Source of the DNA: Candidatus Atabeyarchaeum deiterrae
GTDB lineage: Archaea; Asgardarchaeota; Atabeyarchaeia; Atabeyarchaeales; Atabeyarchaeaceae
Assembly: GCA_037310415.1 (NCBI GenBank)
Contig: CP147780.1
Span: 1,312,001-1,376,000, forward strand
DNA length: 64,000 bases
Reading direction: 5' to 3'
Under the pieces are notes generated by a model that was not told where the DNA came from, did no database searches, and worked only from the letters and a program-made list of their open reading frames with translations. Positions 1-64,000 of the stretch are shown here, one piece after another (the first letter of the stretch is position 1; every line of letters begins with the position of its first letter). Both the position numbers and the translations under genes were made by a program.

Positions 1-651
1 TTCGCTTATGCAAGACAGGACAATGAATTCAGGTTGGGTGAGCCTGTTTCCTGTGGAATCGTCGCGAAGATCTTTGAGGACATTGGAGTTACAGACTTCA
101 TAACGGTCACCTCACACGTTCACCGCATCACTGGAATAGAGAAGTGGTTTCCTAAAATCAAGGCTTATGATGTCTCTGGGGTAACCGCACTCGCTGAGTT
201 TGTGAAAACCAAGGTTGAAAACCCAGAAGAATGCATGGTCTTCTCTCCCGACGGAGAAGGACTGGGATGGGCAAAAGAGATGGCAGCGATCATAGGTTCT
301 AGCCAAGCGTCTGCCTTGGAGAAAGTACGCGATGTTAACACGGGTGAAATCACCCAGAAGTTGGTTCAGGATGTCGATGTGAAAGGGAAGTCGATTGTGA
401 TAGTAGATGACATCGTTAGCACAGGTAAAACGATCGCTCGGGCAGCGCACATTCTCAGAAAAGAGAGGGGTGCCAAGAGAGTTGCTTTCACCTATGTCCA
501 CGCTGTTCATAGTCCCGGAGCGGTTGAGTTAATGAGAAAGGAGTCACCACCCTTCATAGCTACCACAGATACTGTGGCAACCTCAGCAAAAGGCATCGAA
601 GTTGTGAGTGTGTCAAATCTGATCAGTGAAAAAATAAAGTCGATTATATGA
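1..651 (+). CDS. prs: Ribose-phosphate pyrophosphokinase, 5'-truncated by window edge
   Basis: Frame open from base 1 (FAYARQD..GE motif); SPDxG and PRPP-binding VIVDDIVSTGKT motifs. Confidence 0.9.
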   Translation, partial: FAYARQDNEFRLGEPVSCGIVAKIFEDIGVTDFITVTSHVHRITGIEKWFPKIKAYDVSGVTALAEFVKTKVENPEECMVFSPDGEGLGWAKEMAAIIGSSQASALEKVRDVNTGEITQKLVQDVDVKGKSIVIVDDIVSTGKTIARAAHILRKERGAKRVAFTYVHAVHSPGAVELMRKESPPFIATTDTVATSAKGIEVVSVSNLISEKIKSII

Positions 652-694
652 TGTTCTTGAAGAAAAATGGTATTGGCTTCTTGAGTGATCCTAG

Positions 695-1711
695 ATGCCT
701 CGACCCGGTGTGTCATTCTCAGCACTGGTAGGCTTATTCGCTCTTCCCCTGATCTTGGTATTGGTGATTGGCTACGCCCCTGCCGCCATCACACCAAACT
801 CCAATTTCTTCACTCTTTCCATTAATGGGACCCCCAATATCAACGTGTCTAGCTGGACTCTGGTCGTGGATGGGCGGGTGAACTACCCACTGACCTTTGA
901 TTACGCGAATTTTACTGTCCAGCCAAACGCGACGGAGATTGCTAAGCTGCATTGTGTGTCGGGACCGTCTGGCACAGCATCATGGACTGGGATCCCTCTC
1001 AACAATATCCTAGCGATGGCTGGCGTTCAGTCAGGTGCAATGGACGTGGTTTTCTACGGGGCGGACGGATACACTTCCTCACTCACGTGGCCAACCGAAA
1101 ATGCATCCGATGTTCTACTCGCTTTCATGATGAACGGGGAGACACTGCCACCAGATCAAGGGTTCCCTATGCGGGTTGTGGCGCCGAATGACCAGGGGTA
1201 CAAGTGGGTTAAGTGGGTGTATCGGATCGAAGTGGTCGACTACGACTACAAGGGATACTGGGAAACTCGTGGGTGGAGTGACAATGCCCGCATGGCAATT
1301 CTAAGTGACTGGCCGTTGCATGCTGCCCTATTGTCAGTTTCATTCTTGTTTGGCGGTCTCGCGGCGATCTCAGGGGTGAGGTTCTCCCCGACTATGAATG
1401 CATTCAAGGACTTGCCAAGGTTTGTGTCACGCAAGTTCCATCTCATTGCATCCGTGTTCTTCGTCGTCTCTGCAACAATTACCTTTGGTTACTGGGTTGT
1501 CGCAACTTTGCTCGCGCGAGGGTCAATCTTCTTCACGCTTCATGGGATAATAGGGCTATCCAGTATCGGCCTACTCATCGCCGGGGCGTTAATACAATTA
1601 GTAACAATGAGGCGGTCCTCGGCTAAGCGATCGTGGCATGGGAGGATGAGTCTGTACGGATTCGTACTCTTCGCAATAACTATCTTCTTAGGATTCCTAA
1701 TGGCCGCCTAG
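695..1711 (+). CDS. Sulfite-oxidase/MsrP-family molybdopterin oxidoreductase fused to a C-terminal 4-TM His-containing (cytochrome b-like) domain
   Basis: LHCVSG Mo-ligand Cys, WTGIPL, GADGY, MNGETLPPDQGFPMRVV, GYKWVKW, GYWETRGW; N-terminal TM; four C-terminal TMs each with a His. Confidence 0.85.
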   Translation: MPRPGVSFSALVGLFALPLILVLVIGYAPAAITPNSNFFTLSINGTPNINVSSWTLVVDGRVNYPLTFDYANFTVQPNATEIAKLHCVSGPSGTASWTGIPLNNILAMAGVQSGAMDVVFYGADGYTSSLTWPTENASDVLLAFMMNGETLPPDQGFPMRVVAPNDQGYKWVKWVYRIEVVDYDYKGYWETRGWSDNARMAILSDWPLHAALLSVSFLFGGLAAISGVRFSPTMNAFKDLPRFVSRKFHLIASVFFVVSATITFGYWVVATLLARGSIFFTLHGIIGLSSIGLLIAGALIQLVTMRRSSAKRSWHGRMSLYGFVLFAITIFLGFLMAA

Positions 1712-1939
1712 CTTGTGCCGATATAATGATCTAGGCCACCGAAACACCGCCCAAAGAAGTGGATAATCTCATTCTTAGGTATCGAAAGGGAGACGTATGA
1801 CAGCCTTCCGTACATTCGTCAATTGCCGAAGATTGACACGAATTTTTTGGAGGTGATTATCTAATTTGGCTAAAGTTTAAAATAGCAGATAGGACATTAA
1901 AAGAGAAATGACGTTCGAAACTGGGGGTGAAAAAGGCAA

Positions 1940-2227
1940 GTGAATAAAGGCGATTTGATTGACCAAGTAGCCAAAGCAATCGAGGGCACCAAAGTGACTG
2001 CAACGAAAGCGGTAGACGCCATCTTCGAGCATATGACTGCCGCTCTGGTGAAAGGGGATAAGGTATCCATAGTTGGATTTGGAACTTTCCTGGTAAAGAA
2101 GAGAAAAGCCAGGACGGGAATTAATCCGAAGACAAAAGAAAAGATAGAGATTCCTGCCAAGCATGTTCCGGCATTTAAGCCTGGCGCTGAGTTGAAGTCC
2201 AAAGTACTTCACTTGAAAGCTCAGTAG
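1940..2227 (+). CDS. hup: Bacterial-type histone-like DNA-binding protein HU
   Basis: MNKxDLI start, VSIVGFGTF, RKARTGINPKTKEKIEIPA, PAFKPGAELK; GGGGGTGA SD before GTG. Confidence 0.95.
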   Translation: MNKGDLIDQVAKAIEGTKVTATKAVDAIFEHMTAALVKGDKVSIVGFGTFLVKKRKARTGINPKTKEKIEIPAKHVPAFKPGAELKSKVLHLKAQ

Positions 2228-2297
2228 TGCAAACGCAATCAGGGAGATTTGCCCGAGGCGAGAAGCTGGAGCTATCGAATATTTGGCTGGTCTTCTT

Positions 2298-2795
2298 TCA
2301 GAGAAACTCCAGTAGTTCTGACAGATGGTGGATGTCTTTTCCCATTTGCAGAACTATACCTTTTCCTTTCAATGCCTTTTTAACATCAAGGCAGAATTTC
2401 TCAACATCATCTATGAACATGACTTCATCAGGCGATATATCTAAGTTATCCTTTTTCTTGAATTCCTTGAGGATCTCAAGAATGTTGTTCCCCTTGTCAC
2501 CGAAATTGATCTTGCGATGTTCGAAGAAATCGCCGAGTTCCAACACTTGGAGGATTGTTTCAGCTTCACGGAGTTTATTGACACTGTCCAACGAGATGTG
2601 AATCCCTCTCTTCTTAAGCTCGCTCAGGACAGCTCTAGCTTCCTCATCGAGGATGATCTTGCAGCGTTTGGAGTCCTCCACCAGGTCGCGATCGAGTCTC
2701 TTTACTGGTAGAGTCACCTGACCTAGGTAACAATCTGAATTGCTGCTGAATATTACGTCGTCAGCATCGAAAACTACTAACTTGATTCTGGCCAT
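2298..2795 (-). CDS. HAD subfamily IIIC phosphatase (magnesium-dependent phosphatase-1-like)
   Basis: LVVFDADD motif I, no cap, VMFIDD motif IV; ORF extends to 2804. Confidence 0.75.
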   Translation of the reverse strand: MARIKLVVFDADDVIFSSNSDCYLGQVTLPVKRLDRDLVEDSKRCKIILDEEARAVLSELKKRGIHISLDSVNKLREAETILQVLELGDFFEHRKINFGDKGNNILEILKEFKKKDNLDISPDEVMFIDDVEKFCLDVKKALKGKGIVLQMGKDIHHLSELLEFL

Positions 2796-2952
2796 GACAA
2801 CCACAATAAGCTAATGATTTCAGCTTTTGTTCCGAGATTCCTCTATCGTGAATAATGTAAGTAACTATATTACTTTTCACATGCCTAAGAACATATCAGA
2901 TTTGTTGTCTACCCAAGCTAGGTTGAATAACTAATCGAGGGTCGGGTGTCAA

Positions 2953-3873
2953 ATGGTGGCTTCCACATTTGATCTTGGTGAGGGCATCATTCTAATCGAC
3001 AGCGGTGCCCTAGGAGTAAAACACTACTGCTCGAGCTACGTGATCTCTTCCGATGATGAGCACATCCTAATAGAAACTGGTCCGGGCACCTCTGTGCATA
3101 CTCTGCTTGATGGGATCAAAGAACTGAAGCTGAGTTTGAACTCATTTACGAACATAATTGTGACACACGTTCACCTTGATCATGCCGGGGGAGTCGGAGA
3201 CATAGCCAACAAAATGACAAACGCGAAAGTTGTAGTTCATGAGACTGGGGCGAAGCACCTCGTCGATCCATCACGACTCGTTGAGAGTGCAAGGAGAGTC
3301 TTTGGTGAATCTTTTTACCTCTATGGAGACCTCAAACCCGTTGACGAAAAGAGAATTCAACCCGTCAAAGACGAGGACGAAGTCAGGTTCCGAAGCGGCA
3401 AGAAACTCAGAATAATCTATGCACCTGGACATGCATCGCATGAAATCTGCATCCTTGATGAACAGACGAAGGCACTATTCACTGGTGATGCAGCGGGACT
3501 ATATTTCGATGATACCGATGAGGTTGTCCCAACAACTCCGCCGCCTGACTTCGACTTGGACCTCTCGCTCCAAACGATAGACAGACTGCTTAAGCTGGCA
3601 CCGAGTCGCCTGTTCTTCTCCCACTTTGGAGTAGTCAATCAATCCAAGAAGATACTTGCAGAAGCTAAAGAACAACTAATAGTTTGGGGTGAGAGAATTA
3701 TAACAGCTTACACAAAGGATTCTAGCGACCCCAAGATAAAACTCGAGAAGCTGTCGGCGCAACTCGAAATTAAGACAAAGACTCTGCCCATTGAAGTTAA
3801 ACAAAGACATCTCAACATGTGTGTGGACGGCTATCTGAGGTTCTACAGAAAAAAGAAGAATCTCCAAGTGTAG
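2953..3873 (+). CDS. MBL-fold metallo-hydrolase
   Basis: THVHLDHAGG, APGHASH, LFTGDAAG, FSHFG. Confidence 0.9.
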   Translation: MVASTFDLGEGIILIDSGALGVKHYCSSYVISSDDEHILIETGPGTSVHTLLDGIKELKLSLNSFTNIIVTHVHLDHAGGVGDIANKMTNAKVVVHETGAKHLVDPSRLVESARRVFGESFYLYGDLKPVDEKRIQPVKDEDEVRFRSGKKLRIIYAPGHASHEICILDEQTKALFTGDAAGLYFDDTDEVVPTTPPPDFDLDLSLQTIDRLLKLAPSRLFFSHFGVVNQSKKILAEAKEQLIVWGERIITAYTKDSSDPKIKLEKLSAQLEIKTKTLPIEVKQRHLNMCVDGYLRFYRKKKNLQV

Positions 3874-4039
3874 ACAGAGCCGAGTTTAGGCCTTCGCGAC
3901 CAGCTGTTCCAGCAATCCGTTTTGGGTGCAAACAGGAAGTTAGAATATCACTTTATTAGAGGGAACTCTAGAAAGAATATCATTAACTAGGGTAGCAATG
4001 CTTCTGCGAAATCGAGTCTTTCCACGGAGGAGTCTCTCG

Positions 4040-6448
4040 ATGAAGGTTGGGATAGAGAAGAACTGTTTCGTGATCAACGGGAAGGAAACAATGCTACGTG
4101 CCGGCGAGTTTCACTACTCCAGAGTCCGTAAGGATCAATGGAGCGACAGGCTGTCAAGAATGCGTGAGGCTGGACTGAATACAGTAAGCACATACATCAT
4201 GTGGAATTGGCATGAGATCGCAGAAGGAGTATTCGATTTTACTGGACGCACTCATCCCCAAAGGGACGTGGAGTATTTCCTGGATCTTGTCGGAAAATCG
4301 GGTTTGATGCTCATATCAAGACAGGGTCCTTGGGTATGCGCTGAGTGGTTGAACGGCGGATACCCACAGTGGCTGTTTGATAAGCATCCTGAGATAATGA
4401 GCTTGGACTCGACTGGCAAGGTTACCTACAGGATGGAGCCTCATGCTCCAGTTGTGTCATACCTGCACTCCACATACCTAGACTATTCGAAAAAGTGGTT
4501 TGACGCGTTCACACCTCTCCTGAAGGAATTCGAGACAAAGTATCCGGATCAGTTGCTTCTTGTACAGGCCGATAACGAGACCTGTTACGGTTTCCATGCA
4601 CCACCTTTTGAGGCAGACTACAACCCTGTAAATATCGGCTCGAAGGAGAAGGGAATTGAAGGACTATACCAGAAGTGGCTGAGACAGAAATATCGAATTA
4701 TCTCAACTCTTAACAAGCTCTACGGCACAAAACATGACGCTTTCGTCGATATAGAGCCTCCACGTTCAGCGCCCAAAAATAACGGTTCATTGTTAGCCGT
4801 ATTTGACTGGACCGCTTTCAAAGAAGATACAGTCATTGAGTTCCTGGAAATAGTTGCCAAGATGTATAGAAGGCATGGCATAAAGGCGACTGTCTCTACC
4901 AACGATATACTGAGCGACACATTGACGATTGGGAGTCCTTGCAACATCTATAAGAAATCTCGCCATTTCTTTGAAGGGATCGACATGTATCCCAGTGTCT
5001 TCAAAGACATGCTCGACGTCACAACCAAGGTGGTGGAGCCAGTTGAGATATTCAAGGCGCAGTCACCAGAGAAATATCCCACGAGCCTTGAGTTCCAAGG
5101 TGGATGGTATAATGCTAAGGTGCCGCTCAATACAACCCACCTTCATCAGAGACTCAGCTTCGCACATGGGCTGAAGGGTCTTTCGTACTATATGTGGGTT
5201 GGTGGAACCAATCCGAACGGATGGGGTACTACGGGTGAAAGCTATGATTACGACTGCGCAATACAAGAGGATGGGCTAGATGGTCGCCGTCTGCCTGTTA
5301 TGAAGCGCTTCCTTGAGTTCACGCGAACAAATGAGAAGGTCATACTTGAATCTGAGAAGGTCGCCGAAATAGGCATCTTGTATTATCAGCCATACACATT
5401 TTGGTGTGCCTCAATAAACCCAAAGTCAGCAGGGCTGGCATACAACATTGCATCTGAACACAGCCGTCTGTCCACCTTCGAGACGGCTTTGCAGATGCTC
5501 GGCTTCAATTTGGAATACTTTGACATAGAGCATACAAGTGTTGCGGATATTAGAAAGTACAAATTGCTTATTGCTCCACTCTATGAATTCCTGGATAAAG
5601 ATTCTCAGGAAATGTTGCTGGACTCAGCAAGAACCGGGGCTACCATAATTATCGGTCCAATGATCCCATACTTGGGCGGAAATCTTGAGGCTTGCCCAAG
5701 TCTACAAGACGCACTGAAGGTGAGAGTTGCGGAGAGCGTTGAAACTGATGAAGTTGAACTGGTAGGCTCTGGCAGTTTGAGTATTTCGAAAGTATGTGTT
5801 CTTAAGAGTGAGGCTGATGATGCCATTGCCGTCGCCAAGGTAAAGACTACTGAGAAAATATGCGGCTATCTAAGGAAAGTCGGCAAAGGAAGGATAATAG
5901 TTCTAGGTTTTCTGCCATCCAGACTAAAAGACGAGGCAGAAATGAAGACATTTCTCAACTTTCTGGAGAAATTTGACACCAAGCCCCTTGCCTCATCCAA
6001 TCAGAAGAATGTCAATGTCGTTGAGCGGTTGACTCCAAACGGTTCAGCTCTCCTCTATGTCTCAAACCTCTCGGAAGAAGAAAAAGAGGCAGAATTCAAG
6101 TTCATCGATCCGAAAGATCGAGCCAAGTGGATGGAAATCCAAGGTGTCTCGATCCCCAAAAGGAGTGCATTGGTTTGGCCGATCAACTTGAAAACTGGAG
6201 TTGGCGAGATAAAATACTTGACAAGCGAAATCATTGGGATCGAGGAAAAGGCTGATGAAACTATAATACGCGCCTGGGGATACTCAGGGACAAAAGGCGC
6301 AGTGATGGTGAAGCTCGCAGAGTCTGATAGGGCTGATCAGATGTATTACAAGCATTTACCGCAAGGAATGAAAATGGAATTTAGGAGCGGCAGAGGCGCA
6401 ATCATAATACTTGTGGAAGGAATAGGTCCCTTCTCCGACCTACCCTAA
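4040..6448 (+). CDS. Glycoside hydrolase family 35 (beta-galactosidase / GlmA-like architecture), cytoplasmic
   Basis: GEFHYSR, GLNTVSTYIMWNWHE, GPWVCAEWxNGGYPxW, QADNE acid/base, LEFQGGW nucleophile, YMWVGGTN, SYDYDCAI; GGAGG SD before ATG 4040 (ORF from 3998). Confidence 0.88.
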   Translation: MKVGIEKNCFVINGKETMLRAGEFHYSRVRKDQWSDRLSRMREAGLNTVSTYIMWNWHEIAEGVFDFTGRTHPQRDVEYFLDLVGKSGLMLISRQGPWVCAEWLNGGYPQWLFDKHPEIMSLDSTGKVTYRMEPHAPVVSYLHSTYLDYSKKWFDAFTPLLKEFETKYPDQLLLVQADNETCYGFHAPPFEADYNPVNIGSKEKGIEGLYQKWLRQKYRIISTLNKLYGTKHDAFVDIEPPRSAPKNNGSLLAVFDWTAFKEDTVIEFLEIVAKMYRRHGIKATVSTNDILSDTLTIGSPCNIYKKSRHFFEGIDMYPSVFKDMLDVTTKVVEPVEIFKAQSPEKYPTSLEFQGGWYNAKVPLNTTHLHQRLSFAHGLKGLSYYMWVGGTNPNGWGTTGESYDYDCAIQEDGLDGRRLPVMKRFLEFTRTNEKVILESEKVAEIGILYYQPYTFWCASINPKSAGLAYNIASEHSRLSTFETALQMLGFNLEYFDIEHTSVADIRKYKLLIAPLYEFLDKDSQEMLLDSARTGATIIIGPMIPYLGGNLEACPSLQDALKVRVAESVETDEVELVGSGSLSISKVCVLKSEADDAIAVAKVKTTEKICGYLRKVGKGRIIVLGFLPSRLKDEAEMKTFLNFLEKFDTKPLASSNQKNVNVVERLTPNGSALLYVSNLSEEEKEAEFKFIDPKDRAKWMEIQGVSIPKRSALVWPINLKTGVGEIKYLTSEIIGIEEKADETIIRAWGYSGTKGAVMVKLAESDRADQMYYKHLPQGMKMEFRSGRGAIIILVEGIGPFSDLP

Positions 6449-6467
6449 AAAGCGCCTGGCGCATTTC

Positions 6468-7817
6468 TCAGTAATTCGAAACAATGAGGATATCACATGC
6501 ATCCGCTCCAGTCCACCCAGTATAGAGCAGAGCATTAGCTTCTTTCAAGAATTTCAAGGCTTCTGCTTGATCATAATAGTACGCCATTTCGGGACCTTTT
6601 TGTAGAGTTTCTGTGAATGTATTACCATCAATGATTGCTCCAGCAGTTTCAGTCATACCGTCCAGTCCTCTTGTGTCCATTGAGAGTATCTCGATTCCCT
6701 TGACTCCTGATATGTTTCGAAGAGCGTTGAATGCCGTGTATATGTTCGACTCATAATCCTGCACTTCGCTGGTAATCCCGATGTTTCCCGAGAGCACCAG
6801 GGCGCTTGGCTTCTTGAACTGCTTCCTCATGTCCCTGCCTATCATAGAAATCAAGTTGCCCACAGGGCCAGACCTTTCCCTTATTGTTGCAGACATCAAA
6901 TAGGTGTTAATCCCTCTTTTCTGCAGAGCTTCTAGAAGCTTGTCAACAAAGATTCTGTTGTTCATAAGTACATAGTTCTTCACGCGCGAGAACGCTCTGT
7001 CCTCCGACCTCAGAGGTTCTGGCGCTCCCCCGCCCACTCCTCTGTTGATGTAGTTCTTTATGCTGTTTGGTGCCTCATTCCAGACATTATACTTCTGAAG
7101 GATCTTCAGGACGTCCGCAAAAGTTGTATCATCATGGTAGGTTGGTCCTGCGCCCATTACGCTCAGATCATTGCCCAGCGCGTCAGACATCACCAAAGTG
7201 TAGATCTTTGAGACTTTTGTATGGGTGGCCAGCCATCCACCTGATATAGCAGAGAGATGTGTCAAAACGCTGGCTATCTCCGTTTCTTCCGCGCCTTGCC
7301 TTATGAGCATGTTTCTGAGCAGACCCACCTCGATCGTGGTCACTCCTTCCACTGGCATGCACATCATGGATGAAGCTCCGCTGCTGAGAAGGAGAAACAC
7401 AACATCCCTTCCACCAGCTTGTTGAACGTAGTTGATAGCTTGTTGGGCTATCTTGATTCCGTTGTCGTCAGGTGTAAGAGGGTTCGCCTTCTGAATGTAG
7501 AGCTTCTTGAGTCCTTGCACATCTTTTGGATCAAAGGGAACGGAAACAATTCCGCCAGCGAGCTTGTACTCGACGACCTCTTGAAACGCAAGAGCCATCT
7601 GAGCAGCTAATACTCCTGCTCCGACTATGAATATCCTATCGATCTCTTTGAGGCCTATTATGTCCTTTCCAATCATTATGCTGTCTCCAGCAACGACGCG
7701 AGAAATGTTCCGTCTGATTGCTTCACGTGCACTTGCATAAGTGATAGCTTCTTCAAGGGATTCTAGCGTGTAGCGTCTGATCCTTCTTCCGAACTCAGAC
7801 TCTGCTCTTGACACCAA
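6468..7817 (-). CDS. Glycerate 2-kinase (MOFRL/DUF4147)-family protein with degenerate catalytic motifs
   Basis: SDALGND..GPT, HLSxxxGG, GLDG..AGAIIDG, TGxTG; canonical GKAA, SGGGS and GGRNQ altered. Confidence 0.8.
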   Translation of the reverse strand: MVSRAESEFGRRIRRYTLESLEEAITYASAREAIRRNISRVVAGDSIMIGKDIIGLKEIDRIFIVGAGVLAAQMALAFQEVVEYKLAGGIVSVPFDPKDVQGLKKLYIQKANPLTPDDNGIKIAQQAINYVQQAGGRDVVFLLLSSGASSMMCMPVEGVTTIEVGLLRNMLIRQGAEETEIASVLTHLSAISGGWLATHTKVSKIYTLVMSDALGNDLSVMGAGPTYHDDTTFADVLKILQKYNVWNEAPNSIKNYINRGVGGGAPEPLRSEDRAFSRVKNYVLMNNRIFVDKLLEALQKRGINTYLMSATIRERSGPVGNLISMIGRDMRKQFKKPSALVLSGNIGITSEVQDYESNIYTAFNALRNISGVKGIEILSMDTRGLDGMTETAGAIIDGNTFTETLQKGPEMAYYYDQAEALKFLKEANALLYTGWTGADACDILIVSNY

Positions 7818-7975
7818 TTCCTCCTTGTTGAGAATCGTAGACGTGAACCGTACACCTCCTCATTCTTCCCGTCTCCACAAGTGCCCAACCAGAACTCTGC
7901 TCAACTGAACCAGATTCTGCTTTCTTGCATCACTTACAGTTGAAGAGTAGCGTATTATTGCGACAGCTGGTTGAA

Positions 7976-9052
7976 TTACCCTAATTCCTTTTTCCAGGTT
8001 CTCACTTTCTCGAGAATTTGCTTTTTCTCTGATAGTGACAGTGCAAGCCCTTCATGGTACTGGAACATTTTTCTTGAGACAGAACCCATATCGAGATAAG
8101 CCTTGTTCCAGAGTCCCATCTTTCTAAACTCGTCTCTAACTTTTTCGATATTGTCTGATATGAATCTAGCTGGCAAATCAGCTTGTATCAACCTCTCAAG
8201 GAACTCAAGCATAGTCCGAGGATCTTCTTTGGGCATCTGAGGAAGCTGTTCGATTATGGCCGCTTTTCGCGGGAGGTACTCTTTTTCAACCACAGGCTCC
8301 TCAGCCTTAACAAAAGGTACAATGGGGCGACCAGTAGCGCTCGATTCAGCAAATTTCTGAACAAACTTGGATCCTTTCTCCTGATCCTCCTTGAGAAAAC
8401 GAATTATGCTAGCAGGACTCTCAGCTGATGCGCCTCCTGTTCCAGCCGCAACAGATGTCTGCACTGTACCCGTATGAGCCATAACAGGCGCTTGTCTTAT
8501 GGTAGGCGTTAAGGGCTCGACGAGTTCCTCTATCTCTCTCCAGGACTCCTTGAATTCCCTTCTTACTTTCTGATCGAATTTCTCATTCTCTTTTCTCGCC
8601 CAATCATGTATCTTGAGCCTGCCTTCAATTGGCTTGGTTGACAAGAATTCCAAAACACTTCGTATGAGATGCTTCTTCTGCGTCTGTGCTGTTACCATTC
8701 CGCCTTGATACTTGTCAACGGCAACGAAAAACGACACGTCGAAGGTTTCCTCGGGTTCATTCAACATATACTTCCTGTCTTCAACAAATCCTTTCAACAG
8801 CTGCTTAAGCAGTAACTCGTCTACGTCTCCTTGTTTTGGTATTCTGACCGAGAGCGTGGCTGAGCTTCCTGCTCTTCTCATCACTCCGTCTCTAAACTCG
8901 ATCTCCTTAGTCTCGACTTGCTCGCATTCCTTGTTCTCATCACAAGAGACACAAGGTATCCCTCGCCTCGGATATTTCTCGCAGGATACTGGTGTGACTC
9001 TGAAGAATTCGTCTAATACTTCTTCGGGAATTGTTATCTTCATCAAAAGCAT
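7976..9052 (-). CDS. ARPC4 (Arp2/3 complex p20)-like N-terminal domain + low-complexity linker + helical C-terminal domain
   Basis: Collinear matches to recalled eukaryotic ARPC4: KQGDVDELL ~ KQADEIEKIL, EPEETFDVSFFV ~ KPVEGYDISFLI, KKHLIRSVLEFL ~ KHKLVDFVIHFM, KIHDWAR ~ SVNARAR. ORF extends to 9097. Confidence 0.72.
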   Translation of the reverse strand: MLLMKITIPEEVLDEFFRVTPVSCEKYPRRGIPCVSCDENKECEQVETKEIEFRDGVMRRAGSSATLSVRIPKQGDVDELLLKQLLKGFVEDRKYMLNEPEETFDVSFFVAVDKYQGGMVTAQTQKKHLIRSVLEFLSTKPIEGRLKIHDWARKENEKFDQKVRREFKESWREIEELVEPLTPTIRQAPVMAHTGTVQTSVAAGTGGASAESPASIIRFLKEDQEKGSKFVQKFAESSATGRPIVPFVKAEEPVVEKEYLPRKAAIIEQLPQMPKEDPRTMLEFLERLIQADLPARFISDNIEKVRDEFRKMGLWNKAYLDMGSVSRKMFQYHEGLALSLSEKKQILEKVRTWKKELG

Positions 9053-9306
9053 TGTTCCCCCAATCTTTTGACCATGAGGACTCACATTGATACCCACACG
9101 TGTGGCGCGTATGTCATTTCAACAAGATCGTACAACTATATTTTTAAGTATAGCCTGTAATTTAACTATTTGCCTTACCCAGACTCAAGATGGGGAAGCA
9201 GACGGAGATTCGCAATGACGGTGAAGTGACGGCACATCAGGCTTCTTCCTTCAATGAGCAGTACAGCTTCTCGGAGTCACTAGGAATCTTAGTGAGGGCA
9301 TCCAAT

Positions 9307-9591
9307 TTGCCTAAAGTGAAGTTACGCCTATTGGGTCCGTTCTGGTTTTCGACGGGAGTAAAGGAAATGGATACTGAAGGTAATACTGTCGACGAGGTAA
9401 TATCCAAGTTCGTTCAGAAATTCAAAGACAAGATTCCAAAACCTTACCTCGTGGACAGCAGTCTGCATCTTCATTCTCTAACATTGATTCTCCTCAACGG
9501 TTCAGACATCGAATTTGTCGAAGGAAAAAGAAGTGCGAAGTTGAAAGATGGAGATGTCATAGCAATAGCGCCGCCAGTGTCAGGCGGATAG
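9307..9591 (+). CDS. moaD: MoaD/ThiS/SAMP ubiquitin-like sulfur carrier
   Basis: ILLNG..LKDGDVIAIAPPVSGG C-terminus; near AOR; probable TTG start at 9307 (ORF from 9190). Confidence 0.85.
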   Translation: MPKVKLRLLGPFWFSTGVKEMDTEGNTVDEVISKFVQKFKDKIPKPYLVDSSLHLHSLTLILLNGSDIEFVEGKRSAKLKDGDVIAIAPPVSGG

Positions 9592-9670
9592 CAGATCCAA
9601 ATTCTTCTATTACCCACGCGTGTGACAAAGAAAAAGGGAAAGAGTAGACTTCGATTGGGTCCGACTTTTG

Positions 9671-10978
9671 TTAAGTCTTCGCAGAAAGCAATTTGGCTAG
9701 TTTGCTCGCCGATGCGGCAGCGACATTCATCCCAGGCGCAGGGTCTCCTGTACCATCACCCACGAAGTACAATCCTTCTATCTCCTTGCACTTCACATCC
9801 AGCCTGTACTTCTGGTTCCCGACAAACTCTCCAGCGCTATAGGCTGGATTGTCCTTGGTATTGGTGGTGACTTTGCTCCAGTGAACCTTGATGTCTGGGA
9901 ACTTCTTATGGAAGTCACCTAGAATTGCCTCCTCAGTCTTCTTGAATTCAGACTCGCTCTCTACCGTGTGTGCTATCTTGACAATGTGCTTTCCAGCAGG
10001 GGCTAAGCCAGGGTTTATGTTTGTTGGTTCAAGCATCTCATAGAGTTCCGTTCCAGGAACGAAATATAGGGTCTGCGAACCACTCCGGACAGGTTTGTCT
10101 GTGCACAATGATACTAAGACATCTAGGACTGGTTTGAGGTTCTTCGCTTTCTCGACAAGATCCTTTGGAGCGCTGGTTCCCAATACTTTCACGATGTTCT
10201 TGGGAGGCAAATTCAGCACGACTATCTCAGAGTCCACTTTGGTGCCATCTGCAAGCTGGACTCCCTTGGCCTTGCCTTTTTCAACTATGACCGCCTTGAC
10301 TTCACTTTTGAGCTTGATTTCACCTTTGTTTTCCTTGATGACCTTCTCAAGTCCGCTTGAAATGCTGGAGACACCTTGCTTTGGATATGCCTGAAACTTG
10401 GATGTTTCAAGATTTGACCTATAGAGAGCGATTAGCGCCCATGTCGAACATATCTTGCTGCTGTAAACATGGAGGTTGCACCTTGCGAGTGCCTCCATGA
10501 CCGTTTGGTACTTCTCGTCTGGCAGTCTCTCGTTGATAAAATCATGTAACGATGTTTCATCCAGCTTTTTCAGTTCATCAATAGGTTTACTCACAGCCTG
10601 CAAGGCGATGTCAGCCATATCCATCCTTGCGTCCACCGGTATCGCCTGCCACTTGTTGAGTTCAATGGGGTTTCGCGGGAATGTGTAATCCTTATCGGTG
10701 ATCATTATTTGTGGTTCGTCATCTTTCCCCATTGGGACGTATTTGTCGGCTCCTGTAGCTTTTAGAAGCTTGCCTAGGTCTCCTGCCGAGCCGAAAGCAG
10801 CGACATCTATACCGCTGTCTAAAGTGCATCCTTCATGCTGATATGAAAAAGCTCTGCCCCCAATTCTATTCTCCTTTTCAAGTAACTTAACCTTGTACCC
10901 TTGTTTTGTCAGCAAAGCTCCAGCACCCAGACCGCCGATTCCGGCTCCGACGATGACAATATTCTTGCTAATAGACAT
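9671..10978 (-). CDS. FAD-dependent oxidoreductase, phytoene dehydrogenase-like
   Basis: IVGAGIGGL..LEKENRIGGR, YPKQG, GLYFVGD; ORF to 10987. Confidence 0.85.
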   Translation of the reverse strand: MSISKNIVIVGAGIGGLGAGALLTKQGYKVKLLEKENRIGGRAFSYQHEGCTLDSGIDVAAFGSAGDLGKLLKATGADKYVPMGKDDEPQIMITDKDYTFPRNPIELNKWQAIPVDARMDMADIALQAVSKPIDELKKLDETSLHDFINERLPDEKYQTVMEALARCNLHVYSSKICSTWALIALYRSNLETSKFQAYPKQGVSSISSGLEKVIKENKGEIKLKSEVKAVIVEKGKAKGVQLADGTKVDSEIVVLNLPPKNIVKVLGTSAPKDLVEKAKNLKPVLDVLVSLCTDKPVRSGSQTLYFVPGTELYEMLEPTNINPGLAPAGKHIVKIAHTVESESEFKKTEEAILGDFHKKFPDIKVHWSKVTTNTKDNPAYSAGEFVGNQKYRLDVKCKEIEGLYFVGDGTGDPAPGMNVAAASASKLAKLLSAKT

Positions 10979-11210
10979 CTTGAGCAACTCCTATTTTGGA
11001 GTGAATTCCCGAAGGGGTTCCTCCGATCCTCTCCTTCCAGATGTTATAGAGGAGAATATCTTACTTCTGGCTATATATTAATAGCTATGTCTAAGGGCTT
11101 TTGCTCAAGCCTAACTCAGATCCCTATCTTTCATTCTAGAGAAATAATACATCATACTCGTTTGGGAAGAAAGATAGGGTGGAATTGCAGGCTCTGAAAT
11201 GCACGATGCA

Positions 11211-13076
11211 CTAAGTCCAGAGATCTTTTGCTATGCTATCCAGCCCCAGCTCGATAAGCTTCTGTTTGGTCGGTTTTCCTTCGGGCGTCCATCCTCGGAT
11301 GCGGTAGTAATCGTCGAGTTGTATTTTCAGATTTGGTACCTTGCCTTGGGTTCCCCCTTCAGCTAGCGGTTGGGTAAGCAGCTTAGGGTAATCACTGTCG
11401 TCGCGTTTCACTCCACACCTGACACTAAATGCTCTCTTTACGTTAACAGCTCTTTCACCTATTTTCACCAGTTCAGGCATCTTTAGATCAACTCCCGTTG
11501 CAGCGACTGTAGCAGCCGCTATCAGCGAAGGCAGAAATCCGACTCCGGCATAGGCGCACATCACTGTCGCGCTTGCTGCATGCATCAAGTTCTGCATCTT
11601 GACATTCAGGTCGCCTTTTCCTTCATCCTTATGTCGATCCAGTCTTTTCATTACGCCAACATCTGGGAAGATTATGCCTATCTCCGGTGCGAGCGGAAAT
11701 GCGTCAAAATGGTATGCACCACGCGTGGACGTAGCGTAGGCCGCAGCCAAGCTGAAGAATGCTCTAGGATCGTGCATAGGCACAGACATCCCCTTAGTGT
11801 GCACGGCATATTGTTCTGAGCCTTTGCCGATCTTCTTTGCCGCTTCTCTAACGTCGTCTGCAAGGACGTTTCCAAACCCTTTTCTGAAAGCCATATCCTC
11901 AATCAACTGCAGAATTACCTTGGGGTCGCCCCACTTAATCTCCAATCCTCCGGTGTCTTTGTTGTTAATAATGCCCTTCTCGTATAGAGTCATGGCAAAG
12001 CCAATGGATGCTCCAGCTGATATTATGTCTATTCCGTATCTGTTGCAGAGTTCGTGGGCTTTGAAGACAGATTCGATGTTATCATTCATTAGCAGGGTTC
12101 CGAAGCTGGCCATGCCCTCGTACTCAGGGTTACCGCCCTTGATAGGAGCGTACGGTCCTTCATTCACTTCGATGTATCGTGCACAACCGATTGGGCATCC
12201 ATAACATGGCTGTGGATGTTTCAGGTACTTATTGGTGATGACACTAGCTGCGAGTTTTTCAGCACCCTCTGGCCAATAGCCCTTCTGCCAGTATTTGATC
12301 GGCACATCGCCGACTTCATGGTATGTGTCCAGCCATCCACAGTTGCCATGCGGCTTGAAGAGTGATACCGTCAGGAGGTGGTTGTCGATCAGTTCTCGGG
12401 CTTTGTCGGTAACTTCTTTGAATTTCTCTGGGTTGGCAATTGGTACTTTCCTGGTTCCCCTCACTGCTATTGCTTTGAGTTTCTTTGATCCCATGACTGC
12501 GCCCATTCCGCATCTTCCGGCGGCCCTGTGTTTGTCGTTGATTATGCACGCAATCTTCACGAGTTTCTCTCCGGCTGGTCCTATTGAGGCTACCTTAATC
12601 TTGGGGTCATTAAGTTCCTTCTTGATCGCGTCCTCAGTCTCAAACGTGTCCTTTCCCCAGAGTTTGCTTGCGTCCTTGAGTTCGGCTTTCTCGTCGTGAA
12701 CGAAAAGGTATGTGGGTTTCTCGGAGACTCCTTGAATGGCTATTCCGTCAAATCCTGTCCATTTTAGTTCTGCTCCCCAGAACCCTCCCGAAGATGACTC
12801 ACCAAAGATTCCAGTTAGTGGAGACTTCGATACTACGGTGTGTCTACCGCAGCATGGAGCTGCGGTCCCAGTCAGCGCTCCCGTCATGATATAGATCCTG
12901 TTCTTGGGACCGAGTGGATCTACGGCAGCAGGCACCTCATCGTACAGCATCTTGGCTGAAAATGCGCTTCCGCCACCAAACTTTGTGAGCAGGTCCTGAG
13001 ATAGATCTTCGACTTTGATCGTTTTGCTGGTCAAGTCTACGCGGAGCAGCTTTTGCCAAAAACCACCTTTTTCCAT
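11211..13076 (-). CDS. aor: Tungsten-dependent aldehyde:ferredoxin oxidoreductase family
   Basis: KSPLTG, IGPAGE, AAGRCGMGAVMGSKKLKAI, CxxCPIGC, PEYE, HDPR, YYRIRGW; GAGGTGA SD (ORF to 13088). Confidence 0.95.
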   Translation of the reverse strand: MEKGGFWQKLLRVDLTSKTIKVEDLSQDLLTKFGGGSAFSAKMLYDEVPAAVDPLGPKNRIYIMTGALTGTAAPCCGRHTVVSKSPLTGIFGESSSGGFWGAELKWTGFDGIAIQGVSEKPTYLFVHDEKAELKDASKLWGKDTFETEDAIKKELNDPKIKVASIGPAGEKLVKIACIINDKHRAAGRCGMGAVMGSKKLKAIAVRGTRKVPIANPEKFKEVTDKARELIDNHLLTVSLFKPHGNCGWLDTYHEVGDVPIKYWQKGYWPEGAEKLAASVITNKYLKHPQPCYGCPIGCARYIEVNEGPYAPIKGGNPEYEGMASFGTLLMNDNIESVFKAHELCNRYGIDIISAGASIGFAMTLYEKGIINNKDTGGLEIKWGDPKVILQLIEDMAFRKGFGNVLADDVREAAKKIGKGSEQYAVHTKGMSVPMHDPRAFFSLAAAYATSTRGAYHFDAFPLAPEIGIIFPDVGVMKRLDRHKDEGKGDLNVKMQNLMHAASATVMCAYAGVGFLPSLIAAATVAATGVDLKMPELVKIGERAVNVKRAFSVRCGVKRDDSDYPKLLTQPLAEGGTQGKVPNLKIQLDDYYRIRGWTPEGKPTKQKLIELGLDSIAKDLWT

Positions 13077-13103
13077 TCGACATTTCACCTCATTCTTACT
13101 CTT

Positions 13104-14405
13104 CTAGAACTCTAAATATGATTCTCTTCTCTTGAAGCCTCCCTTAGGAACGGCTTCGTATTTTGCGTATACTTCTCTTAGTCTTTTTCCTGTTGGAGTA
13201 GGAGCTATTCCAAACCTCCAAGAGTCCTTGCAAGGCTGGACTTCAACAACCTGGTACTCTTGAGTCCCCATCTTTAGCTTTGCAGCTGCGTTAATCTGGT
13301 TTCTCTCATCCTCGCCCAAAGGCGCGCTGCAAATCGTAAACTTTGGTGTTCCTGGATCCATTGCACCTTTCTCTTCGGCTTGTGAGCCTGGCATCCCATG
13401 GCTATTCATACTCATGTCTATGCAAGCGGTATCGATTGCAACGATATCCTTCGAAGCGAATACTCCCAGACTTGGCACTATTGCTCGGTCGGAGAAACTA
13501 ACGCAATCACACCATGGGGCTATGTCAATAGCATAATTGATGAATCCCACTCTCCCCTTCATTATTTTCATGCAGGCGGCAGCGGAGTCGGCGATTCCCA
13601 CCTGCGTTCCTTTGAAGTACTCATAGGGTGGGTACCAGACAAGGCAGTTTTGCGCCACATATATGCAAGAAAAGCAACTAACACATTTCTCCTTATCCCA
13701 CTTTACCTCGGTGTCAGTGAATTCTATTGCTCCGACTGGACAGCAACCACTACATATTTCGAATTTGTCGCACTTCTTCAGTTTACACTTGCCTGGGTTG
13801 AAGGTTGAAGCGTTTACGCCATACTTTGGATGATGAGCCATGTGAAGATTCAACTTACCCCTTTTGCTGGCGCATCCTACTCCAACATTCTTTATTGAGC
13901 CCCCCACAGTTCCCTGCGGATGCCCTTTGAAATGGGTGACGACAATCAGAGCATCAGCTTCGGCTATCTTCTTACCGATGTATTGCTCCTGCAACAAAAG
14001 GCCCTCAGGCAGATCGACATGGACGTCATCAAGTCCATACTCTCCATCAGCAATGACAAGAGGGCAATCCATGGTCTCGGCTGTGAATCCATTCCTTGCA
14101 GCTGTCTTGCGGTATTCGGCTGCAGTTGTCCGAGAAGCGAAGGGACTATAATTCAGGCACGTGCAGTCGGTAACAAAGGGTTTGCCTCCATGCTCTTTGA
14201 CCTTCTCAACGATGCCTCTGACGAGAACCGGACGCAGATAACCTGTATTGTTGTACTCTCCCATGTGACACTTTACAGCTACATTGTCTCCTTTCTTGAA
14301 GCATTCAGCCAATCCTGCTTCATCGAACAACGTCTGAGCTTTTGCAACAAGGCTCGTGGGGATAGTCGTACTCCTGTCATTCATATAGAATACTTTCGAT
14401 GGCAT
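13104..14405 (-). CDS. DUF362-domain Fe-S protein with internal ferredoxin-like domain
   Basis: VAVKCHMGE, THFKGH, GGSIKNVGVGCAS, CCPVGAI, CVSCFSC, CDC, DIVAIDTAC. Confidence 0.88.
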   Translation of the reverse strand: MPSKVFYMNDRSTTIPTSLVAKAQTLFDEAGLAECFKKGDNVAVKCHMGEYNNTGYLRPVLVRGIVEKVKEHGGKPFVTDCTCLNYSPFASRTTAAEYRKTAARNGFTAETMDCPLVIADGEYGLDDVHVDLPEGLLLQEQYIGKKIAEADALIVVTHFKGHPQGTVGGSIKNVGVGCASKRGKLNLHMAHHPKYGVNASTFNPGKCKLKKCDKFEICSGCCPVGAIEFTDTEVKWDKEKCVSCFSCIYVAQNCLVWYPPYEYFKGTQVGIADSAAACMKIMKGRVGFINYAIDIAPWCDCVSFSDRAIVPSLGVFASKDIVAIDTACIDMSMNSHGMPGSQAEEKGAMDPGTPKFTICSAPLGEDERNQINAAAKLKMGTQEYQVVEVQPCKDSWRFGIAPTPTGKRLREVYAKYEAVPKGGFKRRESYLEF

Positions 14406-14730
14406 ATCATCTCAACTCCTTCACTACAATTAACAAGTAAAACCTAGATGTACAGAACTCTTCCGTCGGCAAGTTCTCCTTCCCATAGGGAACTAATCTG
14501 TTCGGTCACCCTTAAAATACCTTTTCTATTGGGAGAGGCACTTATCAAAACGGGCAATCTGGTGATACGTGAGAATAGAATCAGTTTCCCCAATGTGATT
14601 CGTCCAAGGAGGTTCCGTTGAATTACTGTCTTGTTTTGGTGAAAGAGACTCTTATTAAACATGCGAAACTCATCGCTCTGTAAAAAAGAATTAAAAGCGT
14701 TTTCAACATAGCTAACCTGTAACCAAGGAA

Positions 14731-15537
14731 GTGTCGGTCAGTTTGAGCAAGAAGAAAGAAGCAGAAGACAGCCTAATTACCAAAGCGGCGAAGATAGTCG
14801 TCGACTCGAAGAAGCTTGTCGTATTCACCGGCGCGGGCGCATCTACTGAGAGCGGCATACAAGATTTCAGAAGCCCAGGAGGTCTCTGGACAAAATATGA
14901 TCCGATGAAGGTAGCTAGCATAGACGCCTTTAGAAGTGACCCCAAATCTTGGTGGAATTGGATCATAGAACTGGGCCCAAAAGTCTTGGACGCACAGCCA
15001 AACAGAGCGCACATAGCGATAGCTGAGCTTGAGAAGATGGGTAAAGTTGATTCAGTTATCACTCAGAACATCGATGGCCTGCATCAGAAGGCAGGGAACA
15101 GCTACGTCCTTGAACTGCACGGATCAACAGCAACAGCATCATGCACAAGATGCAGATCAAGTTATCCGCGTGATCAAGTCATCGAACTCATAAAGAACGG
15201 TGAGAACCCACCTCTGTGTGATGTTGATGGTGGCATTCTAAAACTAGATGTAGTACTGTTTGGAGAACCTCTTCCACCGATCATCTTTCAAGAAGCAACA
15301 CAGAAAGCGATGGCGTGCGATGCGATGCTTGTCGCGGGATCCTCTTTAGTAGTCTACCCTGCTGCCTTGATCCCGAAACTGGCCAAAGAACAAGGAGCGA
15401 AACTCATAATTGTGAATGATGAGGAGACAGAGATGGACAATGAATGCGACGTCGTGATCAGAGGCAAGGTAGGAGATATTCTCCCGAAGATAGTCGATGT
15501 ATGCAAAAAACAGCTATTCACGAGAACAAGGAAATGA
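14731..15537 (+). CDS. cobB: NAD-dependent protein deacylase, Sir2 family
   Basis: TGAGASTESGIQDFR, TQNIDGLH, ELHG, VLFGE, GSSLVVYPAA. Confidence 0.93.
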   Translation: MSVSLSKKKEAEDSLITKAAKIVVDSKKLVVFTGAGASTESGIQDFRSPGGLWTKYDPMKVASIDAFRSDPKSWWNWIIELGPKVLDAQPNRAHIAIAELEKMGKVDSVITQNIDGLHQKAGNSYVLELHGSTATASCTRCRSSYPRDQVIELIKNGENPPLCDVDGGILKLDVVLFGEPLPPIIFQEATQKAMACDAMLVAGSSLVVYPAALIPKLAKEQGAKLIIVNDEETEMDNECDVVIRGKVGDILPKIVDVCKKQLFTRTRK

Positions 15538-15624
15538 ACGAAGAAAGAAGATGGAATGCTCTTAATTAGTAGAGCCAGTCTCCTTTTCTGCCGAATCATT
15601 TCTGAAGGATCACTGAAGAAAATA

Positions 15625-15649
15625 TTTATAAAAACTGGAAGTAGTTTTT
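15625..15649 (+). promoter_or_regulatory. dnaJ promoter: TATA box followed by a 7-6-7 inverted repeat
   Basis: TTTATAAA (15625-15632) overlapping AAAAACT-ggaagt-AGTTTTT (15630-15649). Confidence 0.5.
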
Positions 15650-15710
15650 CACTCTGAGATCACAAAAAAAGGGACATGCTTTGACTGCGTGTCAGGGGAG
15701 ATGGCGAGCA

Positions 15711-16859
15711 ATGAGCGAGAAAAGAGATTACTATGAGGTGCTCGGTGTTTCAAAGGATGCTTCGAAGGATGACATCAAACATGTGTATAGAGAGCTTGCG
15801 CTAAAGTACCACCCTGACCGCAACAAATCCCCTGGCGCCGAAGAGAAATTCAAGGAACTCTCAGAGGCGTATGCTGTTCTCTCTGATGATGAAAAGCGAG
15901 CTCAGTATGATAGATTCGGGCACGCTGGCATATCGGGCAGATACTCAACTGAAGACATTTTCCGAGGGAGCGACTTTGAGAGCATCTTCAGAGACTTAGG
16001 GTTCGGATTTGGTGGATTTGACAGCATCTTCGACAGACTCTTCGGAAGAAGTGGAAGATATGGATCGGCAAGGCGTCCTGAGCCGACACAAGGCAGAGAT
16101 CTCGAACAGGAACTCACGATAACACTTCAAGATGCTGCACAAGGAAAGAATGAAGAGCTCGAAATCCCAAGGACAGTTGTCTGCGACAATTGCCGCGGAA
16201 CCGGTGCAAAGCCTGGAACTCAGCCTCAAACTTGTCCCAAGTGCGGGGGCAGTGGGGAATTACGGTACGTTCAAACACAAGGTTTCACTCAAATAGTTCA
16301 GATTGCCGCCTGCGACAAGTGCCGTGGCACAGGAAAAGTCATAGCTAAACCATGCGATGTGTGTCGCGGAACAGGGGTAACTAGGAAACACGGAAAGATT
16401 GAAGTGAAGATTCCGCCTGGAGTCGACACGGGCTCAGTGCTCAGGCTAACTGGCGAAGGAGAAGCTGGAGAGAGAGGCGGGTCTTCAGGCGATCTCTACA
16501 TAGTGATAAGAGTTAGACCGGATGATGTCTTTGAGAGACGTGGTCCTGACATACTATACAAGTTGCCTGTGACCTACGCTCAGCTGGCACTCGGAGACGA
16601 AGCTATGGTTCCTACGTTGGATGGGGTTGTGAAGCTTCGAATTCAAGCAGGGACTCAGAGTGGAACAGTTCTGCGCCTGAAGGGCAAAGGTTTGCCGAAG
16701 CTCAAAGCCCATGGAAGAGGAGACCAGCTTGTAAAGGTGGTTCTACGGACTCCAACCAAACTTACAGGTGAACAGAAGAAGCTAATAGCTGAGCTATCTA
16801 GACTCGAGCCGAAAGTTAACCCTCCTGGCTTAGAAGGAGACGAAGACAGAAGAAAGTGA
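15711..16859 (+). CDS. dnaJ: Molecular chaperone DnaJ
   Basis: J domain with HPD, G/F region, four CxxCxGxG repeats, C-terminal domain; GGGGAG upstream of ATG 15711. Confidence 0.97.
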
Positions 16860-16888
16860 GCGACTGTCCGCCGATGTTCTCATTTCTG

Positions 16889-18643
16889 TTAACTTTTGAT
16901 TTTGCCGACAAAGTATCTGTCTGGGTCAAATAGCCGGAGCAATTGAACGTCTTCTTTAGTAACTGGACTCATCTTCCTTAGTGTTTCAGCTCTCTCCAGC
17001 TTCCAGCCAGTTTTCTTCGAAATCTCACTAACAATTGCTTCTTCCGAAAGATCACCAAGCGGATAGTACTTGGTCAAAACCATGCGCTCTTGAATCTTCT
17101 CAAACACAGCCTTGTCCGTAACAATCTTCGAGACTCTCTTGCCTGGAACAGTAATGTAGGTAACTTCCTTGACAAGTCTCAGTGGCCCATGAGGAACAAC
17201 TACTACTATCTCTTTTGCATTTGATCCAACATCATTCGCCCCTCCTGAGCCGACCAAGAAGAAATCACCAACTCTAGTATCATTAATATTCCCTTCCAAG
17301 TCTATCTGGGCGGCTGCTAACACACCAATGCTGTCTGTGCTATGAAGTGTCATCCCGAGTGCCTCAAAGGAATCCGTCAGCATCGTGCAAGTTGGTATGT
17401 TGCTCTTATTGAAAATGAATGGGCTTGAGGGTCGCGGAAGATAACCAAAGAATCCTATCTCAGCAAGTAGATTCACAGACAACCCTTTGTCCTGCAAAGC
17501 GTAAGTAGAAATCCAAGCGGCTAAGTTTGAAACGCCCTGACCTGCAAGTATAACCCTGTGTCCCCCACGGATGGTCGACTCGACAATCTCGTGAGAAGCA
17601 TTGATTATCATCTTCTCGACATCATTGCATTCAGTCTCAAATGAAATAGTGGTCAACTTGCCCCCTATCTCAGACTTCCAGGACTCGGGGTTTCTCAGTT
17701 CGACGAGAGACTTAAGCCTATTTGCTCCAAGTTTCTCAAGATACCTATTGTGGTCGACTCCTAGTATCCAGTCTTCGATCCATTTTCTCAGGGTTCCTTC
17801 TTCTTTGCCAGCTTGTCTAAGTTTCACTATGAAATCTAGATCCTCACTATAGCCTTCACCATTAAGCCCGAAGTGTGAACTTGGATGCGCACCGAAAGGC
17901 AACTCCACGACAGCGTTCACAATGAAAGCGGGGATCTTGACCATTGAGGCATGACGCCTAATGAACTCCGTTGAAACAATCTTCTCTGCACTGAGAATGA
18001 CACCATCTTTGCTCGCATAAAACCCAAAGTTGCTGTCACCCAGAGGAGGCACTATAATCGCGTTGCCAGAACGGTCGGCACACCAAACATGCACAATAGA
18101 GAGGTCAGGCTTCAAAGCCTTAACCAGTCCAACCTTTCCATCTCCACCAAAGGGATCGTCGATAACCCTGAACGACTCATTGTTCTCATCTGCCATCGAA
18201 GAGCCAGAGACGGATCTCGTTGGAAGGAACTGAAGCCCCATGGCACCAGCAGCTAACCTTGAAATGAAGGACAATATCGACCAGTTCTGAATCTTCACAC
18301 CTCTTTTGAATGCTCTTTGAAAGACAGATGAAACATTGGGTCTAGGATAAACGTCACCTGCATAGCTAGTGATGAAAAGTTCAACAAGATCAGCGGCACA
18401 AAGCAGCTGGCCCAGATTCGTGGCTCCCAAAGTCGCAACCTTGAACTCTGGCTTCTTGTCAAAGAATTGCCTAATGACTTCGTAGCCAATCCCATAAGGT
18501 ATAGTGCCAGCGCAAGAAAAGTGAAGCATCATGCCGGACTTCACATATGTCTTTACTGCCTCTTCAACAGTAACTTGTTTGTCCTCTCGCTCCTCAGATT
18601 CAATGAGGAATCTCTTGTTGATGTAGTCAGACGGGGTCACCAT
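16889..18643 (-). CDS. Family I CoA-transferase, fused alpha+beta (glutaconate CoA-transferase-like)
   Basis: KPDLSIVH..AD..GN, PFGAHPS; beta part LLAEIG (catalytic Glu), AAQID..GNIN, GSGGANDV, VxxIT.PG. Confidence 0.88.
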   Translation of the reverse strand: MVTPSDYINKRFLIESEEREDKQVTVEEAVKTYVKSGMMLHFSCAGTIPYGIGYEVIRQFFDKKPEFKVATLGATNLGQLLCAADLVELFITSYAGDVYPRPNVSSVFQRAFKRGVKIQNWSILSFISRLAAGAMGLQFLPTRSVSGSSMADENNESFRVIDDPFGGDGKVGLVKALKPDLSIVHVWCADRSGNAIIVPPLGDSNFGFYASKDGVILSAEKIVSTEFIRRHASMVKIPAFIVNAVVELPFGAHPSSHFGLNGEGYSEDLDFIVKLRQAGKEEGTLRKWIEDWILGVDHNRYLEKLGANRLKSLVELRNPESWKSEIGGKLTTISFETECNDVEKMIINASHEIVESTIRGGHRVILAGQGVSNLAAWISTYALQDKGLSVNLLAEIGFFGYLPRPSSPFIFNKSNIPTCTMLTDSFEALGMTLHSTDSIGVLAAAQIDLEGNINDTRVGDFFLVGSGGANDVGSNAKEIVVVVPHGPLRLVKEVTYITVPGKRVSKIVTDKAVFEKIQERMVLTKYYPLGDLSEEAIVSEISKKTGWKLERAETLRKMSPVTKEDVQLLRLFDPDRYFVGKIKS

Positions 18644-18835
18644 GAGGCTATCATCCTCCTTTGCATTGGAAACAAAAACAGTCTTTGTTAGGAGCTCGAA
18701 TTGATGTTGGGACTCGGTTGATCCTGAGGCTCAACGGTTGTTCATCTATTGAAGGGGATATTTATAGCTAGTTTTTCTCCAGTTGTAGTTATTCATAATT
18801 GTTGAATTCGCAACCCGGATCGTTGATATACGCAG

Positions 18836-18861
18836 TTGTTAGGAAGAAATATTAGGCGTCC
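18836..18861 (+). promoter_or_regulatory. Promoter (BRE+TATA) of first longin-tailed surface protein; duplicated at 21856
   Basis: TTGTTAGGAAGAAATATTAGGCGTCC vs TTGTTAGGAAGACATATTAAGCGCCC; both begin 80 nt before the start codon. Confidence 0.7.
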
Positions 18862-18915
18862 TCGAGTAATTGTTTTTGGGATAGGTAGTCGCGTATCCAA
18901 GAGAAGAAGGGACCA

Positions 18916-21642
18916 GTGATGATAAGGAACCACGCCTCCTTGTCGACGTGTTTAGTTATGTCAGTTCTAATCCTGCTCCTTCTCCTTCCAGTGGGACAGG
19001 TCTCCTCACCACAGAGCCTAACGGACACTGCCAAGCCACAGCACTTCCTGACTGGGCCGCCGCCGAACGAAAACGGGTTTGGAGCGGCCTTGAATTTAGC
19101 TGACTCCGTGAATGGATATCAGGCGCATAGCCTAACGACGAGTGACAATTTGTCAACATGTCAAAGTCCATATCGCAACGTTACTCTTACCCAAAACCCG
19201 CCCAGTGGTTTCTCGGTCGCATGGCAGAACCTGTCGGTGTCCACGTTGACAGCTGTTCCAGATTTTAGAGAAGTTCAATACGCATCTGGCTCGACAAGTT
19301 ACCTGAGCCTAGTAAGAACTGGAGGCTTTTCTCGAGCTGCTATGAGATTTAGTCCGCCTGATGCAGTCAATCTGACGAGCGTGTGGCTATACTACGAATC
19401 AGACGAGGCTATACCAAGTGCGCAGCTGCAAGTTTGGTCAAAGGGCACCAACAATGGTACCACTCCTCAGGGAGGATCGGTTATCGCGACTGTCTCGCCT
19501 CTTCCATCAGGACCGGCTGCCTGGCGTAACCTGACATTAAGCAATCCCGTGTTCCTGGCAAATGGCAGCTATTACTGGATTGTGGTAGATGCAAGTAGTA
19601 TCAATCCTAGTAAGTATGTGCGGTGGTACTACATCAATGATTCAGGTGGGCTTTTTGATCAGAAGCTAGCGGCGGCATACACGAGCTCATGGATAGATGA
19701 GATCAACTTCCCTCTCTATTCCCAGCCTTATCTGAACCTCATGCTGGTGCTCAAAGTCTTGCCAGTCGTCAGCGGCAATCCTTCCAAAGTGATGACTTAC
19801 TCTTCGCCGGGTAAGGTCAAGATGAGGGAATTGACCAGCGGTACGCTGATGTCAAATAACTCCACAGGAATACTCGCAACTACTCACAGGTTTATTCTGA
19901 GCACAAACACGTCAGTTAGCTTTGCCGAAAACTGGACTGCAAGATTTGAGAAATATCAGATCGGCGCCGTGCAAACAACCTACAATGCGTTACCCGGATC
20001 GACGTCGTGGGAAGCTCTGTTTTCAAGTTTAGCAAAACCATCGAGCCCGTACGCATGGTACAATAGGACTCTGAAAGTTGTTTCAATCCCGAGCGGCTGG
20101 CAGATCGATCCATTGAACAATGTGACAAATGACAATAACATTAACTTTACAGCATCATTCTTCAATGCCAGCGGGTACCTTTTAATAACGCAGACAGATA
20201 ATTTGATCGTGACTGGAATATGGGATGCATGGTGGACAATCGATGCGAAATCATCTTACCACGTTACTCTGTCAGCGCCCTCACAGGTCATAACGGGACA
20301 ATTATTCAATATTAGCATAACTCCGCCTATTGCCTCCTCCAACTGCAATATTACATTGTATGATGGAGCAGGCTCTAACATATTTAGCAGAAGCTTAGTC
20401 GTACCCCCATTCTCAACGTATTACTTCCCCATCAGACTAAACCAAACTGGGAACTTCAACGTAACCATTTTCGATAGACTCGCTTCTATTCCTGAGGCTA
20501 GTTACACAATACTGCCAACAATCAGCTCCTTACCTGCATTGACTTCTTTAGATCTTCAGTCTTCAACACTCAAGGCAAGCTGGGGAGACATTGTTGCAGT
20601 AACGTTCAGATACATGAACACAACTCTTGGCTCCAACAGAGAGTTCCCTAACCTCCCAGACGTAACCGTTTATTCAGTCAGCGATAACTTCACCATAAGA
20701 AATCTTGAAAGTTTAGGCAGTGGATGGTACTCATTCAATTTTGAAACAAGGTTGCTGCCCACATCCGGTAGCTACATTCTCACGATTGCCCTTTCATATG
20801 AGGGAACCTACCTAAACCAGGAGACCCTGACACTCCAACTGGATCCGCCAGGAATCTCCCCGATATTGTTAGTACTTGTTGGAGGCGGCTCTGGAGGAGC
20901 AGTCATAGCAGTTGTAGCAGCTCGGAGATACTTCGGTGGCAGGAAACTGAAAGAAGAAAAGAAGAGCAAGGTTCTCCTGCAGACCGCAAGTCTAGCCCAG
21001 CTAGTTGTGGTGGACCTTGCAAGCGGTCGATCAGTCTACAGCAGAAGCATTGGAACCGAGGAAAGTGTCGACCCTAACCTCATAAGCGGATTCCTCTCAG
21101 CCAACCAGTCAATCTTGGGCGAAGTTTTCAGGAAGAAAGCCCGCACAGGCTTAAGGTTTGCCGACTACGGTGAATACAAAGTCATTTCCAATGTTGGCGA
21201 TCACGTTCTGTCAGCGTTGTTCGCCACGGAAGCCGCAGGTGAGGAGCTAACAGGTGTGCTTGAGAAATTTACACAGAAATTCGAGAGAAAATACAGTAAG
21301 ACACTCGAAACCTGGGACGGAGATCCCAATGCATTCAAAGATGCCGATGCGATTGCTGACGAGGTGTTTTCACTACCATTGACATCCCCATACGTTCTAA
21401 TGGAACAGGATTTCAGCAAGAGAAGACTTAGCGGCATCGAGAAAAAGGTCGTAGAGGAAGCTAGAAGAATATCGTCTGATCGCGGATTCTTCTTCATGCC
21501 TCGTATTATCGACTTCCTTCTGACAAAGGAAGGAGTGAAGAGAAGCGAGACTATAGATGTCATCAGATCTCTTGTAGACAAAGGCATACTCAAACAGCTC
21601 ACCGTGAGTCAAGCTGCGGAACTCAGCGACAAAGGAGGATAA
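18916..21642 (+). CDS. Single-pass surface protein with cytoplasmic longin-like and winged-helix-like domains (paralogue 1)
   Basis: Signal peptide; S/T/N-rich beta ectodomain with many NxS/T sequons; TM followed by RRY; longin-type LVVVDLASGRSVYSR..VDPNLISGFLSA..FTQKFERKY..WDGD; C-terminal IRSLVDKGIL. Confidence 0.8.
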   Translation: MMIRNHASLSTCLVMSVLILLLLLPVGQVSSPQSLTDTAKPQHFLTGPPPNENGFGAALNLADSVNGYQAHSLTTSDNLSTCQSPYRNVTLTQNPPSGFSVAWQNLSVSTLTAVPDFREVQYASGSTSYLSLVRTGGFSRAAMRFSPPDAVNLTSVWLYYESDEAIPSAQLQVWSKGTNNGTTPQGGSVIATVSPLPSGPAAWRNLTLSNPVFLANGSYYWIVVDASSINPSKYVRWYYINDSGGLFDQKLAAAYTSSWIDEINFPLYSQPYLNLMLVLKVLPVVSGNPSKVMTYSSPGKVKMRELTSGTLMSNNSTGILATTHRFILSTNTSVSFAENWTARFEKYQIGAVQTTYNALPGSTSWEALFSSLAKPSSPYAWYNRTLKVVSIPSGWQIDPLNNVTNDNNINFTASFFNASGYLLITQTDNLIVTGIWDAWWTIDAKSSYHVTLSAPSQVITGQLFNISITPPIASSNCNITLYDGAGSNIFSRSLVVPPFSTYYFPIRLNQTGNFNVTIFDRLASIPEASYTILPTISSLPALTSLDLQSSTLKASWGDIVAVTFRYMNTTLGSNREFPNLPDVTVYSVSDNFTIRNLESLGSGWYSFNFETRLLPTSGSYILTIALSYEGTYLNQETLTLQLDPPGISPILLVLVGGGSGGAVIAVVAARRYFGGRKLKEEKKSKVLLQTASLAQLVVVDLASGRSVYSRSIGTEESVDPNLISGFLSANQSILGEVFRKKARTGLRFADYGEYKVISNVGDHVLSALFATEAAGEELTGVLEKFTQKFERKYSKTLETWDGDPNAFKDADAIADEVFSLPLTSPYVLMEQDFSKRRLSGIEKKVVEEARRISSDRGFFFMPRIIDFLLTKEGVKRSETIDVIRSLVDKGILKQLTVSQAAELSDKGG
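21076..21114 (+). repeat. 39-bp exact direct repeat shared with 24708-24746 (longin core of the two paralogues)
   Basis: AACCTCATAAGCGGATTCCTCTCAGCCAACCAGTCAATC present in both genes. Confidence 0.9.
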
Positions 21643-21855
21643 GTGGACGACTGATAACTACAATGGAGGACCGATTTTACCTGCGACTGGCAAGAACGAC
21701 AATTCGACCGACGACATCACGGTCATGTAGTTGAAGTTTGCATCAGAAAGAAACAGTTCTGGCAAGAATCGGGCACAACCTACTGAAGAACTGATTTGCT
21801 GTTATGACTTTGCCGTTATGGGCTTTTCGCAATAGAATTTCGTGAGGCTGCGAAA

Positions 21856-21881
21856 TTGTTAGGAAGACATATTAAGCGCCC
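21856..21881 (+). promoter_or_regulatory. Promoter (BRE+TATA) of second longin-tailed surface protein
   Basis: Near-identical copy of 18836-18861, offset 3020 bp, the same as the offset of the start codons. Confidence 0.7.
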
Positions 21882-21935
21882 CCATTGAGTACTAGTTCTT
21901 AGAGAGCGGAAATCACTGATGTAGGGGACCCTTTC

Positions 21936-24900
21936 ATGAGGCGAAAGTCTTCACGCCTTTTCACTCTACTCATCTTGTCAACTCTGATTGTTTCAATGGC
22001 AAGCATCCCAAGCCTTGTTCCTACGACATTTTCGTCGATTAACTCTGCTAAGCCTGAGAATTCCTTCTTCGCGCCACCTGCGAACCAGAATGCTTCTGGA
22101 TCACCAGCGAATCTGATGGAGTCCGTGAACGGATGGCGGGCGACCACTACGATGAAGGCGAACAACACGCGCGCGGACACGAATGACCGCAACGCGACGT
22201 TCTCGGAATCTCCAGTAAGTGGGTTCTCGCTTGCATGGCAGAACGTCACAATATCGAACCTGACGGCGACCAACGACGCTAGGGAAGTGCAGGGTGGGAG
22301 TACCGCTACCTTTGTAGGTATTAATGGGGATCCAAGCAACAATCAAGGGCTTGCTATGAGGATCACCACTACGGACAAGGTGAACCTGACGGGTATCTGG
22401 ATTTATTACACACTCACAGGATCATTGACAGTTCCCTTGACGGTTCTCTCATCAACGACGGCTTCTGCAACCCCAACCGGGTCGGTAATCGCGCAAGGAA
22501 CCGTTGAAGGAACAGGAGGAGGAGCTGTCTGGGGCTACGTGAAATTCAATGCGCCAGCCACCATTACGGAGGTTGACTACGTGTGGATAGTCGTGAACGC
22601 CTCCTCCTTGAGTAGCGCACAGTTCTTCAACTGGGGGTACAAACAGGATTCGGGAGGAGCGGATTCTCACTTGGCGTCGGCAGGCGTTGATGGTGTTGGA
22701 TGGGTAAGTGAGTTTTTCATTCTTACTCCTCACCAATATATCAATTTCTTGCTTGTCTTGAACGTCTTGCCAGTGGATGTCAGTGGACAGCACGTTAGGA
22801 CTTACAACGCTCCTGACCAAGTCAACATGTACCTGAACGCTACGACGCAGATCGTAAACAATGTTACCCGCGTCTCAAACTCCTACCACACCTTTGTTCT
22901 GAGCGCGAACACATCCATTACCTTCACGGTGAACTGGACTGCTAGGTTTGAGTTCTCTCAGCCGAATGCAGTCTCAACCCACTACATCGCGGAGAACGCC
23001 CTCACGCTCTGGAATGCGACGTTTGTTAGTGGGAGCAAGCCGTCCAACCCATACACCTGGTATAACCGGACGCTCAAGGTCAGCCCGATTCCATCACTCT
23101 GGACCGTACCAGATCCCTCATCAAATGTAACCAGCATCCCTTACATAGGCTTCAGTTTCACCGCTGGGTCAGGCTCCTTCCTGATAACACAGACGGGCAA
23201 CGTTAATGGTTCTGGTCCTTGGGGCGCAGGATGGCTGATAAGAGCCCAATCATCCTACTCTGTCAAAGGGACAGCGGCCTCACAAGTCATAAGGGGGTTA
23301 CCGTTAACAGTAGACATATCAACAGCGCCGCTCTCTCCGAGTCACTGTAGCTTCACTCTCTACAATGGTCTAGGTTCCGCCATCTACAGCAGGATTCTAG
23401 TGGTTCCTTCTACCTCATATTCTCTTCAAGTAAGGCTTAATGAGACTGGCGTTCACACGGCATATCTCTTTGACACGTGGGACAGTGGAAATGAGGTGAG
23501 CCTCAATAGCACTCTGACCGTGGCTGCCCTTCAACCCCTGTCTAATGTTACAATTACTGGCATCAACCAGCCCATACTCTGGAACGACGCAATAGTCAAC
23601 TTCAAGTTTCTCAACAACTCGGCAGGTGGAATAGCTGTTTCACCACTGCAGGTTACTATCAACGGAACACCTCCGTCGGGTGGATTCACCTATAACGGTG
23701 GCACTGGCGTTGTGACGGCGACGTGGAGTACTGCCACAGGCGGATGGCACTCAGGTATTAACTATGTCAACATAACCGCTGTGAGTGGCGTGTTCAGCAA
23801 TAAGACGGTTACTTTGATCAACATAACCGCCCCGAACGCTCTATTGCAGCTGAACGCAGCGCCTTACTCTGGCACCTACGGAGAGTCCATCTTGATTCGT
23901 TTCAGGTTTCTCAATAATACTGGTGGGATTCCTTCTGACATGCCTTCGTTAACGAGCTTTCTACTTAACAGTACCCTTTTTAGCCACACCTCTGCTGTAG
24001 GCGGATGGTATAATTGCACTGTTGATACGGCAGGCAGGTTCCCCATGACGGGGAATGTATCATTCCCCTCTGTGACATATTTCCTCAACTTCACTGCGAC
24101 GTATGGCGCCTATACTGCAAAGAACATAACGAGATTGACACTCTCAAGGATCCCTATGACGTTGGTGCTCACCGTGGACCAGACATCTGTTACAGCAGGA
24201 TCGTCCATCTCCGCTTCAGCGACATTGAGATACAACCTTGGGGCGAATCAGAGCTTTGCCCCTAATGGGCTCACGATCAGTTTCCAGTTTATAGTCAAAT
24301 ACACCAACGGCTCCACAGGCAACATAACCAAAGATGCAAGCATTCTCAGCGGGGTGGCCTCATCCTCACTTGCTACTGCAGGCGACATGACGTCAATTAC
24401 AGTCAATGCGACTTTTGTGCAGGACTATTTCAGGCTAAATGCAACCGCTTTGAGTAGCGAAGTCCTCGTAACACCGCCTCCTCCATTCCCCACAATGTTA
24501 GTCGTGCTGGCGGGCGGCGGAACTGGTGCCATTATCATAGGTGCCATAGTTGCAGCGAGAGTTCGGAGTAGGCGTAGGCTTCGCGAAGAGGCGAAGGCAT
24601 TAGTTCTCAGGCAGACCGCGAGCCTAGCTCGTCTAATTGTTGTGCACCTTGCGAGTGGCCGAAGCGTCTTCAGCAGGAGTCTTGGAACGGAAGAGGCTGT
24701 TGACCCCAACCTCATAAGCGGATTCCTCTCAGCCAACCAGTCAATCCTGCAAGAAGTCTTCCAGAAGAAGACTGGTGCGGGACTAAGATTTGCAGACTAC
24801 GGTGAATACAAGGTTGTCTCGCATCTGGGCAATTACGTCATGGCAACGCTGTTCTGCACGGAGGCTGCAGGAGAGGAATTACGGAGTGTGCTTGAGCAGT

Positions 24901-25292
24901 TCTCAGAGAAGTTCGAGAAAAAATATTCCAAGACCCTTGAGGCCTGGGATGGAGACATGGAAGCATTCAAAGACGCTGATGCAGTCGCCGACGAATACTT
25001 TAGTCTTCCGCTATGTTCGCCGTATGTCGTTGTTGGAGAGGATTTCACCCACAGAAGGCTAAGCGGCGACGAGAGAAAGGTCATAGAGGAAGCACAAAGA
25101 CTCTCCGCTGGAAGAGGATTCTTCTTCATAACCCTCATAATTGACTTCTTACTGACCAAGCAAGGCATGAAGAGAAGCAAGACGGTAGAAGTAATCAGAT
25201 CGCTCACGAACAGAGGGATATTCAGACAAGTGACTGTGGACGAAGCCGCGGAACTAGGCAGAGTGCAACAAGAAGCCAGTACACAACCCTGA
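21936..25292 (+). CDS. Single-pass surface protein with cytoplasmic longin-like and winged-helix-like domains (paralogue 2, longer ectodomain)
   Basis: Collinear paralogue of 18916..21642 (ANLxxSVNG, SGFSxAWQN, PYxWYNRTLKV, VDPNLISGFLSANQSIL) with ~210 extra aa before the TM. Confidence 0.8.
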   Translation: MRRKSSRLFTLLILSTLIVSMASIPSLVPTTFSSINSAKPENSFFAPPANQNASGSPANLMESVNGWRATTTMKANNTRADTNDRNATFSESPVSGFSLAWQNVTISNLTATNDAREVQGGSTATFVGINGDPSNNQGLAMRITTTDKVNLTGIWIYYTLTGSLTVPLTVLSSTTASATPTGSVIAQGTVEGTGGGAVWGYVKFNAPATITEVDYVWIVVNASSLSSAQFFNWGYKQDSGGADSHLASAGVDGVGWVSEFFILTPHQYINFLLVLNVLPVDVSGQHVRTYNAPDQVNMYLNATTQIVNNVTRVSNSYHTFVLSANTSITFTVNWTARFEFSQPNAVSTHYIAENALTLWNATFVSGSKPSNPYTWYNRTLKVSPIPSLWTVPDPSSNVTSIPYIGFSFTAGSGSFLITQTGNVNGSGPWGAGWLIRAQSSYSVKGTAASQVIRGLPLTVDISTAPLSPSHCSFTLYNGLGSAIYSRILVVPSTSYSLQVRLNETGVHTAYLFDTWDSGNEVSLNSTLTVAALQPLSNVTITGINQPILWNDAIVNFKFLNNSAGGIAVSPLQVTINGTPPSGGFTYNGGTGVVTATWSTATGGWHSGINYVNITAVSGVFSNKTVTLINITAPNALLQLNAAPYSGTYGESILIRFRFLNNTGGIPSDMPSLTSFLLNSTLFSHTSAVGGWYNCTVDTAGRFPMTGNVSFPSVTYFLNFTATYGAYTAKNITRLTLSRIPMTLVLTVDQTSVTAGSSISASATLRYNLGANQSFAPNGLTISFQFIVKYTNGSTGNITKDASILSGVASSSLATAGDMTSITVNATFVQDYFRLNATALSSEVLVTPPPPFPTMLVVLAGGGTGAIIIGAIVAARVRSRRRLREEAKALVLRQTASLARLIVVHLASGRSVFSRSLGTEEAVDPNLISGFLSANQSILQEVFQKKTGAGLRFADYGEYKVVSHLGNYVMATLFCTEAAGEELRSVLEQFSEKFEKKYSKTLEAWDGDMEAFKDADAVADEYFSLPLCSPYVVVGEDFTHRRLSGDERKVIEEAQRLSAGRGFFFITLIIDFLLTKQGMKRSKTVEVIRSLTNRGIFRQVTVDEAAELGRVQQEASTQP

Positions 25293-25357
25293 TGACATAC
25301 AAGAAGTGAAAGAGAAGAGTTGTGAGAGATCTTTCCCGTTAGGCTGCGAAGACCTCT

Positions 25358-25549
25358 CTATTTCTTTTGCCTCTTCAGTCTCTCTTCGAACAGCTCGCTG
25401 GCCTTCTCCTTGTCCATGATTTTACCTGGCTTACTTTTCTCAAGTTCCTCTTTTCTCCTGTTCTGCAACTTGGCTATCATTTCTTTGTCCTTTTTCAGCT
25501 GCTCAGGACTCGGAGGAGCTTCATCGTCATCCTTTGGCGTCACAACCAC
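25358..25549 (-). CDS. Small highly charged hypothetical protein (63 aa)
   Basis: K/E-rich ORF filling an intergenic gap; TTTATA upstream on minus strand. Confidence 0.55.
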   Translation of the reverse strand: MVVTPKDDDEAPPSPEQLKKDKEMIAKLQNRRKEELEKSKPGKIMDKEKASELFEERLKRQKK

Positions 25550-25627
25550 CCTCTAGGGATCCTGCGATAGGGTAAGGAGAGCACATGATATAAACCATAT
25601 TGCCGTGGTACGCCACCTTTTCTCCAA

Positions 25628-26326
25628 TCATAGGACCAGTTCCTCTAGTTCTGTCAGCGAACTGAGTTGAAAGGTGGTATTTGCGCTTTTCTGTTTCATT
25701 TTGTCTTTCATTCTTGCCCTTTTTCCTCGCGTGATGAGTGCTGTGAGTGCCCCACTCTTTTCGCCTGCGATAATATCGGTTTCGTTGTCCCCTACTACGA
25801 TGGATTTTGAAGGATCTTCGTGCAACTCATTTAGGCAGCGGAGTATTCCGTCTGGCTCAGGCTTGGGCCTCAGATTGTTCCTGAAATCACCCAAAGCTAC
25901 AACGCTGTCAAAGTACTTGCTGAGCTCAAAGTACTGAAGTTCCAATGAGACAGCTTTTAACGAAGAATTCGAAACCAAACCCAGCTTCAGTTTGCCCCAT
26001 AATTTGCCCAGAATGTCTGCATCATCGTACAGCCGCACCTTACCTGTTCCCATGAGTTCCTTTTTCAGGTCATACTCATTGGAGCTGAGAATGTCGAGAA
26101 AGGACCTCCTGTCTGCAGCGTCTTTGATGCCCCATTTTCGAAGTAGAAGTAAAAATCCACCGCCAGAGAACCAAAACCCAATTCTATCTTTTGAGCTGGT
26201 TCTCTTCACACCGAACTGACGGAGAGTCCTCTTGAGCAATTCATCGCCAACCCACCTGAGGTTGTCGACTTCGATAAGTGTCCCATCGAGGTCAAAAATG
26301 ACCGCCGAGAACCCATTGTCCGTCAT
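25628..26326 (-). CDS. HAD-family hydrolase (phosphoglycolate phosphatase-like)
   Basis: VIFDLDGTL, LGLVSN, KPEPDGI, VVGDNETDIIAG; ORF to 26401. Confidence 0.88.
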   Translation of the reverse strand: MTDNGFSAVIFDLDGTLIEVDNLRWVGDELLKRTLRQFGVKRTSSKDRIGFWFSGGGFLLLLRKWGIKDAADRRSFLDILSSNEYDLKKELMGTGKVRLYDDADILGKLWGKLKLGLVSNSSLKAVSLELQYFELSKYFDSVVALGDFRNNLRPKPEPDGILRCLNELHEDPSKSIVVGDNETDIIAGEKSGALTALITRGKRARMKDKMKQKSANTTFQLSSLTELEELVL

Positions 26327-26455
26327 TCTGACTCTCCCATACTGTTTTTCCAACAGAGTTTTATGTCTCGTAGCCTCTTCAAATATGCGACTGATGATCA
26401 CATTTAGTCATATACGCTGCCCTATCAACAAATAAATGTGCATATTGGCGGATGA

Positions 26456-27004
26456 TTGAAGATGTTGAAAGCTGAAAAGAAAGATACAGACTTCCTTGCT
26501 GAGTTGTCGAAGCGGAAGCTGATCGACCTCCTTTTACTTCATGTACGGAACCTATGGAGAGTAGACGGGCTTTACTTCATGGGAATAGAGAAAAAGTTTG
26601 GCACTGAAGCCGCTACTGAGATAGATGCAAGTTGCTGGAAAACCATGGGGAAATTGGAGGCAAGGGAACTCCAGGAAAAGCTCCACGTTAAGAAAGAGCA
26701 CTTGGATATCCCGTCAGTTTTGTGGATTCTGAGGAATACCAGTTGGGCGCTCTACCAACTTCATAAGGAGGTGGAACTGATGGAAGATGGAACGGGAATC
26801 TTCAGAGTGAGGAAGTGCAGGACACAAGAAACGCGAATCCAGAAAGGGTTACACGAATTCCCCTGCAAAAATGTAAGGTATGATTACCTTAAGAGTTTCG
26901 TTGAAGAACTCAATCCAGAACTTGAAGTTGTCAGTAAAACCTGTCCACCAGATGCCCATCCGCAAGACGTTTGGTGTGAATGGGAGCTCAGAAAGAAGAA
27001 GTGA
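26456..27004 (+). CDS. DUF6125-like protein (V4R-like fold, Cys-rich)
   Basis: LWRVDGLYF..E.KFG.EAA..ID, CRTQ..R...G..EFPCK, CPPD.HP..WCEW. Confidence 0.7.
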   Translation: MKMLKAEKKDTDFLAELSKRKLIDLLLLHVRNLWRVDGLYFMGIEKKFGTEAATEIDASCWKTMGKLEARELQEKLHVKKEHLDIPSVLWILRNTSWALYQLHKEVELMEDGTGIFRVRKCRTQETRIQKGLHEFPCKNVRYDYLKSFVEELNPELEVVSKTCPPDAHPQDVWCEWELRKKK

Positions 27005-27139
27005 TCATGACAGCGGAAATGCTTTGACAGAAGTGTAATATGCGACGAGGCGCACAGATCATACAGGTCGCCTCGTTTTGTTGGCGCGCTGCTCACGTTC
27101 CTCGCTTCCCATATCTGCGTCTCATCAAGGAGGAAGATT

Positions 27140-27850
27140 ATGTCGATTAGTAGGTTCAAGACATTCTCGCCAGCTCTTGACAAGATTTTGGGTGGTGGAC
27201 TGCCCCGGTCAAGTCTCATCCTATTCGAGGTTTCTCCCGGCACCTACGCTTGGCACTATGCTGTGAAAGTTCTAGTTGATGGCCTCAATGAGGGGGACCT
27301 CGGAATCTACTTGACCTTCGATCACTCACCGAATCTGATTAGGAACCGCTTGAAGAGTTTCGACTGGGATATTGCGGAGTCTGAGACTTCGCGCAGGTTC
27401 TTCATAGTCAACGCCTTCAGGTGGGGCGAGAAGGAGGAAAAGTATGTCATCAAAGATCCTTCAAATGATGGTGAAGTCGTGAATGTCTTCGCTACAATAA
27501 GAGACAATGCGTCTGGTGCACTGCTCGACAAATGCCGGTGCGTCGTAGATTCAACTATCGCATTGTTCTTCAATTATGGGGCGGCGAAGATGGTTTCATT
27601 CGCACTTCTTCTCAGAGAAGTGTCCGTCAAGTTGGGCATTACTTCAATTCTCATCTCGCCGATGGCTATTGGGAGACGTATCAATGATATCCTCGCGTAC
27701 AACTCTGATGTTGTTATTGAATTCAAGGAATTTGAAGAAGGCGAAAGGCTAGTCAGTAAAATGCGTGTCAAGAAAATGTTAAGCCGAGGATCGTCTTCTT
27801 GGATACCTTATACGCTCAGTGGTAACAAGATCTCAATCGAAGGTGACTAG
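27140..27850 (+). CDS. KaiC/RAD55-like RecA-fold protein with degenerate Walker A
   Basis: LDKILGGGLPRSSLIL, IYLTFDHSP, CVVDS, DVVIEF, MRVKKM; Walker A position reads SPGTYAW (no GKT). Confidence 0.8.
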   Translation: MSISRFKTFSPALDKILGGGLPRSSLILFEVSPGTYAWHYAVKVLVDGLNEGDLGIYLTFDHSPNLIRNRLKSFDWDIAESETSRRFFIVNAFRWGEKEEKYVIKDPSNDGEVVNVFATIRDNASGALLDKCRCVVDSTIALFFNYGAAKMVSFALLLREVSVKLGITSILISPMAIGRRINDILAYNSDVVIEFKEFEEGERLVSKMRVKKMLSRGSSSWIPYTLSGNKISIEGD

Positions 27851-27996
27851 ACACCACTACTCACTGGCTCAACTATCTTGGGCTTTGGATCTCCGCAAGT
27901 CTGCGGGAAGATGAAGTAAATACAGTATATTCATCGAGTCCGATCTTCAAAGTCACGGAAGGCATGAGAATACTGATCTTCAATGTGCCCTTGATG

Positions 27997-29334
27997 TCAG
28001 CCTGACTTCTTACCTGTCACGTCGTGGTATGCCTTCAACGCCTTCATTGCGCCATGAATATCGTCAACGTAAACTGGTATGTTGAACTCCTCTACCTTCC
28101 TGACTACTTCTTGCATAAGAGTGTTCTCAAGTTGGATACATGCCAGAATTATCGGCTTCTTGTGTAGATTCTCAATTTTCTTCAGCATCAACTTGAAGTC
28201 AAAATGGATCTCCCTGAATGCTTCATATAATATGAGTATGCCGTCCACATTCTCATCTTTGATGAAGCAGTCGATGGCGGTAGAATACTTCTCGTACATT
28301 TCGATTCCGCTGAGCATTCTTGGAGGCCATAGGTCTACTGGGTTCTCGGCTTTCAAGATGCCTACATTTCTCAACCTTTCAATAGACTCCTTGGAGAGTT
28401 TCGCTAGCTTCAGTCCATTCTCGCCTATTGCGTTTACCGCGATTGATATTGGTCCCGAGCTTGGGCTGACAATGCCTATGTTAATCCCTTTCAGTGGGGC
28501 CTTTGTAAGGGCGAATAGCTTCGCATAACTGAACAGCTCACGGTATGTTGTTGCCACTATTGTTCCAGATTCCTGCAGGCGTGGAACCCAATAGTTGTCA
28601 ACGCAGTAGGTGATGACGGGTTTCTTCTTAGTTACATTCTGTAGGGCATCGAGTAGCGCGGATTCACGTACAGTCTTCAGAAAAACCATGATTACGTTCG
28701 ACTCAGGGTCGTCACCGAAGTAGTTCAGGATATCGCTTTCCTTCAAGTCGCAAGCATTGCCTGGAGCTATGATCTTGCTGAACCTGCAAGAAGTCGTCTC
28801 CCACCAACCAAGCCCTCCACTCAACCCTCCGCTTTGGGCAAGAAATGCTATCGGGCCTGGTTTAAGCAAGCGAAAAGGAAGTATCTGTGTCGTGAATCTT
28901 GAATGGAGGTTTGCAAGGCCCGTGGTATTCGGGCCGATGATTCTGCTGTCGGTTTCCTTGATCACCTTGAGCAGTTCTTCCTCGTATTTTGCACCAGTTA
29001 CACCGATTTCAGAGAAGCCCGAGCACTGAACCAAGATTGCCTTGATGCCTAAGCTGGCACAGCCTCTGACCACCCTAACTGTGTCTATAGGCTGGCAGAG
29101 CACGACAGCAAGGTCGGGAACCTTGGGAAGAGAACGAATGTCCTTGTAACCCTTCAACCCCAGCACCGATTTCCCTGATAGGTGAACCGGAAATATCATG
29201 CCGGGATACTTCAGAGTCTTCAGATTCTTAATAACTTGGTTTCCAAATTTGCCTCGCCTGTCAGAAGCCCCGACGATTACGACGCTCTTAGGCTCAAAAA
29301 AGAGGTCAAGAATGTCGCCGTCCTTTGAAGACAT
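27997..29334 (-). CDS. ADP-forming acyl-CoA synthetase alpha-like protein lacking the phospho-His loop
   Basis: FEPKSVVIVGAS, SGFSE, IIGPNTTG, AQSGG, GNACD, NPVDL; KxGR..SHTG segment absent. Confidence 0.82.
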   Translation of the reverse strand: MSSKDGDILDLFFEPKSVVIVGASDRRGKFGNQVIKNLKTLKYPGMIFPVHLSGKSVLGLKGYKDIRSLPKVPDLAVVLCQPIDTVRVVRGCASLGIKAILVQCSGFSEIGVTGAKYEEELLKVIKETDSRIIGPNTTGLANLHSRFTTQILPFRLLKPGPIAFLAQSGGLSGGLGWWETTSCRFSKIIAPGNACDLKESDILNYFGDDPESNVIMVFLKTVRESALLDALQNVTKKKPVITYCVDNYWVPRLQESGTIVATTYRELFSYAKLFALTKAPLKGINIGIVSPSSGPISIAVNAIGENGLKLAKLSKESIERLRNVGILKAENPVDLWPPRMLSGIEMYEKYSTAIDCFIKDENVDGILILYEAFREIHFDFKLMLKKIENLHKKPIILACIQLENTLMQEVVRKVEEFNIPVYVDDIHGAMKALKAYHDVTGKKSG

Positions 29335-29534
29335 GTTGCCGATCTCACCCTCTTCAACTGAAACGAAGACACGTGAATTTATGCAAGCCTCTTCGAGTTA
29401 GAGGTCATGAGTAATCATCATCTTTCTCCATATCTACTTTGCTTTTTTCCAGGGCGTCCCCTTCTCGCTGCCATTGTCTTGTTCATACCTCTCCTCGAAC
29501 CCAGAAGACTCTGCATGTCTTCTAAGCGATCCCT

Positions 29535-30656
29535 CTAGTTCACTTTCATTGCTTCCTCAAGAGCGGAGCATCCACCGCACCGCGGGCAGCCTGCTTTGCT
29601 GATTCCAGGGTGAAGTCCAAACTCGTTTAACACGTCTGCCACTTCTGTGTAGAGCCTTATCATTCTTTCAGTCGATGGAGGTTTCATGTTCTCCATTGTG
29701 GTTCCAGTTATTGGTCTGAAAGGAACAAGATAGGGTATGACTCCCAAGTTGGCAAGTAGTCTTGCGGCAGGGACTATGTTGTCGTCACTTTCTCCGAGAC
29801 CGGCAATGACATAGGTGCTTACCTGTCCTTCTCCGAAAAGTTCGACCGCAAATCTCCAAGCCTCAAAATACTCTTCCATTGCGGTTCTCGATTTTCCGGG
29901 GCAGATTCTCTTAAAGACAGCTTGGTCGAATGATTCAACGTGGATGCCGACAGATTCGACACCTGCCCTGGACAACTCATCCATAGTGATCATTGTCTTA
30001 GGCGGTTCGAATTGAACTTGCATCGGAAGCGAAGGGTGAATTGCCTTTAACGCTTCAACGATCCCAACATAATTCTTGATTCCCTTGTCTTCCGCAGGGG
30101 GAGTTCCCGTAGTCAACGTGACATGACTGCATACTCTCTCAGCTATTGCTTCATCGATTACTTCGATTAGCTGCCGGGGAGTCTTCCTTCCAACGGTATC
30201 ATTATCTCTAAGTGAAAGCTCGATTCCACAGAACCTGCACTGTTCTCCGCTTCTCCAGTATACACATGCCTGCAAAATCGTAGTGGCAATACAGTCAACG
30301 CTGTGGCTTAGAGCAATCTTGCTCATGGGAATACCGTCACGGGTAAGCAAGTCATAATACTTTGGCCTCTGCAGAGGTCTAACCTTATACTCAAGATCTC
30401 CGTCTCTTACTATCCATGAGTCGCCACCAAGATTAAGTAGAGAAAGGCTGGACTGCTGCGCAAACTTTGGCCAAGTTGCAGCATTTACTCCTATGTGATC
30501 GCCAAGCTGCAGGTAGAGCCCACCTGCTGGTCCAGCACCGGCTTTTCTTCCCTTCGCAATTCCTTCTGGAACCCTTATTCCTTCACAAAGTAGTTTTACT
30601 TTTAGCTCAAATAGGGATCCTGGTCCACTTGCTCTGTTGCCTTCGTCCATCGTCAT
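29535..30656 (-). CDS. Radical SAM protein, MSMEG_0568 (Nit1C NitD)-like family
   Basis: RKAGAGPAGG, PKYY..T.DGIP..KIA..H, CxxWxxxxxCRFCGIE, LTTGT, QVSTYVIAGLGE, VPFRPI.GT, AGCxxCGGCS. Confidence 0.85.
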   Translation of the reverse strand: MTMDEGNRASGPGSLFELKVKLLCEGIRVPEGIAKGRKAGAGPAGGLYLQLGDHIGVNAATWPKFAQQSSLSLLNLGGDSWIVRDGDLEYKVRPLQRPKYYDLLTRDGIPMSKIALSHSVDCIATTILQACVYWRSGEQCRFCGIELSLRDNDTVGRKTPRQLIEVIDEAIAERVCSHVTLTTGTPPAEDKGIKNYVGIVEALKAIHPSLPMQVQFEPPKTMITMDELSRAGVESVGIHVESFDQAVFKRICPGKSRTAMEEYFEAWRFAVELFGEGQVSTYVIAGLGESDDNIVPAARLLANLGVIPYLVPFRPITGTTMENMKPPSTERMIRLYTEVADVLNEFGLHPGISKAGCPRCGGCSALEEAMKVN

Positions 30657-30875
30657 CAGAACTACCTCAAACCAATGCGAACTGTCATGGCGGTGATCGC
30701 ATACACGGCTTTCCCGACAAAGAGAGTATTGTGGCTCATTCTTTTAATCCTCTTGCCTCAAACAAACCATTAACTCATTTTCATGCCGGAGAAACAATTC
30801 ACGCCTGATCTGCTTGGCGCAAGGAGAAATGAAGAATAAAGAGTTCAAAAAAGGATAGAAGATAGAGAGGACTTT

Positions 30876-32837
30876 TCACTTGTTCTTATCCTCGTCTCCT
30901 ACTTCCTTGAATTCAGCATCAACCACATCTTCTCTACTCTTTGCTTGGGACTCCGTCTGTTCCTTCTTTCCCTCGGTTGAATATGGCTGCTGTTCTTGTT
31001 GTTGCTTCGCTTGTTGTTGCTGTTGCGCCGCTTGTTGGTAAATCGCTGCCCCTGCTTCCTGTAAGACTTTGGACAGCTCTTCGGACTTCGACTTGATCTC
31101 TGAAATATCCTTTCCAGCGAGTGCTTCTCTTGCTTCTTTTGTAGCTTTTTCTATCATGTCTTTGCTATCCTTCGGTATCTTATCACCCATGTCTTTGATC
31201 AGTTTCTCTCCCTGGTAGATAATTGAATCAGCATTGTTGCGTACTTCGGCTTCTTCTTTCTTTTGCTTATCCTGTTCAGCATAGGTTTCAGCATCTCTGA
31301 CCATGCGATCCTTCTGGTCACCTCTCAACTTCGTGGAAGCAGTTATTGTTATCTCCTGCTTGTTCCCTGTACCCAAGTCCTTTGCACTCACATGAAGGAT
31401 GCCACTTGCGTCGATATCAAACGTCACCTCGACCTGCGGAACCCCCCTCGGTGCTGGTGGTATGCCTGTGAGATTGAACATTCCAAGCGATATGTTATCT
31501 GATGACATCGCCCGCTCACCCTGGAGAACATGAATGGTCACAGCAGTTTGGAAGTCTGCCGCCGTGCTGAACACTTGACTTCTCCTTGCAGGTATCGTTG
31601 TGTTCCGATCCATCACTCTCGTCATAACTCCACCGAGAGTTTCAACGCCGAGCGAAAGGGGCGTCACATCCAGCAACAGTATGTCGCCGATCTCTCCTGC
31701 CAATGCGGCACCCTGTATAGATGCGCCGATGCATACGCATTCCATTGGGTCAATGCCTCTCTCAGGCTTCTTTCCCAGCCTCTGTTCAACGAACTTATGA
31801 ACGATGGGCATCCTTGTTGGTCCACCGACAAGGATTACCTTGTCTATCTCTTGAGTAGTAGTCTTAGCGTCGTCCAATGCCATCCTCAGAGGCTCCTTCA
31901 TTTTCTCGAATATAGGAGCCACGAGTTCCTCAAGCTTCGCCCTCGTCAGCTTGTAGCCCAAGTTCTTGGGGCCACTTGCATCAGCTGCTATGAAAGGTAG
32001 GTTGACCTCCGTCTCAACCACGTTAGACAGCTCTATCTTGGCTTTTTCGCAGCCTTCCTTTAAACGATACATAGCCGTCTTGTCGTTTCTCAAGTCAATT
32101 CCCGTATCCCTCCTGAAAAGATTGGCTATGTAGTCAATTATCAATTTATCCATGTCAGTTCCCCCAAGATGCGTGTCACCATTAGTCGCCTTCACTTCGA
32201 ACACGTTGTTCCCGAACTCCATGATTGTCACATCATATGTTCCGCCGCCAAGCTCAAACACGAGGATCTTCAACTCCTTTCCAGCCTTGTCAACACCAAA
32301 AGCTAGTGCTGATGCAGTAGGTTCATTGATCAGCCTGATTGTCTTGAGCCCAGCTATTTCCGCTGCATCTTTGGTTGCCTGTCGCTGGTTGTCATTGGAA
32401 TGCGCGGGGACAGTTATGACTGCCTTTTCAAACTTCTCACCAGTCTGAGTTTCAGCGTCTCTCTTCATCTTCTGTAGAATAAATGCTGAGATCTGCTGAG
32501 GAGTGTACTCCTTCCCAAATACTCTGATCTTCTCGTTAGTTCCCATCTTTCGTTTGACTTCAAATATCGTTCCTTCAGGGTTAGTTATCGCCTGTCGTCT
32601 TGCTGGCTCGCCCACCAGCAACTGACCATCTTTCGTGAATGCAACAACTGAAGGAAATGCTTTCCCAGTAAGAGACACTCCCTCAGCGCTTTGAATAACG
32701 ACGGGTCTACCACCCATCACCACGGCCACAGCCGAATTACTCGTTCCAAGATCTATTCCAAGAACCTTCTCCTTTTTTCCCGTCTCCTTTTTCTGCCATT
32801 CAGCAGACTCATTTGTAGAGGAAGACATTGAAACCAC
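30876..32837 (-). CDS. dnaK: Molecular chaperone DnaK
   Basis: [47 protein letters not shown]; Q-rich tail. Confidence 0.97.
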
Positions 32838-32950
32838 CTCTCTTCTATTTCATAAAATACTGAACGTGATCGTAACAGCAAACCTGCTAGAATCTCACTA
32901 TCTCAGTTCTGCAAATCGGTTATGTATACATACCCTGTTAATTTCAGGTG

Positions 32951-33673
32951 CTATTCTCCTTTATTAGTCTCCTTGCTCGTGTCGCCATCATCTACCTGCT
33001 CTTCTTCATTCGAACCCTGATTATCAGTGGCAGGTTTATTCTTCTCAGGCAAGCATGACACAACTACCATGCTCGGTCTAAGCACCCTATCATCAAACTT
33101 GTAGCCCGCTCTGACTTCTTCGATCACCGTGTCAACCGGACATTTATCCGTCTTAGTGACGGTCACTGCTTCATGCAACTCCGGCGTAAATTTCCTACCA
33201 ACGGCCTCGATCTTCACTATTCCCTCGCTCTTTAGGATCTTTAGGAGTTCCTTCAGAATCATCTCGATTCCGCTGATCAACTTGCTCGATTCGCCAATAG
33301 CTTTGCTTGCATTAATCGTTCTTTCCAAGTCATCCACAATACCAAGCAACTTCCCAGCAAGTCTCTCGCTTCCCCTTTTGACAAGTTCATCCATGTCTCT
33401 GGCTGTTCTCTTCTGGTAGTTCTCCAACTCAGCCCTAAGGTATTTGAGGGAGGTAAGATACTGCTCTGACTTCTTCTTCTCCTCATCAAGAGATTTTCTC
33501 AGAGCTTCGATTTGCTTCTCCTTTGGATCCTCAGTCGCTGTTTTTTGAATTTCCTTACTCTCTTCGCGGGACGCACGGCTCTTCATTTCTAGAGACTCCT
33601 CTATGGTTTTTTCCGCTTGACTCTTCTCGTCTTTGGGAGAAACACTTTTCTGCTTCTCGTGAGTTGTCATCAT
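32951..33673 (-). CDS. grpE: Nucleotide exchange factor GrpE
   Basis: YLRAELENYQKR, DDLER, FTPELHEAV, GYKFDDRVLRPSMVVV; upstream of dnaK; ORF to 33769. Confidence 0.95.
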   Translation of the reverse strand: MMTTHEKQKSVSPKDEKSQAEKTIEESLEMKSRASREESKEIQKTATEDPKEKQIEALRKSLDEEKKKSEQYLTSLKYLRAELENYQKRTARDMDELVKRGSERLAGKLLGIVDDLERTINASKAIGESSKLISGIEMILKELLKILKSEGIVKIEAVGRKFTPELHEAVTVTKTDKCPVDTVIEEVRAGYKFDDRVLRPSMVVVSCLPEKNKPATDNQGSNEEEQVDDGDTSKETNKGE

Positions 33674-33933
33674 TCTCAGACTCCGGAAAGAACTACACAT
33701 GCCGTAACCTTTGAAATTTGTATTCAGAGGGGCGCGTTGTGCGCATTGACCGTGCGAGAACGAGTGCACTTACATTCAAATTGATCTAAGTATCATACGG
33801 AGACACGTCACGCGCATATCAGTGCAGTGACATCCCAGTCTTCTAAAAAATGCGAATAGAACTCATATATAAACTCTTCGCAGAAACACAACCTCAATCT
33901 TCTCCATCGATTGTTGCTGCAACCGAAGGTTTT

Positions 33934-34614
33934 TCACTTTCTCCCTTTTATCACGAGCCAGAAAGGCCCCTTCCCAACTCTGCAGAACCTGCCAAGCTTT
34001 GACTTCCTGAGCAATGCAGAAGCCTCCTGTTGGGTGTAAGAGGACTGGATTGACCCAAGAGGCTCGCCAGCTCTCCTGAGAGAAGGAGGAACTATGAAGT
34101 GCTGTGCAAACCACATAAGACCGATGAAAACAGGTATAGCATCTCTTCGCATATCAGCAAGCACGCACTTCCCTCCACGCTTTAGAATCCGCGCAACCTC
34201 GTCAAAGACCTTTCTTGGCTCAGACCAGTGATGGAGTGACAGCGTGCTCACAACTAGGTCAAAAGACCCGTCCGGATAAGGGATGCGCTGAGCGTCTCCC
34301 TTCTTGAATGTCACACGTTCACCTAGACCGGCTTTCATTGCCCTGTTTCTGGCCAGCCTCACCATTTCGTCAGACAGGTCAACTCCTACTACCTTCAGGG
34401 AGGCATGCATTCCTGCAAGAGCGATAACCAAGCTTCCATTTCCACAGCCGATATCTATCGCCCTTACTCCCCTTACGTTGGTTGCCGCCTTCTGCGCTGC
34501 TAACCGCAACCCTAACTTGTACTGGGGCAGGTTCGTTATTAGACCGAATCCCTGCGCAACACTCGGATCCTCGATAGCTTCAATCCGTACTCTGCGCCTC
34601 GGAAAAACTCTCAA
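33934..34614 (-). CDS. Class I SAM-dependent methyltransferase
   Basis: IDIGCGNG, GVDLSDEM, GDAQRIPYPDGSFDLVVS, LHHW, ILKRGG. Confidence 0.9.
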   Translation of the reverse strand: MRVFPRRRVRIEAIEDPSVAQGFGLITNLPQYKLGLRLAAQKAATNVRGVRAIDIGCGNGSLVIALAGMHASLKVVGVDLSDEMVRLARNRAMKAGLGERVTFKKGDAQRIPYPDGSFDLVVSTLSLHHWSEPRKVFDEVARILKRGGKCVLADMRRDAIPVFIGLMWFAQHFIVPPSLRRAGEPLGSIQSSYTQQEASALLRKSKLGRFCRVGKGPFWLVIKGRK

Positions 34615-34751
34615 GTCACATCAACGCCCAACTCTACAGTTTCAGCAAATTGGTGGTCAATTGGCACATAAGAGAATTTCGGTAAACATCATTCCTCACC
34701 GTGCCTAATTCCAAGTTTATTTGCTTCTTACGGTATCTTCTGATCACAAGC

Positions 34752-35354
34752 CTATTCCTTGCTTCCAACCTCGTCTTTAACTGCCTGGACAAGCCTCTTC
34801 GTCTTGTGACTTCTCAAGCCAAAGAGCCTGCCCGAGAAAGCTACAACCACCGAAACCAGATCCCTTGCACGCTCCTCTTGAGAAGAGACATGCTCTTCTT
34901 CACTTACCGCAACTATCTCCGTACCATATTTCTCACATAGCCACGATATCAACTCAAACCCGATCCTGGCCAACCTATCCTCAAAGGTCACGTAGACCTT
35001 GGCAATTTTCTTCGCGGCAATATCGCCTAAAAGGTGAAACAGTCCGTCCCTTCCAAAGTTCAGCCCTGATTTGACGTCCGTGTAGACAAGCCCCTTCGGT
35101 GCAAACTCTCTGAGAAATTCAACCTGTCTATCAAGTTCCTGTTTCTGATCCCGTGACAAGACCCTAGCGTATATTGCATCTTTCCTATCCTCCTTGATGT
35201 TCAAGAGGCGCTTAACCTCACTCTCTGGAACACGTCTCCTGCCGGAAGGAAGCCTTACACAGTGCAGTTTTCCCTCTCTATCCCACACTTGAATGGTATG
35301 AACTGCGACACCCAGTATAACTGCAGCTTCCCGTGGGCTATAATTTCTCTCCAT
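34752..35354 (-). mobile_element. tnpA: IS607-family TnpA (MerR-HTH + serine recombinase), solo, catalytic Ser replaced by Leu
   Basis: YSPREAA.ILGV...TIQ.WDREGK..RLPSGRRR; YARVLS (canonical YARVSS), DVKSGLN, EDRLARIGF, DLVSVV..FSGRLFGLRSHK; no tnpB downstream. Confidence 0.88.
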
Positions 35355-35360
35355 AGTAAA

Positions 35361-35444
35361 GAATAACATCGATACACATTTATATACATTTCCAAAATCA
35401 GAAATTGCGAGTCAAGTTCATGAAAATACATGTTGATACACATT
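35361..35444. repeat. 10-bp-periodic imperfect direct repeats upstream of tnpA (candidate TnpA binding sites / IS607 left end)
   Basis: GAATAACATC-GATACACATT-TATATACATT (35361-35390) and a second GATACACATT (35435-35444). Confidence 0.55.
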
Positions 35445-35541
35445 ATTGGTATCAGGGAAGCATCCCAAGATTTTTAAGGGGCGGTACCCTAACGGTACGA
35501 CAACGCAAAGCAAAGATGAAATGTGGGGAGAATACAGTAAC

Positions 35542-37146
35542 ATGAATAGGAACATACTCTTCGCAGTGGTTATCATCGCATTGCTGGCAACCTCAGCTGC
35601 AGTATCCATCGCACCTGCTGCACCATCAAGCTTGGAGCGCTCTACAACACCTCAGCAGAGCAAAGCACCCGTAATTACGATTCCTGCGACAATGAAGTAC
35701 GAGATTAATGGCACACTTCTAGCATGGATCGATCTATCGGGGTATGCGCTTCTGAACACCAACTTACCTGCGTTTAAGTCGGCCAACATTACCATCCGCG
35801 AGTTCTACATAGGTATCAAAGTCACGGTATCATGCACTAACATAACAGTGGATTCGATAACAGGTGTCGGTAGCGCGACCGTTAATGTGACGGCAAGACT
35901 GGTGGGTCGAATGAACATATACGTCAACTTCAATGGAACTCAGGTAACTACACTCATAGACAACGTTGACGAGTACGATAGCTTGGCATGGAACGCGAAG
36001 TGGTTCGTGCCATGGGGAGACACCAAGAACTTCACCGCTCCAATTCCAGTAATTGGACCTGAGCAGGCTAACAGTAGCACGGCAAACCCTGACCCGCTGA
36101 AAATAGTGTTCACTTCGGCGAACGTTACCTCAGACTCTATACAATATGCTACAATTCGCCATGTACAATGGGACTTCAGCGATTGGATGAGAAACAAGTT
36201 ACAGTCTGCGCTTGACCAACTATGGAATAGCGTGGGAAGCATTATTCCTCCTGAAATATTGTCAAACCTTCTGGGCGGCTTTAACGTGGTCCGAAGTATT
36301 GGCAAAATCGACCTCTGGCTAGCTAACGCCACGGTCGGAGCAACACCGGTGCGCAATGTTCTACTGATGGCAGGCGGACTCATCAACCTACTGGTAAGAT
36401 GGAGTCTTCTTGGAAGCGGATCTTTCGCTGCATCCATTCCTTATATTGGGTCATTCAATGTGGACTACGACGTGAATCTGGCCGCTGAAGGCGGGCTAGT
36501 TTTCGCGCTATCTGTCACGAGCGACTACTATCGCACACACAATTTGATCGGTGACAACAAGATAAACACGTTCACAGTCAAAGTCCCTGAGAACGGCACC
36601 CTAACTTGGAAAAAGATTGGCGTGATTGTCTACTACGGTAGCCCGGCTCACAATATCGAGGTGACTGGAGGCACATCATGGGGTTACTACCAGTACCCAA
36701 CAGGTGATGACAAACTCTTCTTCGTCGACTATGGATGGGACGGAGTGCCAGACTTTGCAACTAATGGAACAGGTGACCCAACGCAGATCAATCTGGGCAA
36801 CGTGACTGGAACAACTCATTCGGGGACAAGATGGACAGTGAACTTGGACAAGGCTACAGGCTGGATATACTTTGACTTGAATGTTCCTCACGGGTACACC
36901 GTTAGGAGCATCACAAAGGACGGATCTGCACTCGGCACAACTCAATATTGGGTCGAAAACGGAGTGTTGTACGTATGTGATGACCCGACATCCAGCTACG
37001 TAATTGACTTCGTCTCTGGAGCTCCAGGTGGTACTGAATTAACGTTGTTCATCTATGTCGGAATAGCTGCAGTAGCCCTCATAGCGGTTGCGGCTTTCGT
37101 CTTCATGCGCAGAAGAAGCGTGTCGTCCACGGTTACCGTGAAGTGA
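35542..37146 (+). CDS. Secreted, C-terminally membrane-anchored surface glycoprotein (S-layer/adhesin-like)
   Basis: Signal peptide MNRNILFAVVIIALLA, many NxS/T sequons, C-terminal TM then MRRR; ORF from 35446. Confidence 0.75.
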   Translation: MNRNILFAVVIIALLATSAAVSIAPAAPSSLERSTTPQQSKAPVITIPATMKYEINGTLLAWIDLSGYALLNTNLPAFKSANITIREFYIGIKVTVSCTNITVDSITGVGSATVNVTARLVGRMNIYVNFNGTQVTTLIDNVDEYDSLAWNAKWFVPWGDTKNFTAPIPVIGPEQANSSTANPDPLKIVFTSANVTSDSIQYATIRHVQWDFSDWMRNKLQSALDQLWNSVGSIIPPEILSNLLGGFNVVRSIGKIDLWLANATVGATPVRNVLLMAGGLINLLVRWSLLGSGSFAASIPYIGSFNVDYDVNLAAEGGLVFALSVTSDYYRTHNLIGDNKINTFTVKVPENGTLTWKKIGVIVYYGSPAHNIEVTGGTSWGYYQYPTGDDKLFFVDYGWDGVPDFATNGTGDPTQINLGNVTGTTHSGTRWTVNLDKATGWIYFDLNVPHGYTVRSITKDGSALGTTQYWVENGVLYVCDDPTSSYVIDFVSGAPGGTELTLFIYVGIAAVALIAVAAFVFMRRRSVSSTVTVK

Positions 37147-37190
37147 TCTTAGAGTGCTGCGAAGAAAATCTGAGAATCATACCTAAACCC

Positions 37191-37204
37191 TTCCCTCTTT
37201 TTTT
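37191..37204 (+). terminator. Pyrimidine/T-tract archaeal terminator after surface protein gene
   Basis: TTCCCTCTTTTTTT about 45 nt after stop. Confidence 0.4.
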
Positions 37205-37385
37205 AGTGATGTTCTCATCTTTCAGAGCTGTCAGCAAGCAGCGATAGAATTCTGCGGGAATCGCAGACAAGACTCCCAAAAAGAGAAACACAGAAATAAC
37301 CGAATAGGGTACACTAATTGTCGTTCTGCAAATATTCACTCTGAATAGATTATCTGCACTGCTAGCAGATGGGGGTTGTATCTTC

Positions 37386-38132
37386 GTGGAGCGCGTGTCA
37401 ACAGGGATCGAAGGACTGGACAGATTTGTTGATGGAGGCTATCCGAAAGGACGTTCTGTTTTGGTATCCGGAGATCCAGGGTCTGGCAAGACAACTTTCG
37501 GTCTCCACTTCCTCTTGGATGGTATTGTCAACCACAAAGAGAATGGAGTCCTGGTCACTCTGATGGAGGAAGCCAAAACAGTGTTATTTGAAAACGCTGC
37601 TGAATTCGGCTTTGACTTGGCCAAGTATGAGAGCGAGGGTTCACTGTGCATTCTTGATGTTAGCCCTGTTAGAGTCGTAGTGGACAAAGAAATGGCTTAT
37701 GCTATCCCATGTGAGGAAACTGAACTCGGAACAAGAGGATTCAATGTCAGTGAACTGATCTCGCTGATAAACAAGAACATCATGCAGTCCAATGCGAGAC
37801 GCGTTGTAATAGATTCTGTAACTCCTTTGATGCTGAGCAGAAAGGATCCATTCGAAGTACGATACGATATCAGCACGATAATCAGAGCCCTAGATGCGGC
37901 TCTTGTGACGTCTCTGCTGATGTCTGAGAATCTGTCGTGTTTTGAGGAGAATGGCAAGGTTGGATTCGAATCCTTTCTCACGGATGGCGTAGTAGTTCTG
38001 AGAACCATTTGGGACAGTCGAAACATAAGGAAGCGCAACTTGGAAATTCTAAAAATGAGGGGAAGCGCTCACAGCCTCAAGCCGATTGAATATGAAATCA
38101 CGCAGAAAGGAATTCAATTGTCAATAGAATGA
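37386..38132 (+). CDS. KaiC/RAD55-like single-domain ATPase
   Basis: STGIEGLD, GDPGSGKTT, VTLMEE, RVVIDS, ESFLTDGVVVL, ILKMRGSAH. Confidence 0.92.
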   Translation: MERVSTGIEGLDRFVDGGYPKGRSVLVSGDPGSGKTTFGLHFLLDGIVNHKENGVLVTLMEEAKTVLFENAAEFGFDLAKYESEGSLCILDVSPVRVVVDKEMAYAIPCEETELGTRGFNVSELISLINKNIMQSNARRVVIDSVTPLMLSRKDPFEVRYDISTIIRALDAALVTSLLMSENLSCFEENGKVGFESFLTDGVVVLRTIWDSRNIRKRNLEILKMRGSAHSLKPIEYEITQKGIQLSIE

Positions 38133-38204
38133 CGCAACTCAAATCAGAGCGAGTTCAAACTCTTTACTTGCCATGGTGATGTTAAGAAAACAGTTCCTTT
38201 CGGT

Positions 38205-38714
38205 CTAGAGTTCGCATGGTATTGATGGCTGCACTTTGAGGGCGACTTTGTACAGATATGAGACAAGTTGTTCGGCTCCGCTTTTTACCTTTGCTGATGT
38301 ACCTACGATGGGGGTTCCTGGAAGATTGATGGCTTTCTGCATCTCAGTTGGTCGCATAGCTTCTGGGCAGTCCTGCTTGTTTGCGGCTACGATGCATGGA
38401 GTAGTTCTTGCATCTAATGCTGTGAGGATTCTTTTGGCTTGTGAGATTGAATCTGGTTTTGTTGAATCTACTACCATGACCAAGATCCTCATTCCTCTTG
38501 AAAGTATCTCACGGACAACGGCGAACCTTTCCTGCCCAGGTGTGCCGAAGAGATGGAGTCTTACACCATCAACATCGACATTTCCATAATCCATGCAGAC
38601 AGTTGTACCCTTCTTGTCGATGTTAATTGCGTTGCCATTCGTCATCAGGTTGATCAATGAGGACTTGCCTGCTCGATAGGGTCCAGTAACAAGAACCTTC
38701 ACTTCTTTTACCAT
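38205..38714 (-). CDS. Small GTPase (MglA/conservon-like)
   Basis: G1 GPYRAGKSS, G2 TTVCMDYG, G3 GTPGQERF, G4 NKQD, G5 SAK. Confidence 0.9.
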   Translation of the reverse strand: MVKEVKVLVTGPYRAGKSSLINLMTNGNAINIDKKGTTVCMDYGNVDVDGVRLHLFGTPGQERFAVVREILSRGMRILVMVVDSTKPDSISQAKRILTALDARTTPCIVAANKQDCPEAMRPTEMQKAINLPGTPIVGTSAKVKSGAEQLVSYLYKVALKVQPSIPCEL

Positions 38715-39014
38715 ATGCAGATCATCCCTCTACTTACAGATGCCTCCAGGGGGAGATCCCCTTTACACCATTTCCCATTTCATAAGCGCGGATCGTGACA
38801 TGGGTTGCTTGAAGAAAGGGTTGTAAGACACTTTTATCTCTTTCCAGTGTCGGTAATCTCTGGATGTTCCGAAAAGAAGATCAGCATCATACCATACTCT
38901 GAAATCGTTTTCAGCCATCTGGTGGAAAAAGGTGATGGCTTCGGCTCGCCAATCGGGAATCGTGCTGAGGAACGATCATGCGAATCTCTTGGCGATCCAA
39001 AAAAAGGAGAGAGG

Positions 39015-39812
39015 TTACTTGAGAAACTCAAACAAGGTATTCATTACTTTGTCTGGTTCTTGAGAGAAGAGTGCATGAGCACTGTTCTCAAAGTACGCTA
39101 TCTTTGCTCCCGGTATTCTGTCTGCTATGATCTTGGCGTTTTGTGGTGGCAACAGGATGTCTTTCTTACCATGCATCACTAATGTTTGCGCTTTCACCTT
39201 GGGAAGCCTTTCGTATGTGTCAAACTTCATGATGGCCCTAGTCTGCTGTGCAAAGGAATCTGGATCAATCGGGGCAATCAGCAATCGTCTGGTCACTTCT
39301 TTGATCAATTCGGGGTTCTTCTTGATGAAGTCGCTGGTGAATAATAGCGGGATAGTCGCTTTAACGACTTGCTCGGGCGGGATACCTTGTCTATTACCAG
39401 TAATGAGGCCGAGGACTTGTGGCGAAGGGGAGACTGATTTGGTACCCCCACAACTCGTTGAGCATAGAACCAGTTTCTCAACTCTGTCAGGATAATTGAG
39501 AGCGACCTCTTGAGCTATCATTCCACCCATTGAGATTCCGAGTATGTGTGCCCGCTTGATTTTCAGAGCATCCATCACCCCGATGGTATGATCAGCGAGT
39601 GTTTTGATTGTGTACTCGACTTTTGTTTTGTCTGAGCGTCCTGCTCCACAATTGTCAAAGATTACCGTCTTGAGTCTCTTTGATGTCTCCTGCAATAGCT
39701 GTGGATCCCACCAATCCGTGTTGGCTGAGAGTCCCATGATCATGACAAGCGGAAAGCCGTTGCCTTGAACCTCATAGCAGATATTTATGTCTTTGACTTT
39801 GACTTTCGGCAA
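39015..39812 (-). CDS. Alpha/beta-fold hydrolase
   Basis: FDNxGAGRS, GISMGG nucleophile elbow, HGKKD, SAH. Confidence 0.92.
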   Translation of the reverse strand: MPKVKVKDINICYEVQGNGFPLVMIMGLSANTDWWDPQLLQETSKRLKTVIFDNCGAGRSDKTKVEYTIKTLADHTIGVMDALKIKRAHILGISMGGMIAQEVALNYPDRVEKLVLCSTSCGGTKSVSPSPQVLGLITGNRQGIPPEQVVKATIPLLFTSDFIKKNPELIKEVTRRLLIAPIDPDSFAQQTRAIMKFDTYERLPKVKAQTLVMHGKKDILLPPQNAKIIADRIPGAKIAYFENSAHALFSQEPDKVMNTLFEFLK

Positions 39813-40019
39813 TTTGATGTCCCCTCAGTAAGCAGATTGTTTGGCATGCTCTGCTTATTGATCGTGGTTCATTGCTTAAATACATTAGACGTCTCATGCT
39901 GGAACGCCGCAGATCTTCCCTTTTCTTGAACCTTAGATTCTAGTGACAATGAAAAATGGGGAAAGGGGGAGAGATTTAAACAAAGTTGTTTGTCCTTGCG
40001 TAATCAGCTTCCCGAGAGC

Positions 40020-40406
40020 TCACTTCTCCTCCAAGGGTGCGAGATTCTCTTCACTTATTGGTCTCTCGCGGAAGATGAATGCGTCTTCTCCATCAGATAC
40101 TACTCTCAGCTCATGGTCTACCTTCTGTTTGTTGAGAAATCTCTTTAAGTACACCTTAAGCTTGGTTTTTGAAATGGTCGGAGCCTCAGTTGCAGCAGGT
40201 ATTTTGCCTTTTCCTTTCTTCTTTTTTCCTCCGACCTTCTTTCCGGTTTTTTGAGTGAATGGTTTTGGTGTTAGTGCAACATCGTCTCCATCTACTTTCG
40301 CATCTACCTTCAGAGCGGCGATGCCGTTAATGAATTCTGCTAGTTTCTTCATTAGGTCGTTTCCGTGTTTCTTGAGTTCGCCGCTTTCGACGAATATCTG
40401 AGACAT
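40020..40406 (-). CDS. rpl22e: Ribosomal protein eL22 (L22e) with Lys-rich insertion
   Basis: ISKTKLKVYLKRFLNKQKVDHELRVVS ~ eukaryotic [27 protein letters not shown]; N-terminal LAEFI; GGAGG SD. Confidence 0.8.
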   Translation of the reverse strand: MSQIFVESGELKKHGNDLMKKLAEFINGIAALKVDAKVDGDDVALTPKPFTQKTGKKVGGKKKKGKGKIPAATEAPTISKTKLKVYLKRFLNKQKVDHELRVVSDGEDAFIFRERPISEENLAPLEEK

Positions 40407-40582
40407 TCGACATCAATCCTCCATATCCAACGACGTCAGCATGGTGTTCGAGCGATGCTGAGCCACTCTGTCTTGAGCAGAGTCCTAAATAAGATTTGTG
40501 TATGATGTCTTCTCCTCTTTGATCGTCTCTACATTAACATCAACATTAACAGTTTTGGGTCGGAGAACTGCACCATCTTCTG

Positions 40583-40981
40583 CTAGTCGTGGGTCTCAGA
40601 GAACAGTCCCCCAAACAGACCTAAGACGAATCCCACGTAGAATCCTCCTCCTAGGAGAATCAGGCTGAGGATGGAAAACACGCTAACCAAACTTGCGGCA
40701 GCGGTCTTGCCTGTTCTTCCGCTCAATGAAGCTAACGCGAGAGAGCTTACGAGCATTATGATTCCAAAAGAGAGATTTATGTATCCCCCCCAGTCTGATA
40801 GAATCTGAATGCTTGCTTGGAGAGGTGACCGAAGAACTTGTGAGACTCCCTCAACGATTACTAGAATTGATCCTACGAGACAGAATAGTAGGCCAACCTT
40901 GTACAGCCTGTTACGCTTAGATGTTCCCTTTATGCCCCCAACCTTCGCTTCTGTCTCTTTGTCGCTGGCGCGCTTCGACAT
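40583..40981 (-). CDS. Small multi-pass membrane protein, hypothetical
   Basis: Four hydrophobic segments, Gly-rich GGGFYVGFVLGLFGG end. Confidence 0.7.
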   Translation of the reverse strand: MSKRASDKETEAKVGGIKGTSKRNRLYKVGLLFCLVGSILVIVEGVSQVLRSPLQASIQILSDWGGYINLSFGIIMLVSSLALASLSGRTGKTAAASLVSVFSILSLILLGGGFYVGFVLGLFGGLFSETHD

Positions 40982-41051
40982 TGTTCCGATCCAACCTTTT
41001 CAGAGCATTTTTCGCTATCGTATTTGACATATTCATACTTAAATGTTATAC

Positions 41052-41351
41052 TCATTTGCCTAGCAGGAAACCTAGCCCTGCTTCGACTACTTTCCGCTTT
41101 ATCTCTTTCAAGTCAGGTTTTCCAACTATCTTCAGGTCTTTCTCGCGGACGGCCACGCTGAACACAGCTTCAACTTTCTGCTCAATCTGGCGACCGCAGG
41201 TGGGGCATTTTCCTCGGAAGAAGCCGTCAAAAGTCACTCTCACATTTCCATTTTCGTTAGTGATGTTGCTGACTCGATAGTTCGGGCCTATATTCCCCTT
41301 CACATACTCAAACGCCGCTCTTTCAGGTGTCGCGTAAGCATACGTAGACAT
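41052..41351 (-). CDS. Hypothetical protein with a single CPTCG motif
   Basis: GAGGCGA SD before ATG; co-oriented with neighbours. Confidence 0.7.
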   Translation of the reverse strand: MSTYAYATPERAAFEYVKGNIGPNYRVSNITNENGNVRVTFDGFFRGKCPTCGRQIEQKVEAVFSVAVREKDLKIVGKPDLKEIKRKVVEAGLGFLLGK

Positions 41352-41408
41352 AACATCGCCTCAACCGACCATTCTCTGGTGGGCCCAATCTCAATCAACC
41401 TCCAACTT

Positions 41409-41711
41409 TCAAGAGAGGTTCTTCGGCCAATCGAGTTCTTTGACTTCAACGTTGAGACTGTTTCTTATTTTCTCTCCGACTTTCTTTAGGGAACTCCCAT
41501 TCTCACTTATTAATAGACACTTCCTTTCCTTCACATTTGCAATCAGAGCCGATTTGTGGAATGGTTCAGAGTAGAAATCATAGTAACTCTCAGCGTCAAC
41601 TCCGAATGCTTCCATGAACAGATCATTAAGCTTTCTTCTCTGATCGCTCTGGCTGATATAATGAGGAAATCCAAAATCCTGTGCCGCTATGTTCACCAGT
41701 TTCTCTATCAT
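41409..41711 (-). CDS. Hypothetical protein
   Basis: Starts 3 nt after the acyl-CoA synthetase stop; operon-like packing. Confidence 0.65.
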   Translation of the reverse strand: MIEKLVNIAAQDFGFPHYISQSDQRRKLNDLFMEAFGVDAESYYDFYSEPFHKSALIANVKERKCLLISENGSSLKKVGEKIRNSLNVEVKELDWPKNLS

Positions 41712-41714
41712 TTC

Positions 41715-43259
41715 TCACGCCGGCTTTCCTGACTTTTTCTTTATGCTAGGTTTCTTCAAGCTTTGCTGCCCCTCTGTGTCGATACCTACGACATTCTTCA
41801 GATACCGCTGATATTCATATAGTTTTGATAGCACTTTGGCTGCTCTCTCTGGTGTCGAGTACACGAGCAAGTTCTTATGTTCCTTGAATCTATCTGCCCC
41901 CCCTCCTTCTGCTGATGTCAAGGTCACAGCAACTATCGGCTTTTCGTACCTGCTAACAAGTTCCGATATCTCTCTTACTAAGTCTTGGTCACCCTTCTCG
42001 AATAGTTGGCCTAATGCCTCAGTACCGCGTAAGTCGGGCAAGTTCGTAGACTTCTTAATGAGTTCTACGAAACGTGATGCACCCGATATTACGCCCAGCG
42101 CAATAGTTGCTTCGGTTTCACTACTCCTCACCATCAGATCAAGGCATTTAATGTGTGCCTTTCTATCAAGTGTGCCTACAAGGTCAACTGGGTTTCCTTT
42201 ACTCCAATATGGCGGGAGTATCTTGTCAAGCTCGGATATGAGCTTCGGTGAGAGCTTGGGAACTTCTAATCCAGCTTCTGAGCATGCGTCAGCGCTGACG
42301 ACTCCGTAGCCACCACCCCAAGTGAGTATGCCGACACGTCTTCCTTTGGGAAGTGGGGACTCCTCGAATGCTTTCGCTAGATCTAGCAGTTCTTCTATGG
42401 TTGATGCCTGGATGACTCCACACTGCTTGAAAGCTGCATCGTAAATCTGCCTGGAACCTGCAAGTGCTCCGCAGTGCGACTTCGCCGCTCTGGCGCCTGC
42501 TTCAGATCGGCCAGCCTTGTAGACTACAATTGGTTTCTTCTTCGCGATCTTTTTGACCACTTCCATGAAATCCTTTCCACCATCGATCCCCTTGAGCCCT
42601 TCTATATATGCTAAGATGACTTTGGTTTCCGGGTCTTCGCCGAAGTACCTGATGTAGTCGACTGATCTCGTTGCAGCCTCGTTGCCCGAACTTACGAATC
42701 GACTAAAACCAATTCCATAAGGTTCTCCCATGTCAAGAAGCTGCGTTCCAAGGTTTCCGCTTTGGGAGACAAGAGCCACTTTGCCTTGCTTTGGACGGAC
42801 TGGTGGCATCAAGGCATAGAGGCTCATGGGTGCGCTGTAGACTCCCATGGTGTTCGGTCCTACGACAACTATTCGACCCTTTGCCGCAATTTCTGCTACT
42901 TCCCGCTCTAACTCTGCGCCACTTTCACCTGTTTCACTGAAGCCCGCCGTTATGACTATGGCTGCTTTGACTCCTTTCTCTACACAGTCTTCCATTATTG
43001 ATGGCACTGTGTTCGATGGGGTTGTTATTATTCCCAAGTCGATGTCTTCAGGGATTACGTTAATGCTTGAGAAGACTTCCTTGTTAAGTATGGTCTTCTC
43101 CTTCGGGTTCACTAGAAAGAGCTTTCCTCGGTATTGACCTGTCAATATGTTTGTCGGGACGATGAAACCCCACTTGAAAGGATTACTACTAGCACCTATG
43201 AGTGCTATACTCCTCGGATTGAACAGCATGTCCAAGTTTCCAAACGGCGATCCCGTCAT
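41715..43259 (-). CDS. acdA: ADP-forming acetate/acyl-CoA ligase alpha subunit
   Basis: [51 protein letters not shown] (phospho-His), GNPVDL. Confidence 0.92.
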   Translation of the reverse strand: [514 protein letters not shown]

Positions 43260-43604
43260 GAAACTCGCTCCATCAAGATGTTTTTTCTAAATAACTCTGC
43301 CTTCCAGTCATAACGACATTAGATCTCGTTAATGAAGGTAGTGACCTGTGCCAAGAGCGCAGTCAGTCTTCTTGAAAACTGATATTTCTTTATTAAAGTC
43401 TAATAAAGGTTGGCAAACTCCAAGAAAGTGGGGGAGCGTAAGGAAATGACCTCATGGGTCAAGTTGTTCCAGTTTCTCCAATTGCTGTATTACCAAAACC
43501 ATTAAATAAATCAAGCAATATGCAATTGAGTGATACTGTTCGATCAGATTCTCAATAGAGGGCAGGGTTTCAAGGGGATTTGAACTTAGAGAGGTAACCC
43601 AAGG

Positions 43605-44561
43605 TTGCAGGAATTTGTGCTCTCTGATGTTGCCGATGAGATCGGGAGATGCGCTTCTCTTTCGATTCTACTTGAGGTTAGTGGATACCCTAAGCCTGGC
43701 AACATTCACCGAAACAGGGATTTCCCCAAGACAAGATATGAACACTTCCTCTGCGGAGCAATAGCTATAGCGCCTGCGATGATCACTTTGACGTTAAACG
43801 GCGTTCTTCTCGGTTTAAATAGGTTGAAATTGGAAGAGATAGACCTAGGCAAACATATTTTCACTGCTATCTCCGACACACAGAGATGGCAACACGGCGG
43901 TAATACTAACTTGGGTACGGTCTTCTTGCTTGGTCCGTTGTGCGTCGCTGCTGGTGCAGCATCCTCCTCTGGCATGATGACTACTGGAGGAATCAGAAAA
44001 GAAGTTGAGCGCGTGATGCGTGGAACCACAGCTCGTGACGCTGTTAACGTTTATGAGGCCATAAAGGTCGCAAGGCCGGGTGGATTGCGCCCGATACCAG
44101 AGTTTGACGTTAACAACGAGGCATCTGAAGAAGATATTCTGAAGAGAAACATTACTCTTTATAGGATCTTTGAATTGAGTTCGTCATGGGACAACATAAG
44201 CAAGGAACTTGTGACTGGGATGAGAGTAACATTCGAAATCGGCCATCCGACTTTCATGAAGACGTTTGAAGAAACACAGGATGTGAATGCTGCAACCGTC
44301 AACACTTACTTAACCATACTTGCAAAGGAGCTGGACACGCTTGTGATCAGGAAGAACGGGGAGACAGCCGCTCATGACATCTCGAAACGCGCCTCTGAAA
44401 TAATAGAAGCTGGAGGTCTCAAGAGTGCAAGAGGCAGGAGAATGGTCCAGAGCTTCGATGATGACCTCTCAAAGAAGAGTGGCAAATTGAATCCGGGGAC
44501 AACAGCGGATCTTACATGCTCTTCAATAATGGTGGCACTACTTGAAGGGTGGAGACCCTAG
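43605..44561 (+). CDS. citG: Triphosphoribosyl-dephospho-CoA synthase (CitG) family
   Basis: LEVSGYPKPGNIHR, NTNLG, DTLVIRKNG, LNPGTTADL. Confidence 0.9.
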   Translation: MQEFVLSDVADEIGRCASLSILLEVSGYPKPGNIHRNRDFPKTRYEHFLCGAIAIAPAMITLTLNGVLLGLNRLKLEEIDLGKHIFTAISDTQRWQHGGNTNLGTVFLLGPLCVAAGAASSSGMMTTGGIRKEVERVMRGTTARDAVNVYEAIKVARPGGLRPIPEFDVNNEASEEDILKRNITLYRIFELSSSWDNISKELVTGMRVTFEIGHPTFMKTFEETQDVNAATVNTYLTILAKELDTLVIRKNGETAAHDISKRASEIIEAGGLKSARGRRMVQSFDDDLSKKSGKLNPGTTADLTCSSIMVALLEGWRP

Positions 44562-44595
44562 CTCGATGAAATCGGCGACGCTCTCATTTTTCAAC

Positions 44596-46572
44596 CTAGT
44601 CTGTGACGGGAGACTGCTCAGTTCTAAGCATAGTGTGACGAGAGTCGCTACCAGCGCCGAAATGCGATACTGGGCAGACTTTCGTGCATAGTCCACAGTG
44701 AGAACACTTCGCTTCATTAATTACAGGGCCACTATTGAGCGTCACTGCTCCTGTTGGGCAGATTGAGATACATGAGCCACATTGGATACATCTCTCAGTT
44801 CGGATGACTGCCATTCCAAGTTTCAGGGCGTTCTGATAGGCGTTTCTCTCGTCAGGAGAGTTTACCACAATTCTTCCATCGCTGAAAAGGTAGATGTTGG
44901 TTTCTTTGCTCCAAATTCTGACTGCTCCCTTAGTTTTCTTAATAATCCCAACACTATTGAGTATGTTAGCTGCTTTCTCAAGAGGTAGGGCGCGGTTAAA
45001 CGCTCCTTCGACGCTCACTCCTCCTCTGCCACACGGTCTCACTCCGCCTACCAACGAGAGGGTAAGTGTCTCCTGTTGATGATCGATTTGTTTGGGCGTG
45101 ACACTGATACCTTGAGCTGCAATAAAGGTCCGAATATCTCCAGGATATCTCCTCCACCTCCACAAACCGTATGTCACCCATCTCTCGTCGTATCCCACCT
45201 TTTTAGCCCATTGTTTAAGAAATGATTCCCATCGATTCCACAGGTCCGGATGTTTCTTCTCAACAATTTTGAATTCAGCCATCTCACACGCAGGACATAA
45301 CCAGCAGCCTATTCTATCCATGCCTTCGAAGTAGAGAGGATTCGGGTCAACTTTCTTCTTCATCAAGTAGAGCCAGACGTGCAGTGACGTCCAGTCGTTT
45401 ATCGGGGATGCTTCAATATTCAATGGAATCCATGGGTTGACCCAAATGTCGGATCTCCTCGCTCTGGTTAGGCTCTCGTACCGTCGTTGCCCCACGAACA
45501 TCAAGCAACCTCCTGGAAACTTGTTCCTTGTTAACTTCACCACAGGAGATAGCTTAGAAGTCTTGCAGCACCATCTGTAGTCCTTTGAAGGCGGACCAAA
45601 CACTCCGAGGCTATTCCAGAAGATATCGCCTGCGTTCTCCTCCACCAAGTCGAATCCTAGTTTTGGAACTACTTGATGAGTATGCTCAACGGTCTCAGGC
45701 ATCTCAAGACCAGTGTTTATGAAAACAGCTGGCCCTTTGATCACGTCGCTAGACAATAGAAGCATGGCCAAAGAATCCTTTCCGCCAGAGAAAGATATGG
45801 CTGATGGAAGATCACTCTTCTTGCTTGCAAGTCTTTCCATGAAGCGCTTTGCTTTCTGCTCTCTTCTTATCAACGTAGCTTCGTTGGATGATATCACATC
45901 CTGCCAGTTTTGACCCCCTTTCTTTGGAGAGGAAACTGCTTGACCCCCAGAAGACGATGATGAAGAACCTCCGATGTACGATGTAACTCTGACAGCTACA
46001 GCTTTCGATCCTACGCCAATCTCGTTCATGACCTTGCCTACGCCGAGTGCTTCATCATCCTTATCTGGAAGAATCAAAACATATTCTCCTTTTGAGACAT
46101 CCGGACCGACCTCGGCGATGTTCGATGAGTAGACGTCTCGACCTCTCAATACATACCTGCGAGCACTATTCTTGATCCTTACATACCTTTTGCCTATGGC
46201 AGAAGCCATCACTCTGGCGCCCTGAGCTCGGGGTCTGAAAACCCACTTCATCGCAAACAAGTCAAATCCAATAGACCCGACAGAACGACCGTTGACAATA
46301 ATATCGTCAAGATGATCAATGGCTGGAGCCTTATTCAGCAGGACAACCCTATTGAAAGGAACAACTTCACCCGTCCCTTTTCCAAACTGCGCCTCAACAA
46401 CCCCACGAATAAGTCTTATGTCATTCTCGAATGCGGGCCTGACATCTGCGGGAGGATAGATCCTGACCTCTATCCCTCTCTTATCGCATACGGTACAGAT
46501 ACCAGCATCCATTATTGGAACATTACACTCAGGGCACCAATGAAGTGGGGCCGTGATTGGAAACTTGGGCAA
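44596..46572 (-). CDS. PAPS-reductase-family protein with N-terminal Zn ribbon, PUA domain and C-terminal 2x[4Fe-4S] domain
   Basis: WCPECNVP..CxxC; SFSGGKDS PP-loop; RWCCKTSK; RIGCWLCP; CIQCGSCISICP and CSHCGLCTKVCP. Confidence 0.9.
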   Translation of the reverse strand: MPKFPITAPLHWCPECNVPIMDAGICTVCDKRGIEVRIYPPADVRPAFENDIRLIRGVVEAQFGKGTGEVVPFNRVVLLNKAPAIDHLDDIIVNGRSVGSIGFDLFAMKWVFRPRAQGARVMASAIGKRYVRIKNSARRYVLRGRDVYSSNIAEVGPDVSKGEYVLILPDKDDEALGVGKVMNEIGVGSKAVAVRVTSYIGGSSSSSSGGQAVSSPKKGGQNWQDVISSNEATLIRREQKAKRFMERLASKKSDLPSAISFSGGKDSLAMLLLSSDVIKGPAVFINTGLEMPETVEHTHQVVPKLGFDLVEENAGDIFWNSLGVFGPPSKDYRWCCKTSKLSPVVKLTRNKFPGGCLMFVGQRRYESLTRARRSDIWVNPWIPLNIEASPINDWTSLHVWLYLMKKKVDPNPLYFEGMDRIGCWLCPACEMAEFKIVEKKHPDLWNRWESFLKQWAKKVGYDERWVTYGLWRWRRYPGDIRTFIAAQGISVTPKQIDHQQETLTLSLVGGVRPCGRGGVSVEGAFNRALPLEKAANILNSVGIIKKTKGAVRIWSKETNIYLFSDGRIVVNSPDERNAYQNALKLGMAVIRTERCIQCGSCISICPTGAVTLNSGPVINEAKCSHCGLCTKVCPVSHFGAGSDSRHTMLRTEQSPVTD

Positions 46573-46592
46573 GCTTTGATGGGTCCTCCTCG

Positions 46593-47141
46593 CTATGTCT
46601 TCAAATATAGCTCCTCATTCATTCTCGGAATGAAAGCCATGAGAACGGCTTGCTCGGTTAATTTGCACCTGTCAAGCTCACCGTGAGAAAGAAAGCCAAT
46701 TGCACCCATCTTCTCACCGATATCTTCTATGCCTGTGAGTGACTCCATGACCTCACCGACTTCCTTTCTTTTGGTTAGAACTTCTTCGACCACTCTTGGA
46801 GGATACTCAAATCCAGAACCACAACCGACCGTTACCCGATCTTTCTGGTCAATTATCGCGGCAAATTGGATGTCAAAGTACCCTGTCAGCGTTTGAGGGA
46901 CTTTCACCAGTCCAGCCTCAATTCCAATCCCCAGTTCTGCACTGGGGACCACCTTCATTGCTTCTTTAGCCCTCTTGATTGCTCCGTTGACATTCTCTGC
47001 CAAACCAATAGGCTGTTTAGGAACGCCTGACTTGACCTCAACAGCGACAACTTCGAATTTCGTGTGGAATAGTTTTTCAACAACGTTGGTCACCGCAGAG
47101 ACTTTCACTGGATTCCGTGTTCCAACGGATAAAGTTTTCAT
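46593..47141 (-). CDS. yjjX: Non-canonical inosine/xanthosine triphosphatase
   Basis: VGTRNPVKV, SGVPKQP, GAIKRA, GIGIEAG, GAIGFLS.G..DR. Confidence 0.92.
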   Translation of the reverse strand: MKTLSVGTRNPVKVSAVTNVVEKLFHTKFEVVAVEVKSGVPKQPIGLAENVNGAIKRAKEAMKVVPSAELGIGIEAGLVKVPQTLTGYFDIQFAAIIDQKDRVTVGCGSGFEYPPRVVEEVLTKRKEVGEVMESLTGIEDIGEKMGAIGFLSHGELDRCKLTEQAVLMAFIPRMNEELYLKT

Positions 47142-47356
47142 AAGTTCTACACACCATTAGAACACACTCGAACTGCATTATATAATGCTTCTTAATAACT
47201 TGAATGAAGAACAATGGCTCATGCAGCGGTCTTTTTGAGGAAATAGTTTATAATCTACTTGCCTCAGATTTCTATACGCAAAAGCATAACGTTTACCGGA
47301 GGGTTCTGCAGCTATTGGGTTTCAGCCAATCTCTTGATCGATATCTTGGAGACAAC

Positions 47357-48745
47357 TTGAACGATGTCTTGGAGAAGGCTCTGGATTACTCTCAAAGGTT
47401 GGGTTCCTCTTACACAGACATGAGAGCTGAGACTACTTTCTCAACCTCGGTCATGGTTGGCGACAAGACAATTGATCAAGCAACATCAAGCTTCAGTGAA
47501 GGTGTCGGAATCAGAGTTCTGGCCAATGGTGCTTGGGGTTTCTCAGCCACATCAGACACGTCACGAAATGAGATCATGAAGAGTGTCGAGGCAGCTTTTA
47601 AGATGGCGAAGGGGATAGGCGAGCACCTCAGGGAAAAAGTCAATATAGCCAGCATTCCCCCAGTTAAAGATTCAAGCAAAAGTAAGGCAGAGACACCATT
47701 CTCAGAGGTTCCCATTGAAAGGAAAATCCAGTTGGCTTTAAGACTAAGTGAAACAATCCGAGAGAACTCAGCAGTTACTAGCGCTTCTGTCAACTACAGT
47801 GACTCATACGGAAGATCGATGTTCCTAAGCAGTGATGGATCAAGAATATCAGGTGAGCCTTCGAGGGGAACGATAGTATTCATCGCCGTGGCGAAAGAGG
47901 GCGACAAGATCCGCCAGTACAGAAAGAGAATCGGTGACATTGGCGGATATGAGAAACTTGAGAAAAAAGACCCTGAATCCGCTGCCAGATTTGCCGCTGA
48001 AAGAGCTTCTGCTCTGCTGAAAGCTGAGCAAGCTCCTGGTGGTCGCTTCACGGTGGTCGCAGATCCTGAGCATATTGGAGTCTTTGCTCATGAAGCGCTC
48101 GGGCATGCTACTGAAGCTGACTTCGTCATATCTGGAGAGAGCATTCTGACCGGGAAACTCGGGGAAAAAGTTGGGATGGAAAACGTGACGATTTTGGACG
48201 ATCCAACCATTGACGGTTATGGTTCATTCAAGTATGACTCCGAAGGAACACCTGCCAAGAAAAGAACACTCGTTGACAAAGGTGTCCTGAAGGAATACAT
48301 ACTGAACAGAGAAGCCGCGGCGAAGTTGAAACTAGCACCAAATGGAGGAGCGCGCGCTCTCGGGTACCAGTTCCGCCCGATCCCGCGGATGTCAAACACG
48401 TTTATTGCTCCTGGGGACTACTCATTTGAAGAACTAGTTGAGGATATTGACAGCGGGATATATGTTAAAGGGACTAGAGGTGGCCAGGTGAATATAGCCA
48501 TTGGTTCATTTCAGTTCTCGGCACAAGAGGCCTTCTTGATAGAGAAAGGAGAGATCACGAAGCCTCTCCTCGACGTCTCCCTGAGCGGGCTAACTCTTGA
48601 GACTCTCCAGAACATAGATGCGGTTGGAAAAGACTTCTCGCTGACAGGCATAGGATTCTGCGGGAAAGGCGAACAGAACAACTTACCTACTGGAACCGGA
48701 GGGCCATCTGTTAGAATAAGAAACACCGTGGTTGGAGGAGGATAA
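47357..48745 (+). CDS. tldD: TldD metalloprotease
   Basis: GVGIRVLANGAWGFS, HEALGHATEAD, YDSEG, PRMSNT, GFCGKG; probable TTG start (ORF from 47204). Confidence 0.93.
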   Translation: MNDVLEKALDYSQRLGSSYTDMRAETTFSTSVMVGDKTIDQATSSFSEGVGIRVLANGAWGFSATSDTSRNEIMKSVEAAFKMAKGIGEHLREKVNIASIPPVKDSSKSKAETPFSEVPIERKIQLALRLSETIRENSAVTSASVNYSDSYGRSMFLSSDGSRISGEPSRGTIVFIAVAKEGDKIRQYRKRIGDIGGYEKLEKKDPESAARFAAERASALLKAEQAPGGRFTVVADPEHIGVFAHEALGHATEADFVISGESILTGKLGEKVGMENVTILDDPTIDGYGSFKYDSEGTPAKKRTLVDKGVLKEYILNREAAAKLKLAPNGGARALGYQFRPIPRMSNTFIAPGDYSFEELVEDIDSGIYVKGTRGGQVNIAIGSFQFSAQEAFLIEKGEITKPLLDVSLSGLTLETLQNIDAVGKDFSLTGIGFCGKGEQNNLPTGTGGPSVRIRNTVVGGG

Positions 48746-48751
48746 CTGGAA

Positions 48752-50185
48752 GTGAAGACCGGCAAGTCCAAGAAAGAGATAACTGGAGAAAGCAGTAGCA
48801 GCATGGATGCCAGCTTAGTTCCAGTAGCCTCCAAAGCTGTGACTACTGCAGAGAAAATGGGTGCTGCCCAAGTAGAGGCTTATGCACTACGCAGAGTTAT
48901 CTCAACATGCTCGATAGAGAAGCTTGAAGTTACGTTTGCCCAGCGCAAGGTCCAAGCTGGAGTAGGGATCCGCGTTGCGCTAGAAAAAAGGATCGGGTTT
49001 TCATGTACTTCAAGCTTGTCAGACGGACCAATAAAGGAAACCATTGAGAAAGCGCTGAAGGTGGCTCGAGCAAAGGAAGACGATCCAAGGTTTGACTCCT
49101 TCCCATCAAAGAGCCATTACCAAGAAGTACCTGGGATCTTCGACAGGCAAGTGAAGGAATCTCCAATTGAAGATTTGATCAGCAGAGGAAGATCCCTCGC
49201 TGAGACGATGCGGGAAAGCGACAAGAGAATAAAATCTGGTAGCGGCACATTGGCGTATATTGCATACAACAGAGGCATAGCAAACAGTTCTGGCGTAGAC
49301 CTTGAAGAGACTGATACTGTTGTTGATTGCCGAGTGTCGTCGATGGCAAAGGACGATGGCGATGTTTCAGGTGTGGACTACTTGGAATTGGGCAGAAATG
49401 CAGGAGATGTAGATGTTGAACGAGTTGGCGCCACAGTCTCCAAGTTGACCGTCGACCAGCTTGCGAGAAAACCCATTGAAACGAAGAACATGGATCTGGT
49501 GCTACATTCTTATGCAATAGGTGAACTCTTCTCTCACACTCTCCATCCAGCCTTCATGGGTGACAACCTCTCGCGCAAAAGGACTCCGTTTGCGGGAAAA
49601 CTTGGTGAAAAACTTGTCTCAGAACTTATCTCGATTGACGATAACGGTATTATCACAAACGGGTTGGCTTCGCAGTCGTTCGACGATGAAGGAAATCCGA
49701 GAAGAAACACGAATCTCATCGAGAAGGGAGTTGTCAAATCATTCGTCTATGATTCCCTGTGGGCTAACCAGGCCAAGGAACAGAGCACTGGGAACTCATG
49801 CAGAAAGGAAGGAACGGGATTGAGAACGTACGGCTCTGAACCGGTAATTGAAACGACTAACATAGTTGTCAATCGAGGCGACAGAAGTTTCGACGAGCTG
49901 GTATCCGAGGTGGACGACGGAGTACTTGCTTACATGGTACTAGGTGCTCATACATCGAATCCGGCGTCAGGCGCATTCTCAATAGCAGGTCAGACAGTCT
50001 TCAGAATTGAACATGGAGAAATAACGTACCCAGTCAAGGAAGCAATGATGGGTGGCAATCTGATTCAGCTTCTCAGCCACGTTACTGGCGTGGCCAATGA
50101 TGTGAGAACGTATGAAGATGAGCTGAGACATAGAGTTACGATTGCACCGTCGCTAAGGTTCTCAGACCTGAAGATATCAGCATAA
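48752..50185 (+). CDS. pmbA: PmbA/TldE
   Basis: GVGIRV, SFDDEG, STGN, H.SNP.SG.FS, GEITYPVKE; no HExxH; follows tldD. Confidence 0.92.
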   Translation: MKTGKSKKEITGESSSSMDASLVPVASKAVTTAEKMGAAQVEAYALRRVISTCSIEKLEVTFAQRKVQAGVGIRVALEKRIGFSCTSSLSDGPIKETIEKALKVARAKEDDPRFDSFPSKSHYQEVPGIFDRQVKESPIEDLISRGRSLAETMRESDKRIKSGSGTLAYIAYNRGIANSSGVDLEETDTVVDCRVSSMAKDDGDVSGVDYLELGRNAGDVDVERVGATVSKLTVDQLARKPIETKNMDLVLHSYAIGELFSHTLHPAFMGDNLSRKRTPFAGKLGEKLVSELISIDDNGIITNGLASQSFDDEGNPRRNTNLIEKGVVKSFVYDSLWANQAKEQSTGNSCRKEGTGLRTYGSEPVIETTNIVVNRGDRSFDELVSEVDDGVLAYMVLGAHTSNPASGAFSIAGQTVFRIEHGEITYPVKEAMMGGNLIQLLSHVTGVANDVRTYEDELRHRVTIAPSLRFSDLKISA

Positions 50186-50236
50186 TGGATCTGGAAGAAA
50201 CCCATCTATCTCCTTTTCTTCTTGGCTCATCACGAG

Positions 50237-51493
50237 TCATCTGGTTATCATCACAGTGACTCTCTTATAGATCTCTCCCACGGATTCCATGGCTCTTTTG
50301 CTGGCTTCATTCTTGGATCTGCCAGTTCTATGAACTGTGCAGATAGGATCACCTCGCTCCAGAATTGCCCCTTCAGGAGATATGTCCCCTACTCCAACGA
50401 CTCCGCCTAGGTCACCTAGAACACATCTCTCCTTGGCGAAAGGTATCATCTTGGTAGCATATCTGATGGCACTAGGAATGGTACTACTCATTCCATCTCT
50501 GAAGACTTTTACATGTTCACTAACGAGATTCATTCCCGTTGCTAACTCCACGCATTCTAGCGTCCCTTGGAAACGAGGGTTGCATTCAATCAAAACAGGT
50601 TTGTTGTCCACTGCCCGCAGGACAAAATCGAAGCCATTAGATCCAACCAACTTGAGCTCCTCTCCAAGACTTTGAGCTGCGCAGGCAATCGCCTTCGCCT
50701 TCATGCCTTTGTTCGACAGATCAAGGGGAACAACATTGCCGCACCAAACAAAAGGTGCTCTTGCCCCGAGTTCCTTCAGCCCTATCAACTGCTCATTCAC
50801 GCTGACCGCAGTACACTTGCTTCCGTCCCCCAATACTGATGCGCTCACATTCTCTCCCCTGATATATTCTTGGACAATGATTGTCCCGCCGAATTTGGGC
50901 TTCATTTCATTCGTGTACTGGTCTTCAAGCTCGGACTTGTCTTTCGCGAGTTGGATGCCGAGACCTCCGCCACCTTCCATGGGTTTCAGGACAACTGGAT
51001 ACCCAATCGTTTCAGCCGAGCGCAACAATTCCTGTAGGCTCGAAACCTGAAGAGTCACAGGAGCAGGTATTCCAAGTCTTGAGGCCGTCTTATAAAGGCG
51101 GAAGCGGTCTCTGACCTTTCTCACAGTCTCGACGGGGTTCCCGAACACTGGTCCAATCCTTGCAAGTTCTTTCCACAGATCTGGACGGTCGTCAAGCCCG
51201 CTACCAATAAGAACAAAGTCAACCTCACTGACATGCCTCTGAGAAATCCTCTTCGCCCCTTCAACTAGCAACTCACAAGTAGGTCTACTTAGTTGCTCTC
51301 TTGGTCTCTCACCAGCAGTTTGCTTCAGAACTGCTTCAATGTCATCTACTGATCTAACGAGATCAATGTCACCCCAGTAGTCAACGGCCAACACCTTGAG
51401 GCCCATCCTCTTAGCTGAAAAGACTATAGGCCTCGCGTTGAAGCCGACAACAAGAGCGGTATCTCCCTTGCTATCTGTCCTATTGACGGTCAT
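50237..51493 (-). CDS. ATP-grasp protein (COG2232-like)
   Basis: GFNARP..SA.R.G..V..VDYWGD.D, GNP, VLKP..GGGG.GI, QEYI.G, GSNGFDF, ECNPRFQGT; ORF to 51526. Confidence 0.85.
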   Translation of the reverse strand: MTVNRTDSKGDTALVVGFNARPIVFSAKRMGLKVLAVDYWGDIDLVRSVDDIEAVLKQTAGERPREQLSRPTCELLVEGAKRISQRHVSEVDFVLIGSGLDDRPDLWKELARIGPVFGNPVETVRKVRDRFRLYKTASRLGIPAPVTLQVSSLQELLRSAETIGYPVVLKPMEGGGGLGIQLAKDKSELEDQYTNEMKPKFGGTIIVQEYIRGENVSASVLGDGSKCTAVSVNEQLIGLKELGARAPFVWCGNVVPLDLSNKGMKAKAIACAAQSLGEELKLVGSNGFDFVLRAVDNKPVLIECNPRFQGTLECVELATGMNLVSEHVKVFRDGMSSTIPSAIRYATKMIPFAKERCVLGDLGGVVGVGDISPEGAILERGDPICTVHRTGRSKNEASKRAMESVGEIYKRVTVMITR

Positions 51494-51620
51494 CTTTTTG
51501 GGTCCCTTCTCCCGACAAAGAAACAATCATCACAAACGGCTAATGCTACAACTTAATAAATAAAACTGAGGTAAGTGATTTATAAAACTTAACGAGCGCA
51601 GTCTTTTTGGAGGATGGTTC

Positions 51621-52373
51621 TTGATGAAAGTGGTCTTGATCGGCTCTGGGGGAAGTGCAATTTCTCCCGATCGCTCGCTCCCTTCGATTCTGGTAGACCG
51701 AGACGTACTTTTTGACTGCGGCGAAGGAGCAACACAATCACTTCTTAGAAGAATGGGGTCACTGAACTCGTTGAAGCAAGTCTTCATCACGCACCTTCAC
51801 TGCGACCACATTTCTGGTTTCATGACTCTGGTATGGGCAATGTGGCTGAGAGATCAGAGAAAGGAACCACTCACGGTAATCGGGCCCGAAAAAACGAACA
51901 GCACAATCATGGATCTACTCAAGACGGTCAACACTCCGCTCGAATCCGTGACTTTCCCCCTCAAGTTCGTTGAGTTGAATCCAGGAGAGAAGTACGGGAC
52001 CATGATCTCGACAACGAAATCAATCCATAATCCAACTTGCATATGTTATCGTTGTGAGAGAGATGACTCCTCACTTTGCTACACTGGTGACACTGCGCCT
52101 TCTAAAGATGTTTCGAAACTAGCCTCCGGCTGCAAGTTACTCATACATGATTCCGCCTTCCCCGAAGATATGGCTGACAAAGCGAAGAAAGCCAACCATT
52201 CAACTACCGTCGAAGCTGCAGCAATAGCAAGAGAAGCTGGGGTAAAGACTTTGGTCCTCTTTCACTGGAGTCATGTCTCCGAAGGAAAAGAGCAATCCCT
52301 CGTAACTCAGGCGAAGAGAGTGTTCAAAGGTGAAGTGCTCCTCGGAAGAGATGGATTGGAGATAGCACTTTGA
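51621..52373 (+). CDS. RNase Z-like MBL-fold hydrolase
   Basis: FDCGEG, THLHCDH, YTGDT, LIHD, HST, LVLFH. Confidence 0.85.
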   Translation: MMKVVLIGSGGSAISPDRSLPSILVDRDVLFDCGEGATQSLLRRMGSLNSLKQVFITHLHCDHISGFMTLVWAMWLRDQRKEPLTVIGPEKTNSTIMDLLKTVNTPLESVTFPLKFVELNPGEKYGTMISTTKSIHNPTCICYRCERDDSSLCYTGDTAPSKDVSKLASGCKLLIHDSAFPEDMADKAKKANHSTTVEAAAIAREAGVKTLVLFHWSHVSEGKEQSLVTQAKRVFKGEVLLGRDGLEIAL

Positions 52374-52539
52374 CCCTCACTTCTGAGACAGCCAGATTGG
52401 ATTCCTAAGGGACAGGAAGACCATGATTGATTGGCAAAAGTTGATAAGCCAACGAGCACATTTTATTTGTGGGGATCCTGCCTTCCAAGAAAACTTCTGC
52501 TTACATCATATCCAAGCATTAGTGATGGTGACCTAAAGA

Positions 52540-54051
52540 TTGCCAGACAAAGATGAAAGCAAGCCGAAGAAGATTGAAGATGAGTTAAGAGAGGAGCAGG
52601 AAAAAGTTGTCAAGAACCTGCTCAGTGAGATGGGTCTTACATCCAAAGAAGTTGAAACCATTCTGGAGCCTGCTGGCGGAGCAGATGGCGGTCCCGGCGG
52701 ACCAGAACCAGCTGGAGGAAACACTGCTGAGGAAGTCAGCGAAGTGCCTGTGGGTTCGCCTGAGCCGCAATCAGAGGAAGTGTCGACTATTCCTACTAAG
52801 ACGGGTGCGCCAGAAGGTGGTCCAGAAGGCGAGGGCATGGGTGCCATGCCCGGTATTGAGTCCATATTCTCCAAGTTTGATGATATGACCAGAACAGTTT
52901 CAGCGCTTGAGCGGGGAATAGCGGCTAGTCTGTCTACGAAATTACTCGAATTCCGTCGGGACCTCATTGACCTTAGAGTAGAAATCGCAAACAAACTGAC
53001 AGAAAGACTTAGAATGAAGGCATTTGCCCCAATGGTTGAACGCGCTATTTCCGAGGTTGTCGTAGACGAAGTTAAGAGACTCGAAGAAAGTCTATTGGAA
53101 TCATTTTCAAAGGAAATCATTAGCAAGTTCAAGAACTTCAGGGAGGATATATCGGGTTCCAAACAGAGAATACTCGACGCGATACAGGAGCAAGCCGACA
53201 TCTATGGTGCACACGGAAGAAGCCTGGAAGACGAAGTAACGCTGAAAGAGAGACAGATAAAGGATCTGAAGGGAGAGTTGGCAAAACGGGAAACAATCAT
53301 TTCGGAACAGGTGTCCATGATAACGGAATATGAGAAACGCACAGGCAAACTAGAGGCGGAATTGAATGAGGCCGCGGGTTCCCCACAGGCCGGCATAATT
53401 CTAGTCAACGACTTGAAAGCGAAGGTAGAAGCTCAACAGTCAACAATAGATCGACTGAAGTCTCAGGTAATCGAGTCAAGTGAACTCAAGGCAAGAGTGA
53501 AGGCATACGAGGACAGCAATGAAGAGAAGAGAAAGAAGATCGAGGAACTTAATGACAAAGTAATGGAACTTGAAGGAAAATACGCTGAAGCTGCAGAGAA
53601 GGCGAGAGACCTTGTCCCACAAAATGTCTCTCTGAGAGCCGAAAACGACAAGCTGAGAGCCGAAAACCTTGCAACAGTGAAAGACAGAAGCAGGGCGATA
53701 GAACTCGACGCATCACTACAGAGAGCGAAGCAGGAAATCCAAGATTTGAAGGGCATCATAGAAGAGACGGAGGACAGAGTGGAACAGAGAAAAGCAGAAG
53801 TTGCCAGAATAGTGAAAGTCATGTCGAAGGAGCCAAAGTATAAGGTACTTACAATACTAAAGGATCTGGGTACTCTGAACTACACCGAAATTGCTCGGGC
53901 AATAGGTCAGCCAGTTGCCATAGCAAAGAGATATTCACAGGAACTTCAGCAAGATGGGTATGTCAAGATAGAGGACGTCAATGTAACTGGAGTCGGCGAA
54001 TGGGCTAAGAGAGTGGGAAGCGAATCAAAAGAGACCAAGCGAAGCGCCTAA
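52540..54051 (+). CDS. Long coiled-coil protein with acidic G/P-rich N-terminal linker and C-terminal winged HTH
   Basis: About 300 aa of heptad-like E/K-rich sequence; KYKVLTILKDLGTLNYTEIARAIGQPVAIAKRYSQELQQDGYVKI. Confidence 0.8.
   Translation: MPDKDESKPKKIEDELREEQEKVVKNLLSEMGLTSKEVETILEPAGGADGGPGGPEPAGGNTAEEVSEVPVGSPEPQSEEVSTIPTKTGAPEGGPEGEGMGAMPGIESIFSKFDDMTRTVSALERGIAASLSTKLLEFRRDLIDLRVEIANKLTERLRMKAFAPMVERAISEVVVDEVKRLEESLLESFSKEIISKFKNFREDISGSKQRILDAIQEQADIYGAHGRSLEDEVTLKERQIKDLKGELAKRETIISEQVSMITEYEKRTGKLEAELNEAAGSPQAGIILVNDLKAKVEAQQSTIDRLKSQVIESSELKARVKAYEDSNEEKRKKIEELNDKVMELEGKYAEAAEKARDLVPQNVSLRAENDKLRAENLATVKDRSRAIELDASLQRAKQEIQDLKGIIEETEDRVEQRKAEVARIVKVMSKEPKYKVLTILKDLGTLNYTEIARAIGQPVAIAKRYSQELQQDGYVKIEDVNVTGVGEWAKRVGSESKETKRSA
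53632..53667 (+). repeat. 15-bp direct repeat at 21-bp (one-heptad) period in coiled coil
   Basis: CTGAGAGCCGAAAAC at 53632 and 53653 (LRAENDK LRAENLA). Confidence 0.8.
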
Positions 54052-54356
54052 TAATAGATCTTTCAAGCATCCGCGCTGGTTGTCCTCATTATTTACTTTG
54101 TGACGCAATGCATGGACTTCACCATGATAGAACGTTTCTATTTCTGTGACATTTTTTCGCGAGTACGTTGAGTGAAAGAAAGAAATTCCCTCCTGGTTCC
54201 CACTGTTCTTAACCGACTTCTGCCAGTCTTGTTGGGCCTATGCTATTCATTTGCGAAGATCGTTGCGAACTTCTCATAATAACAGACGGAAAAAGGTAAA
54301 CATGAGCTATGTTTATGAATCCTAGTTGCCTTTTCTCAAATAACGAGGAGTCACAG

Positions 54357-55121
54357 ATGACAGAAGTAGCAGCGAGGAATTTGGCTTCGATGTCCGATGA
54401 GAAACTGGAGAGGCTCTATGCTTACCTGAAGACGCTATACACTGTCAACGCTATTGTCCTCACAAAACTTGGTATGAGCCGCTTTGTGTCCGATACTTAC
54501 GACGAGCGCATGCAAGATGCCGAGCAGATCTATGGTGCAAACGGAAGAAGTTTTGCCCAACAGACGGCTGACTACTTGAAGTACCATTTCTTGGGAGGTA
54601 TTCTGAGAAACGATGACAGCGGGAACAGGATCTGCTTCTCTGAAGGTTACTCCCCGAAGTATTTTGAAAAGAAACACGGATTGAGGCCGATCATATCAGC
54701 CTTTTCAACAATTTGGGCAGATCCGCTTGTTGGAATAGGAGGGGTAATTGCCCATTGCATATCGAAAAGATATGATCGAAGCGCGATAGGGCAAGCCGAA
54801 GAAAGATACTTGAATATTTGGAAGCAGAGAATTGCGAGTGATAACAGTGCCAAGATATTGAAACTGGAGATAGATGATACCGGTCAAAGGATGGAAGAGA
54901 TGATAGTAATCGGCTGGGAATTCGATGAGAACAAGAAATTCGATTCACAAAAAGTAACGGATCGGATTTTCAGCTACCTTGACGGAGAAACGTGTCTCGA
55001 TGAGAGCAATGTGAGAAAAATGCTTGTCGAGAACCCGATATTGAATGCCATCGATGAAAAGCAACCCAGCGCGCTGAGAGTGAACAACCTCAAGAGTGCA
55101 ATGGGGATGGTTGGCTCTTAG
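54357..55121 (+). CDS. Hypothetical protein
   Basis: Long ORF (from 54309) with GAGGAG SD before ATG 54357; no family recognised. Confidence 0.7.
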   Translation: MTEVAARNLASMSDEKLERLYAYLKTLYTVNAIVLTKLGMSRFVSDTYDERMQDAEQIYGANGRSFAQQTADYLKYHFLGGILRNDDSGNRICFSEGYSPKYFEKKHGLRPIISAFSTIWADPLVGIGGVIAHCISKRYDRSAIGQAEERYLNIWKQRIASDNSAKILKLEIDDTGQRMEEMIVIGWEFDENKKFDSQKVTDRIFSYLDGETCLDESNVRKMLVENPILNAIDEKQPSALRVNNLKSAMGMVGS

Positions 55122-55166
55122 CCAGCTGACACAGACCAAGGTTCTGATCGTTGACTTCTGCTATGC

Positions 55167-56474
55167 CTATATGAGAACTTCCTCTTTCTCAACTTTGCGG
55201 TTAGCGACGCTGAGTGTGTCGGTATCAATCTTTGCGCCACTGTATAGTGTCGTGACTTTCTCCCCTCTGTACAAGGCATCCGCCATTCTCCCAACTGCAT
55301 CTGCTTTCATAATCCCTGAGCCACTGTCACCTGTGACAAGAATCATTCCAGCTTCTTTGTACACGTATGGCACGGCGTCAAAACTATATGCATACGCCCC
55401 CGCCCAACCGCTTGCTGGTCGAACATCTCTGAACGATGGCAAGTACGTTGAAAGCACTGGGTACATGCTCTGTTCGAAGTAGCTTTGCTCACTCTTCCAG
55501 TCATCTTCGCTCTGTACATATTTGAAGGTTCTTCCCAACTTGTCTGCGCATCCAACCCAGAATGATTCCTCTTGCCTGACTGGACGAAGGTAGACCCCTC
55601 TGGGAAGGATCGTGAATGGAAGTAAATTGAATCTGCTGAAACCTTTAGCGTTGAGGATTGATCTCAAGGAATGACTGTCTGCGGTTGAAACTCTGAAAAG
55701 CTGCCTCTTCTTGGCCTTCACACGACCATCGATGCCAATTGGATCAGTGAGCTGGTTGACCCACGTTCCTGCAGCCACAATAACAGTGTCCGCCCTGAGC
55801 TCACTAGACGCGGTTCTCACGCCAACTACACTTGCATCTTGCCAAACAAATGGTTCACCTGGAACGCCGAGCTTGTTTGCAGGTTCAAGAAGCAATCCTT
55901 TGACATCTGTGTTAAACATCGGCTTGACTCTTGACATCTTTACAAACTCATTCTTGTAGAAGGTTACAAGCTTGCTTGGGTCTAAGGTTCCGCACTTAGG
56001 GCCGAAGAGTCCAGCGTGAATATCCTGCAAGTTCATTATTTTCGCTTCCTCGTCTTCGGAGACTCTCATTTTGAGTTCTGGGAGTCTCTTCTTCAGTTCC
56101 TGCCCCTCGTAAAGCTGGTACTTGATGCTGTTTGAATCCATCTTGTCCATCCATTTCTTGGTCAATGGGTCGCTCACCTGTTTTTCTGTGAGGAGCCACA
56201 AATAACCCACGAGTTGCAGGTCAAGATCGAATTTCATGTTATCTTGGACGTTAATGAAGAAACTGATGGTGGTGTCCGTTAGAATCTGATTCGTTCTGGA
56301 AGAGAACATGTTTCTGAATGCCGCAGCACTCATAGCGGTATTGGCTTGACCGGCGTCAGCAAGCTTGTCAACTAGAAGAATCTTCTTGGTGGGATTATTC
56401 TTCTGCAAGTGATATGCTGATGCCAATCCGAATACCCCAGCGCCAATGACTATTATGTCGAACTTCTCACTCAT
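55167..56474 (-). CDS. FAD-dependent oxidoreductase, sarcosine oxidase beta / proline dehydrogenase family
   Basis: IIVIGAGVFG.ASAYHL, GQANT..SAAAFR, GYLWL, VAAGTW, GWAGAY, SGSGIMKADAVGR; ORF to 56645. Confidence 0.9.
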   Translation of the reverse strand: MSEKFDIIVIGAGVFGLASAYHLQKNNPTKKILLVDKLADAGQANTAMSAAAFRNMFSSRTNQILTDTTISFFINVQDNMKFDLDLQLVGYLWLLTEKQVSDPLTKKWMDKMDSNSIKYQLYEGQELKKRLPELKMRVSEDEEAKIMNLQDIHAGLFGPKCGTLDPSKLVTFYKNEFVKMSRVKPMFNTDVKGLLLEPANKLGVPGEPFVWQDASVVGVRTASSELRADTVIVAAGTWVNQLTDPIGIDGRVKAKKRQLFRVSTADSHSLRSILNAKGFSRFNLLPFTILPRGVYLRPVRQEESFWVGCADKLGRTFKYVQSEDDWKSEQSYFEQSMYPVLSTYLPSFRDVRPASGWAGAYAYSFDAVPYVYKEAGMILVTGDSGSGIMKADAVGRMADALYRGEKVTTLYSGAKIDTDTLSVANRKVEKEEVLI

Positions 56475-56671
56475 GTCAGAGTCCCGCCTATTCATTGTGG
56501 ATTCTATAAAATGAGTACATGGATGATTGCGTCTCTTCGTCGTAATTGATTTTGCATGGCATATAAGCATTCTCTTAAGATTACAGGAGAGTTGCAACGA
56601 AGCGATGACGAAAATCGTTATAACAATGATTGCCATAAAGTTCACTCAATAGTTGTTGCAATGAGGTGTGT

Positions 56672-57412
56672 ATGGAATTGGAGTTTCCTCCTCGTGCAGA
56701 GTGGGTCTTGTATTTGGGCTGCTGGGCATCGTATCGGGCAGTCGAGTCAGCCTACTGTACTGCAAAGATCCTTGAGAATCTTCAAGTAGATTTCACAGTG
56801 CTCGGAAAGGATGAGAAATGCTGTGGCATGCCCTTCGTCGAAATGGGAGAAGGCGAAAAGGCACAGAAACTGGCGCTATCTAATCTCACCACAGCTCGAG
56901 CGAAAGGCGCAACGAAGATTCTGGCGGTCTGCCCAGGTTGCTACCACTCAATGAAACAGGCACTGCCAAAGTTTGCTTCCGAAGAGATGGAAGTCCACCA
57001 TATATCTACATTCATTAACAACAAGATAGAGAAGGGGGAGATAGACCTCACCAAGCCGCTGAATGCTAAGGTCACTTATCATGACCCCTGTAAACTTGCA
57101 AGATACTATAACATAATGGAAGAGCCGAGATCAACAATTAAGAAAATCAAGGGAGTTCAATTCGTCGAGCTCCAGCACTCAGGACTCGAAGCCAGGTGCT
57201 GTGGGCGAGTGTACGAGAAGGAACTGGCTGAATTGACTGTTGCAATGAGTAAAGAAAGAATTGAAGAAGCCGCCTCAGCAAAAGCTCAAGTCATCGCAAC
57301 GTCTTGCCCGATCTGCGCTCGGAACCTTCTAATAGGAGCCCAGTCCGCGAAAAAGAATATCACCGTATATGATCTTCCAGTGCTGGTTGCGAAACAGGCT
57401 GGCTATGTCTAA
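56672..57412 (+). CDS. Two-CCG-domain Fe-S protein (LutA/GlcF/HdrB-like)
   Basis: YLGC, EKCCG, CPGC, TYHDPCxLAR, CCG, TSCPIC. Confidence 0.9.
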   Translation: MELEFPPRAEWVLYLGCWASYRAVESAYCTAKILENLQVDFTVLGKDEKCCGMPFVEMGEGEKAQKLALSNLTTARAKGATKILAVCPGCYHSMKQALPKFASEEMEVHHISTFINNKIEKGEIDLTKPLNAKVTYHDPCKLARYYNIMEEPRSTIKKIKGVQFVELQHSGLEARCCGRVYEKELAELTVAMSKERIEEAASAKAQVIATSCPICARNLLIGAQSAKKNITVYDLPVLVAKQAGYV

Positions 57413-57493
57413 AGGTCTCAGAAAAGCAAATAGCACATTCGCAAGTAGAGCAGAAAAAACTATTCAAAAACTCACTGAAGAGGTAATGGTCAG

Positions 57494-58798
57494 ATGGTAG
57501 AAACACCACCATTTACGGATTTACAGAAACGATTCAATGAAGCATTATCCAACAAGAACGATGTCATGAGCAGGAAGTACATTTGTGACAACGCTGCTGT
57601 GCTCAGGCGACAAACTGCTAGAATGGATCTGAAGAGTGCACAGGAGAAGTTTCGCCGGATCAAGGAGTACTCAATACAGAATTTAGAAACACTTGTCAAG
57701 CAGGCCAAGGCAAGCTTCGAAAAGAATGGGTGCATAGTGCATGTATGTAGAAATGCGGACGAGGCGTTGAAGACAGTCACCGAACTGGTCAAAGGTGAGG
57801 AATTCGTTCTAAAATCCAAATCAAATGAAGTCAAGGAAATCGGTTTACCTGAAACCCTTGAATCTCAAGGAATCAAAGTGATTGAGACAGACCTCGGAGA
57901 CAGGGCCCTGCAATTGACTGGAGACAAGCCCTTCCACGCTCAAGGACCAGCAGTCCTAGTTCCCGCGGCGAAAATAGCGGAGGCTTTCTCAAAGAACCTA
58001 GGGCAGCCCGTCAAGCCCATGCCACATGACATAGTTGCGGCAGCCCGAAAAGGATTCAGAGATCTGTTCTTCAAGGCAAAGGTTGGAATCACAGGGGCAA
58101 ATGCAATTGCAGCAGAAGGAGCAATAGTTCTGGTCGAGAACGAAGGGAACATATCGAATATCACGAGGCTATGCGATCGTCACATAGTCGTGGCGGGAAT
58201 AAACAAGGTCGTCCCCACATTCGAGGACGCTTTCCATGTAGCAAGGACTAATGAGCACTTCCTTGGAATACTTGGAACGTATATTTCGGTCATAGCCGGT
58301 CCAAGTAGAACCAGAGACATACAGGGGTTAGAGGTGCTAGGCGTCCACGGTGCAAAAGAGGTTCATGTAGTTCTTGTTGACGACTGGAGAACCAGAGCTA
58401 AGCAGGAAGGATTCGAGGAGAGTCTGTACTGTGTTCACTGTTCATCATGTTTCTACGATTGCCCTGTATTTAGGCAGGTAGGTTCAGACTATGGCTACAA
58501 GTACAAGAACTTCGGCGGAATTGGCGTAATTCACACAGCTTTTCAGAAAGGATTGAAGGAAGCCGCGCGGGCAGGTCTATTCGCTTGCACCGTATGCAAA
58601 GGTTGCGTCGACAAGTGTCCAGGGAAAATAGATACGCCAGGCATGATACTCAAGTTGCGGCGAAAAGCGATAGAAGAGGGAATCAAACCACCAATCTATG
58701 ATGCAACATTGGAGAACATTGACAAATCAGGAAACGTCTTCAACCTATCATCTGACGATAGGCTCGAGTGGATCGAGACTGGAGAACCATCATTCTAG
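57494..58798 (+). CDS. lutB: LUD-domain lactate utilization protein B-like with 2x[4Fe-4S]
   Basis: KSKSN..EI, ETDLG, GITGAN, ENEGN, GPSRTRDI, GVHGAKEVHVV, CVHCSSCFYDCP, CTVCKGCVDKCP. Confidence 0.9.
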   Translation: MVETPPFTDLQKRFNEALSNKNDVMSRKYICDNAAVLRRQTARMDLKSAQEKFRRIKEYSIQNLETLVKQAKASFEKNGCIVHVCRNADEALKTVTELVKGEEFVLKSKSNEVKEIGLPETLESQGIKVIETDLGDRALQLTGDKPFHAQGPAVLVPAAKIAEAFSKNLGQPVKPMPHDIVAAARKGFRDLFFKAKVGITGANAIAAEGAIVLVENEGNISNITRLCDRHIVVAGINKVVPTFEDAFHVARTNEHFLGILGTYISVIAGPSRTRDIQGLEVLGVHGAKEVHVVLVDDWRTRAKQEGFEESLYCVHCSSCFYDCPVFRQVGSDYGYKYKNFGGIGVIHTAFQKGLKEAARAGLFACTVCKGCVDKCPGKIDTPGMILKLRRKAIEEGIKPPIYDATLENIDKSGNVFNLSSDDRLEWIETGEPSF

Positions 58799-58951
58799 TA
58801 TCAGAGAAAAGACTGTTTGGCAATCTCATCCAGCCTTTTCATTGTTACAGGTCTAAGGACTGCTTAGACTTCGACACTTTGTTTCTGAACAGGAAAATCT
58901 TATTATGCAGATGTAAATACTACGAAACTTAGAGGTTAGAGGTGATGTTGA

Positions 58952-59185
58952 ATGCCACCAGAGATCGATAGAGATACATGTATTGGGTGCCAAGCGTGTG
59001 TTCAAGCCTGCCCGAACAATGCACTTGAGATGGACTCGGAGGAGAAGTCTGTCTTAGCTCATCCTGAAAAATGCACAGACGTATGGGCTTGTGTTGACGT
59101 GTGCCCAACGAACGCTTGTCAGAAACCTGCGAAGAAAGAGGCACCCGCGAAGAAGGAAGCGGCGGCGAAACCTCCCAAGAAATAG
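58952..59185 (+). CDS. Dicluster ferredoxin with K/A/P-rich tail
   Basis: CIGCQACVQACP and CTDVWACVDVCP; GAGGTGA SD. Confidence 0.92.
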   Translation: MPPEIDRDTCIGCQACVQACPNNALEMDSEEKSVLAHPEKCTDVWACVDVCPTNACQKPAKKEAPAKKEAAAKPPKK

Positions 59186-59409
59186 ATGTGAACAATTGAG
59201 CTAATCGATTTTCCTCCTGAGACACTTTTTTCGGCGTATGAGTGAAGTGAGTGTTACTGACACAGTATTAAGCAATTAAAATACAGAGGTATCCAATCAA
59301 TTAGTATCCCAATGGAACTAGCAAAGAGATATATTTGGAAGACGATCCTAAGCAATACAAATGGGTCAGTCTATCCAGGATGGCGAACCAGTTGAGTAAG
59401 TTTGTTAAG

Positions 59410-59601
59410 ATGCCCGTGATTGATCTTGACACATGCGTCGGAACCGGAAACTGTGTTCAAAACTGCTCGAAGAAAGCGCTGAAGTTGGTAAACGGTAGAG
59501 CCGTTCTTACAAACGAGCGTCTCTGCGCTGACTGCAGAGAAACAGAATGCGAATTCTGCTGCCCAACTGGTGCAATCACTGTTAAGTACAGAGAGGTTTA
59601 G
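59410..59601 (+). CDS. Dicluster ferredoxin
   Basis: CVGTGNCVQNC and CADCRETECEFCCP; ORF from 59335. Confidence 0.85.
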   Translation: MPVIDLDTCVGTGNCVQNCSKKALKLVNGRAVLTNERLCADCRETECEFCCPTGAITVKYREV

Positions 59602-59748
59602 GAAAAGCCTGCCGCTGATTATTGCTGACGCTAATCCCATTGTTACACAATCAAATATCGTCTGCTTGCATTCAACTCTCTCTCACATGAGTGAATGAAT
59701 GCTATATCTTATTTTCCAGACCGACCATGTCTTGAAGAAGGTTCGTGC

Positions 59749-60228
59749 TCAACTCTTTCCGGGTGACTTACCTTTACTTGTTCGCTTTTTCGATAGGTCG
59801 TCCAGAAGCAGTTTCAGTGAAGAGACTATTGCCTCATGCACTTTCGGACTTAGCTCAGGCGTCAGATCAATTCCCCTCAGGTTGACCAAGTCTTGGGAGT
59901 AGTTATCTAGGAAGACTTTAGTCACTTCCTGCAAGACAACCTCTGCAATCCTCAGTGGAAAACTCTCAAGAGCTACAAGAGAAACAATGACTTGAGGCTG
60001 CTCCATTACCTGTTGTGCCACAATCTTCAACGGGGGAATGCTGACTGTCTTCAAGACAGCGTCTTTGGAAACCTCCCTTGCAAATGATGCAATTGCACTA
60101 AGAAAGCCTGTGACTAGATTCGGCTCAACTGAGCCTCCCCAATACTCAAGGTGAAACACGGAAACCCCATCAACCATTATGTAAACGTTGCTGATTGCCC
60201 CATGTTCCCCCATTTCCTCATTTTCCAT
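59749..60228 (-). CDS. Stand-alone longin-like domain protein
   Basis: NVYIMVDGVSVFHLEY..VEPNLVTGFLSAIASFAREV..L.EV.KVF...Y, same signature as the tails of the two surface proteins; ORF to 60270. Confidence 0.75.
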   Translation of the reverse strand: MENEEMGEHGAISNVYIMVDGVSVFHLEYWGGSVEPNLVTGFLSAIASFAREVSKDAVLKTVSIPPLKIVAQQVMEQPQVIVSLVALESFPLRIAEVVLQEVTKVFLDNYSQDLVNLRGIDLTPELSPKVHEAIVSSLKLLLDDLSKKRTSKGKSPGKS

Positions 60229-60471
60229 TGAAGCAGATCCTCCGCAAATATTCAACAGCTTGCAGCCCAATTATCGCGATTGGACAGAGCTGCAAATTGG
60301 AACTCAGAAGACAATCACGTTTTTGAATGATACAATGCGAACATCCTCTGCATACCGATATTATTAAGCTTGTCACAACAACATTAAAATATTTTCGGCA
60401 GAAAGGATTAGTTAACCCACAAGCACTGTACTAGCGATAGCACGATAAGTTGAGATGCCCGCTGGGTGGAG

Positions 60472-60486
60472 ATAGTATTATACTAT
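60472..60486. promoter_or_regulatory. Perfect 7-1-7 palindrome in divergent intergenic region
   Basis: ATAGTAT-T-ATACTAT. Confidence 0.45.
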
Positions 60487-60605
60487 ACACATGAGATTTA
60501 AGACACTTTACTCTAAATCAATACATCCTGCAATAATACTAGCATAACTTACTGGAAATAACTTCTTGATCACCCGTTACATTACGTTTTACTCCTAGCT
60601 CCTAG

Positions 60606-63485
60606 GTGTGTGAGAGTCGATTGCCCAGTAAACCTCAGCAAACTCAAAACGAGGTTAAGGATGCCACCAAGAAGATGGTGAAATGGCACCTGATGGAGCC
60701 TAATGACGTACTAAGGAGCCTAGATACTTCCCCTAAAGGACTAACCAAAAAAGAAGCCCTGGTACGAATCGAGAAGTTCGGTCCCAACGAGATCGTTTCT
60801 AAGAAGAAGTTCTCCAAATTGAAACTACTTCTTAAACAATTTACCAGTTTTCTAGTCATCATTTTGATCGCTGGGGTAGTAATCTCAGCCGTAGTCGACC
60901 TGGCGAAGAATGAGTTTCCGGTGGACTCCGCTGTAATACTGGTCATAGTAGTAATGAGCGCCGTTCTTGGATTCACTCAGGAATATCGTGCCGAGCAGGC
61001 GATGGAAGCACTTAAGAAAATGGCTGCCCCGAAAGCAAAAGCTCTCCGAGATGGAGTCGAAACTGAGGTGGAGTCGCGCGAACTCGTACCAGGTGACTTA
61101 CTCCTCTTAGACATGGGAAGCAAAGTCCCCGCTGACGCAAGACTGATTGAAGGAATGAACCTCAAGATTGACGAAGCCGTCTTGACTGGTGAGTCCACAT
61201 CGGTCGAGAAATCAGCCGAGCGGCTCAGGGACGACGCTCCCGTTAATGAGAGAGCGAACATGCTATTCGCTTCAACAATAGTGACCTACGGAAGAGGTAA
61301 GGCCGTTGTAGTGGGCACGGGGATGAGCACTGAGTTCGGGCAAATAGCCAGGATGATGGAGGAAGCAGAGAAGGGAAGTACGCCTCTTGAAAAGAGACTT
61401 CAAACAGTTGGAAAGTGGCTAGGAATCACATTTCTGTTTGTTACAATGGTTGTAGCCGTCTTTGGACTCATCAGGGGAGAATTGGACCCTCTTAGTATGC
61501 TTGTATGGGCGATAAGTTTGGCGGTTGCAGCTATCCCTGAGGCTTTGCCAGTTGTCATCACAGGGTCACTCGCCATTGGTATGCGGCGCATGGCTAGGCA
61601 TAACGCCATAATCCGAAAGTTGCCCGCAGTTGAAACACTCGGATGTGCAACAGTAATCTGCTCAGACAAGACAGGTACTCTGACCAAGAACGAGATGACT
61701 GTTCGTAAGATCTTCACTTCGGAGAGGTTCATCGACATATCAGGTGTGGGTGTGACGCCCAGTGGTGAATTCTCAATCAATGGTGAGAGAGCTGATCCGA
61801 GTGATGATGAGGATTTGATGAAGCTCCTCACTGTTGGAACGCTCTGCAACGACTCAGAACTCATCTACGATAACAACTCTTGGCGAACCACGGGTGACAC
61901 TACCGAAGCGGCCTTACTAGTGGCAGCCACGAAAGCAGGTGTTAACAAAGAAGAGTTGGACACAACGCATCGGAGAGTAGCCGAAGTTCCATTCGAATCA
62001 GAGAGAAAGCGAATGTCAACTATTCATCCCTTAGAAGACAAAGGATTCATTGTATGTGTCAAAGGGGCGCCAGAAATACTTCTTGATCTTTCAATAAGGT
62101 ACAGGAGTGAAGGGAAAGAAGAGAAGCTGACGAACAAGGTCAGGCAGTCATTCTTGAAAGCGAATGAAGAGATGGCCTCAAAAGCGCTGCGTGTATTGGG
62201 TATAGCTTACTCAAATCTGGAGAAACTGCCCAAAGGTCAACCAACTCCGGAAACTGTCGAGAAGGATTTAGTATTCGCAGGACTTGTGGGAATGATTGAT
62301 CCACCAAGGCCAGAGGCTAAACAAGCTATCGAGAAATGCAAGACTGCAGGAATAAAAGTGATCATGATCACGGGGGACCATAGACTCACAGCGGAAGCAG
62401 TTGCGAGAGAACTCGGATTACTTACGGATGGCGACGATGACCGCGAAAAAGGCTCGCAGAACGATGCATCCGACAACAAGGCTGCACTAAGGATCATGAC
62501 CGGTGTCGAACTGGATAAGATAAGCGATAAGCAACTCGTGAAGATAGCAAATGAAGTGGCAGTATATGCCAGAGTATCACCAGAACATAAACTAAGGATC
62601 GTTAAAGCGTTGAAAGCAAATGGCCACGTCGTGGCCATGACTGGAGATGGAGTAAATGATGCTCCAGCATTGAAAAACTCAGACATTGGTGTCGCCATGG
62701 GAATAACCGGAACCGACGTGACCAAGGAAGCTTCTGACATGGTCTTATCGGACGATAATTTTGCGACAATAGTCTCAGCTGTTGAAGAGGGCAGAGGGAT
62801 ATACGACAACATCAAGAAGTATCTTTTGTATCTGCTTTCAAGCAATGTTGGGGAAGTTCTGACCCTTTTCCTAGCAAGTGCCCTTGGTTTCCCACTCCCG
62901 CTCATCGCGCTGCAAATTCTTTGGGTAAATCTTGTAACAGACGGGTTCCCAGCCCTAGCACTCTCCATAGATCCGCCTGACGTAGATATCATGAGTAGAC
63001 CTCCGCGAGATCCCAAGGAAAGCATCTTCACGAAAAGAGTTAAGGCAATGATCTTAGGAATAGGTTTCCTAATGCCCCTTTCAGTTCTATCAGTCTTCTA
63101 TATCTACAATCCTGCTCTCAGTGATAGCGTAGGATCTCCCAGCGCAAGTTATGTGTATGCAATGACGATGGCTTTTACAACAATGGTCATTTTTGAAATG
63201 TTCAACGTCTACACATGCAGATCTGAGAGATACCCCGTCTTCAAAGTAGGATTTCTCAAGAACAAGTACCTGAATATTTCGGTGATAGTTTCAATACTCC
63301 TTCAATTGCTCGTCGTATACACGCCAATGTTTGAAGTGCTCTTCGAAACACACTCTCTGTCAATATGGGACTGGACTATAGTAATAGCAGCAGGTTGCAT
63401 TCCGCTGATAGCAGGAGAACTGGGAAAAGCGGCATTCCCATCCAAAACGAAGCGAGCGAAGCAAGTGGGAAACAAGCGAAGTTGA
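60606..63485 (+). CDS. P-type ATPase, type IIA (Ca2+-transporting-like)
   Basis: TGES, AIPEALP, DKTGTLT, KGAPE, TGDGVNDAPAL, SNVGE, WVNLVTDG; alternative start 60675. Confidence 0.95.
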   Translation: MCESRLPSKPQQTQNEVKDATKKMVKWHLMEPNDVLRSLDTSPKGLTKKEALVRIEKFGPNEIVSKKKFSKLKLLLKQFTSFLVIILIAGVVISAVVDLAKNEFPVDSAVILVIVVMSAVLGFTQEYRAEQAMEALKKMAAPKAKALRDGVETEVESRELVPGDLLLLDMGSKVPADARLIEGMNLKIDEAVLTGESTSVEKSAERLRDDAPVNERANMLFASTIVTYGRGKAVVVGTGMSTEFGQIARMMEEAEKGSTPLEKRLQTVGKWLGITFLFVTMVVAVFGLIRGELDPLSMLVWAISLAVAAIPEALPVVITGSLAIGMRRMARHNAIIRKLPAVETLGCATVICSDKTGTLTKNEMTVRKIFTSERFIDISGVGVTPSGEFSINGERADPSDDEDLMKLLTVGTLCNDSELIYDNNSWRTTGDTTEAALLVAATKAGVNKEELDTTHRRVAEVPFESERKRMSTIHPLEDKGFIVCVKGAPEILLDLSIRYRSEGKEEKLTNKVRQSFLKANEEMASKALRVLGIAYSNLEKLPKGQPTPETVEKDLVFAGLVGMIDPPRPEAKQAIEKCKTAGIKVIMITGDHRLTAEAVARELGLLTDGDDDREKGSQNDASDNKAALRIMTGVELDKISDKQLVKIANEVAVYARVSPEHKLRIVKALKANGHVVAMTGDGVNDAPALKNSDIGVAMGITGTDVTKEASDMVLSDDNFATIVSAVEEGRGIYDNIKKYLLYLLSSNVGEVLTLFLASALGFPLPLIALQILWVNLVTDGFPALALSIDPPDVDIMSRPPRDPKESIFTKRVKAMILGIGFLMPLSVLSVFYIYNPALSDSVGSPSASYVYAMTMAFTTMVIFEMFNVYTCRSERYPVFKVGFLKNKYLNISVIVSILLQLLVVYTPMFEVLFETHSLSIWDWTIVIAAGCIPLIAGELGKAAFPSKTKRAKQVGNKRS

Positions 63486-63557
63486 TAGCAGACTGGGGTT
63501 CTTCTCGGCAAAACGAAAAAAGGTCACTTCCAAATCTTGGGGAGCTGCAAGATGTCT

Positions 63558-64000
63558 TTATGCATGGACTTTGACCTCCACCTGCGGGTATCCTTTGAGC
63601 AGTCTCTTGAGAGACTGTGCCATTTCTCTCATCTCCACGTCATCTGAAGAGAACTCCCTCAGGAAGTTGTAGAACTCGACATGGATTACTTTGCCTGCGC
63701 GATAGACGGTTAGAATCCTTAGATAGCCCGATGAGTTTTCGTCACTCATGGTAGAACGTTTAGTGAAGATGCCATCTATCCTTTCAGTGAAGTCCTCACT
63801 TTTCTCGATACTTGTGGAGCTGTAGCCCATCTCATTCAAGCGATTCAGGATCACGCTGAATACCCTTTCAGTCGTGATAGGCTCCATGGGCGTCACCCCT
63901 ACTTCCTTCCTATCTTCGGTGTCCGCCGTATCGACTCCTGTTGGTTCAAGCCCCTTGTTTCTCAATTCTTTCTCAGCCGCGCCTATACCATTCGTATTCC
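63558..64000 (-). CDS. Hypothetical protein, 5'-truncated by window edge
   Basis: Frame remains open from 63965 to the window end (NTNGIGAAEKELR..). Confidence 0.65.
   Translation of the reverse strand, partial: NTNGIGAAEKELRNKGLEPTGVDTADTEDRKEVGVTPMEPITTERVFSVILNRLNEMGYSSTSIEKSEDFTERIDGIFTKRSTMSDENSSGYLRILTVYRAGKVIHVEFYNFLREFSSDDVEMREMAQSLKRLLKGYPQVEVKVHA

Follow-up and report, generated by a model that had tools for sequence, protein, structure and literature searches.

What could a relative of an Arp2/3 subunit be doing in an archaeon whose genome holds a single actin-family gene? The question is raised by a gene in the window analysed here, 64,000 nucleotides of the chromosome of Candidatus Atabeyarchaeum deiterrae, whose product (P0001) joins an ARPC4-like domain to a long linker and a second, C-terminal module (hereafter the C-module). 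ARPC4 pairs with ARPC2 through a long helix (1K8K), and P0001 has a helix of the same kind.

Stand-alone Asgard ARPC4-like proteins of 150-200 aa are already catalogued among the eukaryotic signature proteins, under the name 'Arp2/3 complex subunit 4' (cited in PMC7522288), and are found among the catalogue matches in bioRxiv 10.64898/2026.10.28.762692; such genes have appeared in these lists for years (cited in PMC7522288), without other Arp2/3 subunits. There is no mention of ARPC4 in the Atabeyarchaeia genome paper, and a literature search on Asgard ARPC4-like proteins found neither a structure nor a metal site nor a function, and no description of a fusion between the domain and the C-module. 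The ARPC4-like family is already known; the linker and the C-terminal bundle are the new part. By examining the homology and fold of each part of P0001, the predicted assembly of its N-terminal domain, the distribution of its C-module across Asgard archaea and the actin-related genes of the genome, we propose what such a protein may do.

Results

Gene and genomic context

The open reading frame occupies positions 7976..9097 of the minus strand and would yield 373 aa if started at GTG, while the ATG at 9052 yields 358 aa and is the start position common to the homologues in the alignment. About 12 full-length homologues of Atabeyarchaeia type (one of them named as Atabeyarchaeia) are 63-68% identical to P0001, which argues that the frame at 7976-9052 is a real gene; since they share its start site, the coordinates 7976..9052 (minus strand) given in the preliminary description, stop codon (7976-7978) included, are correct. 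Reading of the upstream sequence on the same strand reveals a GGGGG at 9057..9061, 4 nt 5' of the ATG, as a putative Shine-Dalgarno-like element, and an AT-rich stretch at ~9137-9147 as a putative TATA-like one.

P0001 is the sole ARPC4-like protein encoded in its genome (one contig, 97%-complete). Its gene neighbours are metabolic (glycerate-kinase-like, ThiS/MoaD-like, amine oxidase and AFOR), and the synteny of the neighbourhood is retained only among close kin. In a survey of 28 ARPC4-like loci no neighbour was conserved across families, and the stand-alone genes showed no conserved neighbour related to actin. Within one genus of that survey, a Roadblock/LC7 gene adjoins the ARPC4-like gene.

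Homology and fold of the N-terminal domain

No family model reaches P0001 itself: Pfam (hmmscan, E up to 10) and NCBIfam scans return no family, the protein does not rise above the gathering cut-off of PF05856 (22.2 bits), a scan of the whole genome with that model is empty, and phmmer against the PDB gives chance-level matches only, uS17m and the V-ATPase B subunit among them. A profile built from the Atabey sequences only also has no ARPC4 match in the PDB, and the case for homology therefore rests on intermediates and on fold. The intermediates are stand-alone relatives of 150-165 aa, retrieved by phmmer from 1.84 billion proteins with E down to 1.7e-10; the relatives between E 1.7e-10 and 2e-4 exceed the PF05856 cut-off at 23-46.7 bits, and several stand-alone ones score 46.7, 40.7 and 38.1 bits against the required 22.2, whereas the Atabey branch has diverged enough to miss the model. 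The Atabey-only profile matches the stand-alone Asgard family with a probability of 99.5% (E=1.3e-22, hhalign), and the joint family profile matches the PDB ARPC4 chain 3dwl_F (E=1e-12).

The domain spans residues 1-170 (8543..9052, minus strand) and is an alpha/beta fold that closes with a long helix, as delimited by AlphaFold (AF2), Foldseek, VIA and profiles. An earlier AF2 run on the full-length protein with 13 close homologues left it at pLDDT <50, with the C-terminal domain alone confident, and Foldseek found no significant match with that full-length model; the AF2 model of residues 1-170 has a pLDDT of 86.2. Foldseek matches the domain to 1k8k_F (E=2.4e-7, TM 0.67/0.71), the best nine matches all being ARPC4, and VIA superposes it on 1tyq_F with Z 15.2 and rmsd 2.4 Å over 156 of 166 residues; the runner-up is ARPC2 (Z 8.7), with everything else at Z 5.1 or below, and the neighbours that come after ARPC4 and ARPC2 are secretion chaperones at Z 4-5. 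A distant resemblance of the fold to type III secretion chaperones and YbjN proteins was also seen.

Residues 1-170 are homologous to ARPC4 (p20 of the Arp2/3 complex) and share its fold. The preliminary description had reported a collinear likeness of the first ~160 aa to eukaryotic ARPC4 and had staked it on profile and structural checks against ARPC4/ARPC2; the likeness holds, matches of both kinds being significant. The alpha/beta fold and the long C-terminal helix are shared over the whole 166-residue chain of ARPC4 (PF05856; chain F of 1K8K, 1TYQ and 3DWL), together with two collinear motifs, an N/S-S strand motif and a P-E-E-x-F/Y-D-V/I-S-F-F/L strand, although identity to the eukaryotic protein is only ~15%. 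Profile alignments begin at ARPC4 residue 57, and the first ~45 residues of P0001 contain a cluster of four cysteines that lacks a counterpart in the ARPC4 sequence. Where the Asgard proteins have Trp (W151 in P0001), the eukaryotic ones have Gly or Ala. The linker and C-module make P0001 190 aa longer than eukaryotic ARPC4.

Those four cysteines, C24, C34, C37 and C43 (C-x9-C-x2-C-x5-C; 8924..8983, minus strand), form a putative structural zinc site marked out by conservation: across 28 Asgard ARPC4-like sequences C24, C34 and C43 never vary, and the conservation of C37, like that of W151, is at least 90%. From this pattern we infer metal binding, and the cluster probably holds a structural zinc ion. 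It had first been presented as a peculiarity of this copy; the cluster is present in P0001 but, being invariant or nearly so in all aligned Asgard ARPC4-like proteins, it is a trait of the family.

Comparison with the other Asgard members places the novelty of P0001 beyond the long helix. The stand-alone proteins have the same domain (hhalign 99.5%), the same four Cys and the same Trp, at one copy per genome, and stop past the long helix, whereas P0001 and the metagenomic P0018/P0023 run on into the linker and the C-module; at 358 aa, P0001 lies outside the stand-alone size of ~150-200 aa. The domain was found in 96 Asgard genomes, almost always in single copy, and among these genomes frames of 370-380 aa with the P0001 architecture are confined to its own family. 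The fusions with the C-module group together in the tree of the ARPC4-like domain (SH-aLRT 96). P0018 is known from a 1.4 kb contig. A different fusion, represented by P0020, is found in small Asgard genomes and consists of an ATC_hydrolase/V4R-like domain, the ARPC4-like domain and a Cys/His module: as in P0001, the ARPC4-like domain is built into a larger protein as one of its modules and is the sole copy in the genome, but the partner domains are others and lie on both sides, the C-module is lacking, and some members have another residue in place of the third Cys.

A predicted homodimer

The long C-terminal helix (residues 123-166, with W151; 8555..8686, minus strand), identified from predicted secondary structure, is the core of a two-fold homodimer interface in complex prediction. 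The predictions score ipSAE 0.79, 0.76 and 0.69 against 0.00 for the best control, with partner pLDDT of at least 83 and at least 80% contact agreement between runs; 20 of 30 solved homodimers attain the ipSAE mark, against one of 23 monomers, a calibration that is only roughly valid for a run on its own alignment. The predicted interface comprises residues 125-170 and 76-95, with antiparallel contacts 136:159 and 148:148, and W151 falls inside it. The homodimer suggested in the preliminary description is borne out at the level of prediction (ipSAE 0.76 against controls at 0.00): the domain is predicted to homodimerise symmetrically via antiparallel long helices. Eukaryotic ARPC4 forms a heterodimer with ARPC2, whereas the P0001 domain is predicted to use the same helices to pair with itself; the homodimer may echo the solved ARPC2/ARPC4 pair, and the prediction could also reflect memory of that pair.

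Linker and C-terminal module

A flexible linker follows (residues 171-273; 8234..8542, minus strand; pLDDT <50), which is variable and A/T/P/G-rich over ~180-215 and then contains two conserved islands. Island 1 (residues 216-226; 8375..8407, minus strand; alignment A1) is a short helix of the type I-I/L-R/Q-F-L-K-E-D, whose region is also matched in Lokiarchaeial proteins of 455-470 aa (profile positions 7-60). Island 2 (residues 234-275; 8228..8353, minus strand; alignments A1, A6 and A7) ends in an invariant LPxxP that leads into the bundle, P271 and P274 being invariant in all aligned carriers. A low-confidence, A/T/P-rich linker of ~100 aa exists as first described, but the islands at ~216-226 and 234-275 mean that it is not featureless. 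The ~85-aa helical C-terminal domain of the preliminary description is likewise there, as a four-helix bundle (residues 274-358; 7979..8233, minus strand; AF2 pLDDT 84-91) with an invariant near-terminal Trp, W353; the invariant columns of module alignment A7 are P14, P17, L28, L81 and W96.

The suspected second module, tethered to the first, is real, and profile and alignments revealed it as widespread: profile A6 matches 141 of 400 Asgard genomes, with E down to 2.3e-20 outside P0001's own family. By these matches, the conserved linker motifs, LPxxP and the four-helix bundle at its core make up an Asgard-wide C-terminal module that has neither a name nor a Pfam entry; C-region and C-domain profiles against the PDB and Pfam on 15 members gave nothing meaningful.

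Other carriers are coiled-coil proteins—including a second carrier in P0001's own genome, 377 aa long and composed of a coiled coil, a Pro-rich linker and the bundle—and a large Lokiarchaeial family with a 300-aa N-terminal domain, for which we found no paper naming its type member Lokiarch_37830. The proteins of this type (P0070; 455-750 aa) have the same linker motifs, LPxxP and four-helix bundle as P0001 (profile E down to 2.3e-20), and many carry an additional long charged coiled-coil tail. Their N-terminal domain was considered as a relative of the ARPC4-like domain and rejected, hhalign finding no relation (probability 0.1%); its profile has no match in Pfam or the PDB, and in a language-model atlas it falls only into unnamed Asgard clusters.

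There is no systematic co-occurrence of the C-module with the ARPC4-like domain: in one Lokiarchaeial family (f20) the former is found in 94 of 135 genomes and the latter in one of 135. In one Lokiarchaeial genus, a 456-aa carrier gene, from a branch of the large Lokiarchaeial protein family, is followed after a gap of 27 nt by a 210-aa profilin gene (E=3.8e-9 against solved Asgard profilins), an arrangement seen in three genomes that, as kin of a single genus, are not independent.

Actin toolkit of the genome

The genome, a closed contig that is 97%-complete, has one match only to the actin family and no Arp paralogue. Searches for Arp2/3 subunits covered actin/Arp, ARPC2, ARPC3 and ARPC5: ARPC2 gives a best E of 0.15, under the cut-off, and ARPC3 and ARPC5 give no match, with Pfam models that can miss deep homologues. 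Gelsolin-domain genes and one weak profilin-like gene are also present. Eukaryotic ARPC4 works in a seven-subunit complex with Arp2, Arp3, ARPC1, ARPC2, ARPC3 and ARPC5, and of the five of these that were searched for (Arp2, Arp3, ARPC2, ARPC3 and ARPC5) none was detected here; with one actin and with ARPC2, ARPC3 and ARPC5 undetected, a canonical Arp2/3 complex is unlikely.

Discussion

The reading that we favour, and to which we give about an even chance, is that P0001 acts as an actin-bound dimeric adaptor, with the ARPC4-like homodimer on the side of a filament and the C-module on a partner, and not as part of a branching Arp2/3 complex. The predicted homodimer would fill the place of the eukaryotic ARPC2/ARPC4 heterodimer and, like that pair, would form a small scaffold on the side of an archaeal actin filament; each subunit would bear a docking module on a flexible tether of ~100 aa, and this module would recruit a common partner within the Asgard actin network. 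P0001 would then be a bivalent adaptor from filament to partner, with no part in a branching machine. Ties to actin come from the fusion of the C-module to the ARPC4-like domain in P0001 and P0018/P0023, from the profilin operon of one Lokiarchaeial genus, and from the gelsolin-domain genes and the weak profilin-like gene of the genome; against this reading stand the metabolic neighbours of the gene, the inconsistent pairing of the two domains across Asgard genomes and the limitation of the profilin operon to three related genomes. The role of ancestral actin clamp that was first suggested for P0001 is one it may have; in a genome with no detected ARPC2, ARPC3, ARPC5 or Arp paralogue, that role stays a deduction from homology.

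A more ambitious version, which we think rather unlikely to hold in all its parts, would take LPxxP and the bundle as a docking domain, so far undescribed, that serves the Asgard actin network, may descend from the Vps28 C-terminal domain (CTD) and ties the ARPC4-like homodimer, the coiled-coil carriers and the Lokiarchaeial family associated with profilin to one common partner, and would see in the zinc-stabilised homodimer the ancestor of the ARPC2/ARPC4 filament clamp as it was before a duplication led to the heterodimer of eukaryotes.

The strongest competitor, somewhat unlikely in our judgement, removes actin from the picture: P0001 would use the ARPC4 fold as a general-purpose dimeric adaptor or as a scaffold that binds peptides, the C-module would dock to other Asgard machinery, and recruitment to actin would have come later, in eukaryotes. 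The metabolic neighbours of the gene, the genome's lack of any other detected Arp2/3 subunit or Arp paralogue, and the 28 stand-alone loci without a conserved actin-related neighbour are all in keeping with such a role, as are the secretion chaperones that rank after ARPC4 and ARPC2 at Z 4-5 and the P0020-type fusion, whose ATC_hydrolase/V4R-like ligand-binding domain and Cys/His module suggest sensing more than a cytoskeletal role. Yet the sole characterised members of high similarity to the fold (Z 15) are Arp2/3 subunits that bind actin filaments, the genomes that bear the domain also have actin, gelsolin and profilin-like genes, and one Lokiarchaeial genus has a C-module carrier and profilin in the same operon.

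An actin-bound adaptor could take another form if the bundle were a diverged Vps28 CTD, which would couple the ARPC4-like dimer to ESCRT-II/III-type partners and link actin to membrane remodelling. The Vps28 CTD (ESCRT-I; 2J9U, 2J9W) comes first among named folds in three structure searches. In VIA (48,161 chains) the bundle superposes on 2j9u_A with Z 11.5 (rmsd 2.3 Å, 85 aligned of 94 residues), under the tool's caution level of ~13 for helical bundles and with generic bundles close behind, the next match reaching Z 10.0 and CheA P1 and designed proteins following closely in the list. In Foldseek 2j9w_A/B are the sole rows at probability 0.99 (TMt 0.66-0.69), at E values of 0.16-0.21 that speak against kinship, and the structure atlas lists eukaryotic VPS28 over residues 274-358 (TM 0.48/0.32). 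When superposed, the two bundles look alike in size and topology, a degree of similarity that is usual among helical bundles, and both are C-terminal, behind a linker; the Vps28 CTD is itself mobile in Lokiarchaeia, where proteins of ~800 aa match only positions 87-180 of PF03997; and an ARPC4-like gene lies ~7 kb from Vps28 in one Asgard family. Sequence points the other way: Pfam VPS28 (E up to 10) has no match in 15 module sequences, the C-module profile finds nothing in the PDB and reaches hhalign probabilities of 0.2% against the genome's own Vps28 and 2.6% against a 13-sequence Asgard Vps28 CTD profile, and the LPxxP lead-in, GL-x-L loop and terminal Trp of the P0001 bundle are unlike the Vps28 CTD. 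The genome, moreover, already has a bona fide Vps28, in a distant ESCRT cluster. The Vps28 CTD appears to be the best structural analogue of the bundle, homology being without sequence support, and we regard descent from it as improbable.

We consider it very improbable that P0001 belongs to a full archaeal counterpart of the Arp2/3 complex, so diverged that the remaining subunits went undetected. In favour of this idea, the eukaryotic complex has ARPC4 as its structural core, and Pfam models can miss deep homologues, P0001 among them. Against it, the one actin-family gene of a 97%-complete closed genome leaves no Arp2/Arp3 pair, ARPC2, ARPC3 and ARPC5 give no signal, almost all of the 96 genomes with the ARPC4-like domain have a single copy of it, and a homodimer is predicted with high confidence.

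The fusion in P0001 points to a candidate partner module that is widespread in Asgard archaea. Should the dimer bind archaeal actin, its role would be that of the Arp2/3 core before branching nucleation arose; should it not, ARPC4 would exemplify a fold that was recruited to actin in eukaryotes only.

The ARPC4-like domain of P0001

On the minus strand of the window, an ORF of 373 codons (7976..9097 in the ORF listing) contains the gene for P0001, a fusion protein of 358 residues made up of an ARPC4-like domain (residues 1-170), a linker (171-273) and a four-helix bundle (274-358). Its ATG lies at 9052, with GGGGG four bases upstream, and homologues share this start in the alignment, so the preliminary description placed the gene correctly at 7976-9052. 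Of 5.8 billion proteins searched, 16 are related to P0001, and 12 of these are full-length (360-364 aa, 63-68% identity); all are annotated as "hypothetical", and one comes from a genome named Atabeyarchaeia. They align without frame problems at a mean column identity of 77%, so the gene is real and conserved.

The same description had called the protein a homologue of ARPC4. Direct scans of P0001 itself matched no Pfam or NCBIfam model, and an exhaustive phmmer search returned just 12 of 1.84 billion cluster representatives; beyond close kin, the matches are stand-alone proteins of 150-165 aa that cover residues 10-160. Several of these stand-alone relatives pass the Pfam ARPC4 model PF05856 (46.7, 40.7, 38.1, 25.8 and 23 bits; cut-off 22.2 bits), and a profile of the stand-alone proteins matches one built only from the Atabeyarchaeia-type clade with 99.5% probability (E=1.3e-22, 144 columns). 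Searched against the PDB, the joint profile finds the ARPC4 chains 3dwl_F (1e-12) and 1k8k_F (4e-12), its positions 46-153 pairing with ARPC4 57-166; the clade-only profile does not reach ARPC4 in this search, and the sequence link is thus transitive. The fold evidence, drawn from a predicted model, is independent of that chain. AlphaFold2, run on residues 1-178 with a 28-sequence alignment, gave a model (pLDDT 86.2, pTM 0.77) for which the top nine Foldseek matches in the PDB are all ARPC4 (best 1k8k_F, E=2.4e-7, TM 0.67/0.71), followed by ARPC2. VIA-align superposes the model on 1tyq_F with Z 15.2 and rmsd 2.4 Å over 156 of 166 residues, against Z 8.7 for ARPC2 and at most 5.1 for all others. 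Since both profile and structural matches to ARPC4 were found, the homology stands, and we regard the identity of P0001 as an Asgard ARPC4-like protein as secure.

The cysteine cluster, first noted for this copy, turns out to be common property: across all 28 Asgard ARPC4-like sequences aligned, three of its positions (C24, C34, C43) never vary and the fourth, C37, reaches a conservation of at least 90%, so that the cluster marks the whole archaeal family. The obvious reading of the four cysteines is a putative structural zinc site. Alignments to eukaryotic ARPC4 and PF05856 start only past this segment, which fits the eukaryotic protein, not known to carry such a cluster.

The ARPC4-like domain occurs in 96 of 400 Asgard genomes (27 of 85 genera), nearly always as a single copy and mostly in ORFs of 150-200 aa. 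Longer versions come in two forms: one belongs to the window's own family (370-380 aa), the other to two families of small genomes, where an ATC_hydrolase/V4R-like domain precedes the ARPC4-like domain and a Cys/His module follows it. These three-domain fusions (L055:947-2170, L057:979-2280, L058:952-2082) always adjoin a cobalamin-independent methionine-synthase-like gene (Meth_synt_2), and two of the three have Ser in place of the cluster's third Cys. In one Asgard genus (L024:2129-2554 and matching ORFs in L025-L031) the stand-alone gene adjoins a Roadblock/LC7-domain gene (35.7 bits), with archaeal pilin-like, EF-1 GNE-domain and HIT-domain genes also near.

Predicted pairing and the actin toolkit of the host

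The preliminary description had inferred a homodimeric ancestral actin clamp and proposed a homodimer prediction. Two ARPC4-like domains are indeed predicted to pair (ipSAE 0.79, 0.76 and 0.69; 0.00 in three controls). Of 30 solved homodimers 20 reach this mark, as does one of 23 proteins whose solved structure is a single chain. Contacts are shared between runs at a level of 80% or more, and partner pLDDT is at least 83. The predicted interface is symmetric; helix 76-95 contributes to it together with the long helix 125-170, which packs antiparallel (136 with 159, 148 with 148), and it includes W151, which is invariant in the archaeal family and Gly or Ala in aligned eukaryotic sequences. In eukaryotes these helices join ARPC4 to ARPC2; because that pair has been solved, the result may partly reflect memory of the known complex, and the prediction indicates likeness, not binding.

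The host genome, a single contig of 2,756,679 bp with 97% completeness, has one ARPC4-like gene, one actin-family gene (454 bits), genes with gelsolin domains and, as a weak match over the full length, a profilin-like gene. Searches of it found no ARPC2 (best E=0.15), ARPC3 or ARPC5; a canonical Arp2/3 complex is therefore unlikely. Genes flanking P0001 are metabolic (DUF4147/MOFRL glycerate-kinase-like, ThiS/MoaD-like, flavin amine oxidase, AFOR, GH35/42 glycosidase), in an order kept only in the sister genome. The plus-strand gene at 9190-9591, divergent from the ARPC4-like gene, encodes a ThiS/MoaD-family protein with a Gly-Gly end and an N-terminal extension of ~55 aa. An aldehyde:ferredoxin oxidoreductase gene (11211-13088) is near; the ThiS/MoaD-family gene probably has a molybdopterin or sulfur-carrier role and no link to the ARPC4-like finding.

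The reading we favour, at roughly even odds, is that the ARPC4-like domains of P0001 would form a zinc-stabilised homodimeric scaffold, taking the place of ARPC2/ARPC4 in eukaryotes, that would bind actin filaments and present, on flexible tethers, two docking modules to a common partner. Its main competitor, that the ARPC4 fold serves a non-actin adaptor role in archaea, is distinctly less probable, if still a serious candidate.

A C-terminal module across Asgard archaea

Those docking modules would be the C-terminal parts of P0001. The full-length model is confident for residues 274-358 alone (pLDDT 84-91, four helices), and 166-265 fall below 50. The linker combines a variable A/T/P/G-rich stretch with two conserved islands (about 216-226 and 234-275), the second closing with an invariant LPxxP at the entry to the bundle. 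A profile search with this C-module, suggested in the preliminary description, found it in 141 of 400 Asgard genomes; beyond the family to which the window belongs, E values reach as low as 2.3e-20. In every carrier read, the module lies at or near the C-terminus after low-complexity or Pro-rich sequence; carriers of 195-358 aa mostly have coiled-coil N-termini. The host genome encodes a second carrier outside the window (377 aa; minus strand, G000:C1:1753246-1754379, L048:1477-2610); this protein has a long N-terminal stretch resembling a coiled coil, then a linker rich in Pro with runs of PPP, then the four-helix bundle with its terminal Trp. A Lokiarchaeial family of at least 476 members (455-750 aa), to which Lokiarch_37830 belongs, also carries the module, and its longer members add a charged coiled-coil tail after it. 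The N-domain of this family, 300 aa long, has no match in Pfam or the PDB and is unrelated to ARPC4.

Module-rich families mostly lack the ARPC4-like domain (in one Lokiarchaeial family, f20, 94 of 135 genomes have the module and 1 of 135 the ARPC4-like domain), so the two are not obligate partners. Their fusion is found in the Atabeyarchaeia-type clade; two metagenomic sequences, P0018 and the N-terminally truncated P0023, show it too. In the tree of the ARPC4-like domain the fusions form one group (SH-aLRT 96), a pattern compatible with one fusion event, although P0018 sits on a long branch.

Compared with 48,161 solved chains, the C-module superposes best on the C-terminal domain of Vps28 (2j9u_A; Z 11.5, rmsd 2.3 Å, 85 aligned), followed by generic four-helix bundles (Z 10.0 and 9.6); this domain (2j9w) also supplies the sole Foldseek rows at probability 0.99 (E about 0.2), and an Atlas structure search lists eukaryotic VPS28 too. 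However, no VPS28 Pfam match was found in 15 C-module sequences and no PDB match with the module's profile, and hhalign gave that profile probabilities of 0.2% against the host genome's Vps28 and 2.6% against a 13-sequence Asgard Vps28 C-terminal-domain profile; kinship with Vps28 is improbable and is treated as a lead.

Lokiarchaeial ORFs of ~790-800 aa match the VPS28 Pfam model only in its C-terminal-domain part, positions 87-180 (G146:C36:77934-78206, G260:C145:1169-1447, G266:C44:12782-13054, G267:C1:88783-89052, G268:C1:154076-154348), so this Vps28 domain, too, is reused as a module in large proteins. In one Asgard family a stand-alone ARPC4-like gene lies ~7 kb from a Vps28 gene (G113:C3:107041-115092, G114:C1:1026571-1034519, G115:C28:14048-22116), a proximity absent from other families checked by coordinates. 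The host's ESCRT cluster (L003, G000:C1:342655-346227), outside the window, has a 303-aa Vps28 homologue (59.9 bits) flanked by ORFs of 262, 265 and 210 aa; by sequence, the first looks UEV/E2-variant-like, and the second resembles a winged-helix protein of ESCRT-II type.

Within one Lokiarchaeial genus, three genomes have a C-module carrier of 455-456 aa with a gene of 209-210 aa 27 nt downstream on the same strand (L088:1017-3034, L089:993-3016, L091:1042-3065), an arrangement that resembles a two-gene operon. The downstream gene of L089, the one of the three compared with the PDB, matches solved Asgard profilins there (5zzb, 5yed, 5zza, 7pbh; E down to 3.8e-9). Two other genera examined lack this arrangement and have a different neighbour; the adjacency is thus the synteny of one lineage, only suggestive as a second link to actin.

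Significance

The Asgard ARPC4-like family is already known, being cited in PMC7522288 and listed in bioRxiv 10.64898/2026.10.28.762692. What is new is the architecture of P0001, with its ARPC4-like domain, linker and C-module, the identification of the C-module as a domain widespread in Asgard archaea, and two independent associations between this module and genes related to actin.
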